NCBI GenBank assembly: GCA_045862915.1 | Contig: BTVE01000005.1 | Coordinates: 21,970 to 85,969, forward strand | Source of the DNA: Acidimicrobiia bacterium | Lineage (GTDB): Bacteria > Acidobacteriota > Vicinamibacteria > Vicinamibacterales > SCN-69-37 | Reading direction: 5' to 3' | Length of the DNA: 64,000 nucleotides | Shown here: positions 1 to 64,000 of the stretch, piece after piece | How the letters are laid out: the number at the start of each line of letters is the position of its first letter | Position numbering within the stretch: the stretch's first letter is position 1 | Made by a program: the position numbers and the translations under genes | The notes under the pieces: generated by a model | Told to the model about the DNA's origin: nothing | Databases searched by the model: none | What the model saw: the letters and a program-made list of their open reading frames with translations, nothing else

Positions 1-411
1 GCCGGCCGAGCCCCACGAGGTGCCGGTGAGCATCGAGAAGATGCCCGGCACCACGAAAGCCAGCGCGTACAGCCATTGCGGCGCCAGCAGCTGGACACCC
101 CAATACACGAGCATCGGGATGATGCCCGCGACCATCCAGCTGCCGATCAACATGCCGATGGCCGCGAGGATGAAAAAGCCCGGGATGCCTCGGCCCATGC
201 GCGCGACGATGGACGCCTGGATGTCGTCCCAGGAATGCCCCAGGCGATACAGGTGTGCGACCGCAAACACGGACGCAAGCGGGAAGACCACTTCGAGCGG
301 CAGCGACGGCTGGCCGAACGCCAGCGGGCGCAGCACCAGTCCGTAGAGGATCAGCACCGCCAGCACCCCGATGGGCGCGGCGGCTTGGCCGAAGCTGACG
401 GGTGTCGCCAC
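1..411 (-). CDS. NhaC-family Na+/H+ antiporter, N-terminal part (runs off the window start; absent from the ORF track)
   Basis: Manual translation from GTG 411: ...LGHSWDDIQASIVARMGRGIPGFFILAAIGMLIGSWMVAGIIPMLVYWG...LTGTSWGSAG. Parallels the NhaC at 24369-25835 (LIGSWILAGVVPTMIYYG...TGSSWTTAG). Confidence 0.8.
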   Translation of the reverse strand, partial: MATPVSFGQAAAPIGVLAVLILYGLVLRPLAFGQPSLPLEVVFPLASVFAVAHLYRLGHSWDDIQASIVARMGRGIPGFFILAAIGMLIGSWMVAGIIPMLVYWGVQLLAPQWLYALAFVVPGIFSMLTGTSWGSAG

Positions 412-420
412 GACGAGTGG

Positions 421-3294
421 TTATCGGCCCTGGCGCTCGAGCGCCGTCACGCCGTCCGTCATCCACTTCTCGGCCGGTGCGCCCTTCAGGTAGTGATCGA
501 ACCACTGACGGATGCGACGGTGATAGTCGACCTGGTTCTTCTTCACGCGCAGGCCATGGTCTTCGCCGTTGTAGACGAGCATCACGACGTTCTTCTTTGC
601 TCGCCGCGCAATGTTGTAAAACTCCACCGACTGGTGCCAGTAGACCGTGCCATCGTTGTCGCCGGTCATCAACAGCATCGGCGTCGTCATGGTCGAGATC
701 CCGAAGACGGCCGAGTTGCGGATGTAGCGCTGAAGATCCTCGTACAGCGGCACGACCATGCGCTGCTGCCCGGTCTCGATGTGGTCCGTTTCAGCGATGC
801 CGGACGAGAAGTGGTGGCTGCCGTAGTTGCTGATCAGGTTCGAGATGCCGGCGCCGGAGACCGCAGCGGCAAAGACCTTCGAGTGGGTCGACAGGTACAT
901 CGAGTCGAAGCCGCCCCAGGAGTGGCCCATGACGCCAACCTTGGCTGCGTCGACCATGCCCTTGTCGGTAACCGCCTTGACCGCAGCCGTGACGCTTTCC
1001 ACCACCGACACGCCGGGCTCACCGGGCTGGAAGATGATGTCCGGCTGATAGTAGAAGTAGCCGTTCTGCGTCAGCGACGTGCCGTTGTAGTAGTCGCGTT
1101 CGCTCGGATTCTGGAAGCGGTGCAGACCGTCGGACAACTTTTCGTAGAGGTACACCACCATCGGATACTTGCGGCCCGGCTCGTAGTTGGCGGGGTAGTG
1201 GAGGATGCCCTGAAGCGTGGTCTTTGGCTGTCCCTTCCACTGCACGGTGTAGGTGACCAGCTCGGACTTCGTCCACGCGTACTTCGACAGGAACGGGTTG
1301 GTCTCGGTCGCCTGCACGGTGTTCTTCAGGTCTGCGCCGCTCGTGAACAAATCGGGAGAATCGTCTGCTGCCTGCGCAGAGTGGATGTAGACGTCCGCCT
1401 TCTCGGCCTTCACGAGTCCCGAGATGCTCTTGTCCGCCAGCACCAGGCGCTCCACCGTCGTCGATCCATTCGTCGTCGACAGCCGGCCGTAGCCGGACTG
1501 TTTGCTCGCGGTGCCGAAGAGAGACACATAGCCGCCCGACAGCTCGACCGGGGCCGGAGGCGCGCCGAAGCCGGCAGCGTCCACACGGGTGTAGCGATGA
1601 CGCACCTGATCCGCGGTGCCATTGGTGAGCCGTGTTGCCGTGCGTCCATCCGGCGTCACCGACCACATGTCGAACTTGTCATACAGCACGACCGCCGCAT
1701 CGTCCGCCGTCCAACCCGCGGAGCCGAACATCGGCTTTTCCGGCGCGGTGCTGTCGGATTCGGTATCGACGAAGGAAGTCTTCACCGTGCGCGTGATGTT
1801 GGTTTCGCGGCCCGTCGCCAGATCAATCGTCCACCAGTGTCCACCGCTGTTGTGGAGCACGTATTTGCCTGTTGGACTCACTGAGGCGCCGCCCGTCACG
1901 TTCGTCTTGAGCGGGCGACGTGTGCCGGTGCTCAGGTCGGCGATGAACAGGTCGGTCGCTCCGCGACCAATCGAGCGCTCCATCAGATACGGGGTGAACA
2001 CACTGACCAGCGCGCTGCGTGTGCCGCGAATCGGCGAGACGGATTCGTCGAAGGACTCGCCGACCACCGTGATCGTATTCCCCGCCAGATGCCACACTGC
2101 CGGAAGATTGCGTCGGCGGTCCGTATTGACGCGGAGCTTCTGGGCTGGCATGACGATGTGGTCGTTCCAGTGCCAGATGTCGACATCCGGCTTCTCGTTG
2201 GCAGCCGCGCGGCCTCGGCCGCCGGCGCGACCGCGGCCGCCCTCGGGAACCGCAGGTTTGTCCGGCCATTCAGCCACGCCGAGCATGATCATCGGGCTGC
2301 CACCAGCGGGACCATCAAGCCAGCTCGGCCGCCGCGAGCTCGAGAGCCGCTGACCACGCAACGTCTCCGCGCCGTTGGTCGTGGGGTCCAGCGTGCGGAC
2401 CTGTTGATTCGGCTGACCCACCGACAGCCAGGCCATGGCCACTTCGGTCGGACCATCCTTTGTATCGACGGCCTTGGAGCGAAGGACGGCGAGGTCCGAC
2501 GAATCGTCGCGCCACGTGAGGCCGGAGTAATCCGCGCTCGCGGCGTGCAGGACGGTGAGACGCGACGTGGCCGCATCAAACAGGTGCACGCCATTCCCCG
2601 CCTGGCCGTCGGCGCTGATGATCATCGCCAGCAACCGTCCGTTGTCAGTCGGCTGCCACGCGTACTCGGTGACGTTGCCGAATGTCGTCTCGGTGCCTGT
2701 CTTCAGATCGCGCACCAGCAGCGTCGTCCCAATCGGCGCGGCCGCAGCGGCACTGCCGCCGGCAGCACCTGCTCCGCCACCTGCACCACCTGCGGCGGCT
2801 GCATTGCCGGCCGGCGCGGGCGCGTAGCGTTTCATCGCGACGGCCTGCCCCGCGCGGTCGAACGCAAACGACTCGATGCCTTCGATGATGGTCTCGCTGC
2901 CCGTGGCAAGTTCATAGAGGCCCAGCTTGCGACGGATGGGCGTGCGCGCGGTCCGCATCCGTTCGGTCTCTTCTTCCGAATAGCCGATGCCATACGCGAT
3001 CCAGTCGGAGCCGCTTGTGAACGACGCGCCCGACGCGTACTCCACGACCTTCACTGGTGCACGCTCGCCAACACGGGCCAGTCGCAGCTCGTTCTTGCCG
3101 CCGACGCGGTTGATGGCGTAGAGCAGCCACTTGCCGTCGGGCGACAGTCCTCCTCGGGAGGCGCCGGCACTGACCGATTCGAACTGGTCGTAATCGGCGG
3201 GTGTCAGTGTGGGCTTGGACTGCGCTGAAACAACTGCCGTGAGCAGAACGGCCAGGACTCCCAGCCGCAGGAGAACAGTGGGCATGCGGTGCAT
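421..3294 (-). CDS. Secreted S9-family (prolyl oligopeptidase/DPP-IV-like) peptidase
   Basis: Signal peptide after MHRMPT, beta-propeller-like region, GHSWGG nucleophile, DGTV Asp, GEDH His. Start moved to ATG 3294, 7 nt after a TAGAAT box. Confidence 0.85.
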   Translation of the reverse strand: MHRMPTVLLRLGVLAVLLTAVVSAQSKPTLTPADYDQFESVSAGASRGGLSPDGKWLLYAINRVGGKNELRLARVGERAPVKVVEYASGASFTSGSDWIAYGIGYSEEETERMRTARTPIRRKLGLYELATGSETIIEGIESFAFDRAGQAVAMKRYAPAPAGNAAAAGGAGGGAGAAGGSAAAAAPIGTTLLVRDLKTGTETTFGNVTEYAWQPTDNGRLLAMIISADGQAGNGVHLFDAATSRLTVLHAASADYSGLTWRDDSSDLAVLRSKAVDTKDGPTEVAMAWLSVGQPNQQVRTLDPTTNGAETLRGQRLSSSRRPSWLDGPAGGSPMIMLGVAEWPDKPAVPEGGRGRAGGRGRAAANEKPDVDIWHWNDHIVMPAQKLRVNTDRRRNLPAVWHLAGNTITVVGESFDESVSPIRGTRSALVSVFTPYLMERSIGRGATDLFIADLSTGTRRPLKTNVTGGASVSPTGKYVLHNSGGHWWTIDLATGRETNITRTVKTSFVDTESDSTAPEKPMFGSAGWTADDAAVVLYDKFDMWSVTPDGRTATRLTNGTADQVRHRYTRVDAAGFGAPPAPVELSGGYVSLFGTASKQSGYGRLSTTNGSTTVERLVLADKSISGLVKAEKADVYIHSAQAADDSPDLFTSGADLKNTVQATETNPFLSKYAWTKSELVTYTVQWKGQPKTTLQGILHYPANYEPGRKYPMVVYLYEKLSDGLHRFQNPSERDYYNGTSLTQNGYFYYQPDIIFQPGEPGVSVVESVTAAVKAVTDKGMVDAAKVGVMGHSWGGFDSMYLSTHSKVFAAAVSGAGISNLISNYGSHHFSSGIAETDHIETGQQRMVVPLYEDLQRYIRNSAVFGISTMTTPMLLMTGDNDGTVYWHQSVEFYNIARRAKKNVVMLVYNGEDHGLRVKKNQVDYHRRIRQWFDHYLKGAPAEKWMTDGVTALERQGR

Positions 3295-3304
3295 GCCCGG
3301 CATT

Positions 3305-4534
3305 CTACTTCGCGGGGTAGGTTCTGACGACGTAGTCGTCGACGAGCGCCTGGAAGGCCGTGGCCAGTTCCTCGTAGGTGCCGCGAAGTGTTGTGGCGTG
3401 TTCACCGTCGATGAACACGGGGCAGTTCGGCGCCTCACCGGTGCCCGGGAGGGAGATGCCGATGCTGGCCGCCTTGGATTCTCCGGGGCCGTTCACGACG
3501 CAGCCCATCACCGCGACCGTCATCGCTTCGACGCCGGGGTGACGGGTCTTCCAGACCGGCATCATCTCGCGCACGTAACCCTGAATGCGCTCGGCCAGTT
3601 CCTGGAACGTGGACGACGTCGTGCGGCCGCAGCCGGGGCAGGCGGTAATCGCCGGCGCGAAGGAGCGCAGCCCGAGCGCCTGGAGGATCTCGCAGGCGGC
3701 ATACACCTCTTCGCGGCGATCGCCGCCGGGACGAGGTGTCAGCGAGACACGGATCGTGTCGCCGATACCTTCGTTGAGCAACACACCCAGTGAGGCGGCC
3801 GACCACGTGAGGCCTTTGATGCCCATGCCGGCTTCGGTCAGGCCGAGGTGCAGCGGTTGATGGGTCTTCTTCGCCAGGTCGCGATAGACGGCAATCAGGT
3901 CGCGCGGGCGCGAGACCTTGCACGAGATGATGATCTGGTCCGTGCGCATCCCGCTGTCGAGCGCGAGTTCGGTGGACTGCAGCGCCGACAGCACCATGCA
4001 TTCGTTCAGGATGTCTTCCGACGACTTGCCGAGGTTGCGGTCGGTGTTCTCCTGCATCCGCGCCATCACCAGTTCCTGGTTCAGCGACCCGCCGTTGACG
4101 CCGATACGCACCGGCTTCTGGTGTTCGATGGCGACTTTGCAGATGGTGGAGAACTGCTCGTCGCGCCGGCGTCCGGTTCCGACATTTCCCGGATTGATGC
4201 GGTACTTGTCGAGCGTGCGGGCGGTCTCCGGGTAACGGGTGAGTAACAGGTGCCCGTTGTAATGGAAGTCACCGATGAGCGGTGCGGTGCAGCCGGCATC
4301 CAGCATCCGCTGCTTGATTTCGGGCACCGCCGCAGCAGCCTCGGGTGTGTTTACCGTCACGCGCACCATTTCGGACCCGGCTTCCGCCAGTTCCACGCAC
4401 TGGCGGGCGGTAGACTCCGCATCCGCCGTATCCGTCATCGTCATGCTCTGGACGACGACCGGCGCGCCGCCGCCGACCTGCACATTGCCGACTTTTACGC
4501 CAAATGTTTTGTGGAGCCGAACCGGAACGCTCAT
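3305..4534 (-). CDS. ispG: 4-hydroxy-3-methylbut-2-en-1-yl diphosphate synthase
   Basis: [28 protein letters not shown] and [11 protein letters not shown] Fe-S motifs. Confidence 0.95.
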
Positions 4535-4596
4535 GCAGCTTCGATTCTATCGATGGCCGCGGGGCGTCCGCCGCGGTCAGAAGAAGTAGGCAATTT

Positions 4597-4620
4597 GTAG
4601 GGCGGGGCTTTAGCCCCGCC
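4597..4620 (+). repeat. GTAG-type REP-like palindrome
   Basis: GTAG-GGCGGGGCT-TT-AGCCCCGCC; near-identical copy at 39129-39152 on the minus strand. Confidence 0.75.
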
Positions 4621-4654
4621 ACCAAACGACCGATACATGTTCGAGGTTATCTGG

Positions 4655-5512
4655 ATGACGAAGCGAGTGCTGGCCACTGCGGTGGCGTTGTTGGTGTTGG
4701 GCGTGGGGCAGGCATGGGCGCAGGCGCCCGTGACGGAGGCGGACCTGAAGCGCCTGGAGACGTCTGCCGGCGATATCGGGCATGCGTCCGGGATGCTGGC
4801 CAAGACCGACCCCACGCAGGCGGCCGAGGTTGACCGCCAGCTGGCGCTGCTCAAGGAAGAGATTGTCTACCTGCGCGTGAAGCTTCGCCGCGGCGGGGTG
4901 ACGCGGGCCGAATATGCGGACGTGCGCGATCGGCTCGAGACGCTCAGGGTGCGCGCCACGGGCGAAAAGGTGACCGCGCAGCCCGTTGTGGCCGACGATC
5001 CGCAGAAGGGTGACCGCATCTGGGTGTTGCCTGTTGGCACGGAGCTGGATGTGCGCCTGCAGACGGCACTTAACTCCGCCACAGCCAAGGTCGAAGAACG
5101 GTTTGAAGCCACCACGATCGTTGACTACACGGTTGGCGACACCGTGGTGGTGCCCGCAGGTACCGTGGTGCGCGGTTTTGTCGGATCGGTGCGACCGGCC
5201 GGCAGGGTCAATCGCCAGGGCAGCTTGACGCTGTCGTTTGACGAGGTCCTCCTCAAGAGTGGCCCCACACGGATGCGCGCGACGGTCACCAAGGCGCTCG
5301 ACGGCAAGATGAGCGACGACCTCGGTCGTGTTGGTGCGGGTGCTGTCGTCGGTGCGGTGCTGGGCGGGATTCTTGGTGGCGGCAAGGGCATGTTGCTCGG
5401 TGTGCTGGTGGGCGGTGGCGGCACCATCGCGGCGACCGATGGCACTGACGTGAACCTGACGCCTGGCACCATCCTCCGGATCCGGATCGACGCGCCGCTC
5501 GAAGTGCGCTGA
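4655..5512 (+). CDS. Exported protein with coiled N-terminus and C-terminal TrbI/VirB10-like beta domain plus glycine zipper
   Basis: GAGG RBS; signal peptide MTKRVLATAV...AWA; LPVGTELDVRL, VPAGTVVRG, GAGAVVGAVLGGILGGGKG. Confidence 0.6.
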   Translation: MTKRVLATAVALLVLGVGQAWAQAPVTEADLKRLETSAGDIGHASGMLAKTDPTQAAEVDRQLALLKEEIVYLRVKLRRGGVTRAEYADVRDRLETLRVRATGEKVTAQPVVADDPQKGDRIWVLPVGTELDVRLQTALNSATAKVEERFEATTIVDYTVGDTVVVPAGTVVRGFVGSVRPAGRVNRQGSLTLSFDEVLLKSGPTRMRATVTKALDGKMSDDLGRVGAGAVVGAVLGGILGGGKGMLLGVLVGGGGTIAATDGTDVNLTPGTILRIRIDAPLEVR

Positions 5513-5530
5513 GCGCGTACAATCGGCGGC

Positions 5531-6040
5531 ATGACGCACGCCGAGCGTATCTCGCAGACGGTCGCGGCCTTCGAGGCGGCGATGGATCGGTTTCTTGGCC
5601 GGCTCGAATCGTTGTCCGACGCCGAGGCTGAGCGGCCCGGGGCGGAAGGCGGCTGGTCGCCTGCGCAGATCGCGTGGCACGTGGCGGCGACCAACGAGGG
5701 GTTTGCCGGGCTTGTGGACGGCTCACGACCGCTGGCGCGCGCACCGGAGCCAGACTTCGTCGAGACGCCGTTCCCCGAGATTCAGGCTCGTGTCCCCGAC
5801 CGGCTTGAAGCGCCAGAGATGTTCACGCCTCCGGCGAACGTGTCGCGTGTGGACGCGTTGTCGCGCGCGCGCGAGTCGCGCTCCCGTTTCGCCACTGCGT
5901 ATCGTGGGCTCGACGAAACCCGTGCGCACCTCACGATCAAGAGCATTCTGGGCCTGCTGACCGTGTATCAGGTGGGCGACTGGGCCGTGGCACACGTCGC
6001 CCGGCACAACGCCCAGGTCAAACGCGCCATCGGCCAGTAG
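5531..6040 (+). CDS. DinB-like (DinB_2) protein
   Basis: WSPAQIAWHV near the N-terminus and HVARH at the C-terminus. Confidence 0.75.
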   Translation: MTHAERISQTVAAFEAAMDRFLGRLESLSDAEAERPGAEGGWSPAQIAWHVAATNEGFAGLVDGSRPLARAPEPDFVETPFPEIQARVPDRLEAPEMFTPPANVSRVDALSRARESRSRFATAYRGLDETRAHLTIKSILGLLTVYQVGDWAVAHVARHNAQVKRAIGQ

Positions 6041-6060
6041 CAGGCGCTACAATGGCGCCC

Positions 6061-7536
6061 ATGCGAACCCGACTTCTTCCCGCATTGGCGACGGCGGTCA
6101 CCGTGGCCGCGTCCTCGTCCTTCCTGTCCGCCCAGGCGCAGCAGCCGGATCAGGCGATGATTGCCCGCGCGCGCGGCATTCATGACCGCGTGATCACGAT
6201 GGACACACACGTGGACATCTCGCCGGCGCGCTTCACGCCCACCTGCAACTACACCATGCGCCTGACGACGCAGGTGAATCTGCCGAAGATGAAGGAAGGC
6301 GGGCTCGATGCGCCGTTCCTGATTGTGTACGTCGGTCAGGGGCAGCTCACCGAAGAGGGGTTCGACAATGCCTACCGGCAGGCCGTCGAGAAGTTCGAGG
6401 CCGTGCATCGGTTGACGAAGGAGATTGCGCCGAACGAGATCGAGCTCGCCCTGACGCCGGCTGATGTCGTGCGGATCGCGAAGTCGGGCAAAAAAGTCGC
6501 GATCATCGGGATTGAAAACGGCTACCCGGTCGGCACCGACCTCGAGCGGGTGAAGGAGTTCTACGAGCGCGGCGGGCGCTACATGTCGCTCGCGCACAAC
6601 GGCAACTCGCAGCTGGCGGACTCCAACTCCACCGAGGCGGCCAACGGCGGCATCCACGGTGGGCTCAGCGAGCTGGGCAAGCAGGTCATTGCCGAGATGA
6701 ACAAGTGGGGGATGATGGTCGACATCTCGCATCCCTCCAAGCAGGCGAATCTGCAGGCGATTGCGCTGTCGAAGGCCCCGGTCATTGCGTCGCATTCTGC
6801 GGTGCGCGCACTGGCCAATCACTCGCGCAATCTGGATGACGAGACGTTGCTCGCGCTCAAGAAAAACGGTGGCGTGATGCAGACCGTGGCGTTTGCGAGT
6901 TACGTGAAGGTGGACAACAACGCGCAGGCGCGGCAGGATGCGGTGCAGGCACTGCAGCAGGAGTTTGGTGTGGCTGCTCCCGCCGGTGGCGGCCGTCAGG
7001 GCGGCGCGCGGGGTGGTGCGGCTGCGCCCGCCGGCGGACGCGCGGCGGGTGGTGGTCGTCAGGGCGCCGGTGCGGGGGCACCGGCAGCCGGGCAGGCGGT
7101 GGCGTGCCCGGTGGAATCGGATGACCCTGCCGGTACGGCGCCTGCGGCCGCGCGTGGTGGCGGTGGCGGCCGCGGCGGCGGCAACCAGGCGGCCATTGCG
7201 GCGCTGCCCGAAGAACGCCGCGCCGAGTATCAGCGCCGCCTGTCGGAGATCAACGCGAAGTATCCGGTGCCCGAGCGCGCAACGGTCGCCGACTTTGTGG
7301 ATCACATCGACTACGCCGTGAAACTCATCGGCATCGATCACGTCGGCATTTCGTCGGACTTTGATGGTGGTGGCGGTGTGACCGGCTGGAACAGCGCGTC
7401 CGAGACGTTCAACGTCACGTTGGAACTGGTGCGCCGCGGCTACACCGAAGAGCAGATCGCCAAGTTGTGGAGCGGCAACCTGCTGCGTGTGTGGGGCGAA
7501 GTCGAAAAGGTCGCGAAGCAGCTCCAGGGCAAGTAG
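6061..7536 (+). CDS. Secreted membrane-dipeptidase (M19) family protein with Gly/Ala/Arg-rich insertion
   Basis: DTHVD, IENG, DISH, IASHS, SSDFDGGG; signal peptide. The track's ATG 6052 lies inside the TACAAT box, so 6061 is preferred. Confidence 0.9.
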   Translation: MRTRLLPALATAVTVAASSSFLSAQAQQPDQAMIARARGIHDRVITMDTHVDISPARFTPTCNYTMRLTTQVNLPKMKEGGLDAPFLIVYVGQGQLTEEGFDNAYRQAVEKFEAVHRLTKEIAPNEIELALTPADVVRIAKSGKKVAIIGIENGYPVGTDLERVKEFYERGGRYMSLAHNGNSQLADSNSTEAANGGIHGGLSELGKQVIAEMNKWGMMVDISHPSKQANLQAIALSKAPVIASHSAVRALANHSRNLDDETLLALKKNGGVMQTVAFASYVKVDNNAQARQDAVQALQQEFGVAAPAGGGRQGGARGGAAAPAGGRAAGGGRQGAGAGAPAAGQAVACPVESDDPAGTAPAAARGGGGGRGGGNQAAIAALPEERRAEYQRRLSEINAKYPVPERATVADFVDHIDYAVKLIGIDHVGISSDFDGGGGVTGWNSASETFNVTLELVRRGYTEEQIAKLWSGNLLRVWGEVEKVAKQLQGK

Positions 7537-7540
7537 GGGC

Positions 7541-10144
7541 CTAATCCAACCCCAGCCGCTTCCGCTTCACGAACAGTCCTTTGCGCGAGATGCCGAGCAG
7601 CTGTGCGGCGTCCGTGACCTTCCCGCGGGTCTGGTCGAGCGCGCGTTCGATGAACGCGCGTTCGACTTCATCAACAGCCAATTCGAGCGGCTGATCCAGG
7701 CGCACGGTCACATGAGGTCCGGACGGCACGTCGCTGCGTGGATGCGCCGCGTGCCACGGGCCGGCGACGTCGTGTGAAAGATCATCACTCCGCAAGGTGG
7801 CCTCATCGTCGGCGACGGCCACCATTCGGCGGATCTCGTTGTACAACTGCCTCAGGTTGCCCGGCCAGTCGTAGAGCAGAAATGCGGCCACGACATCGTC
7901 ACCGACCGTGATGTGATGTCGGCCGCATTCAGCCATCGCCTTGCGCACGAAGAACGCCGTGAGCGCGGGGATTTCGTCCTTGCGTTCCCTGAGTGGGGGT
8001 AGTGACAGCGCCGCGACGCGCAGGCGGTACAGCAGATCGCTCCGGAACCGTCCCTGTTCAACCATCGTTTCCAGCCGTGCGTTGGTGGCAGCGACCACGC
8101 GCACGGACACACGCATCGGTTTGGCGTCCCCCACCGGATGGACCTCGCCGCACTCGAGAAACCGCAGCAACTTCGGCTGCAGCGCCAGTTCCAGGTCGCC
8201 GATTTCATCCAGGAAGAGTGTGCCGTGGTCCGCGCTGCGGATGACGCCGGCCGACGACTCATGGGCGCCGGTGAATGCGCCGCGCCGGTGGCCGAACAGC
8301 TGGCTCTCGACGAGATCCCGCGGAATGGCGGAGGCATTAAAGGGAACGAATGGGCCGCGCCTTACTTTGCTGCTGTCGTGAATCAGCCGTGCGAAGACTT
8401 CCTTGCCTGTGCCGGTTTCACCCGTAATGAGGATGGGCAGGTCGGTCGTGGCCAGGCGTTCGGTGATGCGCAGCAGTTCCTGCATCCGCGGCGACCAGAA
8501 CACTGTGTCGTCCGGGCTGTTGGGCATCGTCATCGGCCACAGCCGTTCATCCGCATCGTCGTCCTTGTTGACGGAGGCGCCAAGCAGGTCGGTGACGCTT
8601 TTGACGATGGCGACTTCCTCGAGGGAGGCCAGATCCTGGACGTCGATCGTAATCGTGCGGTCGTTGTTCGACAGGTCGATGCGGCAGCCCTGGCTGCCCC
8701 GGAACTCCCACGATGCCGTCAGGGCACTGGTGGCCTGGTCGTGTCCCTCTGGGCGTTCACTGAGGCGGACGCGCGTGCGCAGCGGCGTGTCGTGCAGCAA
8801 CGACCGCACGCGTTCGGCCATCAGGTCGAGTGAGCGACCGGCGTTGAGGATGGCGGCCGCATTGCTCAGAAGCAGCGCGCTGTTGTCGGTATCAGCTTGC
8901 CGCCGTCGTTCAAGTGGTGGGGCGCCCTGAGACGCACCGCCCGGGCTGTTCGCGCGTTCGTGTTCGGCGATCCATCCGAGGAAGCGATGTTCGATCGCGT
9001 CACAGGCGCGGGCGGCGCGATCGAAGTGCCGCTGGGCCTGCACGACGTCTCCGCGATGCGCGAGACACACGGCGGTGGCGGTTTCGACGTGAATCATCGG
9101 GTCGACGGCGCCCTTGGGGCAAGCGCTCATTGCCCCGACGAGTGACGTATTGGCGGCGTCGTGCTGCCCGAGGCGTGCGAGGGCTTTTGCTCGGGCCGCC
9201 AGCAGCGTGGCCCGCCAGGTGCGGAGGTGGCGACGCTCGAGCTCCGGATCTGCCTCGTCGACGATGGCGACGATGTTGGTCCATTCTCCGCGGAGGGAAT
9301 GGAAGAGGCAGCGGGTGATCTGGTGCGTCAGGTCGTACCAGGACCTGGCGGGCACACGCTGGGTCGCGATCGTCTTACGGCACTGTTCGATCAGGTCGGC
9401 GGCTTCGGCGAGGTTGCCGAGCCGACAGCGGTGTGCGACGAGAGTGTCTAGAATGCCCAGCCTGAGGAAGCTCAGTTGACCGACGCGGCCGAGGGCTTCG
9501 TCGGCGAGTCTGACGGACGTTTCATTCTGTCCAGTCCACAAGAGGAGTTGGCTGAGATTGCCCAAGAGGCCGACAATGGGCATCAAGGTTATCTGCTGTT
9601 GAGCCAAACGCAGGCCATCCGCAGTTCTGCTGAGTGCCGTCCTTAGGTCGCCTGAGCTGGTCGCCACGCTCGCTTCGAGCAGATTGACCGCATCTGTCAA
9701 AGACGCCTCCCTGCTACTGCGTGCCAAACCTCTCGCAATGTCCAAATGGACAACAGCATCGGCGAGCGAGCCCCGAAGCGTCTCAAGCTTCGCGACGGCG
9801 ACGTGAAGGCGGGCGATTGACGCCGCATCCCCAATCTCGGTTGCTTTGTGTCGAAGCCGCGCAAGTAGAGGGGCCGTTTCGGACGGTGGGTAGAAAGGAG
9901 CTGCCCTAGAGACCCTGACGAACAGCAAATCGAGGCTCTCATGGGGGGCCGCAACTGATGATTCGTCGAGAGACGCCAACTGCTCCAGCGCACCAGAGGC
10001 ATCGCCCGAGTCGAACGTGGCGAGTGCCACTATTCGAAGGTCGCTTGGGGAGCTTGACCCGCAGTCTGCGACACACCGTATCGCAGCCTGGAGGTCGCCC
10101 GCAATGTACCGTTCCTGCGCAGTATCCAATGGTCCCCTGCCCAT
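7541..10144 (-). CDS. Sigma-54-dependent transcriptional activator (bEBP) with long N-terminal TPR-like helical region
   Basis: GETGTGKE Walker A, ESQLFGHRRGAFTGA, FLDEIG, WPGNLRQL, Fis-type HTH (AAQLLGISRKGL); no REC domain. Start is ATG 10144 or TTG 10216. Confidence 0.9.
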   Translation of the reverse strand: MGRGPLDTAQERYIAGDLQAAIRCVADCGSSSPSDLRIVALATFDSGDASGALEQLASLDESSVAAPHESLDLLFVRVSRAAPFYPPSETAPLLARLRHKATEIGDAASIARLHVAVAKLETLRGSLADAVVHLDIARGLARSSREASLTDAVNLLEASVATSSGDLRTALSRTADGLRLAQQQITLMPIVGLLGNLSQLLLWTGQNETSVRLADEALGRVGQLSFLRLGILDTLVAHRCRLGNLAEAADLIEQCRKTIATQRVPARSWYDLTHQITRCLFHSLRGEWTNIVAIVDEADPELERRHLRTWRATLLAARAKALARLGQHDAANTSLVGAMSACPKGAVDPMIHVETATAVCLAHRGDVVQAQRHFDRAARACDAIEHRFLGWIAEHERANSPGGASQGAPPLERRRQADTDNSALLLSNAAAILNAGRSLDLMAERVRSLLHDTPLRTRVRLSERPEGHDQATSALTASWEFRGSQGCRIDLSNNDRTITIDVQDLASLEEVAIVKSVTDLLGASVNKDDDADERLWPMTMPNSPDDTVFWSPRMQELLRITERLATTDLPILITGETGTGKEVFARLIHDSSKVRRGPFVPFNASAIPRDLVESQLFGHRRGAFTGAHESSAGVIRSADHGTLFLDEIGDLELALQPKLLRFLECGEVHPVGDAKPMRVSVRVVAATNARLETMVEQGRFRSDLLYRLRVAALSLPPLRERKDEIPALTAFFVRKAMAECGRHHITVGDDVVAAFLLYDWPGNLRQLYNEIRRMVAVADDEATLRSDDLSHDVAGPWHAAHPRSDVPSGPHVTVRLDQPLELAVDEVERAFIERALDQTRGKVTDAAQLLGISRKGLFVKRKRLGLD

Positions 10145-10228
10145 GCCAGTTTGGCGCGGGCTAGTATAGGGGCAATAAGAGGGCTCTGGACCAGTCTCCT
10201 GCACAAACTGGTACAAGAAAGTAAGGGC

Positions 10229-12178
10229 CTAGTGCACCTTTCTCGTCGACTGTTCCTTGGCTTCCGACCTCGGAGAGTGATGTGCGCTCGAGAATCCGGA
10301 GATGCCCGACGCAAGCAACTGGGCAGCAGACTCCAGCATCCGATGGTGATCCTTCTTGAAGTCCTCGCTGCCATAGAGAGCGGCCACGCCGAGCAGCGCC
10401 TCGCCGTCGATGACTGGGCAGACCAGAGCCGAGCGCAGGGGGACCGGAAGGGCTCGAGCTACCGGACCGATATCGAGCGCAGCATCCGAGTTGAAGACTG
10501 CCTGCCGATGGGCGTACGCCCAACCGCTGATTCGTTCGCCCACGGCAATTCGGATTGACTCGATTGTTGACGAACCCGATCCCGAGCAGTACATCGGCAT
10601 GAGTTCACTGTTCCCTTGCATCGGGACGTAGAAGACAACCGACGCGGCGGGGATGACCCGACGCACGTGGCGGAAGAACACTTCCACGGCCACATTCAGA
10701 GAGGCGGCCTTCGGAAGTTCGCGTCGCAGTTCTGCGAACTCGCGCTCCTCAGCCGTCGCGGCACTGATCACGTCAAGCGCAGGGCTCCGAGAGGTCCTGA
10801 CCAGACCAGCTTCTGCTGCCACGTTCCGACCTTCCGCTTCGTCGATCTCTTCGAGCTTGTCGAGGATTTCCACGAAGCCGTCTACAACCCACGGGTCGTA
10901 CATTGAACCGCGTCGGTCAAGCAGTATTTGCTCAGCCTGCTGTCTGGTCATCCGTGGTCGATAGGGGCGATCGGAGGTCAACGCATCATAGCAGTCGACC
11001 ACCGACAGTATCCGCGCGCCGAGGGGGATTTCTTGACCCCTCAGACCATCGGGGTAGCCGCGACCATCCCAGTTCTCGTGGTGGTGCCTGACGATGGGCG
11101 CGACAGGATAGGGAAAGTCGATGCTCTTGAGGATGTTGGCGCCGACCGCCGCGTGTTCCTTCATCTTCTCGAACTCGGACGGCGTCAACGGGCCCGGCTT
11201 GTTCAGGATGTACTCCGGAATTGCAAGCTTTCCCGTATCGTGCAACAAGGCCGCGGCTTCGATCGCCCTCAGTTGCTTCTCGTCTTTCACGCCGAGATGC
11301 CTGGCGACCTCCATCGTGTACTGCTGCACTCGGCGGATGTGGCCGTGTGTCACCTGATCCTTGGCATCAATGGCCATTGCGAAGGCCTTGATGGTCGACA
11401 TGTGCACGCGTTCGATGGCTTCCAATCGTTCCTGTATTTCGTCGACCTGCCTTGCTGATTGCCGATACGTCAGGTAGAAGACCGCCATCAACGGAATGAT
11501 TACCAGTAGTCGCAGCGACACGTTCTCAGCGTCGCCAGATGCAATCAGTGACGCAATCGAAGCCCCAGCGAGGTAGTTGACGCCGAGGTGTTTGATGCCC
11601 CACCAGGTAATCCCGATATCTCTCAATATCGTGCCGACAGTGCTCGAGCGTGTCAGGGCGATCGCCGTCGACACCAGCGCAGCGTTCAATGAGAAGTAGA
11701 GAACGGTGAAGACGACCAATCCGTACGCGAATGTCCAGCCAGCGCTTGCAAGCGTCAACGGGGAGGGCCCCGCGATCGCATGCAATGCGTATGATGCCAA
11801 CCACACTGAAAGGGGCGGTGCAGCAAGATTAAACGGTGTTTGGACGGTATCGAGACGGCGTTTCGTGTACCAGATCTTGGCTGACAGGACGATTGCGTCG
11901 AGCAGTACAAGAACGGTGCCGACGGCTTGGCCGTAGATTAGCGTGCCCGAGAATACAAACGTTTCTGAGACAGAGAATCTGGCACCAATCGACTGAAAAC
12001 GTACCGACAAGAAGCCGGAGAAGAGCGTCAGCAGTGTGAGGTAATACCAGTCGTTCCCAGGCGGGTGCGTGAAGAACACGCTGCGCACGCTTGCAATGGA
12101 AGCTGCAACGCCGGCAATGATAACCAGACCGACGTATACAAGTGCCCGAACTGGATAGGTACTGGAAGGGCTGGCCAT
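10229..12178 (-). CDS. Membrane-bound HD-GYP phosphodiesterase with about 7 N-terminal TM helices and C-terminal GAF-like domain
   Basis: Hydrophobic first ~240 aa; LLHDTGK, HHENWDGRGYPDGL, DCYDALTSDRPYR; C-terminal GERISGW...SALVCPV. Confidence 0.9.
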   Translation of the reverse strand: MASPSSTYPVRALVYVGLVIIAGVAASIASVRSVFFTHPPGNDWYYLTLLTLFSGFLSVRFQSIGARFSVSETFVFSGTLIYGQAVGTVLVLLDAIVLSAKIWYTKRRLDTVQTPFNLAAPPLSVWLASYALHAIAGPSPLTLASAGWTFAYGLVVFTVLYFSLNAALVSTAIALTRSSTVGTILRDIGITWWGIKHLGVNYLAGASIASLIASGDAENVSLRLLVIIPLMAVFYLTYRQSARQVDEIQERLEAIERVHMSTIKAFAMAIDAKDQVTHGHIRRVQQYTMEVARHLGVKDEKQLRAIEAAALLHDTGKLAIPEYILNKPGPLTPSEFEKMKEHAAVGANILKSIDFPYPVAPIVRHHHENWDGRGYPDGLRGQEIPLGARILSVVDCYDALTSDRPYRPRMTRQQAEQILLDRRGSMYDPWVVDGFVEILDKLEEIDEAEGRNVAAEAGLVRTSRSPALDVISAATAEEREFAELRRELPKAASLNVAVEVFFRHVRRVIPAASVVFYVPMQGNSELMPMYCSGSGSSTIESIRIAVGERISGWAYAHRQAVFNSDAALDIGPVARALPVPLRSALVCPVIDGEALLGVAALYGSEDFKKDHHRMLESAAQLLASGISGFSSAHHSPRSEAKEQSTRKVH

Positions 12179-12194
12179 GGGGGAGTCATGGCAG

Positions 12195-12229
12195 GCAATC
12201 CAAGGCAGGTGGTAGCCCGCCTTGGTTGC
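12195..12229 (-). terminator. Intergenic stem-loop (mRNA stabiliser or partial terminator)
   Basis: GCAACCAAGGCGGG-CTACCA-CCTGCCTTGGATTGC, ~14-bp stem with one GU pair and one bulge; no U-tract. Confidence 0.5.
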
Positions 12230-12262
12230 TTAGCTCCAAACGATAATCGAGCGAATCACCAT
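12230..12262 (-). CDS. Small peptide ORF MVIRSIIVWS (10 aa), putative signal-peptide precursor
   Basis: GGAG-acagac-ATG GTG ATT CGC TCG ATT ATC GTT TGG AGC TAA, between the subtilase and the HD-GYP gene. Confidence 0.6.
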   Translation of the reverse strand: MVIRSIIVWS

Positions 12263-12307
12263 GTCTGTCTCCGAGAGTCCGGTGGATTCTTGCTTGCCTT
12301 GTGAGCC

Positions 12308-14188
12308 CTAGTTGTCCCACACCATGGTGTTGTCCCAGACCATGGTGTTGTCCCACACCATCGTCTGGCCCCAGAAGTGCGAGTTGTCCCACACCATGGT
12401 GTTGTCCCAGACCATGGTGTTGTCCCACACCATCGTCTGCCCCCAGAAGTGGGAGTTGTCCCAGACCATGGTGTTATCCCAGACCATGGTGTTGTCCCAG
12501 ACCATGGTGTTGTCCCACACCATGGTGTTGTCCCACACCATCGTCTCGCCCCACAGCGTTACGTTTCCTGGGATGGTCTTGTTGTCCCAGACCATGGTGT
12601 TGTCCCACACCATCGTCTGACCCCAGGTCGACGCCTGGCCGAAGGTAATGCCGCTGGCCCACGCCTGTTCGCCACCGATGGTGTTGGTCAGGTCGAGGCG
12701 GTTGATGTTGCGGTTCTTGGCGAAGCGGACAGCCAGCGCCACGTTCATGCTGCCGGCGCCCTGCTTGACCAGGCCCACGCCCGGCAGGTGCTGCGCGGTG
12801 AGTTGCAGCGCGGTTTTCACTTCAAACGGCGTGAGGTCAGGACGCGCCTGCAGCACCAACGCGGCGGCACCGCTGGTCGCCGCAGCGGCCATGCTGGTGC
12901 CCGAGAGCCACATGTACGACCCGCCGCGCGCGCCAATCACGCGACGATCGCGAAGGTCAGGATTGCGCCACAACGTCGACCCGGTCGGAATGGCCGACAC
13001 GATCTTGTTGCCCGGCGCGAGAAGGTCCGGCTTGAGCAGCGCATTGGCCGGCAACTGTGACGGGTCTTGCGGCGCCGGCGTGCCGGGATCAACCACCGGA
13101 CCAGCCGAGCTGAACGTTGCAGGCGTGTCGTCGCTGCGGAACACCGTGCCGTTGGTGTTGAGCGCGCCCGCCGTCAGTGCATACGGCGAGTAGCCCGGCG
13201 ACACGATGGAGGCCAACACCGGTTTGTGATCTTCCGTGCGGCCCAGGTTGCCGGCCGACGCCACGACCACCAGACCCGACTCAACCGCGCGCTTGACCGC
13301 GTCCGCGAGTGGATCCTCGCGATACGGCTGACCCGCGGGGTGCCCCAGCGAGAGATTCAGGATGCGGACGTCGTAAAACTCGCGATACCGGATGAAGTGA
13401 TCGATTGCCTCGATGACGTCCGCCACATAGCCGGACCCATCAGCGCCGAGCACCTTGGCACTGACCAGCGTCGCGCCGGGCGCCATGCCCGTATACGCCG
13501 CCGTGTTCGTGCCATTCTCACGCGACCAGCCACGGCTGCCGTCACCACTGCCGGCGATGATGCCCGCCACGTGGGTGCCGTGTCCGTACTCGTCATCGCC
13601 GCCCCAACGCAGGCCCTCACCCGTAAAGTCGAGGCGCGCGCTCACGCGGTTGCGCAGGTCGCCGTGATTGGCAATGCCTGAGTCGATGACCGCAACGCCA
13701 ATACCGAGACCCGTGGTGCCGCCATACGACGAACCGTTGGCACCCTGCCACACCTGGTTGGCACCGGTGGCCTGCGAGGTCACCGCCATCATCGAATACA
13801 CGCGAACGTTCTCGATGATGCCCGACACCTGCGGATCGTTGGCGAGCTCGTCAATCTGGTCCGCCGTGCCTTCAAACAGGCCGCCGATGATCATCCGCTT
13901 CATCAGACGCACGCCGTACTTGCGGCCGAGACGATCCACCACGGACTGGGGCGCGGTCAGCACCACCTGGAACAACTGCTGCTCGGCGCGTGAGGTCCGC
14001 GCATTCCACGCCGCGCGGTACCGATTCGATTTGGCCGAGGCGATCTTGGAGGCCAGCTCGGGAGACATCCGCCGACGCCAGTCGGCCGACGCCGTCGCCG
14101 GTGTGAGCAATCCGAAGATCAGGGCTGCGCCAAGAATGCCGGCCAGCGCGCGACCTACACGACGAGTAGAAGGGTTGTTGACGTCCAT
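12308..14188 (-). CDS. Secreted S8 subtilisin-like serine protease with C-terminal Trp hexapeptide repeats
   Basis: Signal peptide (...LIFGLLTPATASA), propeptide-like region, triad VAVIDSG / HGTHVAG / GTSMAA, SAGN oxyanion. Start at ATG 14188, since the track's extension covers the promoter. Confidence 0.92.
   Translation of the reverse strand: MDVNNPSTRRVGRALAGILGAALIFGLLTPATASADWRRRMSPELASKIASAKSNRYRAAWNARTSRAEQQLFQVVLTAPQSVVDRLGRKYGVRLMKRMIIGGLFEGTADQIDELANDPQVSGIIENVRVYSMMAVTSQATGANQVWQGANGSSYGGTTGLGIGVAVIDSGIANHGDLRNRVSARLDFTGEGLRWGGDDEYGHGTHVAGIIAGSGDGSRGWSRENGTNTAAYTGMAPGATLVSAKVLGADGSGYVADVIEAIDHFIRYREFYDVRILNLSLGHPAGQPYREDPLADAVKRAVESGLVVVASAGNLGRTEDHKPVLASIVSPGYSPYALTAGALNTNGTVFRSDDTPATFSSAGPVVDPGTPAPQDPSQLPANALLKPDLLAPGNKIVSAIPTGSTLWRNPDLRDRRVIGARGGSYMWLSGTSMAAAATSGAAALVLQARPDLTPFEVKTALQLTAQHLPGVGLVKQGAGSMNVALAVRFAKNRNINRLDLTNTIGGEQAWASGITFGQASTWGQTMVWDNTMVWDNKTIPGNVTLWGETMVWDNTMVWDNTMVWDNTMVWDNTMVWDNSHFWGQTMVWDNTMVWDNTMVWDNSHFWGQTMVWDNTMVWDNTMVWDN
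12311..12634 (-). repeat. Coding 18-bp tandem repeat: 13 x TMVWDN with xxxWG[QE] spacers, including a duplicated 72-bp block
   Basis: AC[CG]ATGGT[GC]TGGGA[CT]AAC units; 12311-12382 and 12383-12454 differ only at synonymous sites. Confidence 0.95.
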
Positions 14189-14214
14189 AATTACGCTCGT
14201 TGACGTTTGCCTAC

Positions 14215-14229
14215 GCAGGTACCGCACCA
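14215..14229 (-). promoter_or_regulatory. Sigma-54 (-24/-12)-like promoter of the subtilase operon
   Basis: TGGTGCGGTACCTGC with GG-N10-GC spacing, 26 nt upstream of ATG 14188. Confidence 0.6.
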
Positions 14230-14422
14230 CACAACTGCACGATGAAGATTTCGTAAAACGCTGACAGTACTGCACTTGCTGTTCGGCCACGATTCGATCA
14301 CGCGTCGCGACTTCGCAGTGGCGAAGCGGTCGTCACCCGTAAGTCGTGAAACTGCACCATAATACGCCCGTTCAGGACGGTACGCCACAGGAGAATCTGC
14401 TCAGCCAGCACTGAGGTTACTC

Positions 14423-16126
14423 ATGCCCACAATCCACTCGATCCGGCCTGTCAGAACGTTGTTTTGCCTTTTGTTTGCCGTTGCCGCTGCGCACTGTAGT
14501 GGGGGGGCTGGTACTCCACAACAGGTTGGGGGAGGGACACTCAAGGCGAGTTACCGCACCGAACCCACCAACTACATCCGGATGGCGGTCTCCCCGTCCG
14601 CACCGAACCACACGGTCAGCCTCCTCACCCAGGCAACCCTGGTCCGGACGTCACCAACGGGCGAGTTGGAGCCCCGCCTCGCGCAGAAGTGGACCATGTC
14701 GCCCGATGGGCTGACCTGGACACTCGACCTGCACCCGGAGGCGAAGTTTTCGGACGGCACGCCGCTGACCGCAGCCGACGTCCTGTTCACCCTGGCCGCC
14801 GTCGAGGGCCTGCCGGCCGCCGGCGACTTCACCGTGGAGGGGAAACCCGTCACCGCGCGCGCCCTCAGTGACCACCAGGTCGCCATCGTCTTCCCCGCGC
14901 CGTACGGCCCGGGCCTCGCGATGTTCGAAAACCTGTTCATCCTGCCCAGGCACAAGCTGGAATCCGCAAGAGCCAACCACACGTTGCCGACAGTCTGGGC
15001 CGTGGGCACGCTCCCGGCGGAGATCGTCGGCGCCGGCCCCTTCGTCGTGAAGGACCACGTGCCCGGTCAGCGCTTCCGCTTCGAACGCAATCCGCACTAC
15101 TTCATGAAGGACAACGAGGGCCGTCAGCTCCCGTACCTGGACGCCATCGACCTGTCGATCATCCCGGAATACGACGCCGAGATGGCGCGCCTGCTCGCCG
15201 GTGAAACGGATGTGGTCACCGACGCGGCCGCGCTCGAAGACCTCGCCTCACTCCAGGCGGCCGCGAAGGACGGTCGCATCAAATTGGCCGACGCCGGTCC
15301 CGCCATCGACGTCACCACGTTCTGGATCGACCTGAGTCCTCAAGCGCAGAGCCGCGGCGACAAGCCGTGGGTGCAGAAGCCGGAGTTTCGACGAGCCATT
15401 TCACACGCCGTCAATCGCCAGGCCATCGTCGACACGGTGTACTTCGGACAGGCCCTGCCGGCCTACGGCCCGATTACGCCGGGCCATGGTCCCTGGCACG
15501 TCGCAGATCTGCCGACCACGCCTTTTGACCAGGCGCGCGCGAAATCGCTGCTGTCGTCCATCGGTCTCACGGACCGGAACGGCGATGGCCAGCTGGAGGA
15601 CGAACGGGGCCGCCCGGCGCGTTTCAGCGTACTCAACCGCGCGGGTCTCCCGGATCGTGAGCGCACGCTGGCGATCGTCCAGGAGCATCTGCGCCAGATC
15701 GGTGTCGTCCTCGATATCGTGAACGTGAGTCAGCCGGAATTGCTCGACCGCATGACCAAACATGCCTACGAAGCCATCTACTTCGGCGGTCGCGCGCCGT
15801 CCCTGCAGCCGAATGCCTCCTTCTGGACGAGCCAGGGAGGCTTCCACTACTGGCATCCGGGACAGCCGACGCCGTCGACGCCGTGGGAAGCGCGGATCGA
15901 TGAGCTCTTTCGTCAGCAGGCCACGACCGTGGACGGCCCGGCACGCGTGCGCCTCTTTGCTGAGATGCAGCGTCTGCTCGCCGACAACCTGCCTGCCGTC
16001 TGGTTCGTGGCGCCGCGGGTCATCATCCCGGTCAGTGGTCGCGTGAACGGCGCGGTGCCGCGGATCTTCTTCCCGCCGATCCTCTGGAACGCGGATCGCC
16101 TCTCGGTGTCGAGCGGAGGGCAGTGA
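14423..16126 (+). CDS. ABC transporter substrate-binding lipoprotein, family 5 (peptide/nickel)
   Basis: Lipobox-like AAHC; FSDGTPLTAADVLFT, GAGPFVV, FERNPHY. Confidence 0.9.
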   Translation: MPTIHSIRPVRTLFCLLFAVAAAHCSGGAGTPQQVGGGTLKASYRTEPTNYIRMAVSPSAPNHTVSLLTQATLVRTSPTGELEPRLAQKWTMSPDGLTWTLDLHPEAKFSDGTPLTAADVLFTLAAVEGLPAAGDFTVEGKPVTARALSDHQVAIVFPAPYGPGLAMFENLFILPRHKLESARANHTLPTVWAVGTLPAEIVGAGPFVVKDHVPGQRFRFERNPHYFMKDNEGRQLPYLDAIDLSIIPEYDAEMARLLAGETDVVTDAAALEDLASLQAAAKDGRIKLADAGPAIDVTTFWIDLSPQAQSRGDKPWVQKPEFRRAISHAVNRQAIVDTVYFGQALPAYGPITPGHGPWHVADLPTTPFDQARAKSLLSSIGLTDRNGDGQLEDERGRPARFSVLNRAGLPDRERTLAIVQEHLRQIGVVLDIVNVSQPELLDRMTKHAYEAIYFGGRAPSLQPNASFWTSQGGFHYWHPGQPTPSTPWEARIDELFRQQATTVDGPARVRLFAEMQRLLADNLPAVWFVAPRVIIPVSGRVNGAVPRIFFPPILWNADRLSVSSGGQ

Positions 16127-17046
16127 CGCCGACGTGGGTGCGGTTTGTCGCGCGCCGCGCGGCCGCCGGCGTCGTGTTCGTCCTGTTCGTCTCCACGTGT
16201 GCCTTCACGCTCGCACGACTTGCGCCGGGCGACGAAACCACCGGTGACCGGCTTGCCGGCGTGTCCGACGATGTCATTGCCGCGCGCCGCGCAGAGCTGG
16301 GCCTCGACGATCCCGTCATCGTCCAGACCGCACGCTGGGTCGCGGGCCTCCTGACGCTCAACCTTGGCGAGTCGTCGTCGTATCGGCGTCCCGTTCGCGA
16401 TCTCGTGATTGAACGAGGCGCCAACACCGCATGGCTCGCGACGCTGGCTTTCTCGCTGGCCGCGTTGCTCGGGATTCCCGCGGGCATCTTCACGGGGGCG
16501 CATCACCGCCATCCACTCGCGCGGCTGATTACGGCAATCTCTCTTCTGCTGGTGGCATGCCCGCCGCTCATTGGCGCGCTGGGCCTCTTGTACCTCGGTG
16601 TGCTGACCGGTGTGCCGTCGACCGCGCAGGGCGCTCTGGCGTTGCCCACCATTGCGCTGGGCCTGCCGTTGGCGGCCATGCTCGAGCGTCTGCAGTCACA
16701 GGCGACGCGTGAGGTGATGGAGGCCGGTGGCATTCGCGCCGCCGCCGCGCGCGGGATTCCGCCTTCGCGCCTGGTCTGGCGTCACGCCGCGCGTCAGGCC
16801 CTGCGCCCGGTTCTCGGCGTGCTTGGCATCGTCATCGGCACGTTGTTCAGCGGATCGCTTGCAGTCGAACTGGTCGCCTCATGGCCCGGGCTCGGACGAC
16901 TATTGCTGGATGGTGTCCAGTCGGGCGACGTCACACTCATTGCCGGATGTGTATGGGCCGGCGCGATCTGCCTCGCGGTCGGAAATCTCGCAGCGGACCT
17001 GCTGGCGGCGCTTGTTGATCCACGCATCGCGGAGCGGGTGTCGTGA
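16123..17046 (+). CDS. Peptide ABC permease (OppB/DppB-like)
   Basis: LAPGD, LGLDDP, NLGESSSYRRPV, AAARG, WPGLGRLL, VDPRI. Confidence 0.88.
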   Translation: MTPTWVRFVARRAAAGVVFVLFVSTCAFTLARLAPGDETTGDRLAGVSDDVIAARRAELGLDDPVIVQTARWVAGLLTLNLGESSSYRRPVRDLVIERGANTAWLATLAFSLAALLGIPAGIFTGAHHRHPLARLITAISLLLVACPPLIGALGLLYLGVLTGVPSTAQGALALPTIALGLPLAAMLERLQSQATREVMEAGGIRAAAARGIPPSRLVWRHAARQALRPVLGVLGIVIGTLFSGSLAVELVASWPGLGRLLLDGVQSGDVTLIAGCVWAGAICLAVGNLAADLLAALVDPRIAERVS

Positions 17047-17996
17047 TCCGCGCGGCGTGGATCATGGTGGCCGTCATCGCCACGGCAACCCTGGCCGCCG
17101 ACTGGATCGCACCGCACGCGCCCTGGCAACAGTTCCCGGATCGTGCCTGGGCGCCGCCCATGCGCATTCATCTGCGTGACGCCAGCGGATGGCACGCACC
17201 GTTTGTTTATCGCCAGGTCCTTCGCGATCCCATCACCCGCGCCTTTGACGATGACACCACGGAGCGAATTCCGCTGCGCTGGTTCACCGAAGGACGTCTG
17301 GTGTCGGTCGACGATGCCCACGCACCGCTGCTGCTGCTCGGCGCCGATGCGCTGGGGCGGGACGTCTGGTCACGCCTTCTGCACGGCGCGCGCCTGTCGC
17401 TTGGGGTCGCGCTGGCCGGCGCCGCCGCAGCGTTGTGGCTGGGACTCTGGATTGGCGCGGCGGCCGGCATGTGGCGCGGCTGGCCGGACGTCATCATCAG
17501 CGGCGTCGCCGACCTGCTGATCGTGCTGCCGAGTGTGTACCTCGTCTTTCTCATGCGCGCGGCCGTGCCGCTCACACTCGATGCACCTGCCGTGTTCGGA
17601 TTGTTGACCCTGCTGTTTGCCGTGGCGGGCTGGCCGCATGTCGCGCGCGGGGTTCGCGCCGTCACGATGGTGGAACGTGAGAAGGAGTACGTCGAGGCCG
17701 CGCGGGCGGCCGGCGCGGGACGCTGGCGGCTGCTCAGACATGTGATGCCCGCGTCGTTCGGCTTTCTGCGAGCGGAGGCCGTCCTCCTGGTGCCGGCGTT
17801 TCTGGTCGCGGAGTCCACGATCTCGTACCTGGGGCTCGGCTTCCTCGAACCCACGCCCAGCTGGGGCTCGATGTTGCGCGACGCTGCCAGCCTCTCGGCC
17901 ATGCAACGCGCGCCGTGGCTGCTGACGCCGGCCCTGTCGCTGTTCGTCGTGGTCTTCCTCGTGCAGCGGCTCTCCCGCGGTCCGTGGCGAGCGTGA
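17043..17996 (+). CDS. Peptide ABC permease (OppC/DppC-like)
   Basis: LGADALGRDVWSRLLHGARLSL, EYVEAARAAG, YLGLG..PTPSWG. Confidence 0.88.
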   Translation: MIRAAWIMVAVIATATLAADWIAPHAPWQQFPDRAWAPPMRIHLRDASGWHAPFVYRQVLRDPITRAFDDDTTERIPLRWFTEGRLVSVDDAHAPLLLLGADALGRDVWSRLLHGARLSLGVALAGAAAALWLGLWIGAAAGMWRGWPDVIISGVADLLIVLPSVYLVFLMRAAVPLTLDAPAVFGLLTLLFAVAGWPHVARGVRAVTMVEREKEYVEAARAAGAGRWRLLRHVMPASFGFLRAEAVLLVPAFLVAESTISYLGLGFLEPTPSWGSMLRDAASLSAMQRAPWLLTPALSLFVVVFLVQRLSRGPWRA

Positions 17997-18008
17997 TACT
18001 TTCCCCGC

Positions 18009-18887
18009 GTGGATATTCGCGGCATCTTTCCACCCGTTCCCACTCCATTCGACGCTGACGGCGAGATCGATCGAGAGGCGCTGCGCACGCAACTGCGCAG
18101 GTTGAGTCGATCACCGCTGGCCGGCGCGCTTGTCCTCGGCTCCAACGGTGAGGCCGGCCTGCTCGATGAATCCGAAGCCGACCTCATCGTCGACACCGCG
18201 CGCGCGGAGGTCCCCGGGGACCGCGTGTTGCTGGTCGGAACCGGGCGGGAGTCGACTCGAGGCACCATCGCGGCGTGTCGACGCGCAGCCGAGCTGGGAG
18301 CAGACGCCGTCCTGGTCCGGGCACCGTCGTTTTTCAAGGGGCAGATGACACCGGAGGTCCTGGAGACGCACTACCGCGCGGTGGCAGACGCGTCGCCCGC
18401 GCCGGTCCTGCTGTACAACGTGCCCGGGATGGCCGGCTTCAGCTTCACGCTGCCGTTTGTGCGTGCTCTGGCCGAACATCCCAACGTCATCGGGATGAAG
18501 GAGACGAGCAACGATCTGGAACGTCATGCCCAGTTTGCGATGGCATCGCCCGGCCGCTTCGCGGTGTTGTCGGGGTGGGCGCCCGTCGCCTACCCGGCAT
18601 GGGTGATGGGGGCATCCGGCGCGATCATTGCAGTAGCGAACATCCTGCCGGATGTATGCGTGACACTCTGGAATCACTTCGTGGCCGGGCGGCACGACGA
18701 GGCCCGCGAGCTCCAGCAGCGCCTGTTGCGGATCGCCCAGCTCGTGTCCAGCGTGCACAGTGTGGCGGGACTCAAGTGCGCGCTCGATCTGCTTGGGTAT
18801 CCCGGTGGTCCCGTGCGTCCACCCCTCCGGCCGGTGTCGACTTCGGCGGCCGACGAGATTCGCACCGCGTTGCAGGAGTGGCGATGA
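18009..18887 (+). CDS. DapA-family aldolase, resembling 4-hydroxy-2-oxoglutarate aldolase
   Basis: GIFPPVPTPF, GSNGE, LYNVP, GMKET Schiff-base Lys. Confidence 0.8.
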   Translation: MDIRGIFPPVPTPFDADGEIDREALRTQLRRLSRSPLAGALVLGSNGEAGLLDESEADLIVDTARAEVPGDRVLLVGTGRESTRGTIAACRRAAELGADAVLVRAPSFFKGQMTPEVLETHYRAVADASPAPVLLYNVPGMAGFSFTLPFVRALAEHPNVIGMKETSNDLERHAQFAMASPGRFAVLSGWAPVAYPAWVMGASGAIIAVANILPDVCVTLWNHFVAGRHDEARELQQRLLRIAQLVSSVHSVAGLKCALDLLGYPGGPVRPPLRPVSTSAADEIRTALQEWR

Positions 18888-19990
18888 GATCCCGCATTCC
18901 GGCATCCGATCGGCTGCTGCTCGGCCCAGGTCCCTCCCCCGTGTCCATGGCCGTGCGCGAGGCGCTGGCCGCGCCGCCGCGTTCTCATCTCGATCCCGAT
19001 CTCGTGGCGTTGCTGGATGACGTCCGCATGGACCTGCAGGACGTGCTGCAGGCCCCCGACGAGGCCTTTGCGACGGCCATTTCGGGGACGGGCACCACGG
19101 CCATGGATGCGGCTGCGGCGAATCTGGTTGAGCCTGGCATGTCCGTGCTGGTCGTCGTCGGTGGTTACTTCGGTGATCGCCTTGCGCAGATCTTCCAGCG
19201 CTACGGCGCGCACGTGGAACGGCTCGACGTCGAGTGGGGCCGCGCGGTTGATCCCGCCGCCGTTGAGCGTGCCCTGGTCGACGGACGTTTTGATGTTGTG
19301 GCCGTCGTGCACGGCGAGACGTCCACGGGTGTAGCCAATCCAATTGCGGACATTGCGCCGCTGGTCCGCGCGCGCGAGGCGCTGCTGGTCGTCGATGCAG
19401 TCACGACACTCGGCGCGATGCCCGTGGACATGCGCGAGTGGGACGCCGACGTGGTGTATTCGTGCGGCCAGAAGGGCCTCGGAGCGCCGCCGGGACTGTC
19501 CCCCTTCGTGATATCCGCCCGCGCGCGTGCTCACGCGCCGGCCGTGCGTAGCTTCGCCCTCGACGCGGCCAAGCTCGAAGACTTCTGGGTGCGGCGACAG
19601 TACCACCACACCATCTCGTCACCGCTCGTTTATGCGTTGCGGGTGGCGTTGCAGGAAGTGCTTGCAGAAGGCCTTGATACGCGCTTTCAGCGGCATCAGC
19701 GCGTGCATGACCTGTTTGTCGAAGGCGCGGCCGCCATCGGATTGCAGTTGCTGCCACCCTCTCGCGAACGCCTGATCAGCCTGAACGCGGTGTGTGTGCC
19801 CGACGGCGTGGACGAAAAGGCCGTGCGCCTGCGTCTGCTGCAGGAGCACAACATCGAAATCGGCGCAGGGCTCGGGCCGCTCGCCGGACGCATCTGGCGA
19901 ATCGGACTGATGGGGACCGGAGCGACCGAGGACAACGTCCGGCGCGTGCTGTCGGCGCTGGAGGATGCTCTCGCACACACACGGAGGTGA
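18884..19990 (+). CDS. Alanine-glyoxylate/serine-pyruvate aminotransferase (class V PLP)
   Basis: LLGPGPS, VHGETSTGV, DAVTTLG, SCGQKGL, YHHT, WRIGLMG. Confidence 0.9.
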   Translation: MRSRIPASDRLLLGPGPSPVSMAVREALAAPPRSHLDPDLVALLDDVRMDLQDVLQAPDEAFATAISGTGTTAMDAAAANLVEPGMSVLVVVGGYFGDRLAQIFQRYGAHVERLDVEWGRAVDPAAVERALVDGRFDVVAVVHGETSTGVANPIADIAPLVRAREALLVVDAVTTLGAMPVDMREWDADVVYSCGQKGLGAPPGLSPFVISARARAHAPAVRSFALDAAKLEDFWVRRQYHHTISSPLVYALRVALQEVLAEGLDTRFQRHQRVHDLFVEGAAAIGLQLLPPSRERLISLNAVCVPDGVDEKAVRLRLLQEHNIEIGAGLGPLAGRIWRIGLMGTGATEDNVRRVLSALEDALAHTRR

Positions 19991-19994
19991 TGTG

Positions 19995-21443
19995 ATGACC
20001 GCGCGTGTCTGGCTGGCCGCTGCTGTTTCGTCGATTGCGCTGATCACGGCGTGTGTCACCAATCCCGCGACCGGCGGACGGACGTTCAACATCCTGTCCG
20101 AGGACCGTGAGATTGCGCTCGGCAAACAGTCAGACGCGCAGATCCGGCAGGAGATGGGCGTCTACGACGATCCCGAGTGGCAGGCGTACGTCTCTCGAGT
20201 GGGCCAGGCGATGGCGAAGCAGTCGCACAGGCCGTCGTTACCGTGGACGTTCACCGTCCTCGATGCCTCCGCCATCAATGCCTTCGCTCTTCCCGGCGGC
20301 TACCTGTATGTCACGCGCGGGATTCTGCCCTTCCTGCGCAACGAAGCGGAGCTCGCCAACGTGCTCGGCCATGAAATTGCGCATGTGACGGCGCTCCACG
20401 GCGCGAATGCGTATTCCGAGCAGGTGGTCCTGGGCACCTCGTTTGGCATCGCGAGCCTGTTTGCCGGTCCTCGCGAGCGCGCCGTGCTCGAAGCCGCCAA
20501 CCTCGCGACCGGCCTCCTCTTTCTCAAACACGGTCGCGACGCGGAACTGGAAGCCGACAGCTTTGGTGTGCAGTACGCGGCGCAGGGTGGGTGGAATCCG
20601 TCAGGGATGGCCGGCATGCTCAGCACTCTCGGCCGGTTGTCGGACGCCGATGGTCAGAGCCGAGGCGTTCCGAACTTCCTGTCGACACATCCCCTGCCGG
20701 CCGATCGCATCGAGCACGTGCGCGACGTGGCCGAGAAGGCGCGCACCGCGTCATCCACGCGCGTCAACGAAGACGAGTTCGCGCGCCGGCTTGATGGTCT
20801 GGTGTTTGGCGACAGCCGGGAGCAAGGCATCGTACGCGGACGGGACTTCCTGCACCCGATCATGCGCATCGCGCTGACGTTTCCGCAGGGTTGGACAATT
20901 TCCAACGGGTCCACGGCCGTCAACGCCGTGCCGCCGCAGGGACAGGGCATCGGGATGGTGCTCGATGTGATCGACGCGCAGGGGCGCACCCCTGCCCAGG
21001 CCGGCCGGGCCGCGATGGAAGACGCCGGCTTCTCGCTGCAGTCGGGAGACGCCATCTCCATCAACGGTCTCAATGGCTGGGCCGGTGTGTTTGCCGGCGA
21101 CGACGGGCAGAACACATATGGGGTGCGCGCAGCATTCCTGGCTCATGCCGGTCGCGTGTATCGGATTGCCGGCATCGCACCTGCGGCATCGTATGCATCG
21201 GCCGAATCCACGTTCGCCGCCGTGATTCGTTCGTTCCGCGGAATGTCACAGGCCGAGGCGGATGCCATCCAGCCGGCACGGATCGACTTTCATACGGCGC
21301 GGCAAGGCGACACATGGGAGTCGCTGGCGAAGTCGCTGGGCCGAGGCGCCGTCAGCGCCAATGCGTTGGCGATCATGAACGGGTCGTCGCCATCAACGCC
21401 ACCGGCCGTCGGCACGCGCCTGCGGGTCGTCATCGGAGACTGA
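19995..21443 (+). CDS. M48-family metalloprotease lipoprotein with C-terminal LysM-like domain
   Basis: ITAC lipobox, NAFALPGG, HEIAH, ELEAD, STHP, RQGDTWESLA. Confidence 0.85.
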   Translation: MTARVWLAAAVSSIALITACVTNPATGGRTFNILSEDREIALGKQSDAQIRQEMGVYDDPEWQAYVSRVGQAMAKQSHRPSLPWTFTVLDASAINAFALPGGYLYVTRGILPFLRNEAELANVLGHEIAHVTALHGANAYSEQVVLGTSFGIASLFAGPRERAVLEAANLATGLLFLKHGRDAELEADSFGVQYAAQGGWNPSGMAGMLSTLGRLSDADGQSRGVPNFLSTHPLPADRIEHVRDVAEKARTASSTRVNEDEFARRLDGLVFGDSREQGIVRGRDFLHPIMRIALTFPQGWTISNGSTAVNAVPPQGQGIGMVLDVIDAQGRTPAQAGRAAMEDAGFSLQSGDAISINGLNGWAGVFAGDDGQNTYGVRAAFLAHAGRVYRIAGIAPAASYASAESTFAAVIRSFRGMSQAEADAIQPARIDFHTARQGDTWESLAKSLGRGAVSANALAIMNGSSPSTPPAVGTRLRVVIGD

Positions 21444-22151
21444 GTGCGACGCGCCTGGCGGTGGCTCGCGGGATCAGCCGCGGTCGTGTTCGCGATGTTC
21501 GTCCACACGTGGGCGACGCTGCCGGATGTGCGTCCGCTGCGCACACAGGCGCCGCCCACGACCGCCTTTCGTGAATTGCGCGCCGAACAGGCGGAGGACG
21601 AAGAACGGAAGCTGCGCATGCAGCACCGCTGGGTGAACTACGACCGCATCTCCGCGCATCTCAAGCGTGCGGTGATCGTCGCGGAAGACGCCGCGTTCTG
21701 GTCACACGAGGGGTTCGATTTCGACGAAATTCGCGCGTCCATGGAAGTGAACTGGGAGCGCGGCGAATTTGCGCGCGGCGCATCAACCATCACACAGCAG
21801 CTCGCGAAGAACCTCTACCTGTCGCCGTCGCGGAATCCCTGGCGCAAGGTGCGTGAGGTCTTCATCACGCGACGTCTGGAAGCCGAGCTGAGCAAGCGGC
21901 GTATCTTCGAGCTGTATCTGAACCTGATCGAATGGGGCGACGGGATTTGGGGAGCGGAAGCGGCCGCGCGCGCGCACTTCGGAGTTTCCGCGTCGCAGTT
22001 ATCCCCGGAACAGGCCGCACTGCTGGCAGGCGCGATCATCAATCCGCGGATCTACAGTCCGTCACGCCCGAATCGCCGCCTGCTGAACCGTCAGCAGATC
22101 ATTCTGCGGCGTATGGGTGCCGTGACACCGCCCGCCGACGGCGGACGATGA
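21444..22151 (+). CDS. mtgA: Monofunctional peptidoglycan transglycosylase
   Basis: AEDAAFWSHEGFD, RGASTITQQLAKNLYL, RKVRE, YLNLIEWG. Confidence 0.9.
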   Translation: MRRAWRWLAGSAAVVFAMFVHTWATLPDVRPLRTQAPPTTAFRELRAEQAEDEERKLRMQHRWVNYDRISAHLKRAVIVAEDAAFWSHEGFDFDEIRASMEVNWERGEFARGASTITQQLAKNLYLSPSRNPWRKVREVFITRRLEAELSKRRIFELYLNLIEWGDGIWGAEAAARAHFGVSASQLSPEQAALLAGAIINPRIYSPSRPNRRLLNRQQIILRRMGAVTPPADGGR

Positions 22152-22706
22152 TCAATCGCCGAGCACACGCCTCGCACCGACGAACCGCGAACTCCAGTAC
22201 GACGAGGAGAGGGGCTCCACACGAACGACGCCGTTGGTCGCAGGCGCGTGGACAAACTCATCCGGGCCGATGACCAGCCCCACGTGTGACGCGCCAGGCG
22301 CAATTGTGGTGAAAAAAACCAGATCACCCGCGCGCAGATCGCGCTTGCGCACCGATCTGCCGACGCGGAACTGCTCGGCGGCCGTGCGGGGCACGTCGAC
22401 GGCGAACTGCGCAAACACGTAACGGACAAATCCGCTGCAATCAAATCCACGCTGCGGTGTGTCGCCGCCATACACGTACGGCACACCCTGCTGGGCCAGT
22501 GCGGTCGCAATCACATTGCGGGCCGCGGTGGTCACCGGGCCGACCGGATGAGACGGCACGGGGGCAGGGGCCCAGGCCGGCGAGTTGGGGAATGGTGACG
22601 GGCGCGGACCCGTGGCGACATCACTTCTCGCGGCGCACGCCGCCATCGTGATGGCACACGTGCCCGCCGTGATGAGGCGGCTGACACGATACAGGCGGCG
22701 CGACAT
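22152..22706 (-). CDS. NlpC/P60 (C40) peptidase, probable lipoprotein
   Basis: PYVYGG, GFDCSG, PRTAAEQ, GDLVFF, HVG, FVHAP. Confidence 0.9.
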   Translation of the reverse strand: MSRRLYRVSRLITAGTCAITMAACAARSDVATGPRPSPFPNSPAWAPAPVPSHPVGPVTTAARNVIATALAQQGVPYVYGGDTPQRGFDCSGFVRYVFAQFAVDVPRTAAEQFRVGRSVRKRDLRAGDLVFFTTIAPGASHVGLVIGPDEFVHAPATNGVVRVEPLSSSYWSSRFVGARRVLGD

Positions 22707-22804
22707 CCGCCTGTCTATCGGCACCGGCGCCGCTCCCCTCCAGTACCTCCTGGCGGCCATCGCCCTAAATGATTGTGTACAAGGATGTTACACGTAGGCG
22801 TCTC

Positions 22805-22833
22805 TTGACAGCCCGGTCGCGAACACCGACAAT
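22805..22833 (+). promoter_or_regulatory. Sigma-70-type promoter of the HNH gene
   Basis: TTGACA-17 nt-GACAAT. Confidence 0.6.
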
Positions 22834-22848
22834 GACGCCGTTACCGTC

Positions 22849-23382
22849 ATGGAACAGACTCTGCTGCTCAACGCGACGTACGAGCCGCTGAAGGTCGTGC
22901 ATTGGCAGAAGGCGATCACGCTCTGGTGCCAGGGCAAGGTCGAGATCGTCTCCGAGTACGACCGGGAGATTCGGGCCGTCACGTTCTCCATGAAGCTGCC
23001 GTCGGTCATCCGGCTGCTGCGGCGCATTCGTGTGCGCCGCCGCCTCGACTACGTGCCGTTCTCCCGGGCCAATATCTACGCGCGAGACGATCACCGCTGC
23101 CAGTACTGCGGGGACATCTTTGCCTCCGCCGAGCTGACGTTTGATCACGTCGTGCCCGTGGCGCAGGGCGGCCGCAAGGATTGGGAGAACATCGTCACCT
23201 GCTGCATCACGTGTAATCGTCGCAAGGGTGGCCGCACGCCCGCGCAGGCCCACATGCACCTGCTGCGTCCGCCAAAGCGGCCCGAAAAAGCCCCGGCCTT
23301 ACGGATTACCTTCGGGCTCCGCAATGCACCGGAGAGCTGGCGCGATTACATGTACTGGAATGTCGAGCTCGACGACGCGTAA
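22849..23382 (+). CDS. HNH endonuclease
   Basis: LLLNATYEPL, RDDHRCQYCG, TFDHVVP, CCITCNRRKG. Confidence 0.9.
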   Translation: MEQTLLLNATYEPLKVVHWQKAITLWCQGKVEIVSEYDREIRAVTFSMKLPSVIRLLRRIRVRRRLDYVPFSRANIYARDDHRCQYCGDIFASAELTFDHVVPVAQGGRKDWENIVTCCITCNRRKGGRTPAQAHMHLLRPPKRPEKAPALRITFGLRNAPESWRDYMYWNVELDDA

Positions 23383-23387
23383 TCTAC

Positions 23388-24392
23388 GTGTCTGTGTTGT
23401 CCGCCTCGTATCCCCGTGGCGCCGTGCCAGGCGCGCGTCTTGAACTGACCGGTTCCCGATTGCCGCAGCCGCCCGATGGTCCGCCCCGGGTGTGGTTCGG
23501 CGCACTCGAAGCCCGTGTCGCTGCCTCCTCCTCGCGATCGCTCACCGTCATCGTGCCGCCCGAGTGTGCGGGTGGCCCCACGGCCGTGCGCGTTGATGGT
23601 GTGGAAGGCGAGACACTGATGGTCGACGTGGCCCGTCCACTGGGGATGGACCTCCATCTGGTCGACAATCCCCTGTGCCTGCCCGACGGGACGATCTGGG
23701 GCACACACAGCGGCACTCGCGAGAACAAGTCCTCGACGCCGTTGTCACGTTTTTCACCAGAAGGGGCGCGTGAGGACCTCGCGGTGGAGATCGCCAATCC
23801 CACATCGCTCGCGCTGGGCCCTGACGATGCCGTGTATGTGTCGAGCCGCTTTGAGGGCGCGGTCTATCGTGTGACCGACCGCGGCGCGGTCGACACCTAT
23901 GCGACCGACCTTGGAATTGCCACCGGTCTGGCCTTTGGGCAGGACGGCGCGCTGTTTGTCGGCGATCGCTCCGGAACGGTGCTCCGCATTTCACCGGCGG
24001 TGGATGAGTCTGGCCGCCGCAGTGTCGAGACGTTCGCCTCGTTGCCACCGAGCGTGGCGGCCTTTCACCTGGCCATGGCCCCTGACGGCTGGCTGTACGT
24101 GTCGGCGCCGACGCTGGCGTCGCGTGACGTGATTTATCGAATCAGCCCGGAGCGCGAAGTTCAGACGTGGTGCGCCTCGTTTGGCCGGCCGCAGGGCATG
24201 GCGTTCGATCGCCACGGCACGTTGTTCGTGGTCGAAGGGCTGGCCGGCTCTTCAGGGCTGTACCGCGTGGACCCCGCAGCCGCGCATCCGGAGCCTGAGC
24301 TCATTGTTTCGGCGCCGCAGCTGGTCGGCGTGGCCGTGCATCCAACCGGCGAACTCGTGCTCGCGTCGTCAGACGCGCTCTGGCGACTCTGA
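23388..24392 (+). CDS. IPT/TIG-like plus NHL/gluconolactonase-type beta-propeller protein
   Basis: Repeated PTSLALGPD / ATGLAFGQDG / PQGMAFDRHG blades. Confidence 0.7.
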   Translation: MSVLSASYPRGAVPGARLELTGSRLPQPPDGPPRVWFGALEARVAASSSRSLTVIVPPECAGGPTAVRVDGVEGETLMVDVARPLGMDLHLVDNPLCLPDGTIWGTHSGTRENKSSTPLSRFSPEGAREDLAVEIANPTSLALGPDDAVYVSSRFEGAVYRVTDRGAVDTYATDLGIATGLAFGQDGALFVGDRSGTVLRISPAVDESGRRSVETFASLPPSVAAFHLAMAPDGWLYVSAPTLASRDVIYRISPEREVQTWCASFGRPQGMAFDRHGTLFVVEGLAGSSGLYRVDPAAAHPEPELIVSAPQLVGVAVHPTGELVLASSDALWRL

Positions 24393-25835
24393 CGCGGCGT
24401 CGAGTTTCACGATCGAGAATCCGGTGAAGCCGTAGATCGCCGAGATGATCGGATTCAGCAGATTCAGGAACGCATAGGGCGCGTACGCGAGTGTGGCGAC
24501 GCCGAGCGTCTGCGCCATGAACGCGCCACACGTATTCCAGGGCACGAGTGCCGACGTCATCGTGCCGGCATCCTCCAGGCAACGGGACAGGTTCTGCGGC
24601 GCGAGTCCACGTCGCGCAAACTCCGCACGGAACATCCGGCCAGGAATCACGATCGCAATGTACTGATCCGACGCAAGTACGTTCATGCCGATGCTTGTCG
24701 CCAGCGTCGAAGCCACCAGGCTGCCCGTCCCTTTGACCGCACCGAGGATCGTCTCGGCGATCCGCGCCAGCATGCCGGTCTTTTCCATCACGGCGCCGAA
24801 GGTCATCGCCGAAAGAATCAGCCACACCGTGTTGAGCATGGATCCCATGCCGCCGCGCGAGAGCAGGTCGTCAAGGGCCTCGTTGCCGGAGCTGAGCGAG
24901 AAGCCTGATGCGAGCGCCTGCCAGCATCCCTTGATGAGTGCCGCCCATGCCGGCATGTCGCCGGCATCGGCCAGGCGGGTTACGGCGGCGGGTTGGAAGA
25001 TCACGGCGAACAGGCAGCCGGTCAGTGCGCCAATGATCAGGGCCGGCGTCGCCGGGGTCTTGCGGATGACCATCACGATGACAAGCACCGCCGGCAGCAG
25101 GAGGTGCGGTCCGATCGCGAAGTTCTGCTGAATGGCGTCGAGAATTGACTGGACCGCGGCCGTATCCTGGGGAGCGGCGTTGGTCATGCCGAGCACGGTG
25201 AACAGGATCAGCGCAATGATCAGGCTCGGCACGGTTGTCCACAACATGTGGCGGATGTGGGTGAACAGGTCGGTGCCGGCCATCGCCGGTGCAAGGTTGG
25301 TGGTGTCCGACAGGGGCGACAGCTTGTCGCCGAAGTAGGCGCCCGACACGATCGCGCCGGCGGCCAGGCCGAGGTTCAGATTCTGTGCTGCCGCAATGCC
25401 GATGAGCGCCACGCCGACGGTGCCGGCCGTCGTCCAGGAGCTGCCGGTCGAGACCGAGACGAGGCAACAGATCACGCAGGCGCTCGGGTAAAAGATAGAC
25501 GGCGTCAGCAGCTGAAGGCCGTAGTAGATCATCGTCGGCACGACGCCCGCGAGGATCCACGAGCCGATCAGGGCCCCGACGACGAGCAGGATGAGGATGG
25601 CGCCCATCGAGAGCGAGATGCCGTGGACGATGCCGGCCTCGAGGTCCTTCCAGGTGTGACCGAGGCTGACGCCGATGGCCGCTGCGATCACGGCGGCCAG
25701 CACCAGCGCGATTTGATTGGGACCTCCGGAGTTGCCGTCACCAAACAGCGCGACGGATCCGGCCAGCAACGCAACCAGCGCCGCGATGGGCACCAGCGAG
25801 AGGAGCAGCGAGGGCTTTGACGCCGACGTGGTCAT
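24369..25835 (-). CDS. nhaC: Na+/H+ antiporter NhaC family
   Basis: TGSSWTTAGTVG, SGAYFGDKLSPLSDTTNLA, LSRGG, LVPWNTCG; start ATG 25835. Confidence 0.9.
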   Translation of the reverse strand: MTTSASKPSLLLSLVPIAALVALLAGSVALFGDGNSGGPNQIALVLAAVIAAAIGVSLGHTWKDLEAGIVHGISLSMGAILILLVVGALIGSWILAGVVPTMIYYGLQLLTPSIFYPSACVICCLVSVSTGSSWTTAGTVGVALIGIAAAQNLNLGLAAGAIVSGAYFGDKLSPLSDTTNLAPAMAGTDLFTHIRHMLWTTVPSLIIALILFTVLGMTNAAPQDTAAVQSILDAIQQNFAIGPHLLLPAVLVIVMVIRKTPATPALIIGALTGCLFAVIFQPAAVTRLADAGDMPAWAALIKGCWQALASGFSLSSGNEALDDLLSRGGMGSMLNTVWLILSAMTFGAVMEKTGMLARIAETILGAVKGTGSLVASTLATSIGMNVLASDQYIAIVIPGRMFRAEFARRGLAPQNLSRCLEDAGTMTSALVPWNTCGAFMAQTLGVATLAYAPYAFLNLLNPIISAIYGFTGFSIVKLDAASESPERV

Positions 25836-25865
25836 GAGGCCGCGATGATAGCATTGCCCTCTTCC

Positions 25866-26969
25866 ATGGCCCCGCTGACCGGTGTGCGTGTTGTTGACCT
25901 TTCGCGTCTGCTGCCGGGCGCCTTTGCCACCCTGATGCTGGCGGAACTGGGGGCCGAGGTCATCAAGGTCGAAGATCCCCGTGGCGGTGATCCCATGCGC
26001 CTGTTGCCGCCGTTTGTGCGCGGCCGCAGCGTGTATGACCTGCTGCTGGGCAGGGGCAAGAAGAGTGTGGCCCTCGATCTGAAAGACGATTCCGATCGGC
26101 GGCGGCTGCATGCGTTGGTCGGCACCGCGGATGTCGTTGTCGAGAGTTTTCGTCCGGCAACCGCCGCGCGGCTGGGCGTCACCGGTACACACCTGCGCGC
26201 TGCGCACCCGCGGCTCATTCATGTGTCGATCACCGGGTACGGTCAGACCGGTCCCTATGCCGAACGTCCGGGCCACGACCTGAACTACGCGGCGGAGTCG
26301 GGTGTGCTGGCGACCGAGCGTCCATCACCCTCGGCACTCCCGAAGATGTTCATTGCGGATGTGGGCGGCGGCGCCATGAGTGCCGTCACGGCCGTCCTGG
26401 CCTCGCTCTACGCGCGAGAGCGCACTGGTGAAGGCGCGGATTTGGATATTTCGATGCATGAGAGCGCGTTGTACTGGGTGATGTTGCCAGGCGCGCGCGA
26501 TCTGGTTGACCACGGCGATGAAGCCGTCGAGGATCTGCCGACCTACGGCGGTCACGCCTGCTACAACGTGTATGACACGGCGGATGGCAGGCAGGTGGCG
26601 CTTGGCGCCCTGGAATTCAAGTTCTGGCAGACGTTCTGCGCGAGAGTTGGTCGTCCTGACCTGGCGGCGCGGCATCGATCGTCGCCGGTTGATCAACAGG
26701 CCCTGATCGCCGAGATCCGGGCCGTGATGCGCACACGCACCCGCGACGAGTGGCTGGCGCACTTTGAGGGCCACGACGTGTGCCTCTCATCGGTAAACAG
26801 CCCCGCGGAGGCGTTCGGGGATCCTCACGTGTTGGCCCGAGGCGCCGTCGTCAGCGGCGCCGGGACGCGCGCCGTCCGTACGCCATTTGGCCTGCCCACC
26901 GTGCCGCTCCACGCGGCCCCTCTGGTGGGCGCCGACACCGACGCCGTCTTGGCTACAATCAAAGGTTGA
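25866..26969 (+). CDS. CaiB/BaiF family III CoA-transferase
   Basis: [42 protein letters not shown]. Confidence 0.9.
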
Positions 26970-26970
26970 G

Positions 26971-29790
26971 ATGGCCCACGACTGGATTGCTGTCCGGGGC
27001 GCCCGCGTCCACAACCTGCGGAACATCGACATCGACCTGCCCCGAGACCAGCTGGTGGTCATCACCGGGTTGTCGGGGTCGGGCAAGTCGTCGCTTGCCT
27101 TCGACACGATCTACGCCGAGGGGCAACGCCGGTACGTGGAGTCTCTCTCCGCGTATGCCCGGCAGTTCCTCGAGCAGATGGAGAAGCCGGACGTCGACCT
27201 GATCGACGGCTTGTCGCCCGCGATTTCCATCGAGCAGAAGACCACCGCCGCCAATCCGCGATCGACCGTGGGGACCGTCACGGAAATCTACGACTACATG
27301 CGGTTGCTGTTCGCCAACATCGGCGTGCCGCATTGCCCTGTCTGCGACAGGGAGATCACCTCCCAGTCGCTCGAGCGCATCGTCGATGTCGTGTTGTCGC
27401 TCCCTGAAGAGGAGCGCCTGAACGTGCTTGCGCCGGTGGTGCGCGGACGGAAGGGCGAGTTCAAGAAGGATCTTGCGGCGCTGCGGACGCGGGGGTTCAC
27501 GCGCGCGCGTATCGACGGCGAGTTCCGATCGCTGGATGAAGAGATCTCCCTGGATCGTCGCAAGAACCACACGATTGACGTGCTGGTTGACCGTGTGGTG
27601 GTCAAGGAGGGGGTGGAACGACGGCTCTCCGAGTCGATCGATCTGGCCCTGTCGCTGGCCGATGACGTGGTCATCGTCAACACGCTGCACGGCGGTGATC
27701 GGTTGTTCTCGCGTCGGATGGCGTGCCCCTCGTGCGACATCTCGATCCCCGAGATGACGCCGCGGGCGTTTTCCTTCAACTCGCCGCATGGTGCGTGTCC
27801 GGACTGCCAGGGGCTTGGCGCCGTGTACGACTTTGATCCGGCGCGTGTGGTGCCCGATGACCGCAAGTCACTCGAGGAAGGCGCCGTCGCACCCTGGGGA
27901 GACACAAAGAACGCGTCAGTCCGTGAGATGTTCGCCGGATTGCAGCGCGCATTCGGTATCGACCCGGCCACACCGTTCGCCAAGCTCGGCAAACGTCAGC
28001 GAGACGTGATTCTGATGGGCGCCCCTGGTCGAAAGGCCAAGGGCGGCGATCCGTTTGGCAGCGACTTCGAAGGGGTCATTCCGAATCTGCGCCGGCGCTT
28101 CGATGAAGGCAGTTGGACCGACCAGGAAGCGCTCGAGGTGTATCGCGCGTTGCGGCCGTGTCTCGCCTGTCATGGGGAGCGGCTGCGCCCTGAGAGTCGT
28201 GCCGTCCGCGTGAAGGGGCGACGCCTGGCCGAATACGTCGAGTTGCCGATTGCCGACGCGCTTCCGCTGCTGGAAGCGATGGAACTGACCGAGCGTGAGT
28301 TTCTGATCGCCGGGCGTGTCCTCAAGGAGATTCGTGAACGGCTCCGGTTTCTCGCGGACGTGGGTGTCGGGTACCTCACGCTGTCGCGCAGCGCAGCCAC
28401 CTTGTCGGGTGGCGAAGGCCAACGGATCCGGCTCGCGACGCAGATCGGTTCGCAGTTGACCGGCGTGTTGTACGTGCTCGACGAGCCGTCGATTGGCCTG
28501 CATCAACGCGACAACCGCCGGCTGCTGGCCACTCTGGGCCGCCTGCGCAATCTCGGCAACACGGTGCTCGTCGTCGAGCACGACGAAGACACGATCCGGC
28601 AGGCGGATTACCTCGTGGATCTGGGCCCCGGTGCGGGTGTGCACGGTGGCGAGGTGATGTTCCAGGGGCGTCCGCAGCAACTGCTGGCCGCGCCGGGCGA
28701 GTCGCTGACCGGGCAGTACCTGACCGGACGTCGCGCCATCGAGACGCCGCCGGCACGCCGCGCGGGATCCGGACAGCAGGTCATCGTTCGCGGCGCACGA
28801 GCGAACAACCTCAAGAACATCGACGTCGCATTCCCGCTCGGGACGTTCATCACCGTCACCGGCGTGAGCGGGTCCGGCAAGTCCACGCTCGTCAACGAGA
28901 TTCTGTATCGATCGCTGGCGAAGACGATCTATCGCGCGCTTGATGAACCAGGGGCGCACGACGGCATCGACGGACTCGAACACATCGACAAGGTCATTCA
29001 GATCGACCAGTCGCCCATCGGGCGGACGCCACGATCCAATCCGGCGACCTACACCGGGTTGTTCACCTTCGTCCGGGAGCTGTTTGCCATGTTGCCCGAT
29101 GCGCGCGCGCGGGGCTACAAGGCTGGACGGTTTTCGTTCAACGTCAAGGGCGGCCGGTGCGAAACGTGCCAGGGCGATGGCGTGATCGCGATCGAGATGC
29201 ACTTCCTGCCCAACGTGTACGTCACGTGTGAGGAGTGCAAGGGGCGCCGCTACAACCGCGAAACGCTGGAAGTCCTGTATCGCGGCAAGTCAATTGCGGA
29301 CATGCTCGAACTGACGGTGGAGCAGGCCCTGGAACTGGTCGAGAATTTCCCGTCGATCGCCACGCGCCTGCGCACGCTCCAGGAGGTTGGTCTCGGGTAC
29401 CTGACGCTGGGGCAGTCGGCCACGACGCTCTCCGGCGGTGAGGCCCAGCGCGTGAAACTCTCCCGTGAGCTGGCGCGCCGCGGCACGGGGAAGACGATGT
29501 ATATCCTCGATGAGCCGACGACCGGCCTGCACTTCGAGGATGTGCGCAAGCTGCTCGACGTCCTCAACCGGCTCGTTGATCAGGGCAACACGGTCGTCGT
29601 CATCGAGCACAACCTGGACGTGATCCGTTGCGCGGACTGGGTGATCGACCTTGGGCCGGAAGGTGGCGTCGGTGGTGGGCAGATTGTTTCGGCCGGACCT
29701 CCTGAGGTCGTGGCGGCGGCATCACAATCAGCCACCGGGGCGTTCCTGGCGGGTGTCCTGGGCACGTCGGTCAAACCGGCAGTTTCCTGA
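26971..29790 (+). CDS. uvrA: Excinuclease ABC subunit A
   Basis: [28 protein letters not shown], second Walker A GVSGSGKS, zinc-finger Cys pairs. Confidence 0.97.
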
Positions 29791-29940
29791 CGCTGTGTCA
29801 ATTCCCCAACAGTACAGAACGTCCTGACTGTGGTATTTGTGACACTGCGTGTAAACCGTGGGCAAAATATGCCGTGGGCCCTTGCTGCTAAATCCAATTG
29901 ATGCAATACTTTGGTGGTTGTCCAGTAGGCCGGTTGCTGT

Positions 29941-29956
29941 TGGCAGGCAACTTGCT
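29941..29956 (+). promoter_or_regulatory. Sigma-54 promoter upstream of lpxC
   Basis: TGGCAGGCAACTTGCT, near-consensus TGGCACG-N4-TTGCW. Confidence 0.7.
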
Positions 29957-29982
29957 TAATGGGGCAGCAGCTGACGTTTTTC

Positions 29983-30885
29983 ATGCCTGCTCAACGCACC
30001 CTCCGCCACGCTACCCACTGCATCGGAATCGGGCTCCATTCAGGGCAGAAAGTCACCATCGGTCTCAAGCCGGCTGAGCCAAACACGGGCATCCGCTTCG
30101 TTCGTACCGACCTTGGCGTAGAAGTGCCGGCGTCCATCGAGTGCCTGGGTGGACCGCAGCAGCTGCAGACCGAGCTTCGGCTGGGTGACGCGTCAATTGC
30201 CACAGTGGAGCATCTGTTGTCTGCCCTGCATGGGCTGGGGATCGACAACCTGCGTGTGGAGTTGAACCAGGCGGAAGTGCCGATCATGGACGGCAGCGCT
30301 GCGCCGTGGGTCTACCTGATTCAGAGCACCGGCATCCGCGAGCAGGCGGCCCCGCGCAAGACTATCGAGATCCTGCGGACCTTTGAAATTGCCGACGGCG
30401 ACAAGCGCATGGCGGTGCACCCGTATGACGGGTTCAAGGTCAGCTACGCGATCAGTTTTGATCACCCGCTCCTGCGTCAGCAGGAGGCGTCCATCGACAT
30501 CACCGAACAGGTGTACGTGGACGAAATCGCTCCGGCGCGGACCTTCGGCTTCCTGAAGGACGTGGAACTCATGCGCCAGCGCGGCCTGGCGCTGGGTGGT
30601 TCACTCGACAACGCCATTGTGGTCGGTGAGACCGGTGTGTTGAACCCGCTGCGGTTTGACGATGAATTTGTGCGCCACAAGGTGCTTGACGCGATTGGTG
30701 ACCTGGCCCTGATCGGCCGGGCGCTGCGCGGGCATGTGGTGGTGCACCGGGGCGGTCATGCCCTGCATACGAGGTTCGCGACTGAACTCCTCCGTCAGCG
30801 CGACGCGTGGCGCCTTGTGGACGCGAGCGAGCCGGCGGCTGCACCCGCCGCCGCCCGCGTCCCCGCCCGTTCCACCAGCCGCTAG
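29983..30885 (+). CDS. lpxC: UDP-3-O-acyl-N-acetylglucosamine deacetylase
   Basis: QRTL, GIGLHSG, TVEHLLSAL, PIMDGS, ARTFGF, RHKVLDAIGD. Confidence 0.95.
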   Translation: MPAQRTLRHATHCIGIGLHSGQKVTIGLKPAEPNTGIRFVRTDLGVEVPASIECLGGPQQLQTELRLGDASIATVEHLLSALHGLGIDNLRVELNQAEVPIMDGSAAPWVYLIQSTGIREQAAPRKTIEILRTFEIADGDKRMAVHPYDGFKVSYAISFDHPLLRQQEASIDITEQVYVDEIAPARTFGFLKDVELMRQRGLALGGSLDNAIVVGETGVLNPLRFDDEFVRHKVLDAIGDLALIGRALRGHVVVHRGGHALHTRFATELLRQRDAWRLVDASEPAAAPAAARVPARSTSR

Positions 30886-30888
30886 CTA

Positions 30889-30936
30889 CGGCACTCCGGA
30901 ACCTCGGAACTTCGGCACTCCGGAACTTCGGAACCT
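30889..30936 (+). repeat. Six tandem 8-bp repeats between convergent genes
   Basis: cggcactc cggaacct cggaactt cggcactc cggaactt cggaacct. Confidence 0.85.
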
Positions 30937-30938
30937 CG

Positions 30939-31217
30939 TTAATCCTCTGTCGCTTCCGACGCCCGCTTGACCATCTGCATCAGCCGGTCATTTTCGAACC
31001 GGTTGAAGCTCATGAACAGGCTTTCTTTCAGGTAGGTGCGCAGCTCCTCCGGCGTGAGCTGTCCGATGAGGTGATCGAACTCGCGGTCGATGTCTTCAAA
31101 CGAGTAGTCGAGATCGGCGCGGCGCGCCAGGTCGCGCGAGATGGCTTCGAGGATGGCAAGCACGTCGCCATCGAGGACCAGCGGCGTTCCGGCGGTGGTG
31201 GTGACCGTACGCATCAT
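30939..31217 (-). CDS. Small hypothetical protein
   Basis: GGAGG RBS, 2 nt after the STAS stop, protein-like composition. Confidence 0.7.
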   Translation of the reverse strand: MMRTVTTTAGTPLVLDGDVLAILEAISRDLARRADLDYSFEDIDREFDHLIGQLTPEELRTYLKESLFMSFNRFENDRLMQMVKRASEATED

Positions 31218-31219
31218 GA

Positions 31220-31561
31220 TCAGCCTCCGAAGCTCGACAGGGCGGACTGCTGGTCGGCGTGGACTTCCAGGAAGTTATGCGCCCCGGTCATGGTCAACAT
31301 CGTTTCGACGCGTTTCTGCACGCCGGACAGCTTGAGCTGCCCGCCGGCCGCGTGTGACTGCCGATAGAGATCCATCAGGCACCCGATCGTCGCGCTGTCG
31401 ACGTAGCTGACGGTCGACATGTCGAGCACGATCTGCTTCTGTCCCTCGGCGACCAGCCCCGCGACCGTCGTCGCAAAGTCGGACAGGATGGGATAGGTGA
31501 GCTTCGTCTCGGTGACGTGGACGACCACGGTCGGCCCGTGGGTTGAGGTGGTGACGTTCAT
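31220..31561 (-). CDS. STAS-domain anti-sigma-factor antagonist
   Basis: IVLDMSTVSYVDSATIGCL. Confidence 0.88.
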   Translation of the reverse strand: MNVTTSTHGPTVVVHVTETKLTYPILSDFATTVAGLVAEGQKQIVLDMSTVSYVDSATIGCLMDLYRQSHAAGGQLKLSGVQKRVETMLTMTGAHNFLEVHADQQSALSSFGG

Positions 31562-32181
31562 TCGGTTCCTCCGCGCGATGCCATGGAGCCCGGCGGCCTG
31601 TGTTGTTGGAGACGGCGGATCTGGCGAGCCAGTTCGAGTCGTCCCCGGTTGATACGCGACTTCACGGTGCCTTCGGGCAGTCCCAGTTGATCGGCGATCT
31701 CCTGGTACGAAAACTCCTGCAGGTCACGGAGGGTGACCGCCTGACGCAGGGTGGGCGGCAGCTCCGCCAGCGCCTGGCGGATGATCGACTTGAGGTCGAC
31801 CTGTTCGAGTTCACCAAGCGGCGTCCGCTCACGCGACACCGGTGACAACTCGGACGCATCCACATCACGCGCCATGGTCGCCCGTTCCTTCCGGACCGAG
31901 CGGTAGTGGTCGATGCAGAGATTGCGGCTGATGCTGATCAGCCACGTCTGGAAATTCGCGCGGCGATCAAACGTGTGCAGCGCCTTGAAAATCTTGATGA
32001 AGATGTCCTGGGTGAGGTCTTCGGCCTCGTCGTGGCGGCCGACGAATTTGTACGCGAGGTTGAAGACCTTGCGGCGGTGCGTCCGGACAATCTCTTCCCA
32101 CGCCGTCTGGTCGCCCGACAGGCACCGGGCAATCAGCGCATCGGTCGCATCGTTGGGGGAAGGGGTGTACTCGGTAGACAT
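31558..32181 (-). CDS. ECF sigma-70 factor
   Basis: AEDLTQDIF, FQTWL, SYQEIA, GTVKSRINRGR. Confidence 0.92.
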   Translation of the reverse strand: MSTEYTPSPNDATDALIARCLSGDQTAWEEIVRTHRRKVFNLAYKFVGRHDEAEDLTQDIFIKIFKALHTFDRRANFQTWLISISRNLCIDHYRSVRKERATMARDVDASELSPVSRERTPLGELEQVDLKSIIRQALAELPPTLRQAVTLRDLQEFSYQEIADQLGLPEGTVKSRINRGRLELARQIRRLQQHRPPGSMASRGGTE

Positions 32182-32231
32182 CGGACGCAGTTCGGACCCG
32201 CGTCCGGGATCATACTAAAATGCTTGTCCCC

Positions 32232-33476
32232 GTGTCTGGATTCGCGCGTATCCGAGGAGTGTTGTGGTGCGACGAGGTGAACCTCACCGACGTCGCTGAG
32301 GCGGTCGGCACGCCGGCGCACGTCTACAGCGCCTCGGTGCTGCGCGAGCGGTTTTCGGCGCTTGACGACGCGTTTGCCGAGTATCCGCACGATCTGCACT
32401 ACGCCATCAAGGCCAACGCGACGCTCGCGGTTGTCCGGCAGATGCGTGAATCGGGCGCCCATGCGGACGCGAACTCGGGCGGCGAAATCGAGGTGGCGCT
32501 TCGCGCCGGCTTCACGCCGGATCAGATTGTGTTCACCGGCGTCGGCAAGACCCATGACGAGCTCGTGCGCGCGGTGACACTTGGCCTCAAGGCCATCAAC
32601 GCCGAGTCTCCCGGTGAGATGGAGCGGATTGCCGCGATCGCGGCGGCACATGGTGTGACGGCGCGTGTCGCCGTGCGCATCAACCCCGATGTCGACGCGG
32701 GCAGCCATCCCCATATCTCGACCGGACATCGATCCAACAAGTTCGGCATGTCGGTCTCACAGGCGTACGCGATGGTCACCGAGATGGCGCGGCGTGAGCA
32801 CCTGGCGGTGGTGGGGCTGCACGTGCACATCGGTTCGCAGGTGACCGACGCGGCGCCGCTCACACAGGCCGCGGCCACGATTGCCACGATGGCCGAGACG
32901 CTGCGCGGACAGGGCATCACACTCGAACATCTCGATATCGGTGGCGGCCTCGGCATCGCGTACGAGGCCGGCCAGCGTGTGCTGTCCGTCACCGACTACG
33001 CAGCGGCGGTGTTGCCGGTGATTCGTCCGACGGGCCTGCGGCTCATCCTCGAGCCGGGCCGCTGGATTACCGGGCCAGCCGGGGTGATCCTGACGCGGGT
33101 GGTTGACCTCAAGGCGCAGGCGGACGGCAAGCAGTTTGTCATCGTGGACGCCGGCATGACGGACCTGATCCGTCCGGCGTTGTATGGCGCGTGGCACGAG
33201 ATCGAGGCCGTCACGCCGCGCGACGGCACCGAGGTCACCTGCGACATCGTCGGCCCGGTCTGTGAGACGAGTGACACGCTGGGGAAACAACGCAGCCTTC
33301 CGCCAATGCAGGTCGGCGATCTGATCGCCGTGCGCGACACAGGAGCCTACGGGGCGGTGATGGCGTCCAACTACAATCGGCGGCCTTTTGCCGCTGAAGT
33401 CATGGTGGACGGCGGAACATGGCGCACGGTGCGGCGACGGCAGACGATTGACGATCTGCTGCAGTGGGAGGTGTGA
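32232..33476 (+). CDS. lysA: Diaminopimelate decarboxylase
   Basis: YAIKAN, HVHIGSQ, DIGGG, EPGR, GPVCETSD, GAYG..MASNYN; start GTG 32232 or ATG 32220. Confidence 0.95.
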   Translation: MSGFARIRGVLWCDEVNLTDVAEAVGTPAHVYSASVLRERFSALDDAFAEYPHDLHYAIKANATLAVVRQMRESGAHADANSGGEIEVALRAGFTPDQIVFTGVGKTHDELVRAVTLGLKAINAESPGEMERIAAIAAAHGVTARVAVRINPDVDAGSHPHISTGHRSNKFGMSVSQAYAMVTEMARREHLAVVGLHVHIGSQVTDAAPLTQAAATIATMAETLRGQGITLEHLDIGGGLGIAYEAGQRVLSVTDYAAAVLPVIRPTGLRLILEPGRWITGPAGVILTRVVDLKAQADGKQFVIVDAGMTDLIRPALYGAWHEIEAVTPRDGTEVTCDIVGPVCETSDTLGKQRSLPPMQVGDLIAVRDTGAYGAVMASNYNRRPFAAEVMVDGGTWRTVRRRQTIDDLLQWEV

Positions 33477-34060
33477 TGCTGATTGCGTTTGAAGGGCTGG
33501 ATCAGAGCGGCAAGGAGACGCAGGCCCGGCATCTGCGTGCCCGCATCGCCCAGGACGGTCGCAAGGTGCACGCTCTGTCGTTTCCCGACTACGAGACGCC
33601 CATCGGCAAGGAGATCGCGGCCGCACTCGCCGGCGAGCGCGAGTTTTCGCCCGATGTGATGCAGCTGTTGTACGTGGCGAACCGCTGCGAATTCCGCGCG
33701 CGGCTCGAGAGCTGGCTCGGCAGCGGTGGTGTCGTCGTGTGCGACCGCTACCGTGCGTCCAGCGTCGCCTATGGCGAGGCGCAGGGGCTGGACCCCGTGT
33801 GGCTCGAAGACATCCAGCGGTTGTTGCCCACACCCGACATCACGGTGCTGCTCGACATTGCCCCTGAGACCGCGGTGCAGCGCAAGTCGACCGGCCGTGA
33901 CCGCTACGAGCGTGACCTGTCGCTGCTGGCGCGTGTGCGCGAGTCCTACCGGCGTCAGGCCTCCGCGTCCCCCGGCTGGGTGCTGGTCGATGGCGAACAG
34001 GCGAAAGACGACGTACGTACGGCGGTCGAAGCAGTCGTGCTCCCGCGCCTGGCCGGCTGA
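33476..34060 (+). CDS. tmk: Thymidylate kinase
   Basis: IAFEGLDQSGKETQ, DRY..SSVAY, PDITVLLD. Confidence 0.9.
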   Translation: MLIAFEGLDQSGKETQARHLRARIAQDGRKVHALSFPDYETPIGKEIAAALAGEREFSPDVMQLLYVANRCEFRARLESWLGSGGVVVCDRYRASSVAYGEAQGLDPVWLEDIQRLLPTPDITVLLDIAPETAVQRKSTGRDRYERDLSLLARVRESYRRQASASPGWVLVDGEQAKDDVRTAVEAVVLPRLAG

Positions 34061-34196
34061 TACTGCCCGGACACGGTCAACGGGAACGAACGTTTCCCTG
34101 ACCGCAATAGTCATGCTGGTCGCTGTGTCCGCGGCCGCCGCGCTGCCGGCCTGGTACGCGTCGCGGGTGCCGCCGGCGGAGGCGCTGAAGCAGTAG
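34061..34196 (+). pseudogene. Remnant of the C-terminus of a MacB/FtsX-type ABC permease
   Basis: ...AIVMLVAVSAAAALPAWYASRVPPAEALKQ* resembles the PAxRAxRVDPxxALR end; the rest of the gene is missing. Confidence 0.5.
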
Positions 34197-34199
34197 CGG

Positions 34200-34874
34200 T
34201 TACGAGATCTTCTTGAGCAAGATGATGTGTTGCCAGGGAAGCACATCGATGACGCGATCGATGGCAAATCCGTCCGCTTCAAGCTCCTGACGCACCTGGT
34301 CGACAGTCATCTTGTGCAGCGGGTGAATCGGAATCGTACTGTCTTCGCCGCGGTACTCGATGAGCACCAGGCGGCCGTCGTCCTTGAGCGCCTCTTTGAG
34401 CCGGGCGGTGAACGCCTGCGGCCGTGCCAGCTCGTGATACACGTCCACCATCAGGATCATGTCGAATGTGGCGGCGGGCAGTTTCGGATCGTCGATGGTG
34501 CCCTGGACGAGCGTGACGTTGGAGAGCCGTTCCTTGTCGACGCGCCGGCGGAGCAGGTCCAGCATCCCCGGCTGGACGTCGGTCGCATACACCTGCCCGT
34601 CGCGACCGACTGATCGGCTCAGGCGAACGGTGTAGTAGCCGGAACCGGCGCCAACGTCCGCCACCACCATTCCACGCTTGAGCCGAAGGGCGTCCACAGC
34701 CCGCGTCGGTTGTTCCTCGCTTTCACGTTCCGGCCGGTCCAGCCATGGCGCGCCGGCCACGCTCATCGTCGGTGCGATGGTCCTTCCGCTGACAGGATGG
34801 CGGTTCTGCTGGGCGAGGGCGGCAACGCCGACAGTCAGGGCAAGGGCCAGTGCAAACGCAACACGTGACGGCAT
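34200..34874 (-). CDS. Exported class I SAM-dependent methyltransferase
   Basis: Signal peptide; VADVGAGSGY, DVYHE. Confidence 0.85.
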   Translation of the reverse strand: MPSRVAFALALALTVGVAALAQQNRHPVSGRTIAPTMSVAGAPWLDRPERESEEQPTRAVDALRLKRGMVVADVGAGSGYYTVRLSRSVGRDGQVYATDVQPGMLDLLRRRVDKERLSNVTLVQGTIDDPKLPAATFDMILMVDVYHELARPQAFTARLKEALKDDGRLVLIEYRGEDSTIPIHPLHKMTVDQVRQELEADGFAIDRVIDVLPWQHIILLKKIS

Positions 34875-35005
34875 GACTGGTGATACGGCCGTGGGCGGAG
34901 GCTGGATGGCTGCGACCTGCGGGCGACCGAGATCGGCGAACATCGTCCGGGATGTCTGGGCGCTGGTCGCTCCAGTTCTAGTCGCGTCCGACCGTTCGGC
35001 ACGCC

Positions 35006-37663
<2,658 letters not shown>

Positions 37664-37749
37664 GCCCCCTCACCCTGTCCTGAACTGGGCTGGCGCGTCA
37701 AGTAGATCTCGCTGAAGTTGGCGCAATTGCTCATCTGCGGCTCGGGATT

Positions 37750-38475
37750 CTAGACGATGTGGCCATGGGCGCGAACGGCCCGCGCGGCCGTCAGGACGTG
37801 CACCTCGCGCACGCCGGCAGCCTTGAGCGCGCGCGCACATGCGTCGGCCGTTGCCCCCGTCGTCAACACATCGTCGACCAGCACGACCCGTCGGGGAAGC
37901 GGCCGCCATGCCCACCACACGTGATAGACGCCATTCACGTTGTGGCGGCGCTCGTCCGCGGAAAGTCCCGCCTGAGGCCGGCCGAGACGTCCGCGCCACA
38001 GCAGCCGACGGACCGGACAACCCAGGGCGCGTGCAATGAGGTCAGCCTGGTTGAAGCCCCGTTGCCACGAGCGCCACGGATGCAGCGGCACCGGCACCAC
38101 GCAGGCGTCGTCGAGCCAGTGCCCCGAGACGAGCCGCATCCGTCGCGCAAGTTCCGGAGCGATGAGCGGGTGGCGACCGTACTTGAGCGCGTGCACGATC
38201 TCGCGCAGGCTGCCGTCATACAGACCAGCCGCTCTGGCGCCGTCAAACGAAGGCGGGTGTTGCACACAATGCGTACAGAGGGTGGGCGATGCCGTCACGG
38301 CGGCAAGCGGTTCCGCGCAGCGCACGCACAGCGGTGGAGACAACTGCTGCACCGAGTTCCAGCACGTGGCACACACCGGGCCGCGGCGGTCCGAGGTCAG
38401 TGGCCGGCTGCAGGTGACACACGCCGCGTCAAAGAGGGTGAGGAGCGCCTGGTCGACTTGTGCGAGTACAGACAT
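37750..38475 (-). CDS. comF: ComF-family protein (zinc ribbon plus PRTase)
   Basis: CVTC, CATC, CVRC, CTHC; VPVPLH..RGFNQA; VDDVLTTGAT. Confidence 0.88.
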   Translation of the reverse strand: MSVLAQVDQALLTLFDAACVTCSRPLTSDRRGPVCATCWNSVQQLSPPLCVRCAEPLAAVTASPTLCTHCVQHPPSFDGARAAGLYDGSLREIVHALKYGRHPLIAPELARRMRLVSGHWLDDACVVPVPLHPWRSWQRGFNQADLIARALGCPVRRLLWRGRLGRPQAGLSADERRHNVNGVYHVWWAWRPLPRRVVLVDDVLTTGATADACARALKAAGVREVHVLTAARAVRAHGHIV

Positions 38476-38487
38476 GCACCGGACTCC

Positions 38488-38503
38488 TGCACGGCGGGTG
38501 CCG
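38488..38503 (-). promoter_or_regulatory. Sigma-54-like motif before comF
   Basis: CGGCACCCGCCGTGCA (GG-N10-GC). Confidence 0.5.
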
Positions 38504-38560
38504 TGTCAGGCGCCGGTGGGCGGGGCAGGGAACGCGGAAACTGCGTACGGGACCGCGAGG

Positions 38561-39112
38561 CTACGACGCAGAAACTTCAATCGTCTCGGCGCCACCCCAC
38601 AGGCGCTCGAGTGCGTAGAACGACCGCTGCCCCGGCAGGAAGATGTGGACGATGAAGGTGAAGTAGTCGAGCAGGACCCACTCGCCGCGGTTATACCCTT
38701 CGACGAGGGCGGGGGGCTGACCATCCGCCTTGAGTCCCATCTCGATGCCGTCGGCGATCGCCTGCACCTGCTTGGTGTTGGCGCCGGTGCAGATGATGAA
38801 GAAGTCGGTGAACGCTGACGCTTCGCGCAGGTCGAGCACTGTCAGGTCGATGGCCTGTTTGTCCTGCGCCAGCTGAATTGCCTTCTTGAGGTCGGACGGC
38901 AGACGGAGTTTGCTTGATGTCGGCGCCGCCTTCTTCGGCGACGCCGGCTTGGCCGACTTCGCCGCGGCCGGTCCCTTGGCCGACACAGCCTTGCGCGTGG
39001 CGGTTTTTTTCGCCGGGCGCTTGGCGACGGTCTTTTTTGCCGGTGCCGCCTTCTTCGCGCTGGCGGTCTTCTTGGTTGCCGGTCGGGTCTTCTTTGCGGG
39101 TGCCTTGGCCAT
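38561..39112 (-). CDS. rsfS: Ribosome silencing factor with Lys/Ala/Pro-rich N-terminal extension
   Basis: DKQA..LDL, TDFFIICTG, WVLLDY, VHIF..R.FYALERLW. Confidence 0.9.
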   Translation of the reverse strand: MAKAPAKKTRPATKKTASAKKAAPAKKTVAKRPAKKTATRKAVSAKGPAAAKSAKPASPKKAAPTSSKLRLPSDLKKAIQLAQDKQAIDLTVLDLREASAFTDFFIICTGANTKQVQAIADGIEMGLKADGQPPALVEGYNRGEWVLLDYFTFIVHIFLPGQRSFYALERLWGGAETIEVSAS

Positions 39113-39128
39113 CTGGTGTCCTGCGATC

Positions 39129-39159
39129 GGCGGGGCTGAAGCCCCGCCCTACGTTCTGC

Positions 39160-39189
<30 letters not shown>
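39129..39189 (-). repeat. GTAG REP-like palindrome plus adjacent degenerate copy
   Basis: GTAGGGCGGGGCTTCAGCCCCGCC (39129-39152) and TTAGGGCGGGGCTTGGGCCCCG (39168-39189). Confidence 0.7.
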
Positions 39190-40883
<1,694 letters not shown>

Positions 40884-41150
40884 CTACGCCTTGTCGGCGA
40901 CAGGGACGATGGCGATGAAGCGTCCGCGCTGTCCCTGATCAAGGAACTTCACCGTGCCGGTGATCTTCGCGAACAACGTGTCGTCCTTGCCCAGGCCGAC
41001 ATTCAGACCCGGCTTGAACTTGCGGCCGCGCTGACGGACCAGGATGGTGCCGCCGCTGACCAGATTGCCGTCGTGGGCCTTGACGCCGAGGCGCTGCGCG
41101 TTCGAGTCGCGGCCGTTGCGTGAGGATCCCTGTCCTTTTTTAGTAGCCAT
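40884..41150 (-). CDS. rpmA: 50S ribosomal protein L27
   Basis: [25 protein letters not shown]. Confidence 0.97.
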
Positions 41151-41160
41151 CGTTTCAGTC

Positions 41161-41475
41161 CTAGGCGTTGATGGCGGTGACCTTCACGCGCGTCTGCTGC
41201 GTGCGGTGCCCGCGAGTCTTGCGTTCCTGCTTGCGGCGCTTCATCTTGAAGACCCGGATCTTCTTGCCCTGGGTCTGCTCTTCGATGACGCCCGACACCG
41301 TGGCGCCCGTCACGTACGGAGCGCCGGTGACGACGTTGCCGTCGGCGCCCTCCACGAGAAGAACACGGTCAAACGTATATTCCGCGCCCGGCTCGAGTTC
41401 GAGCCGATCAACCACGACGACCGCGCCCGGCGTTACCTTTTCCTGCCGACCGCCGGCTTCCACAATGGCGAACAT
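41161..41475 (-). CDS. rplU: 50S ribosomal protein L21
   Basis: [11 protein letters not shown]..., [15 protein letters not shown]. Confidence 0.95.
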
Positions 41476-41600
41476 CGCACACTCTCCAGAAATCGATAGT
41501 CTTCCCACACGGGTAGCCGGCTGGCTCCCGTCGGAACCACCAAGGGTAACACAGCCGGGCTCGGCCCGGCTAGGCCGGGCCGGGTCCTGGGCTGGACGGG

Positions 41601-42383
41601 TTATTTCAGCAGGGTGCGGGTGCCCTTGATCTTCTGGGTCGACAGGGTGCTGAGGAAGCCCGGAAGCAGCCGGTCCATCAGCTCGAAGTACGACGACAGC
41701 GGCGGCGTGTTGTTCTGGGCCGAATACAGGGTTTCTTCCCGGAACGACTCGCTGTAGAGCTGCACGCCCGTACGCCCGTCGATGAAGATGAACTTGGGGA
41801 CCAGCGCGAAGCCCTTGCGGTCTTCGTACTGCTTGACGTCCTGGACCGTTCGGCGACCGAACTGGTCAAACGTCTCCCGCGACCGCGTCACCATGCCGCT
41901 GCGCTGGACGTCGGTGAAGAGGATGGAACCCGTGATGATGAGCGGGGCCTGATACTCCTCGCCGAGCCGTTTCCAGTAGTCGACGTCCGCAAAGATTTCC
42001 TCGTACGGCTCCAGATCACGCTCGGTTTCGATCTTCGGGGCGTCTGTCGCGGAGGCGGCTGCCGGATCGGCTGGCGTGGCTTCACCCCGTGCGACCTTGC
42101 GCCGATCCACTTCCTGCACCAGCGACAACACGTCGGAGTCGACGACCCGCAGGTCCGAGCGGGTGCGGAGCTGGCTGCGCAGTAGGCGGACCGTCTCGCT
42201 GTTCACGTCGACGTCTTTCGAGCCCCCCGACACAAAGCCGAGCACGAGCACGCGCTGGAACGACGAGACATCGAGTTTGGCCTGGATGGGCGTCTCGATC
42301 CCGATGTCGTAGAACTTCAGGCAGCTGGACGCGCCAAGCGTCAGCGCCACACTAACGATCGCGGCGACGGTTCTGGCGGTCAT
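41601..42383 (-). CDS. Hypothetical lipoprotein
   Basis: MTARTVAAIVSVALTLGASSC lipoprotein-like signal; overlaps the end of the TPR gene. Confidence 0.65.
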   Translation of the reverse strand: MTARTVAAIVSVALTLGASSCLKFYDIGIETPIQAKLDVSSFQRVLVLGFVSGGSKDVDVNSETVRLLRSQLRTRSDLRVVDSDVLSLVQEVDRRKVARGEATPADPAAASATDAPKIETERDLEPYEEIFADVDYWKRLGEEYQAPLIITGSILFTDVQRSGMVTRSRETFDQFGRRTVQDVKQYEDRKGFALVPKFIFIDGRTGVQLYSESFREETLYSAQNNTPPLSSYFELMDRLLPGFLSTLSTQKIKGTRTLLK

Positions 42384-42738
42384 AAATCTCCCTGAACAGA
42401 TCGTAGTTCTGCTGGATGTAGGTGTTTTTCGGGTCGAGCGACTTGGCTTTTTCGTACGCCTTGAGCGCATCGGGGAACTTTCCCTGCTGCTCGTAGGCGA
42501 TACCGAGATTGTTCCAGGCCGACGAATAGGTCGGATCCAGCTCGACGGCTTTTTCCCAGCGGAACTCTGCCTCTTTCCAGAGCCCCTTCTGGGCGAGTTC
42601 AATGCCGAACTGCACCTGCTCCTTGGATTCGGACCGGCGATCGGCTGACAGGGGAGTGGTGAAGACGAGGGCGCACACCGCGATCACGACGGCAGCCACC
42701 GCCCGCTTGCTCCAGCGTGACGGAATTGGTGTCTTCAT
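42352..42738 (-). CDS. Small exported TPR protein
   Basis: Signal peptide; AVELDP..SAWNNLGIAYEQQG..A..AYEKA..LDP. Confidence 0.85.
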   Translation of the reverse strand: MKTPIPSRWSKRAVAAVVIAVCALVFTTPLSADRRSESKEQVQFGIELAQKGLWKEAEFRWEKAVELDPTYSSAWNNLGIAYEQQGKFPDALKAYEKAKSLDPKNTYIQQNYDLFREIYDRQNRRRDR

Positions 42739-42860
42739 AACGTTATTGTCCTCACTATACTCCCGTACGACCGTGTTCGGATGTCGGCAATTTGTGCAAT
42801 CTGCCTGCCGTTCACCATGGCAGGTTTTGCGCACCCTGCCCGGCCCGCCGGACTCCAGCC

Positions 42861-42876
42861 TGGCACCTGGGGTGCA
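42861..42876 (+). promoter_or_regulatory. Sigma-54 promoter before dprA
   Basis: TGGCACCTGGGGTGCA (GG-N10-GC). Confidence 0.6.
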
Positions 42877-42889
42877 CATCTGACCCGCC

Positions 42890-43966
42890 GTGACATCTCT
42901 TCTGGTGGACAGGCGACTCTCACGACTCGCGGCGGCGATGCTGCGGCCCGGGACCGACTCGCGTTCGGCGGCCTGGGTGAAGACCCACGTTCCAGCCGAA
43001 CAGCCAGTGGACCTCCACGCGCTGGCGGCTGCGGTTGAACCCGATCCCGGCAGGCACGCGGGGATGGTCCAGGCGGCCTGTGCCGCGGCGACCCGAGCCT
43101 ATGAACACGCCGACGCGGGCCGATGCCGGCTGTCTTTTGCGGGGGAGCCGGACTATCCCGCGCGGCTCGCGGAGATTGCCGACCCCCCTATCGTCTTGTG
43201 GGCGCGGGGCGCCGCTCCGCTGGACGGCAACGCCGTTGCCATCGTCGGGTCGCGCGCCGCAACGCCCGACGGACAACACATCGCCCGCGAACTTGCCGGC
43301 GAACTGGCGCGCCGCGGGTACGTCGTGGTGTCCGGCATGGCCGCAGGGATTGACGGCGCCGCGCACGCAGCCGCAGTGCAGGCGGGTGGGGTGTCGATTG
43401 GCGTGCTGGGGTGCGGCGTCGATGTTGTGTATCCGGCCAGGCACAAGGCGCTGGCCTCGGCGATGGTGGAACACGGCGTGCTCGTGAGCGAACTGCCGCT
43501 GGGCACGGGGCCGCGTCCGTACCATTTCCCGCTTCGCAATCGTGTGATCTCCGGGTTGTCCCGAGGAGTCGTGCTCATTGAAGCCGGCAAGGGCAGTGGG
43601 TCGCTGATCACTGCGCGTACCGCTTCCGAGCAGGGGCGTGACGTGATGGCCGTGCCCGGCAACGTCCGCACCGGACGCTCCAAGGGATGTCATGCATTGA
43701 TCCGTGACGGCGCGCGACTGATCGAGACGATTGATGACGTGCTGGAGGAGCTGGAAGGTCTCCAGCCACAGTCAGGCAGTGGAGAGACCCGCCCGTTGCC
43801 GCTCAGCCGCCTCGAGGCGACCATGGCGCCGTCGGCGTCGTACTCGCTGGATGACCTCGCGCAACTGACGGGGTGGTCGGGTACGGACCTGCTCGTTGAA
43901 TTGGCGCAGCTGGAAATTGAGGGTCGTGTGGCGCGTGATGCGGGTGGTCGTTTTGTGCGCGGGTGA
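42890..43966 (+). CDS. dprA: DNA-processing protein DprA
   Basis: AIVGSR, SGMAAGIDG, FPLRNRVISG, SGSLITA, C-terminal winged-helix-like region. Confidence 0.92.
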   Translation: MTSLLVDRRLSRLAAAMLRPGTDSRSAAWVKTHVPAEQPVDLHALAAAVEPDPGRHAGMVQAACAAATRAYEHADAGRCRLSFAGEPDYPARLAEIADPPIVLWARGAAPLDGNAVAIVGSRAATPDGQHIARELAGELARRGYVVVSGMAAGIDGAAHAAAVQAGGVSIGVLGCGVDVVYPARHKALASAMVEHGVLVSELPLGTGPRPYHFPLRNRVISGLSRGVVLIEAGKGSGSLITARTASEQGRDVMAVPGNVRTGRSKGCHALIRDGARLIETIDDVLEELEGLQPQSGSGETRPLPLSRLEATMAPSASYSLDDLAQLTGWSGTDLLVELAQLEIEGRVARDAGGRFVRG

Positions 43967-43989
43967 TCCCGCTGCTAAGTTTAGGAGCG

Positions 43990-45318
43990 ATGCCAGGAGT
44001 ACAGATCATCGGGGGAGGACTCGCCGGCAGCGAGGCCGCGTGGCAAGCCGCCGCGTTGGGTGTCGACGTGACCCTGTACGAGATGCGGCCCGTGCGCCCG
44101 ACTGCGGTCCATCAGACCGATCGGCTGGCCGAGCTGGTGTGCAGCAATTCGTTTCGCGGCGACAAACTCGACAACGCGGTTGGCCTGCTCAAGGAAGAGA
44201 TGCGCCGGCTTGGCTCCCTCATCATGCGCGTGGCTGACGAGGTGCGTGTGCCCGCCGGCGCGGCGCTTGCCGTCGATCGGCAGCTGTTTGCCGAACGCGT
44301 GACCGAGGCCATTACGCAGCATCCGCGCATCCGCGTCGAACGCACTGAGCTCACGACCATTCCGGAGTCCACCGCCGAATCCCCGGTCATCGTCGCGACC
44401 GGACCGCTGACGTCCGACGCGTTGTCCGCATCGATTGCCCAGTTCGTTGGCCGCGACCACCTGGCATTTTTTGATGCCATCAGCCCGATCGTGCTGGCCG
44501 AGAGCATCGACATGTCCAAGGTGTTCCGTGCGTCACGCTGGGATCGTAGCCTCGGTCCCGGCGAAGGGTCGCCTGGCGACTATCTCAACTGTCCGTTCAC
44601 CAAGGAGCAGTACCTCGCCTTTCATCAGGCGATCGTGACGGCCGAAAAGACCGAAGGGCACGACTTCGACAATACGAAGTTCTTCGAGGGCTGCCTGCCG
44701 ATTGAAGTGATGGCGCATCGCGGCGTGGATACGCTGCGGTTTGGGCCGATGAAGCCGGCCGGTCTCGACGATCCCCGGACGGGACGCTGGGCGTATGCGA
44801 TCGTGCAATTACGGCAGGACACCCTGGCCGGGGATCACTACAGTCTCGTGGGCTTTCAGACCCAGATGAAGTGGGGCGAGCAGGCGCGGGTGCTGCGAAT
44901 GATTCCCGGCCTCGAACACGCCGAGTTCGTGCGGTTCGGCATGATTCACCGCAACACCTACATCAATGGGCCAACGGTGTTGACCAGCACATGGCAAACC
45001 CGCACCCGGCCGCACTTGTTCTTTGCCGGTCAGGTGTCGGGGGTGGAGGGGTACGTGGAATCGGCCGCGTCAGGATTACTGGCCGGGCGCAACGCGGCGT
45101 TGATGGCCCTTGGGCGCGACCCGAGACCGGCTCCGCGCGAGACTGCGATCGGTGCTCTCGCCCACTACGTGTCGCATGCCGACCCCGCCCACTACGATCC
45201 GACCAACATCACCTTCGGGATCATGCCGCCGCTCGACGCCCCCCCAAAAGCCAAACATGACCGTCAACTGGCCATGAGCACCCGGGCGCTTGAGGCTCTG
45301 GCTGCGTGGTTGGGATGA
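43990..45318 (+). CDS. trmFO: FADH2/folate-dependent tRNA (uracil-5)-methyltransferase
   Basis: GGGLAGSEAA, ELVCSNS, FFEGCLPIE, GVEGYVES; AGGAG RBS. Confidence 0.95.
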   Translation: MPGVQIIGGGLAGSEAAWQAAALGVDVTLYEMRPVRPTAVHQTDRLAELVCSNSFRGDKLDNAVGLLKEEMRRLGSLIMRVADEVRVPAGAALAVDRQLFAERVTEAITQHPRIRVERTELTTIPESTAESPVIVATGPLTSDALSASIAQFVGRDHLAFFDAISPIVLAESIDMSKVFRASRWDRSLGPGEGSPGDYLNCPFTKEQYLAFHQAIVTAEKTEGHDFDNTKFFEGCLPIEVMAHRGVDTLRFGPMKPAGLDDPRTGRWAYAIVQLRQDTLAGDHYSLVGFQTQMKWGEQARVLRMIPGLEHAEFVRFGMIHRNTYINGPTVLTSTWQTRTRPHLFFAGQVSGVEGYVESAASGLLAGRNAALMALGRDPRPAPRETAIGALAHYVSHADPAHYDPTNITFGIMPPLDAPPKAKHDRQLAMSTRALEALAAWLG

Positions 45319-45343
45319 TGACGTAGTATGATGACGTCATCAT
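45315..45343. promoter_or_regulatory. Toxin-antitoxin operator: perfect 16-bp palindrome plus upstream half-site, overlapping TATGAT -10 and the start codon
   Basis: ATGATGACGT-agt-ATGATGACGTCATCAT. Confidence 0.75.
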
Positions 45344-45560
45344 GCGAACAATCGTAGAGATTCCGCGTGACCAACTCGCGGAGCTGGATGTCCTCTGCCG
45401 ACGCCAAGGCATCTCCAGGGCAGAGGCCATCCGTCGGGCGGTGGCTGCCATGCTGGTTGAACAGGGCCGTGGGCATTCTCAGGCGGCGTTCGGGTTGTGG
45501 AAGGACCGCGGCGACGAGCTCGAGGCCGCGGTCGAAGCGGTCAGGGACGAGTGGCGCTGA
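45342..45560 (+). CDS. Ribbon-helix-helix antitoxin (VapB-like)
   Basis: MRTIVEIP..QLAELD..ISRAEAIRRAV; AFGLWKDR; TGATG-coupled to the PIN gene. Confidence 0.85.
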   Translation: MRTIVEIPRDQLAELDVLCRRQGISRAEAIRRAVAAMLVEQGRGHSQAAFGLWKDRGDELEAAVEAVRDEWR

Positions 45561-45943
45561 TGTCCGCCCCCCGGGCATCGGTCGACGCAGTGTTCGACAC
45601 GAATATCCTGATCGACTACCTCGTTGGCCGCGATGAGGCGCTGCAGGCCTTCGAGCGATACCCTCGTCGAGCGGTGAGTGTGGTCACCTGGATCGAACTG
45701 CAGGTCGGCACGCGCAACGCCGATGAAGCAGATGTCGTGGAACTCTTCCTGCGCGAGTTTGCCTTGATCGATATCAACCGGCGCATTGCACGGACGGCAG
45801 TCGCCCTTCGGCGTCGGACCCGGATCCGCCTCCCCGAAGCGCTTATCTGGGCCACGGCGCAGATTGCAGGTGCGCCGCTGCTCACTCGCAACACCAGAGA
45901 TTTTCCTGAAGGCACGCCCGGCGTGGTGGTCCCGTACCTGTGA
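45560..45943 (+). CDS. PIN-domain toxin (VapC-like)
   Basis: FDTNILID, WIEL, LPEALIWATA, TRNTRDF. Confidence 0.88.
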   Translation: MSAPRASVDAVFDTNILIDYLVGRDEALQAFERYPRRAVSVVTWIELQVGTRNADEADVVELFLREFALIDINRRIARTAVALRRRTRIRLPEALIWATAQIAGAPLLTRNTRDFPEGTPGVVVPYL

Positions 45944-46887
45944 TGTTGCGGGATCACATCCGGGAGTTCCTGCAGTTCCTGAAACTCAACAGGAATGCGT
46001 CCGCGCACACCGTCCGGGCCTACGACACGGACCTGACCCAGCTGCTCGACCACACGGCAGGCATGCTGGGCCTCAAGCCAAGCCAGGTGCCGCTGTCTGC
46101 GCTCGACGCGGATGCGGTGCGTGCCTTCATGGATGAACTCCACGCGCGCGGACTTTCGCCGGCGTCCGCCGCGCGTCGTCACGCGGCGGCGCGCGCCTTC
46201 GCCAAGTATCTGGTGCGCGAAGGCCTGCTGGCCGACGACCCGACGCAGCTGGTCGGCACGCCGCGCAAGGAGCAACACCTGCCCGCACACCTCGACATTC
46301 CGCAGATGGACCGCGTGCTTGAGGTGCCTGATGCCACCGTCCCCGCCGGTCGGCGTGACCGCGCGATCCTGGAACTCTTCTATGCGTCAGGCCTTCGTCT
46401 GAGCGAACTCGCGGGGCTCGATCTGGAAGATGTCAACCTCAGCGGGCGGATTGTCCGGGTGCGCGGCAAGGGCGGCAAGGAGCGGCTGGTGCCGTTCAAC
46501 AATTCAACGGCGACTGCCCTGCGAGCAATGCTCAACGACACCCGGCAGATGGTGGAAGCACCGCCGTTGCGGAAGTCTGCTCGTCCAGGCGTGCACGCCC
46601 GCCGCCGCAACGCGCTGTTCCTGAATCTCCGCGGCCGCAGATTGACCACACGCAGCATTGATCGCATTGTGCGCGATGCCGCCGCCCGCGCCGGAGTGCC
46701 GGGCACGATCAGCCCACACGCACTCCGTCACACGTTTGCGACGCACCTGCTGCAGGCCGGCGCCGACCTCCGCGCGATTCAGGAGCTGCTGGGACACGCC
46801 CGGCTGAGTACCACACAGCGGTACACACACCTCGACCTCGGCCGCATCATGGACGTGTACCGCGCGAGCCACCCGCGCGCGAAGTAG
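45940..46887 (+). CDS. xerC: Tyrosine recombinase XerC
   Basis: SAHTVRAY, RDRAILELFYASGLR, GKGGKER, HALRH, LLGH..TTQRY; trmFO context. Confidence 0.85.
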   Translation: MMLRDHIREFLQFLKLNRNASAHTVRAYDTDLTQLLDHTAGMLGLKPSQVPLSALDADAVRAFMDELHARGLSPASAARRHAAARAFAKYLVREGLLADDPTQLVGTPRKEQHLPAHLDIPQMDRVLEVPDATVPAGRRDRAILELFYASGLRLSELAGLDLEDVNLSGRIVRVRGKGGKERLVPFNNSTATALRAMLNDTRQMVEAPPLRKSARPGVHARRRNALFLNLRGRRLTTRSIDRIVRDAAARAGVPGTISPHALRHTFATHLLQAGADLRAIQELLGHARLSTTQRYTHLDLGRIMDVYRASHPRAK

Positions 46888-48285
46888 TTACACCGCCAGC
46901 GGCTCGTGCAGCCGTCGCGATCGCGGGATTTCGATGTTGAGCACCTTGATCTTGTAGTTCATCACGCGTGGACTGATGCCGAGCAGGTCCGCGGCGTCCT
47001 TCTGCACCCAATTCGACATTTTCAGCGCCTCGACGACCGCCTGCCGTTCGATTTCTTCGAGTGCGATCCCGGTCGGCGGAATCTTGACGACCGATGGCCG
47101 TTCGCCGCTCGCCGAGGGCGCGTGTTCACCAATCTGCAGGTCTGCCAGCGTGACGGTATGCCCATCGGTGAGCAACACAGCGCGTTCGATCACGTTCTCC
47201 AGTTCGCGGATGTTGCCGGGCCAGTGGTGGCGCATCAGCACCTTCAGCGCCTCGGGATCGATGGCGTCCACCTTCTTCTTCAACTCGCCCGCATATCGCT
47301 TGACGAAGAACTCCGCCAGCGCCGCGATGTCGTCCTTGCGATCGCGGAGCGGGGGCATCTCGACCGACACAACATTGAGGCGGTAGAACAGATCCTCGCG
47401 GAACCGCCCGTCCTTCACCATCTGCGAGAGGTTGCGGTTGGTCGCGGTGATGATGCGCACGTCCACGCGCAACGTCCGCGTGCCGCCCAGCCGCTCGAAC
47501 TCGTGCTCCTGCAGCACCCGCAGGATCTTCGCCTGCGTGCTTGGGCTCATGTCGCCCACTTCATCGAGAAACAGCGTGCCGCCGTCCGCCTGTTCGAATC
47601 GTCCGATCCGCTGTTTGTCCGCGCTGGTGAACGCGCCCTTTTCGTGGCCGAACAGTTCCGACTCGAGCAGGTTCTCCTGCAGCGCCGCGCAGTTCACCTT
47701 GACGAACGCCTTGCTGGCCCGCAGCGAGTTGTGATGGATCGCGCCGGCGATCAATTCCTTGCCGGTGCCGGTCTCTCCCTTGATCATCACCGTCGAATTG
47801 CTGCGCGCCACCTTCTGCACGATCCCCAGCACCTGCTTGAGTGCGCCACTGGCACCGACGATGCGATCGAAGTCGTAGTTCTCCTGCTGGGCATGCCGCA
47901 GATAGTCCACCTGGTACTTGAGCCGACGGAGTTCGATCGCCTTCTCGATCTTCATCTCCATCTCTTCGATCTCGAACGGCTTCTGCACGAAGTCCACCGC
48001 GCCGATCTTCATGGCCTCGACGGCCGTGTTGATCGACCCAAACGCCGTCATCAGGATCACGGCAGCATGGGGCTGCAGACGGTCGGCCGTGCGCAGCACA
48101 TCGAGGCCGTCTGCGCCGCCCATCCGGAGGTCGGTCAGGACGACGTCGAACTGACTGTCCTGAAGGCGTTCGATCGCGGCCGTGCCGTTGGCCGCCTCCT
48201 CCACGTCATGGCCGGCGTTGGCGAGGGCCTTGACCAGGCCGCGTCGCAGTGAGTCGTGGTCATCGACGATGAGGATGCGTCCCAT
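46888..48285 (-). CDS. NtrC/AtoC-family sigma-54 response regulator
   Basis: REC (VDD, DLRM, KPF), GETGTGKE, GAFTSA, WPGNIREL, HTH. Confidence 0.93.
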   Translation of the reverse strand: MGRILIVDDHDSLRRGLVKALANAGHDVEEAANGTAAIERLQDSQFDVVLTDLRMGGADGLDVLRTADRLQPHAAVILMTAFGSINTAVEAMKIGAVDFVQKPFEIEEMEMKIEKAIELRRLKYQVDYLRHAQQENYDFDRIVGASGALKQVLGIVQKVARSNSTVMIKGETGTGKELIAGAIHHNSLRASKAFVKVNCAALQENLLESELFGHEKGAFTSADKQRIGRFEQADGGTLFLDEVGDMSPSTQAKILRVLQEHEFERLGGTRTLRVDVRIITATNRNLSQMVKDGRFREDLFYRLNVVSVEMPPLRDRKDDIAALAEFFVKRYAGELKKKVDAIDPEALKVLMRHHWPGNIRELENVIERAVLLTDGHTVTLADLQIGEHAPSASGERPSVVKIPPTGIALEEIERQAVVEALKMSNWVQKDAADLLGISPRVMNYKIKVLNIEIPRSRRLHEPLAV

Positions 48286-49483
48286 CGGTGTGCTCCGTGA
48301 GGTAATCGGGAATCGGCATGACCGGCAGGGTCACGCGGAACGTGGTGCCTCGCCCCGGTGCGGACGTGGCGTCAATGATGCCGTCGTGGGCGTCCACGAC
48401 CTTGCGGACGATGGACAGGCCCAGGCCGGTGCCTTTGGGTTTGGTCGTGAAAAACGGACTGAAGATGCGCTCGAGATCATCTTCCGAGATGCCGGGGCCG
48501 TTGTCCTGTACCTCGATGCGGACGAGGGCCGGCAGCGGGCGTCCGGCGCTCAGTGGCTCCGCGTCTTCGGGGACAAACGTCACACGGATATCCACCCGCG
48601 GCGTTTCTGGCTGATCTTCCATCGCTTCAAGTGCGTTGGTCACCAGGTTCGTGAACAGCTGCCGCAGCTGGTGCGGGTCGGCCATCAACTGTGGCACCGC
48701 CTCATCCACGCGGAGGTGGACGAGATGGGCGCCGCGATCGAGCGCCTCAATGGCGCTGCGGATCACGTCGGCCAATGCAATCTTCTCGACCTGCAGGCGA
48801 ATCGGGCGCACGAACTCCAGCACCTCGACGACGATGGCGTTGGCCATCTTGGATTCCTTGATGATGTCGCCAAGGGTCTCCATGGCGTCGGGGCGATCGG
48901 TGAGCTGACGCCGAAGCACGCCCGCCATGACCTCGATGGACGCGAGGGGATTTTTGACCTCGTGCGCGATGGCGGCGGCCATTTCTCCGAGGGTGGCGAG
49001 GCGGTCGCGGAGCCGTTCGCGTTCTTCGAGCTGCTCCACGCGCGTCAGGTCCTTGAAGAACAGCGTCAGTCCAATCCGCTCGCCCGCGTCGTCGTGGATG
49101 TGCGACATCGTGTATCCGATGGCGCGTCCTGTCTTGCGCAAACGGAGTTCCGCGCGATTGGGCAGGACGCTGGCGTCAATCGACGTCTCGAGGACACGTG
49201 CCACGTCCGGGCAATCGGCGAGCACTTCGACGAACGGCTTCCCGACGTCGCCCGCGTCCGGCTGCAATCCCAACACGCGGTAGGCGATGTCGTTCATGGC
49301 TGCCACGCGGCCGTCGGCCGTGATGGCGAGCACGCCGTTGTTGAGATTCATGAACAGGTTGCGGAAGAAGCGGTCGCTCAGTAGTGACGCGGCCGCACGT
49401 TTCCTGGGGGGTGTCGAACGTGTGGGTATCCGGCGGACGGACTTTTTGGGCGTGGACGAACGAGGCATGGGCGCTTCCGGCAT
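48260..49483 (-). CDS. Cytoplasmic PAS sensor histidine kinase
   Basis: AHEVKNPL H-box, NALEA, DNGPGI, FFTTK..GTGLGL. Confidence 0.92.
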   Translation of the reverse strand: MPEAPMPRSSTPKKSVRRIPTRSTPPRKRAAASLLSDRFFRNLFMNLNNGVLAITADGRVAAMNDIAYRVLGLQPDAGDVGKPFVEVLADCPDVARVLETSIDASVLPNRAELRLRKTGRAIGYTMSHIHDDAGERIGLTLFFKDLTRVEQLEERERLRDRLATLGEMAAAIAHEVKNPLASIEVMAGVLRRQLTDRPDAMETLGDIIKESKMANAIVVEVLEFVRPIRLQVEKIALADVIRSAIEALDRGAHLVHLRVDEAVPQLMADPHQLRQLFTNLVTNALEAMEDQPETPRVDIRVTFVPEDAEPLSAGRPLPALVRIEVQDNGPGISEDDLERIFSPFFTTKPKGTGLGLSIVRKVVDAHDGIIDATSAPGRGTTFRVTLPVMPIPDYLTEHTDGTHPHRR

Positions 49484-49506
49484 CAAGGTGCAGCCCTGTC
49501 GCTCAG

Positions 49507-49521
49507 GCAAGGGCCGTACCG
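49507..49521 (-). promoter_or_regulatory. Sigma-54 promoter of the kinase/regulator pair
   Basis: CGGTACGGCCCTTGC (GG-N10-GC). Confidence 0.6.
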
Positions 49522-49626
49522 ATGCAAAAGTACGCGCTGACACACAAAAGTGTCATCGCTGGCGCGGTGTTGGTGGTCCGGAGCGACGTTGGCGATTACA
49601 AAATGAGACTGTGAATAACAATATTG

Positions 49627-51615
49627 TTATTCTTGCAGGGACTCCCACGCATTCATGAGATCGCCGACTTCCCACATGAGCGTCTGGTGGCGCGCGACGG
49701 CGGCATCCGCGGCCGTGCGGTCGTCATAAAACGCCGGCTCGGCCATCCGGGCTTCCAGTGCCTTGATTTCACTCTCGTGGGCGGCGATGCGCGCCTCGAG
49801 GTCGGCAATGCGTGCCTCGCGTTCCGCCTGGGCGCGCCGGGCCTTGCGCGCCTCGGCGTCTGCCTCACGCTTCTGCTGGTAGGACTGCTTCGGCGTGGGC
49901 GGAGGAGCCTCTGTCTGTGTCGGCCCGGTTGCTGCGGGCTTTGGGGGGTTTGTGGGCGCCGCTGCCGCCCGTGCTGGTGCTGCCGGAGGCGACGCCGCTG
50001 CTGCGTTGGCGCGCGCCTCCTTGCTCCACAAGTACTCGGCGTATGTGCCGGGGTAGACCACGGCGGTGCCGTGTCCGACTTCGATGATCTTGGTGGCCAG
50101 TCGATCCACGAAATAGCGGTCGTGCGACACGAAGATCAAGGTGCCGCCAAAATCGGCGAGTGCTTCCAGCAGCACGTCCTTGGAATCAAGATCGAGATGG
50201 TTCGTCGGTTCGTCAAGCAGCAACGTGTTCGCCGGCTGCAGCAGCATGCGCGCCACCGCGAGGCGTGTGCGCTCGCCGCCCGACAACACGCCGCACTTCT
50301 TGTAGATGTCGTCGCCAGCAAACAGGAATCCGCCGAGGATGTTCCGGATCATCGGCACCATGCCGATGGGCGAGTCGGCTTCGAGCGTCTGGTACACCGT
50401 GCGGGTGGGGTCGAGCCGGTTCGCTTCATCCTGCGCGAAGTACTGCATCACCACCTGATGCCCTTCCCGCCGTGAGCCCCGATCGGGCGCCTCGGCACCC
50501 GACAACATCCGCATCAACGTGGACTTGCCCGCGCCGTTGGGCGCCACCAACGCAATGCGATCACCACGTTCGACATGGAGGGAGAGATCGTTGAACACCA
50601 CCAGGTCGCCGTAGGCCTTGTGCGCGTTGGCCAGCTCAATCACCATGCGGCCGGACTTCGGGCAGGACGGAAACGTGAAGTGCACACGTTTCCGTTCCGG
50701 CGGGACCTCGATGATCTCGACCTTGTCGAGCATCTTGATGCGGCTCTGGACCTGCGCGGCTTTTGTCGCCTGATACCGGAAGCGATCGATGAACGCCCGC
50801 ATCCGCGCGATCTCATCGTCCTGCTCCTGCTTGGCCTTGCGGAGGCGTTCCATTCGCGCGTCGTATTCGACGAGGTACTTCGAGTACGAGCCCACGTAAT
50901 CCGTGATCGTGCGCAGCGACAGGTCCGCGATCTTGGTCACGACCGCGTCGAGGAAGTAGCGATCGTGCGAGACGAGAATGACGGGATGGGGATACGCGAC
51001 GAGGTAGTCCTCCAGCCAGTTGCGCGCGTCGAGGTCCAGGTGGTTGGTGGGTTCGTCGAGCAGCAACAGACCCGGTCGGGTCAGCAGGAGTTTGGCCAGT
51101 GCAATGCGCATCTGCCAGCCACCTGAAAACGCTTCCGCGGGTTTCTGGTGGTCGGCGCGTGAGAAGCCGAGACCATCAAGCACCTGCGTCACCCGCAGGT
51201 CGATGCTGTGGCCTTCCTCATGACGGAAATATTCGGTGAGGTCGTGGTACCGCTCGAGCAGGCGCTCGTGTTCGCCGTCAGGCAGCGACGGATCCGCCAG
51301 CGACGATTCGATCGCGGCCATCTCGTCGCGGGCATCCAGCAGCGGCTTGAATGCCTGGGATACTTCGTCGGCGAGCGGCCGGCCGGCGTGTTCGAGGCCG
51401 TCCTGCGGGAGGTACCCGATGGTCAGCCCGGACGGTTTGATGATGACGCCGGAGTCCGGCTCGTCTAAGCCCGCGAGCATGCGCAGCAGCGTGGTCTTGC
51501 CGGCACCGTTGGGACCGCACAGGCCAACGCGATCTCCACTGGACACCTGCCAGGTGACGTTGTCGAGCAGGACACGTTCGCCGAATCGTTTGGTGAGGCC
51601 GGACAGCTGGATCAT
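49627..51615 (-). CDS. ABC-F family ATPase
   Basis: Two ABC domains, FSGGW..DEPTNHLD and LSGGE..DEPTNHLD, no TM segments, C-terminal coiled coil. Confidence 0.93.
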   Translation of the reverse strand: MIQLSGLTKRFGERVLLDNVTWQVSSGDRVGLCGPNGAGKTTLLRMLAGLDEPDSGVIIKPSGLTIGYLPQDGLEHAGRPLADEVSQAFKPLLDARDEMAAIESSLADPSLPDGEHERLLERYHDLTEYFRHEEGHSIDLRVTQVLDGLGFSRADHQKPAEAFSGGWQMRIALAKLLLTRPGLLLLDEPTNHLDLDARNWLEDYLVAYPHPVILVSHDRYFLDAVVTKIADLSLRTITDYVGSYSKYLVEYDARMERLRKAKQEQDDEIARMRAFIDRFRYQATKAAQVQSRIKMLDKVEIIEVPPERKRVHFTFPSCPKSGRMVIELANAHKAYGDLVVFNDLSLHVERGDRIALVAPNGAGKSTLMRMLSGAEAPDRGSRREGHQVVMQYFAQDEANRLDPTRTVYQTLEADSPIGMVPMIRNILGGFLFAGDDIYKKCGVLSGGERTRLAVARMLLQPANTLLLDEPTNHLDLDSKDVLLEALADFGGTLIFVSHDRYFVDRLATKIIEVGHGTAVVYPGTYAEYLWSKEARANAAAASPPAAPARAAAAPTNPPKPAATGPTQTEAPPPTPKQSYQQKREADAEARKARRAQAEREARIADLEARIAAHESEIKALEARMAEPAFYDDRTAADAAVARHQTLMWEVGDLMNAWESLQE

Positions 51616-51654
51616 GAGTCGAACGGCAGGCCCCGCGCCGCCGCGGGGGCGCGA

Positions 51655-52242
51655 TCAGGCTTCGGCAGCCGGGACGGGTTCGCCCAGCGCGCGTGCCGTG
51701 GCCGCGAGGATGCGCGGCAGGCGGAACGGCTTGGTCAGATACCCGGCGACGCCGAGGTTGATGGCTTCGATGGCGCTGGCTTCCGTCGAGTAGCCGGTGA
51801 TGATGATGACCGGCAGGTCGGGAGCCGCGCGCCTGGCTTCGCGAATCACCGACAGCCCGTCCATGCCGGGCATCTTGAGGTCGGTAATCAGCAGGTCGTA
51901 CTCCACCGCACGGAGCCGGTCGATGGCCGAAGCACCGTCCGCAGCGGAATCGACGTCGTAGTCGGCCATGGTGAGGGTCTTGGCCAGCAGGTCACGCACT
52001 GCCTGCTCATCGTCAACCACGAGAATGCGGGGGCGGTCGCCGGGGCGGTCCTTGTCGTTGCCGCGGCCGCTCTGACGGCTGGAATCCAGCCAGGCGTCGA
52101 TGTCGCGCTTGCGGAATCGCCACTGGCGCCCGACCCGAACGGCCGGAATCTTGCCTGCCTTGATGAGGCGGTAGACGGTCCGCAGGTTGACCTGGAGGTA
52201 GTCGAGTACCTCTTCGGTGGTCAGAAAGTGGTCGTCCGACAT
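51655..52242 (-). CDS. Excisionase-like HTH plus receiver-domain response regulator
   Basis: LTTEEVLDYL..TVYRL..GRQWRF; VVDDE, DLKMPG, KPF. Confidence 0.9.
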   Translation of the reverse strand: MSDDHFLTTEEVLDYLQVNLRTVYRLIKAGKIPAVRVGRQWRFRKRDIDAWLDSSRQSGRGNDKDRPGDRPRILVVDDEQAVRDLLAKTLTMADYDVDSAADGASAIDRLRAVEYDLLITDLKMPGMDGLSVIREARRAAPDLPVIIITGYSTEASAIEAINLGVAGYLTKPFRLPRILAATARALGEPVPAAEA

Positions 52243-52391
52243 GACGTGCCCGAAAGTCTAGCATTCATGCGACGTTGGCGAAACCAGACCCGGTCCGGGG
52301 CCTCGGCTACACTGTGTTCAGATTCGTACAGACTGCCGGTCCCGGTCCGCCGTCCAAAGAGGTGACTACAACGGCAAGGGCCCCTGCACCC

Positions 52392-53000
52392 ATGACGTCA
52401 GACGAAGAACTGGTCGCGCGAGCGACCGCTGGAGATCAAGAGGCGTTCACTCAGCTGGTCAAGCGCTGGGAGCGGCCGATTTTTGCCCTGGCCTACCGCA
52501 CCCTGGGCCGGGAAGAGGAAGCACGCGATGTCGTGCAGGACGCCTTCATGCGGGCGTACCGGGGGCTGAAGGGGTTCAAGGGCGAGGCGAAGTTTTCGTC
52601 GTGGCTCTACCGGATCACCCTCAACCTGTGTCGCGACTGGGTGCGCAAGGAGCGCCGGGCGCCGCTGGCGCAGGTGCCCGAGGGGAAGGACGCGGTCGAC
52701 CTTGCCGATGAGCAGGCGGCGCCGACCGAGTCGGTTGAAGAGCTGGTCGCCCGGCGCGAAATGTCGGCGGCTGTGCAGCTGGCGATGGCCGAACTGCCCG
52801 AGGAGCAGCGGACGGCCATCATGTTGAAGGAGTACCACGGGCTCACGTTCCAGGAGATTGCCGAGCAGCTCGGTTGTCCGCTCAGCACCGTCAAGACCCG
52901 GCTGTATCAGGGCTTGTCCGTGCTCAGGCGTCGACTCGAGCGGCAGCAGGCGGAGGTTGCCAGCCTTCGCCGGGCGTCCTGGGAGAGCTCATCGGGTTGA
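52392..53000 (+). CDS. ECF sigma-70 factor
   Basis: SDEELV, DVVQDAF, FSSWLYRI, TFQEIA, TVKTRL. Confidence 0.92.
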   Translation: MTSDEELVARATAGDQEAFTQLVKRWERPIFALAYRTLGREEEARDVVQDAFMRAYRGLKGFKGEAKFSSWLYRITLNLCRDWVRKERRAPLAQVPEGKDAVDLADEQAAPTESVEELVARREMSAAVQLAMAELPEEQRTAIMLKEYHGLTFQEIAEQLGCPLSTVKTRLYQGLSVLRRRLERQQAEVASLRRASWESSSG

Positions 53001-53067
53001 CTCAGGCATTCCAACGGAGAGCAGACACCATCGCGACGCCCACGCGCGACGGAGGACTGAACAGACC

Positions 53068-53751
53068 ATGTGCGATCAACGTGAACGATTGATGGATTAC
53101 CTCTACGACGAGGCGGCGCCCAGCGAGCGCCGGCTGGTCGAGGCTCATCTGGAAACGTGTGACGACTGCCGCGATGAAATTCGCGCGTTCCGTCGTGTGC
53201 GCGAAGACCTGCTGGCCTGGGATGTTCCCGACACCCCGTCGGTCTGGACACCCTTTGTGACCACGACGCCCGCGCCGTGGTACCGGCAGGTGCCCGCGTG
53301 GGCCCTGACCGCTGCGGCCGGCATCATGTTCGCGGTCGGGCTGGCCGGCGGGATGTTCGCCCACACTCTGGCGCCCGCTACGGCTCAACCCGCCATCATC
53401 GTCCAGGCCAATCCGGCCGTGCCGCCGCCGCCGGCGGTGGCGGCGGTGCCCCGCGAACTGCCGCCCATGCCGGTCTCTCTGCGAGAGGATGACGTCCTCT
53501 CGCTCGTGCAGGGCGAGATCGATCGCCTCTCGCGCCAGCAGGGTGACTCGCGGCGGGGGGAGACCGAGGCACTTGTCGCCAGCGCCGCCCAGGCACAGTG
53601 GGCGCGCGTCTATGACTATATGAAGGCCGTAGCCAGCGAGCGGGAACTCGAGCGCAAGGATTACGACACGCGCATCAGCAATCTGCAGCTGCAGCTTGAC
53701 CGCCTCAACGGCTTGCTTCTGCAACAGCAGCAGTTCAAGGGGAATCAGTAA
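53068..53751 (+). CDS. Zinc-finger (ZAS) anti-sigma factor with TM helix
   Basis: HLETCDDC motif, one TM segment, directly downstream of the ECF gene. Confidence 0.85.
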   Translation: MCDQRERLMDYLYDEAAPSERRLVEAHLETCDDCRDEIRAFRRVREDLLAWDVPDTPSVWTPFVTTTPAPWYRQVPAWALTAAAGIMFAVGLAGGMFAHTLAPATAQPAIIVQANPAVPPPPAVAAVPRELPPMPVSLREDDVLSLVQGEIDRLSRQQGDSRRGETEALVASAAQAQWARVYDYMKAVASERELERKDYDTRISNLQLQLDRLNGLLLQQQQFKGNQ

Positions 53752-54482
53752 TGGTCCGTCGAGACAGAGCACGTGTCGTTGTGGCCGGGTTGCTCGTGGC
53801 CTCTGCTACGACGCTGGCCGCGCAGCAGACGCGCAGCGAGAGGATGACCGCCGAGGCGCAGATCCAGGAGCGCCGTTTCCAGTTCCAGCTCATGGAAAGT
53901 GTGCTGGTCAACGCCGTGCGGCAGGGCGCCAGCGAAACGGTAATGCGCGCGCAGATGACCATGCCCATCGGCACGCTGCTCGTGGGAGAACCCAAGGCGA
54001 AGGGGTTCCCGCTGGACGGCTACGGGGTGTTGTTTGATGTGGAGATTCCCATCATCCTCGAGAGCCAGGTGTTGCTCAGTCAGTTGACGCCGACCGCGCC
54101 GCCACCTCCGGCAGGTCCAGGCAATCGCCCGGTGTCGGGTTCCGGCACGGCCACGCGCGCTTCGGGTGTGGTGCCCGACGATCCGACGGCCATGTCTCCC
54201 GTGGTTGAAGACCCGTTTCTGCGCGACCCGAATGCGTTTTATCGCAGCGTCGTGCGCGAACGTCTCGTGGACGTGATGCTCGAGTATTCGCGCCAGCTGG
54301 CCGTGCCTGACGATGAGTGGTTGTCGGTGGTGGCGCGCAGCGAAGACGATCCCTCGCGCCGATTGCAGAACGACTCCCGCACGATGATCCTCCGCATCAA
54401 GGGCTCGGACCTGGCGGCGATGTATGCCGGCCGGATCTCGCGTGATGAGGCGAAGAAGCGGGTCGTTGAATCACAGTTCTGA
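53751..54482 (+). CDS. Exported hypothetical protein in the ECF operon
   Basis: Signal peptide; TAATG coupling. Confidence 0.7.
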   Translation: MVRRDRARVVVAGLLVASATTLAAQQTRSERMTAEAQIQERRFQFQLMESVLVNAVRQGASETVMRAQMTMPIGTLLVGEPKAKGFPLDGYGVLFDVEIPIILESQVLLSQLTPTAPPPPAGPGNRPVSGSGTATRASGVVPDDPTAMSPVVEDPFLRDPNAFYRSVVRERLVDVMLEYSRQLAVPDDEWLSVVARSEDDPSRRLQNDSRTMILRIKGSDLAAMYAGRISRDEAKKRVVESQF

Positions 54483-54499
54483 TCTACAATCGCCGGGGA

Positions 54500-55030
54500 A
54501 TGTTCCATCGCCATCTGACACGTACCTTTCTGGCGCTGGCCGTGTGTGCGCCGCTGGTCGCGGTCTCCGGCTGCAACTCCGTTGATCTGAAGACGGCCGT
54601 CGAGGTGACCGATGTCTCGTCCGGCTATCACGATGCCGGCGTGACGGACCTGGGCGACAACAAGCTGGTGCCGAGCTTTACGTTCCGCCTCAAGAACGTC
54701 TCGACCGACGCCCTCAGTTCCGTCGAAGTCATCACGTACTTCTGGGGCGAAAAAGACGGGCGCCCGCTTGAGCTCGACGAAATCATCATCACCGGAATTT
54801 CCTCGGACGGTCTGGCGCCAGGCGCGTCGACCGAGCCCCTGGTGGTCCGGTCCAAGCAGGGGTTCACGTTGCAGCAGCAGGCGCGCAGCGAACTGTTCAA
54901 TCATTCGATGTTCCGCGACGTGACGGTCAAGCTCCTTCTCAAGCGTGGTGGCCGCCTCGTGCCCGCTGGTGAATTCACGATTGAACGCCGGCTCCTGCTG
55001 GCTGCGCCCTCGGGCACGTCCGCCCAGTGA
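54500..55030 (+). CDS. Hypothetical lipoprotein
   Basis: VSGC lipobox. Confidence 0.7.
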   Translation: MFHRHLTRTFLALAVCAPLVAVSGCNSVDLKTAVEVTDVSSGYHDAGVTDLGDNKLVPSFTFRLKNVSTDALSSVEVITYFWGEKDGRPLELDEIIITGISSDGLAPGASTEPLVVRSKQGFTLQQQARSELFNHSMFRDVTVKLLLKRGGRLVPAGEFTIERRLLLAAPSGTSAQ

Positions 55031-56415
55031 CGACCTCCTCGCAGGCGTCGCACGCCACGTCTCCCACCCTTGAGCGGCGGCTCGGTCCTCTGGACGCCGC
55101 CGCCATCATCGTCTCCAACGTCATCGGCGGCGGCATCTTTTTCGTGCCGATCCTCGTGGCCGGGCTCGTGCCGACTGCCAGTGCGATGCTCGGCGTGTGG
55201 GTGCTGGGCGGCGCGCTCGTCTTTGCCGGTGCGCTGGCCTATGCCGAACTGGCGGCGCTGCGTCCGCGGTCGGGCGGCGAATACGTGTATCTGCGGGATG
55301 CCTTCGGGCCGCTCGCGGCCTTTCTGTCCGGATGGACGTCGTTTGTCGCGGGGTTCTCCGGCGCGATCGCGGCCTCGGCCCTGTTCCTGGCCGACGCCAT
55401 CGGCCGGTTCGTGCCTGCGGCCGCTGATCACACGCCGCTCCTGACCATCCCGCTGCCGCTCGTGCCGATGGTGATCACCCGGCAGACCGTGGTGGCGCTG
55501 GCAGCAATCGCGTTGCTCTCGTTCATTCACATGCGGGGGCTCGGGCCGGGCCGGCTCGTGCACAACGTGCTCGCGGGCCTCAAGGTCTCGGGCATCCTCA
55601 TCTTCATCGCCCTCGGCCTGGCACTGGGATCAGGTTCGTGGGGCCATCTGTCGACGAGCCACGAAGTGACCGCACCAGCGACGGGCTGGCTGCTCGCGTT
55701 GATTCCGATCATGTTCAGCTATTCGGGCTGGAACGCCGCTGCCTATGTGGCGGAGGAGATTCGGGATCCCGGCCGCAATGTGCCGGTGGCTCTCGCCCTT
55801 GGCACTGCCGCCGTGGTCGCGATCTACGTCGCGCTCAATGCGCTCTATCTCTATGCCATGCCGCTGGCGGACCTCGCCGTGGTGGGCGACGGCCGGCTGA
55901 TGGACACCGTGGCAGAACGCCTGTTCGGCTTTGTCGCCGGCAACGTGCTGCAGATCTTCACCATCATCAGTGTCGCCGCCAGCATCAGTGCAATGGTCTT
56001 TGCCGGTCCGCGCGTGTACTTCGCGATGGCGCGCGATGGCGCGTTTGTGTCGTCGGTCGGCGAGGTACACCCCCGCTACCGGACGCCGGCCCGTGCCATC
56101 TGGGCGCAGGCGGCCTGGAGCGCCGTGCTGGTGTTGTCCTCGACCTTGTCGGGGCTGGTCAACTACACGGGCTTTGCAATCGTGTTGTTTTCGGGTGTTG
56201 CCGTGGCGGCGTTGTTCGTGCTGCGCATGCGGGAGCCACAATCCGAGCGTCCCTTCAGCGCGTGGGGTTACCCGTGGGCGCCCGGGCTGTTCGTGCTGGC
56301 CTCGGCCGCGATGTTGCTGCACCGTCTGGTCACCGAGCCGCAGCAGACGTTGTACGGCCTGATCATCATTGCGCTTGGCGCGCCGCTCTACTTCTGGTTT
56401 TCTCGCAGCCGCTGA
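55027..56415 (+). CDS. APC-family amino acid permease
   Basis: VIGGGIF, YAELA..P.SGGEY, YSGW, EEIRDP. Confidence 0.9.
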   Translation: MTTSSQASHATSPTLERRLGPLDAAAIIVSNVIGGGIFFVPILVAGLVPTASAMLGVWVLGGALVFAGALAYAELAALRPRSGGEYVYLRDAFGPLAAFLSGWTSFVAGFSGAIAASALFLADAIGRFVPAAADHTPLLTIPLPLVPMVITRQTVVALAAIALLSFIHMRGLGPGRLVHNVLAGLKVSGILIFIALGLALGSGSWGHLSTSHEVTAPATGWLLALIPIMFSYSGWNAAAYVAEEIRDPGRNVPVALALGTAAVVAIYVALNALYLYAMPLADLAVVGDGRLMDTVAERLFGFVAGNVLQIFTIISVAASISAMVFAGPRVYFAMARDGAFVSSVGEVHPRYRTPARAIWAQAAWSAVLVLSSTLSGLVNYTGFAIVLFSGVAVAALFVLRMREPQSERPFSAWGYPWAPGLFVLASAAMLLHRLVTEPQQTLYGLIIIALGAPLYFWFSRSR

Positions 56416-56437
56416 GTCGGTCGCCTCGCCGCGCCAG

Positions 56438-56809
56438 TCACCGTTTCAACAGCACGGCCAGCGTCACCAGCGCCAACGTCCCATCGCTGGCGGCGAACAC
56501 CAGGTAGGAGGCCGGCGCACCGGCCAGGTGTTCAAGCACAAACACCAACGCGCCCGCACCCTTGAGGACGGGGCCAAAAATCCACATGTATGTGCGATGG
56601 GTGTCCGGCGCCTTCCACGGTGCGATGTACCCGAGGCCCACACACACCAGCAGGAGGCCGGTGATCGTCACAAAGGTGCGCGGCTCGGGCACCACCATCC
56701 CGAACAGGGCAGCAAAACTATCGGCCGCCGCGAGCAATGCCAGACCCAGAGTCAGGTCATAGGCACAGGAGATGCCCGCGACGACCGATACCTGCCGCGA
56801 CTGGCTCAC
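56438..56809 (-). CDS. Small four-TM membrane protein
   Basis: Hydrophobic segments; GTGA overlap with the upstream gene. Confidence 0.65.
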   Translation of the reverse strand: MSQSRQVSVVAGISCAYDLTLGLALLAAADSFAALFGMVVPEPRTFVTITGLLLVCVGLGYIAPWKAPDTHRTYMWIFGPVLKGAGALVFVLEHLAGAPASYLVFAASDGTLALVTLAVLLKR

Positions 56810-57789
56810 TTGATCTTCTTGAGCGAGCCGCGGACTGTCACTGTCTTGCCGGCCTCGAGCACGACGTCCGGCACAAAGGTCTCGTACCCCTCGGCCTTCA
56901 CTTCGATCCTGTGGTCCTCTCCGGCCGTGACCTTGAGGTGATCGGTCAGGCCGTCAAAGTCATCAACCGTGCCCACCAGGGCGCCATCGACGTACACCTT
57001 CGCTGAGGACGGGGACAGGCGCAGCCGGATCGATGCCATCGGCACGCTGCTGTCGGTATCGTCGCTGCTCGACCCGCCATACGACGACGTGGCGGCGCCG
57101 CCCCACGGGTCACACAGCCAGTATCCGACGCCGTAACACCACGGGTCGTACGGGTTGTACCAGGAGCCATATCGATACAGCGAATAACGGGACGCGCCGT
57201 ACCTCCACGGATCAAACGACACGTAGCCGTATCCAAAACCGCCGTAGTACCACGGGTACCAGCGGCCCCACGGACTGAACGGGTTGGAGGGGAAGTAGAG
57301 CTCGTAGTTCGGGCCGGTGTAGCCGAACGGCCGCTCGACGGCGGACCCTGACACCGGACGTCCGTCGCGGCTGCGTGAGCCGAGATAGGCACCAGTGCTC
57401 GAGCCGGCACCGGCCGTGCTGCCGGTGCGGGCCACGGCGGAGCCACTCCGGACGGTTCCGGGGCCTACGCCGCTGTCGCCACCAGACCGCGGTGTGCTGT
57501 CGCCCCCACGGGCGCTGCCGCTCCGCGTTGCGGTGGAGGAGGGGCGACGGGAATCCGAGGGGAACGACGGGAATGACATGCCGCCGCCGCTGCTGCCGCC
57601 ACTGCGCGTGGTGGCGTCGCCACCCCCGCTGCTGCCACTACCGCCGCCTGACGACCCGCCGGAACTGGAACCACCGGAGGACGAGCTGCCTCCATTGCGG
57701 GGAATGGCGGTTTGTGCGGCCGACAACGCAGGGACGGCAATCGCGGCGGCCACTGCCACAACGACGAGCGAGCGTGAATAACGACCCAT
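56806..57789 (-). CDS. Exported protein with Ser/Gly-rich and Tyr/Trp/Gly-rich regions and a C-terminal PEGA domain
   Basis: AGGAG RBS, signal peptide, AKVYVDGALVG..G.HRIEVKAEGYE. Confidence 0.8.
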   Translation of the reverse strand: MGRYSRSLVVVAVAAAIAVPALSAAQTAIPRNGGSSSSGGSSSGGSSGGGSGSSGGGDATTRSGGSSGGGMSFPSFPSDSRRPSSTATRSGSARGGDSTPRSGGDSGVGPGTVRSGSAVARTGSTAGAGSSTGAYLGSRSRDGRPVSGSAVERPFGYTGPNYELYFPSNPFSPWGRWYPWYYGGFGYGYVSFDPWRYGASRYSLYRYGSWYNPYDPWCYGVGYWLCDPWGGAATSSYGGSSSDDTDSSVPMASIRLRLSPSSAKVYVDGALVGTVDDFDGLTDHLKVTAGEDHRIEVKAEGYETFVPDVVLEAGKTVTVRGSLKKIK

Positions 57790-57864
57790 GACTTTTCTCC
57801 TTGCTGACTTCCGGAGGTGACGCCGGACAACGCCCTGGGCAGGCGACTCTCGCTGGCAGGTTAT

Positions 57865-57880
57865 TGCAACTATTTTGCCA
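57865..57880 (-). promoter_or_regulatory. Sigma-54 promoter of the PEGA gene
   Basis: TGGCAAAATAGTTGCA. Confidence 0.7.
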
Positions 57881-58011
57881 CATCCAGACATCCCGCCTGG
57901 ACGGCGGGTTCGGGTCGCGGCGCCCTCGCCTGTCGCCTTCCAGCGGCACCATCGACCTGCTCTGGTGACGCCCGCCGTTGCGCCAGTTTCGTATACGATG
58001 CCAACTTGGCC

Positions 58012-58545
58012 ATGTCGAGTACACACGCCACGACGGTGCTGGCCGTCAGACATCAGGGCAAGGTCGTCATGGCCAGTGACGGCCAGGTTACCCTCGGCCA
58101 GACGGTTGTCAAACATGGCGCGCGCAAGGTGCGCCGGCTCTACCAGGATCGCGTCCTTGCCGGCTTTGCCGGCTCTGCCTCGGACGGCTTCGCCCTCTAC
58201 GCGCGTTTTGAGGCCAAACTCGAGGCGCATCGCGGCAACCTCGAACGTGCCGCCGTCGAGCTCGCTCGCGAGTGGCGCACCGATCGCGCCCTTCGGCGCC
58301 TCGAGGCGATGCTGCTGGTGGCCGACCCCTCCGTGATGTACCTGCTGTCGGGCACCGGCGACGTCATCGAGCCCGACGATGGAATCATGGGGATTGGGTC
58401 GGGCGGGGCGTTTGCGATGGCCGCCGCGCGTGCGCTGGTGGCGCACTCGCCGCTCGCGCCTCGCGCCATCGTCGAACAGGCCATGGCCATTGCTGCCGAT
58501 CTCTGTATCTATACGAACACGCGACTGACGCTGGAAGAGATCTGA
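58012..58545 (+). CDS. hslV: ATP-dependent protease peptidase subunit
   Basis: TTVLAV, DGQVTLG, GFAGS, LRRLEA, GSGG, CIYTN. Confidence 0.95.
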
Positions 58546-59906
58546 TGAACAGCCTCACGCCACGCCAAATCGTGGCTGAACTCGACAAATACGTCGTCGG
58601 TCAGGCGAAGGCCAAACGCGCCGTCGCCATTGCCCTGCGCAACCGGTTCCGTCGCCAGCAGCTTCCGGCCGACATGGCCGATGATGTCGCGCCCAAGAAC
58701 ATCCTGATGATCGGGCCGACCGGAGTCGGCAAGACCGAAATTGCGCGGCGCCTGGCGCGCCTCGCGCAGTCGCCCTTTCTGAAGGTCGAGGCCTCGAAGT
58801 TCACCGAGGTGGGATACGTCGGGCGCGACGTTGAGTCGATGGTGCGCGACCTGGTCGAGATCGCGGTGAAGATGGTGCGCGAGGAGCGCGAGCAGGACGT
58901 GCGTGAACGCGCTGCTCAGGCTGCGGAGGAACGGATCCTCGATCTGCTGTTGCCTCCAACCGGGCCTGCCACGACCTCGAGTTTCGGCGCCGGGTCCACC
59001 GAGGCTGCGATGGCGCAGGACCACGCCACGTCCACGCGCGAAAAACTGCGTGAACAACTGCGCGCCGGCAAACTCGACACACGCGTCGTGGACCTGGACG
59101 TGCCTCAGAAGTCGATGCCGTCGCTCGAGGTGATCTCGGGATCGTCGGTCGAGGAAATCGGACTCAATCTGCGCGACATGTTGCCGGGCATGTTTCAGGG
59201 GCGGACGCGCCGGCGCTCCCTGCCCGTGCCGGAGGCGCGTGAGCACCTCATTCAGGAAGAGGCGCAGAAACTCATCGACATGGATACGGTGGCGCGTTCT
59301 GCCATCGATCGCGTCGAGAATTCCGGCATCGTGTTCCTCGACGAGATCGACAAGATCGCCAGTCAGGACGGCCAGCGCGGCCCCGACGTCAGTCGGGAAG
59401 GTGTGCAGCGCGACATCCTTCCGATCGTCGAAGGCACAACCGTCAACACCAAATACGGCATGGTCAAGACCGATCACGTGTTGTTCATCGCGGCCGGCGC
59501 GTTCCACGTCTCGAAGCCGTCAGACCTGATTCCAGAGCTGCAGGGGCGGTTCCCGATTCGTGTGGAACTGGAAGCGCTGGGTCGCGACGAGTTCGTGCGG
59601 ATTCTGACCGAGCCACGCAGCGCGTTGATCACGCAGTACATCTCGTTGATGAAGGTCGAGGGCGTTGATCTGGTGTTCACGCCGGAGGCGATTGCCCGCA
59701 TCGCCGAACTGGCGACGTACGTCAACGACCGCACCGAGAACATCGGCGCGCGGCGGCTGCACACCGTCATGGAGCGGTTGCTCGACGAAGTGTCATTCCA
59801 TGCGCCCGATCTGAACGGTCAAGCCATCACCGTGGATGCCGCGTACGTCGATCGCATGTTGTCGGACATCGCGCACAGCGATGACCTCTCGCGGTACATC
59901 CTGTGA
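58545..59906 (+). CDS. hslU: ATP-dependent protease ATPase subunit
   Basis: [31 protein letters not shown]. Confidence 0.96.
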
Positions 59907-61084
59907 ACGGGCAGCGTCAGGCGGTCACCGCCGTCCTCCTCGTGGCGCTGGGTGCCATCGGCTGCGGCAAGAAAGGGCCGCCGTTGCCGCCGCTGCGGGC
60001 GTTGCCTGTGGCGCCAACAGAACTGGCGGGACGGATTGTCGGCGACCGCGTCCAGCTGCGCGTGATGGTCCCGCAGGCCAGCCAGGATCCTGATGCACCG
60101 GTGTCGGTGGCGCGCATCGATGTGTATGCGTGGTACTCGCCGTCGGGCGAGCCGCCGCCGGCCGCCGCTGACCTGATCGACCGCGACTTTCTCGTCGGCA
60201 GCATCGACGTCCGGCCTCCTGTGGATCCCGACGCGCCTCCCGTGGAGCAGCCTGTGGACGATCCTCGTCCGTCCCCGGGTGACATCGCGACCTGGTCTGA
60301 GACGTTGCCGCCATCACTTGCCGCCAGCCCGCGGCCGGGCCGCCGCATCGTGACACCGCCGCAACGCATCCTGCCGGTGGTGCTGCCGCCGGCCGGTCCG
60401 ATTCTGCCGATGCCGGCGATGTCGCTGCCGACGCGGTACTACGTCGCCGTTGGTGTGTCGGCACGCGGCCGCAACGGGCTGCCGTCCACCGTGTTGCCCG
60501 TGCGCCTGGGTGTCGCACCCGCGCCACCGGCCGACCCGGTGCTGACCTCGTCCGAGCAGTCGCTGACGTTGACATGGACGGCTCCAGCCGGCACTGCCGT
60601 GTCGGTGTATGCCAGCACGCCGGCCGGCGTTGAAGAGCCGCGACCCGTACAACCCACACCCTTCACGACCGGCACGTGGTCGGCGCCTGTCGTCTTTGGT
60701 CAGCAACGTTGCTTCACGGTCCGCTCGGTCGTCACGCAGGGCAACGTCTCGTACGAAAGTGCCCCGGTCGGGCCGGCGTGTGCCACGCCGCTCGATGTCT
60801 ATCCGCCTGCTGCGCCCGGTACACCTCTCGGCGTGGTCGAAGAAGGGCGCATCGTGATCGATTGGCCGGCAGCAGCGGCCACGGATCTCGCCGGATATCA
60901 CGTCTTGCGTGGTGAGGGACCCGGTGCGACACTGCAGCAGCTGACGCAGACGCCGGTGCAGGGCACGCAGTATGTCGATCGCACCACACGGCCGGGCGTG
61001 CAATACGTGTACGTCGTCGTGGCCGTGGACGCCGCCGGCAACGTCAGCCCACAATCGCCGCAGCTCATCCTGACCGGCAGGTAG
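59903..61084 (+). CDS. Pro-rich lipoprotein with fibronectin type III-like domains
   Basis: [12 protein letters not shown] lipobox; [20 protein letters not shown]. Confidence 0.75.
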
Positions 61085-61098
61085 GCGCAGAGAGAGTT

Positions 61099-61857
61099 AT
61101 GACACGACTGTATCGAATCGCACATGAGGGCGGCGTCCGCTACGCCGCGGAACGTGAAGGCACGTGGCGTCTGGTTGAGGGCGACATCTTCGGCGAGTGG
61201 GCGATGGGAACCGAGATCGCCTCCGAGGGCCACCAGGTGCTCGCGCCGGTGCTGCCGTCGAAGATTGTCTGCGTCGGCCTCAACTACAAGGACCATGCAG
61301 CCGAGCAGAACAAGCCGCTGCCGGCAGAACCCCTCCTGTTCATCAAGCCCTCGACGACGGTCGTGGGGCCGGGCGAGGCGATTCAGGCGCCGGACTGGGT
61401 CGGACGCGTCGATCACGAAGCCGAACTTGGCATCGTGATCGGGAAGCGCGCGCATCGTGTGCCGCTGGACCGCACCGCCGACTACATTCTCGGACTCACC
61501 GCGGTGAACGACGTCACGGCGCGGGACCTGCAGAACAAGGACGGCCAGTACACTCGCTGCAAGGGCTTTGATACCTTCGGCCCCATCGGTCCGTGCATTG
61601 CGACCGGCCTGGATGGCCGCGACCTGGCGGTCCGTGCGTACGTGAACGGGCATCTGCGGCAGGATTCGCGCACACGCGAACTCATCTTCACGATCCCGGA
61701 ACTGGTGGCCTACATCACGTCGATCATGACGCTGCTGCCGGGCGATATCATCTCCACCGGCACGCCGTCGGGCATCGGCCCGATCGTGCCCGGCGACAGC
61801 GTAACCGTGTCAGTCGAAGGCGTTGGCGCCTTGACCAATCCCGTGGTGCAGCAATGA
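61099..61857 (+). CDS. Fumarylacetoacetate hydrolase family protein
   Basis: [32 protein letters not shown]. Confidence 0.9.
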
Positions 61858-62507
61858 AGATTTTTCTCGATACCGGCAACCTCAACGAAATCTCCACCCT
61901 CCTTCCGCTCGGCATCGTCGACGGCGTGACCACCAACCCGTCGCTGATGGCCAAGGAAGGCGGCGATCCGCGCGCCATCATCAAGGCCATTTGTGACGCA
62001 GTCCAGGGGCCCGTCAGCGCGGAAGTCGTCGCGACCGACTGGGAAGGCATGGTGCGTGAAGGACGCGAACTGGCGTCGATCGACAGACACGTCGTGGTGA
62101 AGGTGCCCTTCACGCGTGACGGCGTGCGCGCGACGAAGATCCTTGCTGACGAGGGCGTGCGGGTGAATGTCACCCTGATCTTCAGCCCGACACAGGCGCT
62201 GATTGCGGCCAAGGTCGGCGCGGCGTACGTCAGTCCGTTCGTGGGCCGGCTCGACGACATTGCGTCGGACGGCATGGGGCTCATCCGGCAGATCGTCGAG
62301 GTCTTCGACAACTTCCCGTTCACGACGGAAGTGCTGGTCGCCTCGGTACGCGGACCGCAGCACATCGTCGAGGCGGCCCGCATGGGTGCGGACGTGTGCA
62401 CCTGCCCCGTCTCTGTTGTGGAGGCATGCTTCAAGCATCCGTTGACCGACATCGGCCTCGAGAAGTTCCTGGCCGACTGGAAGAAGTCGCAGGCGGGCAA
62501 GGCGTGA
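61854..62507 (+). CDS. Transaldolase / fructose-6-phosphate aldolase (short type)
   Basis: [29 protein letters not shown]. Confidence 0.92.
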
Positions 62508-64000
62508 GTACGCCGCAGGAGCGCCTGGCCGACCTGGAACGCCGCGCCGAGTTGGGCGGCGGCGAAGACCGGCTGCGGCGTCAACGGGAAGGCGGCAAGC
62601 TCACCGCGCGTGAACGCATCGACCTGCTGTTTGACGCAGGCACGTTCGAAGAGCTCGACAAACTGGTCACGCATCGATGCCGCGACTTCGGCATGGAGAA
62701 GGAACTCATTCCAGGCGACGGCGTGGTGGCCGGGCATGGTCGCGTGGACGGTCGGCCGGTCTACGCATTTGCGCAGGACTTCACCGTGTTCGGCGGGTCA
62801 CTCTCCGAGACCAACGCCGCGAAGATCGTGAAGGTCATGGACCTCGCGATGAAGATGGGTGCGCCGGTCGTCGGACTCAACGACTCGGGTGGCGCGCGCA
62901 TTCAGGAAGGTGTGGTGTCGCTGGGCGGGTACGCCGACATCTTCCTCCGCAACACGCTGGCGTCCGGGGTCGTCCCGCAAATCTCCGCCATCATGGGGCC
63001 GTGCGCCGGTGGCGCCGTGTATTCCCCGGCCATCACCGACTTCAACGTCATGGTTGAAGGCACGAGCTACATGTTCGTGACCGGGCCCGACGTCATCAAG
63101 ACGGTGACACACGAAGAGGTGACCAAGGAAGCGCTCGGCGGCGCGATGACACACAACGCTGTTTCCGGTGTCGCGCACTTCGCGGTGCCCTCCGATCGCG
63201 AATGCATCCTGCTGATTCGCGATCTGCTCGGGTATCTGCCGTCCAACAACCTCGACGATCCGCCACGCAAGCCCACCGAGGATCCGGCCGACCGCGAAGA
63301 CGATGCGCTGGACGCGCTGGTGCCGGTCCAGCCGAATCAGCCGTACGACATGCACGACCTCATTCAGGGGGTCGTCGACGATGGCGTGTTTCTGGAGGTG
63401 CATCAGCACTACGCACAGAACATCATCGTCGGCTTTGCCCGGCTCGGCGGACGGTCGGTCGGCATCGTGGCCAATCAGCCGAAGGTGCTTGCCGGCTGTC
63501 TGGACATCGACGCCTCGGTGAAGGGCGCCCGGTTCGTGCGGTTCTGCGATGCCTTCAACATTCCGCTGATCACGTTCGAGGATGTGCCGGGCTTCCTGCC
63601 CGGTGTGCAGCAGGAACATGCCGGGATCATCCGCGCCGGCGCGAAATTGCTGTACGCGTATGCGGAAGCGACCGTGCCGAAGATCACGGTCATTACGCGC
63701 AAGGCGTACGGCGGCGCGTACTGCGTGATGGCGAGCAAACACATTCGCACGGACTTCAACTACGCCTATCCCACGGCCGAGATAGCGGTCATGGGGCCTG
63801 AAGGCGCGGTCAACATCCTGTATCGCCGTGAGTTGCAGCAGGCCGAGGATCCCGTGGGCCGGCGCGCGGAGCTGGTGTCGGAGTTCCGCGAGAAACTTGC
63901 GAATCCGTTTGTGGCGGCGTCGCGCGGCTACATCGACGAGGTCATCCAGCCGCGCACCACACGCGCGAAGCTGATTGCGGCGCTGGCCAGCTGCGACAAC
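62504..64000 (+). CDS. Acyl-CoA (propionyl/methylmalonyl-CoA) carboxyltransferase beta subunit, truncated by the window end and absent from the ORF track
   Basis: Manual translation: [63 protein letters not shown]. Confidence 0.92.

Follow-up and report, generated by a model that had tools for sequence, protein, structure and literature searches.

The window, which is the whole stretch of 64,000 nt analysed here, contains a micro-ORF on the minus strand. Its codons are ATG GTG ATT CGC TCG ATT ATC GTT TGG AGC TAA, with the ATG at 12262-12260 and the TAA at 12232-12230. The micro-ORF is housed in a gap of 129 nt between the stop codon of a subtilase gene (12310-12308) and the ATG of an HD-GYP gene (12178), and the features of the region are listed in Table 1. 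A preliminary description of this DNA had reported GGAG 6 nt upstream of an ATG, the peptide MVIRSIIVWS and a TAA, in a protease-to-HD-GYP gap of about 130 bp. Each of these elements was correct on re-reading, and the gap was re-measured as given above. Furthermore, I-I-V-W-S had been aligned with T-M-V-W-D of the protease repeat, and the protease terminus, ...TMVWDNTMVWDN, agrees with this alignment. The absence of a secretion signal from the peptide was also borne out, the full length being 7-13 residues across 91 micro-ORFs.

Table 1. Features at the micro-ORF locus, in positions of the window
Feature	Position	Strand	Basis or remark
Sigma-54 enhancer-binding protein gene, 891 residues	7541..10216	-	Pfam Sigma54_activat, AAA_lid_14, HTH_8
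Membrane HD-GYP (HD_5) and GAF gene, 649 residues	10229..12178	-	Pfam
Small hairpin enclosing the HD-GYP ATG (12178-12176)	12174..12192	-	predicted fold, window only
Stem-loop, core CCAAGGCGGG / CCTGCCTTGG with GCAA / TTGC extension	12195..12229	-	predicted fold
Micro-ORF, ATG to MVIRSIIVWS to TAA, 10 codons and stop	12230..12262	-	sequence read and conservation
Shine-Dalgarno GGAG	12269..12272	-	6-nt spacer ACAGAC, then ATG
S8 subtilase gene	12308..14290	-	Pfam Peptidase_S8, 1.6e-45
Protease C-terminal hexapeptide repeats, TMVWDN units and SHFWGQ spacers	12311..12640	-	translation
Opp-type ABC importer, SBP_bac_5 binding protein and two permeases	14423..17996	+	Pfam; NCBIfam Opp4A-like

The 4.52-Mb genome to which the window belongs was searched in six frames with the motif M-x(0-7)-[ILVM][ILV][ILVA]W[SGTDE][DENSA]?-stop. 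The motif occurred three times, and a Shine-Dalgarno (SD) sequence was present at the window copy only. The peptide MCTQRIIVWG, encoded on contig C56 of the same genome, has no SD and was set aside as a probable relic of a response-regulator N-terminus; it is flanked by the gene of a LuxR-type regulator and by a truncated second copy of the HTH region of this regulator. The Rfam scan of positions 10000-15000 returned no relevant family, the single match being a chance IRES (E 0.79). A scan of 11800-14800 for sigma-70 promoters and intrinsic terminators found nothing at the micro-ORF. In addition, the sigma-54 promoter consensus gave 22 matches in the window against 30.6 expected, none of them near the protease or the micro-ORF.

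The micro-ORF is part of a five-part module that is kept throughout the Vicinamibacterales (Acidobacteriota). The module consists, in order, of a divergent Opp-type binding protein, the repeat protease, the micro-ORF, the HD-GYP/GAF gene and the TPR sigma-54 activator. Among 80 public loci, many of which are cut by contig ends, the S8 catalytic domain was found in 62 and the downstream sigma-54 domain in 66. In 56 of them, the protease had the Opp-type binding-protein gene upstream in divergent orientation, and many of the others were truncated. The distance from the HD-GYP gene to the activator gene was often just 1-20 nt. An extra gene between these two in a distant clade was considered and discarded, since the longer HD-GYP gene there explains the difference. 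None of the three proteins has a family of its own in NCBIfam, and no Rgg or HTH_XRE protein was found within the module with Pfam.

The likely start of the S8 subtilase is the ATG at 14188, which is followed by a signal-peptide-like stretch. The last ~110 residues of the protease are repeats, and the C-terminus falls exactly at the end of a unit. In the AF2 model the catalytic domain was modelled well, and the repeat tail had a pLDDT below 30 and was without secondary structure. The tail is thus compatible with a non-globular, cleavable one, low confidence being no proof of disorder. A beta-solenoid reading of the hexapeptides, which came from a weak Pfam Hexapep match below the cut-off, was rejected, as the AF2 model has no strands and a pLDDT below 30. 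The HD-GYP family includes c-di-GMP phosphodiesterases. For the N-terminal ~240 residues of the HD-GYP protein, which form the membrane part, no family match was obtained with Pfam.

The N-terminal ~565 residues of the sigma-54 activator were predicted by AF2 with a pLDDT of 90.4, as a TPR superhelix (residues 29-423) and a small alpha/beta domain. The top Foldseek matches of this region were MalT domain III, LGN, NprR (5dbk) and Rap (8rst, 4gyo). By sequence, the TPR matches in Pfam were all below the curated cut-offs. The term TPR-bEBP, under which the preliminary description had referred to the activator, therefore has support at the level of the predicted fold (AF2 and Foldseek). When a complex was predicted between the TPR domain and the 36 C-terminal residues of the protease, and not the micro-peptide, the score was 0.00, which speaks neither for nor against binding.

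The ten-codon micro-ORF is a real gene that has been selected for across the order Vicinamibacterales. The first set of loci was collected with the HD-GYP protein as anchor and comprised 27 loci out of 61 related genomes. A short ORF ending in [ILV][ILV][IVA]-W-[SGDT]-stop, placed between a W-repeat protease and the HD-GYP gene, was found in 26 of the 27; at the exception, L028, the upstream gene differs. The peptides of this set include MVIRLIIVWS, MAKRSIIVWS, MLTQEIIVWS, MINISAIIVWS and MQKIIVWD. The same feature was seen in the 80 additional public loci, which are labelled nearly throughout as Vicinamibacterales, Vicinamibacteria or Acidobacteriota MAGs, with peptides such as MRIIVWTD, MTIIAWGS, MRTIIVWD, MKTLIVWGE and MSRLIVWGD. 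A non-redundant set of 85 loci, in which a W-repeat ORF precedes the HD-GYP gene, was then scored with a fixed script. An ORF of 7-13 codons ending in [ILV][ILV][IVA]-W-x(1-2)-stop was present in 83/85 loci, so that a short xxVW-ending ORF does occur at homologous loci, which had been proposed as a check of the original observation. The two misses of the script, L066 and L103, were boundary errors, and the micro-ORF is visible by eye in both. On the opposite strand of the same spacers, the script found a micro-ORF in 0/85 loci, and dinucleotide shuffles of these spacers gave one in 0.3%. All of the loci come from one order and are mutually related, mostly from MAGs of soil and sludge bacteria.

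Judged by its codon statistics over 91 micro-ORFs, the gene is under purifying selection at the amino-acid level. The residue two positions before the tryptophan is Ile in 85/91, spelled ATC in 52, ATT in 32 and ATA in 1. The Ile three positions before it is likewise spelled ATC, ATT or ATA, and the Val is spelled GTT, GTC or GTG; in one micro-ORF, serine TCG replaces AGC. The stop codon was TAG in 51, TAA in 25 and TGA in 15, and the start codon ATG in 81 and GTG in 10. The lengths ranged from 7 to 13 codons and were chiefly 8-10. A strict SD 4-mer (GGAG, GAGG or AGGA) preceded 74 of the 91 micro-ORFs. In a genus alignment of nine loci, the only invariant columns of the spacer were those of the ATG and of codon positions 1 and 2 of I-I-V-W-S; CGGAG was nearly invariant, and the flanks of the micro-ORF could not be aligned among these loci. 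The GC content of the micro-ORF was 45%, compared with 53% for the intergenic spacer and 65% for the genome. Moreover, Val was written as GTT in 69% of cases in the micro-ORFs and in 20% in the protease repeats. The AT-richness and the GTT preference fit selection for an unstructured initiation region, and the latter could reflect a constraint at the nucleotide level.

The presence of the micro-ORF depended on both of its neighbours, as it was absent wherever the repeat protease or the HD-GYP gene was absent, save in one disrupted locus. For 14 of 15 HD-GYP paralogs without an upstream W-repeat protease, no micro-ORF was found anywhere in 3.1 kb. The single exception, L121, carries an IS3-type transposase inserted at the expected position of the protease. 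S8 proteases with W-hexapeptide repeats were found in 39/301 sampled genomes of the phylum, with at most 13 matches per genome, and their repeat units include TLLWSD, QALWGD and GILWAD. Outside the order, none of 16 repeat proteases was followed by an HD-GYP gene or a micro-ORF. Within the order, the micro-ORF was present in 6/6 cases where the HD-GYP gene lay downstream of the repeat protease, and it was missing from the paralogous repeat proteases without HD-GYP (L140 and L156). No micro-ORF was found at L114 and L124, where the protease directly abuts the HD-GYP gene. The restriction of the micro-ORF to loci with HD-GYP downstream is equally compatible with a function in the expression of HD-GYP.

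The peptide and the neighbouring repeat unit share the pattern hydrophobic-hydrophobic-W-small/acidic at every locus, and the repeat unit of the module proteases follows the pattern [ST]-[ILM]-[VI]-W-x-x. In one clade the string IVWTD is identical in the SIVWTD repeats and in the peptide MRIIVWTD. In most clades the tails are unlike, for example WDN repeats with WS peptides and WG repeats with WD peptides. The residue after W was identical in 33/83 repeat-peptide pairs, compared with a permutation mean of 21, and this value was reached by 4 of 10,000 permutations. Covariation of this residue was dropped as independent evidence, as there are only 3 independent pairs on the HD-GYP tree and the result is not significant. 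The loci of the WT type fall essentially into a single clade of that tree, which amounts to about one evolutionary co-switch. Co-evolution of peptide and repeat is therefore suggested by one event only.

Most loci carry a single micro-ORF. Over the 85 loci, the script counted one copy in 79, two in 2, three in 1 and five in 1, with the 2 misses mentioned above. By script, there are three copies at L021 and two each at L017 and L022; on inspection, L023 has two. At L011, seven tandem copies with a period of 69 nt were recognised by eye. Three of these code for the identical peptide MIRTIIVWG and yet vary at synonymous and stop positions, and in one copy the stop has been lost. The first copy at L011 overlaps the protease stop codon (ATGA). 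A leader acting in cis needs one copy, and the tandem arrays therefore speak for a peptide acting in trans.

The micro-ORF is covered with 0 mismatches by the RNA-library contigs X15 (12204-12339), X17 (12089-12339) and X18 (12029-12357), which come from assemblies of three metatranscriptome runs in two studies. All three reach into the 3' end of the protease gene, and X17 and X18 bridge the micro-ORF into the 5' end of the HD-GYP gene; being assembled contigs, they carry no readable information on strand, ends, level or translation, and DNA carry-over is possible. The contigs leave 10200-12028, the body of the HD-GYP gene, uncovered, which cannot be read as lower expression. The predicted stem-loop of the window begins 1 nt past the TAA, with a folding energy of -32 kcal/mol over 68 nt and a z of -4.9. 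It was not called in a terminator consensus scan, as a T-run is absent. For the 60 nt 3' of the micro-ORF, the mean z was -1.46 and z was below -1.5 in 39/83 loci, compared with a mean z of +0.15 and 4/83 loci for the 60 nt 5' of it; any p-value for this difference across the 83 loci is overstated because the loci are related.

An SD before the HD-GYP start was absent in 22/25 loci, and the window has none. The distance from the protease stop to the micro-ORF start was regular, at 56 nt in the median and 44-64 nt in the interquartile range. That from the micro-ORF stop to the HD-GYP start was measured twice, as 21-187 nt with a median of 62 and as 21-245 nt with a median of 69. In passages of PMC4833913, a distance peak at 10-11 bp is reported for re-initiation. 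Re-initiation at a leader was rejected on the comparison of the median of 62-69 nt with this peak.

The micro-ORF product is best read as a translated, trans-acting peptide that copies the repeat unit of the protease and acts on the sensors of the module, and we put the probability of this reading at roughly one half. It is favoured because of the tandem amplification, the likeness to the repeat, the importer and the TPR fold. The product would begin with (f)Met and end in I-I-V-W plus 1-2 small or acidic residues, and the 0-5 residues in between would be variable and often basic. Hexapeptides would be freed by the protease, a release that we take as an assumption, and the importer is presumed to return them. 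The micro-peptide would then occupy the same binding site as the protease-derived hexapeptides. The TPR sensor of the sigma-54 activator is the likeliest place for this site, with the membrane or GAF sensor of the HD-GYP protein as the alternative. Without a signal for export, the peptide would stay in the cytoplasm as an agonist or antagonist private to the producing cell and would set the circuit's threshold, unless it is released by an exporter that escaped notice. The 3' stem-loop could act as a stabiliser or as a partial terminator, with the peptide message outnumbering the message of HD-GYP and activator.

A wider version of this proposal is put forward more tentatively. The Vicinamibacterales may possess a circuit of an undescribed kind, in which Trp-hexapeptides borne on a secreted protease are returned by an Opp-type importer and a micro-gene supplies a cytoplasmic competitor or primer at the same receptor. 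In such a circuit, the hexapeptides would return to the TPR sigma-54 activator and the HD-GYP enzyme. The ligand of 8-10 residues would need no processing, and no genetically encoded signalling ligand shorter than this would be known. The tails of the different lineages (WS, WD, WG-x, WT-x and W-D/E-E/D) might be regarded as dialects.

The distribution and the RNA features have also to be weighed for a role in cis, as a leader (uORF) whose translation would control the stem-loop and hence the expression of HD-GYP and activator. Translation, perhaps with a pause or arrest of the nascent I-I-V-W-x chain at the stop, may melt or mask the stem-loop. For the HD-GYP gene, which lacks an SD, and the activator gene closely linked to it, the step under control might be either read-through by the polymerase or translation. 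The confinement of the micro-ORF to the protease-to-HD-GYP junction (1/15 paralogs, 0/16 proteases, 6/6 with both neighbours) is in agreement with such a leader, and so is the stem-loop that follows the micro-ORF in 39/83 loci against 4/83 for the upstream control. In the predicted fold of the window, the stem stands 1 nt past the TAA, and the HD-GYP ATG is enclosed in a second hairpin. The lack of an SD at the HD-GYP gene in 22/25 loci, while that of the micro-ORF is strong, points the same way, together with the RNA contigs that span the micro-ORF into the HD-GYP 5' end and with a conservation limited to the last 5-6 residues, which would be nearest the peptidyl-transferase centre. However, a leader would not be expected in arrays of 2-7 copies that have their own SDs and are kept at the peptide level. 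The distance from its stop to HD-GYP varies (21-245 nt), about half of the loci have no significant stem-loop, a T-run terminator is absent, and stop codons of both release-factor classes are in use. The likeness to the protease repeat is left unexplained as well. The Trp-sensing leader that had been offered as an alternative in the preliminary description is unlikely in the form of a classic attenuator, given the single Trp codon and the lack of a T-run terminator. The genes downstream, HD-GYP/GAF and sigma-54 activator, have no link to tryptophan, and fold prediction and the terminator scan identified no terminator/antiterminator pair or alternative pairing at the locus. Taken together, a cis-acting leader is the main alternative, possible but doubtful. 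It is not mutually exclusive with the trans-acting peptide.

The peptide might instead be directed at the protease, either as a substrate-like inhibitor or by pairing with the repeat tail as an extra W-strand, keeping the enzyme or its tail inert before export. That the peptide copies the repeat unit would suit this role, as would the narrow spacing from the protease stop (median 56 nt) and the first copy at L011, which is translationally coupled to the protease through the ATGA overlap. Nevertheless, we consider it improbable, as the repeat proteases of other Acidobacteriota manage without a micro-ORF (0/16), as do L140 and L156. Moreover, a protease with a signal-peptide-like start would fold outside the cytoplasm and the peptide has no export signal, and the AF2 model shows no ordered repeat domain to complement. 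That the micro-ORF is not a gene at all, being either open by chance or part of an element conserved as RNA or DNA, is very improbable. It is very short, and the over-use of GTT for Val (69% vs 20%) could hint at a nucleotide-level constraint. Against this, the changes fall at third positions and stops, and the residues, the start codon and the SD are kept. In addition, the opposite strand gave 0/85 and the shuffles 0.3%, no Rfam family matched, and the flanks are unconserved.

By analogy, the module as read with a trans-acting peptide would work most like RRNPP/Rgg-type signalling combined with an enterococcal pheromone/inhibitor pair, and would be a member of none of these. It falls outside those families because it has no precursor, a sigma-54 AAA+ output, an HD-GYP gene in the unit and an acidobacterial host. 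The RRNPP systems (Rap/Phr, NprR/NprX, PlcR/PapR, PrgX and arbitrium AimR/AimP) serve peptide quorum sensing in Firmicutes and phages, and their signals are secreted pro-peptides, with a signal sequence or dedicated export, that are trimmed to 5-10 residues. The module is similar in its apparent cytoplasmic TPR-type sensor, in the small peptide gene nearby and in the oligopeptide ABC importer alongside. NprR and Rap were among the best fold matches of the predicted activator N-terminus, but this similarity is generic to TPR folds, MalT domain III and LGN scoring equally or higher. It was different from the RRNPP systems in that the peptide has 7-13 residues in total, without signal sequence or pro-region, and that the output of the putative receptor is a sigma-54 AAA+ domain instead of an HTH or a phosphatase. 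Furthermore, a second and much larger source of look-alike peptide, the protease tail, stands next door, the unit includes an HD-GYP gene, and the host bacterium is Gram-negative and belongs to the Acidobacteriota. To our knowledge, no secreted signalling precursor as short as 7-13 residues is known.

The Rgg/SHP and ComR/ComS systems have precursors of about 17-35 residues, and XIP has a Trp near its C-terminus. The micro-peptide is comparable to them as a short hydrophobic peptide with no classical signal peptide and with a presumably active C-terminus. However, the receptors there are Rgg-family HTH proteins, of which none is in the module, and those systems have no protease-borne repeat, HD-GYP or sigma-54 partner. 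Intracellular signalling by ComS within the producing cell has been described in streptococci (PMC6211226), and it is the nearest precedent for an unexported cytoplasmic ligand.

A likeness to the enterococcal pairs, to which the preliminary description had already compared the peptide, may also be drawn, in that one peptide would lie within a larger secreted protein and the other come from a tiny gene beside the receptor. In those pairs (cCF10/iCF10 and cAD1/iAD1), two genes give related hydrophobic peptides for one cytoplasmic receptor, with Opp-type import, and the inhibitor precursors, of about 21-23 residues, are exported and processed. The source of the "pheromone" would here be a tandem-repeat tail, whereas it is a lipoprotein signal peptide in the enterococci, and competition is hypothetical in the present case. 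Tandem pheromone precursors cut by subtilisin-like proteases are known from yeast alpha-factor with Kex2 and from the Kex2-processed repeats of fungi. Head-to-tail copies of a short Trp unit in a secreted protein and a subtilase in the pathway are in keeping with these, but here the protease carries the repeats on its own chain, their cleavage is presumed, and the stand-alone micro-ORF is without counterpart. Leader and arrest peptides such as trpL, tnaC, ermCL and msrDL likewise come from very short ORFs with a strong SD, conservation at the C-terminus only and a stem-loop right behind, and the micro-ORF resembles them in all of these. It differs from them in that regulatory codons do not occur in a run and that no terminator/antiterminator pair was identified. 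Its variable downstream distance, its tandem multi-copy arrays and its likeness to the repeat of a neighbour set it apart as well.

The literature search, with subscription-only papers and supplementary files outside its range, returned nothing on the micro-ORF, the repeat proteases or peptide signalling in this lineage. No printed description was found of the module of peptide importer, repeat protease, micro-peptide, HD-GYP protein and TPR sigma-54 activator, and we know of no report of peptide-based signalling for the Acidobacteriota, which are abundant in soil and wastewater. The micro-ORF indicates that an ORF of 7-13 codons, which is under every gene-calling cut-off, can stay under purifying selection across an order, and that comparative genomics by itself can establish such selected micro-ORFs. 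If the product is a leader peptide, it would be a new and very short regulatory nascent chain. If it is a ligand, synthetic 8-10-mers would give a handle on c-di-GMP and sigma-54 control in bacteria that are hard to study.

In the gap between the protease and HD-GYP genes of locus L011 (G016:C4), seven tandem micro-ORFs were found with a period of 69 nt, at oriented coordinates of about 900-1370. The peptides of this array were MNRTIIVWG, MIRTIIVWG (three copies), MICTIIVWS, and MTCTIVVWD, and one further copy had lost its stop codon. The protease stop codon was overlapped by the first copy in the form ATGA. Further, IS3-type transposase genes were located immediately upstream of the micro-ORF in L012 (G002) and L121 (G059), where the insertions replaced the protease 3' end or adjoined it; the micro-ORF and the HD-GYP gene were undamaged in both loci. 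The HD-GYP start codon of the window, which was placed in a small predicted hairpin, had no Shine-Dalgarno (SD) motif, as was the case in 22 of 25 related loci.

On contig C56 of the window's own genome, a second ORF shaped like the micro-ORF was observed, MCTQRIIVWG, which had no SD motif. Because one of its neighbours was a gene for a LuxR-type response regulator and the other a truncated duplicate of the HTH region of that gene, this ORF may represent a relict receiver-domain N-terminus (M-x-x-R-I-I-V-.-D).

S8 proteases with C-terminal Trp-hexapeptide repeats were detected in 39 of the 301 sampled Acidobacteriota genomes, with up to 13 matches per genome. Those from other Acidobacteriota families (L136-L159) carried units such as TLLWSD, SILWSD, TATWGD, QALWGD, GILWAD, and GALWGD. 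In the search of the repeat tail against Pfam, no family was above the cut-off and the sole match, Hexapep, was sub-threshold; the tail was left unfolded by AF2. In addition, the motif H-R-A-R-L-S-x-D-L at the N-terminus of the mature enzyme was kept across the order (alignment A2), just past a signal-peptide-like stretch, at about residues 36-47 of the window's protease (numbered from the ATG at 14188).

Coordinates of the individual features
Feature	Position	Strand	Basis
Top sigma-54 promoter consensus match in the window, TGGCAGGCAACTTGCT, 1 mismatch	29941-29956	+	consensus match
Small hairpin, 3' arm holding the HD-GYP start codon	window 12174-12192	-	fold prediction
MCTQRIIVWG ORF	L111:4021-4053	+	

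The sigma-54 consensus match stopped 3 nt short of an ORF (29959-30885), and this candidate site could be a target of a sigma-54 activator. For the activator encoded near the micro-ORF, the identity of the TPR sensor domain fell to 17-21% between clades (alignment A1), and BLAST at 1e-5 recovered this domain in only 22 of 80 loci, while the sigma-54 domain still aligned easily in 66 of the 80. Such divergence of the sensor beside an alignable sigma-54 domain would fit a shifting ligand specificity.

What the first reader, a model, noticed from the sequence alone, without database searches (positions are those of the whole stretch)
12311..12634. Subtilase tail of 18 in-register hexapeptides, 13 of them identical TMVWDN
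Seen: ASTWGQ-(TMVWDN)2-KTIPGN-VTLWGE-(TMVWDN)5-SHFWGQ-(TMVWDN)3-SHFWGQ-(TMVWDN)3-stop. Trp holds position 4 in 17 of 18 hexads. DNA differences among TMVWDN copies are all synonymous (ACC/ACG, GTG/GTC, GAC/GAT), as are those between the two 72-bp blocks, which points to selection on the peptide. Inference: either a polyprotein precursor of a diffusible peptide, or a beta-solenoid/amyloid-like module with a Trp ladder for surface attachment or polymerisation.
Basis: partly seen in the sequence, partly recalled or inferred. Interest (0 to 1): 0.85.

Follow-up and report, generated by a model that had tools for sequence, protein, structure and literature searches.

The report
Tryptophan hexapeptide tail on secreted subtilase
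A secreted protease of a soil and sludge bacterium ends in about twenty six-residue tryptophan repeats that probably form a rigid beta-helix rod, are kept letter-perfect by selection, and are inherited together with the membrane sensor gene next door.

Summary
Window 12311-12634 (minus strand) encodes 18 in-register hexads, 13 of them TMVWDN, at the C-terminus of an S8 subtilase with a signal peptide.

The tail is not an oddity of this gene. 82 of 119 close homologues carry tails with the core phi-phi-W-[GD]-[NSD], at periods of 6 to 15 residues.

Sequence searches tie the period-6 form to bacterial hexapeptide (left-handed beta-helix, YdcK-type) repeats, with Trp where Gly usually sits. AlphaFold on the tail alone gives a left-handed beta-helix (pLDDT 79.8; Z up to 18.6 to LpxD, LpxA and YdcK). 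The full-length model leaves the tail unconfident.

Across 12 arrays of the genus, 152 units show one peptide per array. All 56 variable DNA columns are synonymous. The 2-5-3-3 layout is kept.

The unit type (TMV, TMI, TLI, TLV) flips between sister species. It follows the tree of the membrane domain of the downstream HD-GYP gene, not the trees of the catalytic domain, the neighbouring transporter gene or rpoB.

Best reading: a folded beta-helix recognition rod. A released-peptide (pherotype-like) reading is not excluded. I rate it a new variant of a known kind, with an unexplained and interesting evolutionary pattern.

The parts
12308..14290 (-). S8 subtilase gene as the longest ORF (GTG start, 660 aa). 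The likely true start is the ATG at 14188 (residue 35).
   Evidence: Orthologue matches begin at query residues 28-44. The protein atlas holds the sequence from residue 35 on.
14084..14188 (-). Putative signal peptide (basic stretch, hydrophobic core, Ala-x-Ala end)
   Evidence: Read by eye from the translation. No signal-peptide predictor was available, so this is inference.
12779..13705 (-). Peptidase_S8 catalytic domain with Asp203, His237, Asn348 and Ser466
   Evidence: Pfam PF00082, E 1.6e-45, residues 196-504. These residues are invariant in 79 aligned homologues. Confident AlphaFold model.
12635..12670 (-). Two degenerate in-register hexads (EQAWAS, GITFGQ) that lead into the array. They follow the species tree.
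12311..12634 (-). Tail of 18 hexads, 13 of them TMVWDN, laid out as head hexad, 2 units, 12-aa linker, 5 units, SHFWGQ, 3 units, SHFWGQ, 3 units
   Evidence: Left-handed beta-helix model.
12545..12580 (-). Irregular 12-residue linker KTIPGN-VTLWGE, the only hexad pair with a Trp-less member. It is 12 or 14 aa long in orthologues.
12311..12454 (-). Two 72-nt blocks (SHFWGQ plus 3 units each) that differ at 2 synonymous sites
12308..12310 (-). Stop codon directly after the last unit. There is no capping sequence.
   Evidence: The same ending is seen in 9 of 9 complete orthologues of the nearer clade, this gene included.
11444..12178 (-). Multi-pass membrane domain (residues 1-245) of the downstream HD-GYP/GAF protein. 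Its tree follows the tail unit type.
   Evidence: Hydropathy. No Pfam family found.
10229..12178 (-). HD-GYP (c-di-GMP phosphodiesterase-type) plus GAF protein gene, 130 nt downstream on the same strand
   Evidence: Pfam HD_5 1.2e-42 and GAF_2 3.3e-09. The synteny is seen in 12 of 20 loci; in the other 8 no match was found within the about 1.5 kb of flank held, several of them cut by contig ends.
7541..10216 (-). Sigma-54 enhancer-binding protein gene, 12 nt after the HD-GYP gene. It follows the species tree again.
   Evidence: Pfam Sigma54_activat 1.1e-62. Identity to G012 is 75% against 62% or less for the others.
14423..17996 (+). Divergent peptide-type ABC importer genes (SBP_bac_5 plus two permeases), adjacent in 20 of 20 loci

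Best explanation
The tail is a genuine, strongly selected C-terminal domain of an exported S8 protease. It is a tryptophan-bearing variant of the bacterial hexapeptide repeat.

It most likely folds into a left-handed beta-helix of six to seven turns, three hexads per turn. Val/Ile (position i) and Thr (i+4) would fill the core and Asp-Asn would make the corners. Trp (i+1, where Gly usually sits) and Met/Leu (i+5) would line the outside as ladders.

The rod stays on the enzyme and serves as a type-specific recognition or docking surface, not as a catalytic part.

Shown here: the repeat, its family-wide conservation, purifying selection on every residue of the unit, a conserved layout, and co-inheritance with the membrane domain of the downstream HD-GYP gene. 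Predicted here: the fold. Inferred: side-chain orientation, retention on the mature enzyme, and what the rod binds. My leading guess for the partner is the periplasmic face of the co-inherited HD-GYP membrane protein; otherwise an envelope or substrate polymer.
For: (1) Family feature. 82 of 119 close homologues that show the catalytic Ser motif carry 3 or more core motifs in the tail (2 of the 121 proteins examined lacked the motif and were not counted). The consensus is [DN]-[TS]-[IL]-[VI]-W-G-[NSD].

(2) Sequence class. phmmer with the 108-aa tail against 1.84 billion representatives gave 1942 hits at E<=1e-3 and 308 at E<=1e-10. 147 of the top 150 are non-S8 proteins built of N-A-x-V-[YF]-[GD] hexads. 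All 10 of the 10 that I scanned carry Pfam PF18836 (YdcK beta-solenoid repeat), 9 of them above the cut-off. One of them matches the solved YdcK 2f9c at 4.9e-13.

(3) The tail against PDB sequences gave 3 hits at E<=0.0011, all hexapeptide-repeat proteins. They align Val to position i, Trp to i+1 and Thr to i+4.

(4) AlphaFold2 on the tail alone gave pLDDT 79.8 and pTM 0.68, with a strand every 6 residues. Foldseek top hits are all left-handed beta-helices, for example eIF2B-epsilon with TM 0.81 and rmsd 1.4 A. An all-against-48,161-chains search puts LpxD, LpxA, PglB and YdcK at Z 17.4-18.6 over 113-120 residues.

(5) Selection. 152 xxxWDN units in 12 arrays show one peptide per array, and all 56 variable nucleotide columns are synonymous. 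A second strain in run X4 differs at 10 listed tail sites, 9 of them synonymous and 1 Thr>Ser.

(6) The layout of 2-5-3-3 units, with punctuation hexads at fixed places, is kept in 6 of 9 complete arrays of the nearer clade. The other three differ by 1-2 units.

(7) Coupling. The tree of the HD-GYP membrane domain groups genomes by unit type: the TLI clade at 100/99 and the TM clade at 100/99. The catalytic domain, the SBP gene and rpoB give another tree. AU tests reject the alternative groupings at p 5e-39 to 6e-5.
Against: The full-length AlphaFold model, built with 79 homologues, leaves residues 549-660 below pLDDT 50.

The confident tail-only model rests on an alignment in which 62 of 72 rows are YdcK-type proteins. 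That alone could impose the fold.

Pfam Hexapep is below its cut-off (19.4 against 27 bits), and PF18836 does not hit this protein at E<=1.

Homologues with periods of 7, 8, 10, 11, 13 and 14 cannot all be canonical three-hexads-per-turn helices. Two period-8 relatives instead pass the grass antifreeze beta-roll model PF21300.

A helix whose outward positions are Trp and Met/Leu on all three faces would be unusually hydrophobic for a free monomer.

In a purely structural role, single conservative Met/Leu or Val/Ile changes should be tolerated, since whole arrays of each kind exist. Yet no mixed array is seen.

The co-inheritance with the HD-GYP membrane domain may be plain linkage, as the two are 130 nt apart. 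One genome (G003) sits only weakly (60/89) and not with the other TLV genomes. The AU groups were named after the trees had been seen.
Confidence: 0.55

Rival explanations
1. Polyprotein precursor. After export the protease, or another protease, cuts its own tail into identical Trp-containing hexapeptides, for example by cleaving after Trp. These act as a diffusible, type-specific signal. They would be sensed by the co-inherited membrane HD-GYP protein or taken up by the adjacent peptide ABC importer, in the manner of peptide pherotypes.
For: There is one strictly uniform peptide per array although synonymous sites are scrambled: 152 units, with 56 of 56 variable columns synonymous. Discrete peptide types flip between sister species; for example, catalytic domains 94.3% identical carry TMVWDN against TLIWDN in all 13 units. 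The type follows the tree of the neighbouring sensor's membrane domain. A peptide-type ABC importer is adjacent in 20 of 20 loci. The full-length model gives no confident fold for the tail.
Against: There are no spacers or recognisable processing sites between units. No tailoring or export genes were found among the 9 neighbouring ORFs scanned. The number and order of units and punctuation hexads are conserved, which a mere supply of peptides would not require. The sequence class and the model point to a compact beta-helix, which is usually protease-resistant. Homologues would yield peptides of 6 to 15 residues with Gly-rich spacers. The SBP shows 0 of 461 columns that separate Met-type from Leu-type genomes. 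No peptide has been observed.
Confidence: 0.2
2. C-terminal pro-region. The tail helps export or folding, or keeps the enzyme inactive as a tethered pseudo-substrate, and is removed and degraded after secretion. No role for the fragments.
For: From established knowledge (recalled, not tested here), C-terminal extensions that are cleaved off are known in secreted subtilases of Gram-negative and thermophilic bacteria. The protein has a signal-peptide-like N-terminus and a propeptide-like fold at residues 106-160 in the model. Subtilases favour large hydrophobic P1 residues, which the tail offers every six residues (recalled).
Against: A disposable pro-region would not need letter-perfect units, fixed punctuation or type-specific co-inheritance with a neighbouring gene.
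Confidence: 0.1
3. Self-association module. The uncapped beta-helix end, or the hydrophobic faces, drive end-to-end or side-by-side stacking. This would make the protease a trimer, a fibre or a surface layer.
For: The protein stops directly after the last unit with no cap, in 9 of 9 complete orthologues of the nearer clade, this gene included. Most solved hexapeptide-repeat proteins are trimers; YdcK is called 'trimeric LpxA-like' in a passage of PMC4372379. The outward positions are Trp and Met/Leu (inferred).
Against: There is no direct evidence. It does not explain the coupling to the HD-GYP membrane domain.
Confidence: 0.1

Closest known systems
Bacterial hexapeptide-repeat left-handed beta-helix (Pfam Hexapep PF00132; LpxA, LpxD, gamma-carbonic anhydrase, eIF2B-epsilon)
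   Same: Strict six-residue period, with an aliphatic residue at i and a small residue at i+4. The predicted fold superposes at Z 16-18.6 and rmsd 1.5-2.5 A.
   Different: Trp replaces the usual Gly/Ala/Glu/Asp at i+1. Units are letter-identical. There is no acyltransferase or other active site. It is fused behind a secreted S8 protease. The Pfam score is below the cut-off.
YdcK-type beta-solenoid repeat proteins (Pfam PF18836; PDB 2f9c/2pig)
   Same: Hexad N-[AT]-x-V-aromatic-[GD] with an aromatic residue at i+1. These are the best sequence matches of the tail. Model to 2f9c: Z 17.4.
   Different: Their aromatic residue is mostly Tyr or Phe (Y 1670, F 810, W 120 in 147 proteins). The x position is hydrophilic there and Met/Leu here. 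They are not attached to proteases. PF18836 does not hit this protein. Function of the family is unknown.
Grass (Lolium) ice-binding beta-roll, Pfam PF21300
   Same: Period-8 relatives of this tail pass the model (P0084 at 41.8 bits and P0119 at 35.5 bits, cut-off 30). A left-handed antifreeze helix (1m8n) also matches the model at Z 14.0.
   Different: This protein does not hit PF21300. The runs that hold this DNA are bioreactor, wastewater, sludge and landfill samples. No ice-binding motif was tested.
C-terminal domains of other subtilases (e.g. the beta-jelly-roll domain of Tk-SP, PDB 3afg)
   Same: A non-catalytic C-terminal add-on to an S8 catalytic domain. 3afg is among the two best PDB sequence matches of the catalytic part (3.4e-34).
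   Different: That match ends at query residue 565. The repeat tail has no counterpart in any solved subtilase found.
LapG/LapD (periplasmic protease docked on a membrane c-di-GMP protein) and agr-type peptide/receptor specificity groups
   Same: LapG/LapD is an exported protease genetically and functionally tied to a membrane c-di-GMP signalling protein (search listing and abstract of PMC5231407). The agr system has adjacent peptide and receptor segments that co-vary against the species tree (recalled, not read here).
   Different: There is no homology to either system. Binding or sensing is not shown here. Linkage alone could give the co-variation.

Membership tests
Peptidase S8 (subtilase) | Pfam PF00082 above the gathering score | tested here: met
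   156.1 bits against a cut-off of 21.8, E 1.6e-45, residues 196-504
Peptidase S8 (subtilase) | Asp-His-Ser triad and oxyanion Asn in the conserved motifs | tested here: met
   D203, H237, N348 and S466 are invariant in 79 aligned homologues
Hexapeptide repeat / left-handed beta-helix (PF00132) | Pfam gathering score | tested here: not met
   19.4 bits against a cut-off of 27 (E 8.1e-4). LbH_EIF2B scores 16.9 against 54.
Hexapeptide repeat / left-handed beta-helix (PF00132) | Motif [LIV]-[GAED]-x-x-[STAV]-x (recalled consensus) | tested here: inconclusive
   Val at i and Thr at i+4 fit. Trp at i+1 does not. The alignments to solved hexapeptide proteins use this register.
Hexapeptide repeat / left-handed beta-helix (PF00132) | Left-handed three-sided parallel beta-helix fold | tested here: inconclusive
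   Met in the tail-only model (pLDDT 79.8; Z up to 18.6). The full-length model is unconfident there. There is no experimental structure.
YdcK beta-solenoid repeat (PF18836) | Pfam model hit | tested here: not met
   Not listed for this protein at E<=1. NCBIfam YdcK_fam scores 14 bits against a cut-off of 350.
YdcK beta-solenoid repeat (PF18836) | Direct sequence similarity to family members | tested here: met
   Top phmmer hits reach E 6.5e-50 and downward. 10 of 10 hits scanned carry PF18836.
Multi-core peptide precursor (RiPP or pheromone polyprotein) | Spacers or processing sites between cores | tested here: not met
   Units abut directly. Only four odd hexads interrupt them.
Multi-core peptide precursor (RiPP or pheromone polyprotein) | Tailoring or export genes in the neighbourhood | tested here: not met
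   9 neighbouring ORFs were scanned. They are HD-GYP/GAF, sigma-54 activator, ABC importer parts, aminotransferase, M48 peptidase and two ORFs with no family.
Multi-core peptide precursor (RiPP or pheromone polyprotein) | Released mature peptide | not testable with these tools
   Needs peptidomics
Peptide/receptor specificity cassette (agr-like) | Adjacent ligand and receptor segments co-vary against the species tree | tested here: met
   One of 12 genomes (G003) is placed only weakly.
Peptide/receptor specificity cassette (agr-like) | Receptor responds to the cognate ligand only | not testable with these tools
   Needs biochemistry

The most novel reading that the evidence does not exclude
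The tail and the membrane domain of the downstream HD-GYP phosphodiesterase form a co-diversifying specificity pair. There are at least three old 'types' (TM[VI]WDN, TLIWDN, TLVWDN), which are exchanged between species as one cassette. The tail is the cognate ligand, either as an intact beta-helix rod docked on the sensor or as released Trp-hexapeptides. The ligand sets c-di-GMP turnover. This would be a protease-borne, pherotype-like self-recognition or quorum signal in Acidobacteriota.
Probability: 0.25. Interest if true: 0.9.

Novelty: new variant of a known kind. Interest (0 to 1): 0.68.

Why it matters
Hexapeptide beta-helices are known mainly as acyltransferase and scaffold domains. A Trp-laddered, letter-perfect version fused to secreted proteases appears common in Acidobacteriota of soils, sludge and bioreactors. 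No Pfam model covers it, and my searches found no paper on it.

The evolutionary pattern is unusual for a structural repeat. The peptide is absolutely uniform within an array although synonymous sites are scrambled. All units flip as a whole between sister species. The tail is inherited together with a neighbouring membrane c-di-GMP enzyme.

If the coupling is functional, it would be a new way to link extracellular proteolysis to second-messenger signalling, and possibly the first peptide-type recognition system in this phylum. If it is only linkage, the tail still gives a clean natural model for how selection keeps repeats identical without DNA homogenisation.

Tried and rejected
Trimer or complex test. 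Three copies of the tail (alignment A2) were sent to complex prediction. The first try did not complete. The repeat returned 'no answer', score 0.00, with the partner's own fold uncertain in at least one run. I use this neither for nor against binding.

Positional orthology of units at synonymous sites between six arrays of equal layout. Only 1 of 15 pairs reached p<0.05. This gives no usable signal: the sites are saturated or reshuffled. It therefore cannot tell in-place parallel change from cassette exchange.

Short-segment DNA identities. The linker is 81% identical between G000 and G011 against 61% between G000 and G012. The segments are too short to place the 5' breakpoint precisely.

Public runs. 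Logan contigs of X1, X3, X4 and X15 break inside the array, so they test neither copy number nor a joined transcript. An RNA-library contig of X15 covers 12089-12339, across the stop and the start of the HD-GYP gene. The tool warns that this shows no single transcript.

Promoter and terminator scan of 12000-14700. It found no promoter-like site and one terminator-like site on the other strand inside the gene, which is fewer than in shuffles. Nothing can be concluded from it.

Own genome. There is no second copy of the tail. The two extra 'matches' are other reading frames of the same repeat.

Protein atlas. The nearest clusters are unnamed, and one has Hexapep on 28% of its members at score 0.88. 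This is a lead only.

A first anchor-based tail analysis was crude and was replaced. The G015 rpoB row was a wrong-frame ORF and is ignored. rpoB was not found in G006 or G008 with this query.

Ideas considered and dropped:
- Ice binding: the habitats do not fit.
- Insertion as a transmembrane beta-helix: 13 Asp on the outside.
- A Trp-codon attenuator: the tail sits at the end of a 626-codon gene.
- The plus-strand ORFs over the repeat (12301-12648 and others): mirror artefacts of the repeat.

Literature. Searches found no paper on Trp-hexapeptide tails of subtilases or on protease/HD-GYP coupling in Acidobacteria. The library lacks most subscription journals, and supplements were not opened.

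No earlier findings were seen.
Full report
THE OBSERVATION

The longest ORF over the region is on the minus strand, 12308..14290 (660 aa from a GTG). Its last 108 codons (12311..12634) read as 18 in-register hexads: ASTWGQ, 2x TMVWDN, KTIPGN, VTLWGE, 5x TMVWDN, SHFWGQ, 3x TMVWDN, SHFWGQ, 3x TMVWDN, then the stop.

Trp is at position 4 in 17 of the 18 hexads. Two further degenerate hexads (EQAWAS, GITFGQ) precede them in register.

Tandem Repeats Finder gives periods of 18, 36 and 72 nt. The tail holds 17 Trp in 108 residues, against 8 in the other 518.

Its argument that 'differences among TMVWDN copies are all synonymous' is circular, because the copies were chosen by their peptide. Only the two 72-nt blocks give an independent comparison, and it is tiny: 2 differences, both synonymous.

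THE GENE

Pfam finds Peptidase_S8 at residues 196-504 (E 1.6e-45). Asp203, His237, Asn348 and Ser466 are invariant in 79 aligned homologues.

The best solved relatives of the catalytic part are 9ues_B and the Thermococcus protease 3afg_A (about 1e-34).

Orthologue matches start at residues 28-44. The protein atlas holds the sequence from residue 35. The real start is therefore probably the ATG at 14188. It is followed by what looks by eye like a signal peptide ending Ala-Ser-Ala; that is inference, since no predictor was on hand.

AlphaFold2 on the whole protein, with 79 homologues, models the pro-region and the catalytic domain well. It leaves residues 549-660 below pLDDT 50.

THE TAIL IS A FAMILY TRAIT

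A search with the whole protein gave 5633 relatives at E<=1e-3 among 8000 scored candidates. Those that carry a name are from Vicinamibacterales and other Acidobacteriota, apart from one Actinomycetota entry.

Of the 121 proteins examined (the query and its 120 best relatives), 119 show the catalytic Ser motif. Of those, 82 carry three or more copies of a core phi-phi-W-[GDST]-x in the tail. Most of the remaining 37 have short tails, and several are labelled partial.

The consensus is [DN]-[TS]-[IL]-[VI]-W-G-[NSD]. This gene's Met at -2 (24 of 761 motifs) and Asp at +1 (42 of 761) are minority choices.

The spacing differs from protein to protein. The dominant period is 6 in 18 proteins, 8 in 19, 12 in 15 and 14 in 7, and periods of 7, 9, 10, 11, 13 and 15 also occur. 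The strict hexad is thus one compact form of a broader 'IVWG' repeat.

No Pfam model covers the tail here. Two period-8 relatives pass the grass antifreeze beta-roll model PF21300.

WHAT THE PERIOD-6 FORM RESEMBLES

phmmer with the 108-residue tail against 1.84 billion representatives found 1942 proteins at E<=1e-3 and 308 at E<=1e-10.

Only 3 of the best 150 are subtilases. The rest are proteins of 188-7465 residues made of N-A-x-V-[YF]-[GD] hexads. All 10 of the 10 that I scanned carry Pfam PF18836, the YdcK beta-solenoid repeat, 9 of them above the cut-off. They also give weaker Hexapep and Bactofilin hits. One of them matches the solved YdcK 2f9c at 4.9e-13.

Position by position, N-T-M-V-W-D matches N-A-x-V-Y-[GD].

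Against PDB sequences, the tail's three hits at E<=0.0011 are hexapeptide-repeat proteins. The alignments put Val at the inward aliphatic position i, Thr at the small inward position i+4, and Trp at i+1, where Gly usually sits.

THE FOLD PREDICTION

AlphaFold2 was run on residues 541-660 with an alignment of 9 period-6 subtilase tails and 62 YdcK-type proteins. It gave mean pLDDT 79.8 and pTM 0.68, with a short strand every six residues.

Foldseek's top matches are all left-handed beta-helices. An exhaustive alignment to 48,161 chains ranks LpxD, PglB, LpxA and others at Z 17-18.6, with rmsd 1.5-2.5 A over 113-120 residues. YdcK scores Z 17.4.

This is a prediction with a clear weakness. The alignment is dominated by YdcK-type rows, and the full-length run was not confident.

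SELECTION AND LAYOUT ACROSS THE GENUS

Orthologues are found in 17 of 19 other genomes of the genus. Nine complete tails of the nearer clade, this gene included, share the plan: head hexad, 2 units, a 12- or 14-residue linker, 5 units, an x-H-x-W-G-x hexad, 3 units, an x-H-F-W-G-Q-like hexad, 3 units, stop. Six of the nine have exactly 2-5-3-3. The others have 3-5-3-3, 2-4-3-3 and 2-3-3-3.

A second clade has 5-10 units, RVWGE, 5 units and a short non-repeat end.

I then took every xxxWDN hexad in 12 complete arrays. The 152 units give one peptide per array. The DNA shows 56 variable columns, all synonymous. In the Leu-type arrays most units are different DNA strings, for example 12 forms among 14 units.

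A second strain, seen in run X4, differs at 10 listed tail positions. Nine of these are synonymous and one is Thr>Ser.

So the peptide is under strong purifying selection. In most arrays it is not kept uniform by recent DNA homogenisation. The three Met-type arrays, including this one, are less diverse: 0.7-1.2 differences per unit pair against 2.2-3.0.

THE UNEXPLAINED PART: WHOLE-ARRAY TYPE FLIPS

Unit types are TMVWDN, TMIWDN, TLIWDN and TLVWDN.

On a maximum-likelihood tree of the catalytic domain, three well-supported sister pairs each combine a Met-type and a Leu-type array:
- this genome (TMV) and G012 (TLI), whose catalytic domains are 94.3% identical;
- G011 (TMV) and G009 (TLV);
- G015 (TMI) and G006 (TLI).

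The divergent SBP gene gives the same pairs, except that G006 there groups with G018, with G015 beside them. It has 0 of 461 columns that separate the Met type from the Leu type. rpoB DNA also pairs G000 with G012 (95.4% against 90.0% or less) and G011 with G009.

Downstream, the sigma-54 activator again puts G012 nearest (75% against 62% or less).

The gene in between behaves differently. It encodes an HD-GYP/GAF protein and starts 130 nt after the tail. Its first 245 residues form a multi-pass membrane domain with no Pfam family. They form clades that follow the unit type:
- TLI (G012, G010, G006, G018), support 100/99;
- TM (G015 with G000+G011), support 100/99;
- TLV2 (G016, G002), support 100/100;
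- TLV (G008, G009), support 93/94.

G003 (TLV) is placed only weakly beside TLI (60/89).

The unit type needs 6 changes on the catalytic tree (15 rows) and 3 on the membrane-domain tree (12 rows). AU tests reject a Met-type clade on the catalytic data (p 5e-39) and a G000+G012 clade on the membrane-domain data (p 5e-11). These groups were named after the trees had been seen.

Twenty, 22 and 9 of 254 membrane-domain columns separate the TM, TLI and TLV groups.

The HD and GAF parts are conserved or mosaic and do not follow the type.

The tail and the sensor's membrane domain therefore travel together as a cassette of about 1.2 kb. It is older than the species, and its left boundary is at the start of the repeat.

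READING

The most economical account is this. The tail is a folded left-handed beta-helix of six to seven turns, with a Val/Ile-Thr core and Asn-Asp corners. Trp and Met/Leu lie on the outside (orientation inferred from the register). It is exported with the protease and used as a recognition surface.

The conserved layout, the fixed punctuation, the sequence class and the model all favour a folded domain over a string of cleavable peptides.

What it recognises is not shown. The co-inheritance suggests the neighbouring membrane HD-GYP protein. A known analogue is the periplasmic protease LapG docking on the c-di-GMP receptor LapD (abstract of PMC5231407 in the listing). Plain linkage of two adjacent segments in a recombining genus would give the same trees.

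The adjacent peptide importer, conserved in 20 of 20 loci, fits a nutritional protease.

The precursor reading keeps about one chance in five. It explains most simply why no array ever mixes Met/Leu or Val/Ile units, although each kind works as a whole array. It also explains why the types are discrete. But it lacks spacers, processing signals, helper genes and any observed peptide.

NOVELTY

The catalytic part is an ordinary S8 subtilase. The tail is a new variant of the hexapeptide or YdcK-type beta-helix repeat: Trp at i+1, letter-perfect units, fused to secreted proteases, and widespread in Acidobacteriota. It has no Pfam or NCBIfam model. I found no paper on it in the held library; subscription journals and supplements were not covered.

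The uniformity-with-scrambled-codons pattern and the tail/sensor cassette are, as far as these searches go, undescribed.

LIMITS

- There is no experimental datum of any kind.
- The fold rests on one of two AlphaFold runs.
- The copy number in this assembly is unverified.
- The genomes are kin, not independent samples.
- The groups for the AU tests were chosen after the trees were seen.

Noticed in passing
window 14423-17996 (+): Peptide-type ABC importer genes (SBP_bac_5 plus two permeases) lie divergent from the protease gene. The SBP gene is adjacent in 20 of 20 loci examined, including three other genera of the family. This suggests proteolysis coupled to peptide uptake.
   Followed up: partly
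window 7541-12178 (-): The protease, HD-GYP/GAF and sigma-54 activator genes lie head to tail with gaps of 130 nt and 12 nt, and no terminator-like site was found between them. This may be an operon. The activator has about 575 N-terminal residues with only weak TPR hits.
   Followed up: partly
P0122-P0270 (one search hits): A large set of uncharacterised proteins (median 327 aa) is built of N-A-x-V-[YF]-[GD] hexads. 73 of 149 share an N-terminal L-Y-R-I-like motif. One (P0240) is fused to a dynamin-family GTPase, and one is 7465 aa long.
   Followed up: no
window 12186-13060, both strands: Several ORFs of 62-227 aa overlap the repeat in other frames (for example 12301-12648 on the plus strand, rich in Pro-Trp-Cys-Cys). 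They are mirror products of the repeat, not genes. Two of them also came up as self-matches in the own-genome search.
   Followed up: yes
G011:C203:14-277 and contig ends of L012, L015, L017, L018, L019, L022: In many draft genomes the contig ends inside the repeat, or a stray small contig holds only repeat units. These arrays often break short-read assemblies, so tails are under-reported in databases (many 'partial' entries).
   Followed up: no
L013, L014, L016, L043 (second clade of the genus): The punctuation element is five residues (RVWGE or RVWGD) instead of six, which shifts the hexad register by one. The first block has 10, 7 or 5 units while the second stays at 5. G002's tail ends in a divergent stretch after a shortened unit.
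   Followed up: no
L040 (G003): G003 combines TLVWDN units, a 12-residue linker of the kind seen with Met-type arrays, and a membrane domain with mixed TLV- and TLI-like signatures. It is a possible recombinant within the cassette.
   Followed up: partly
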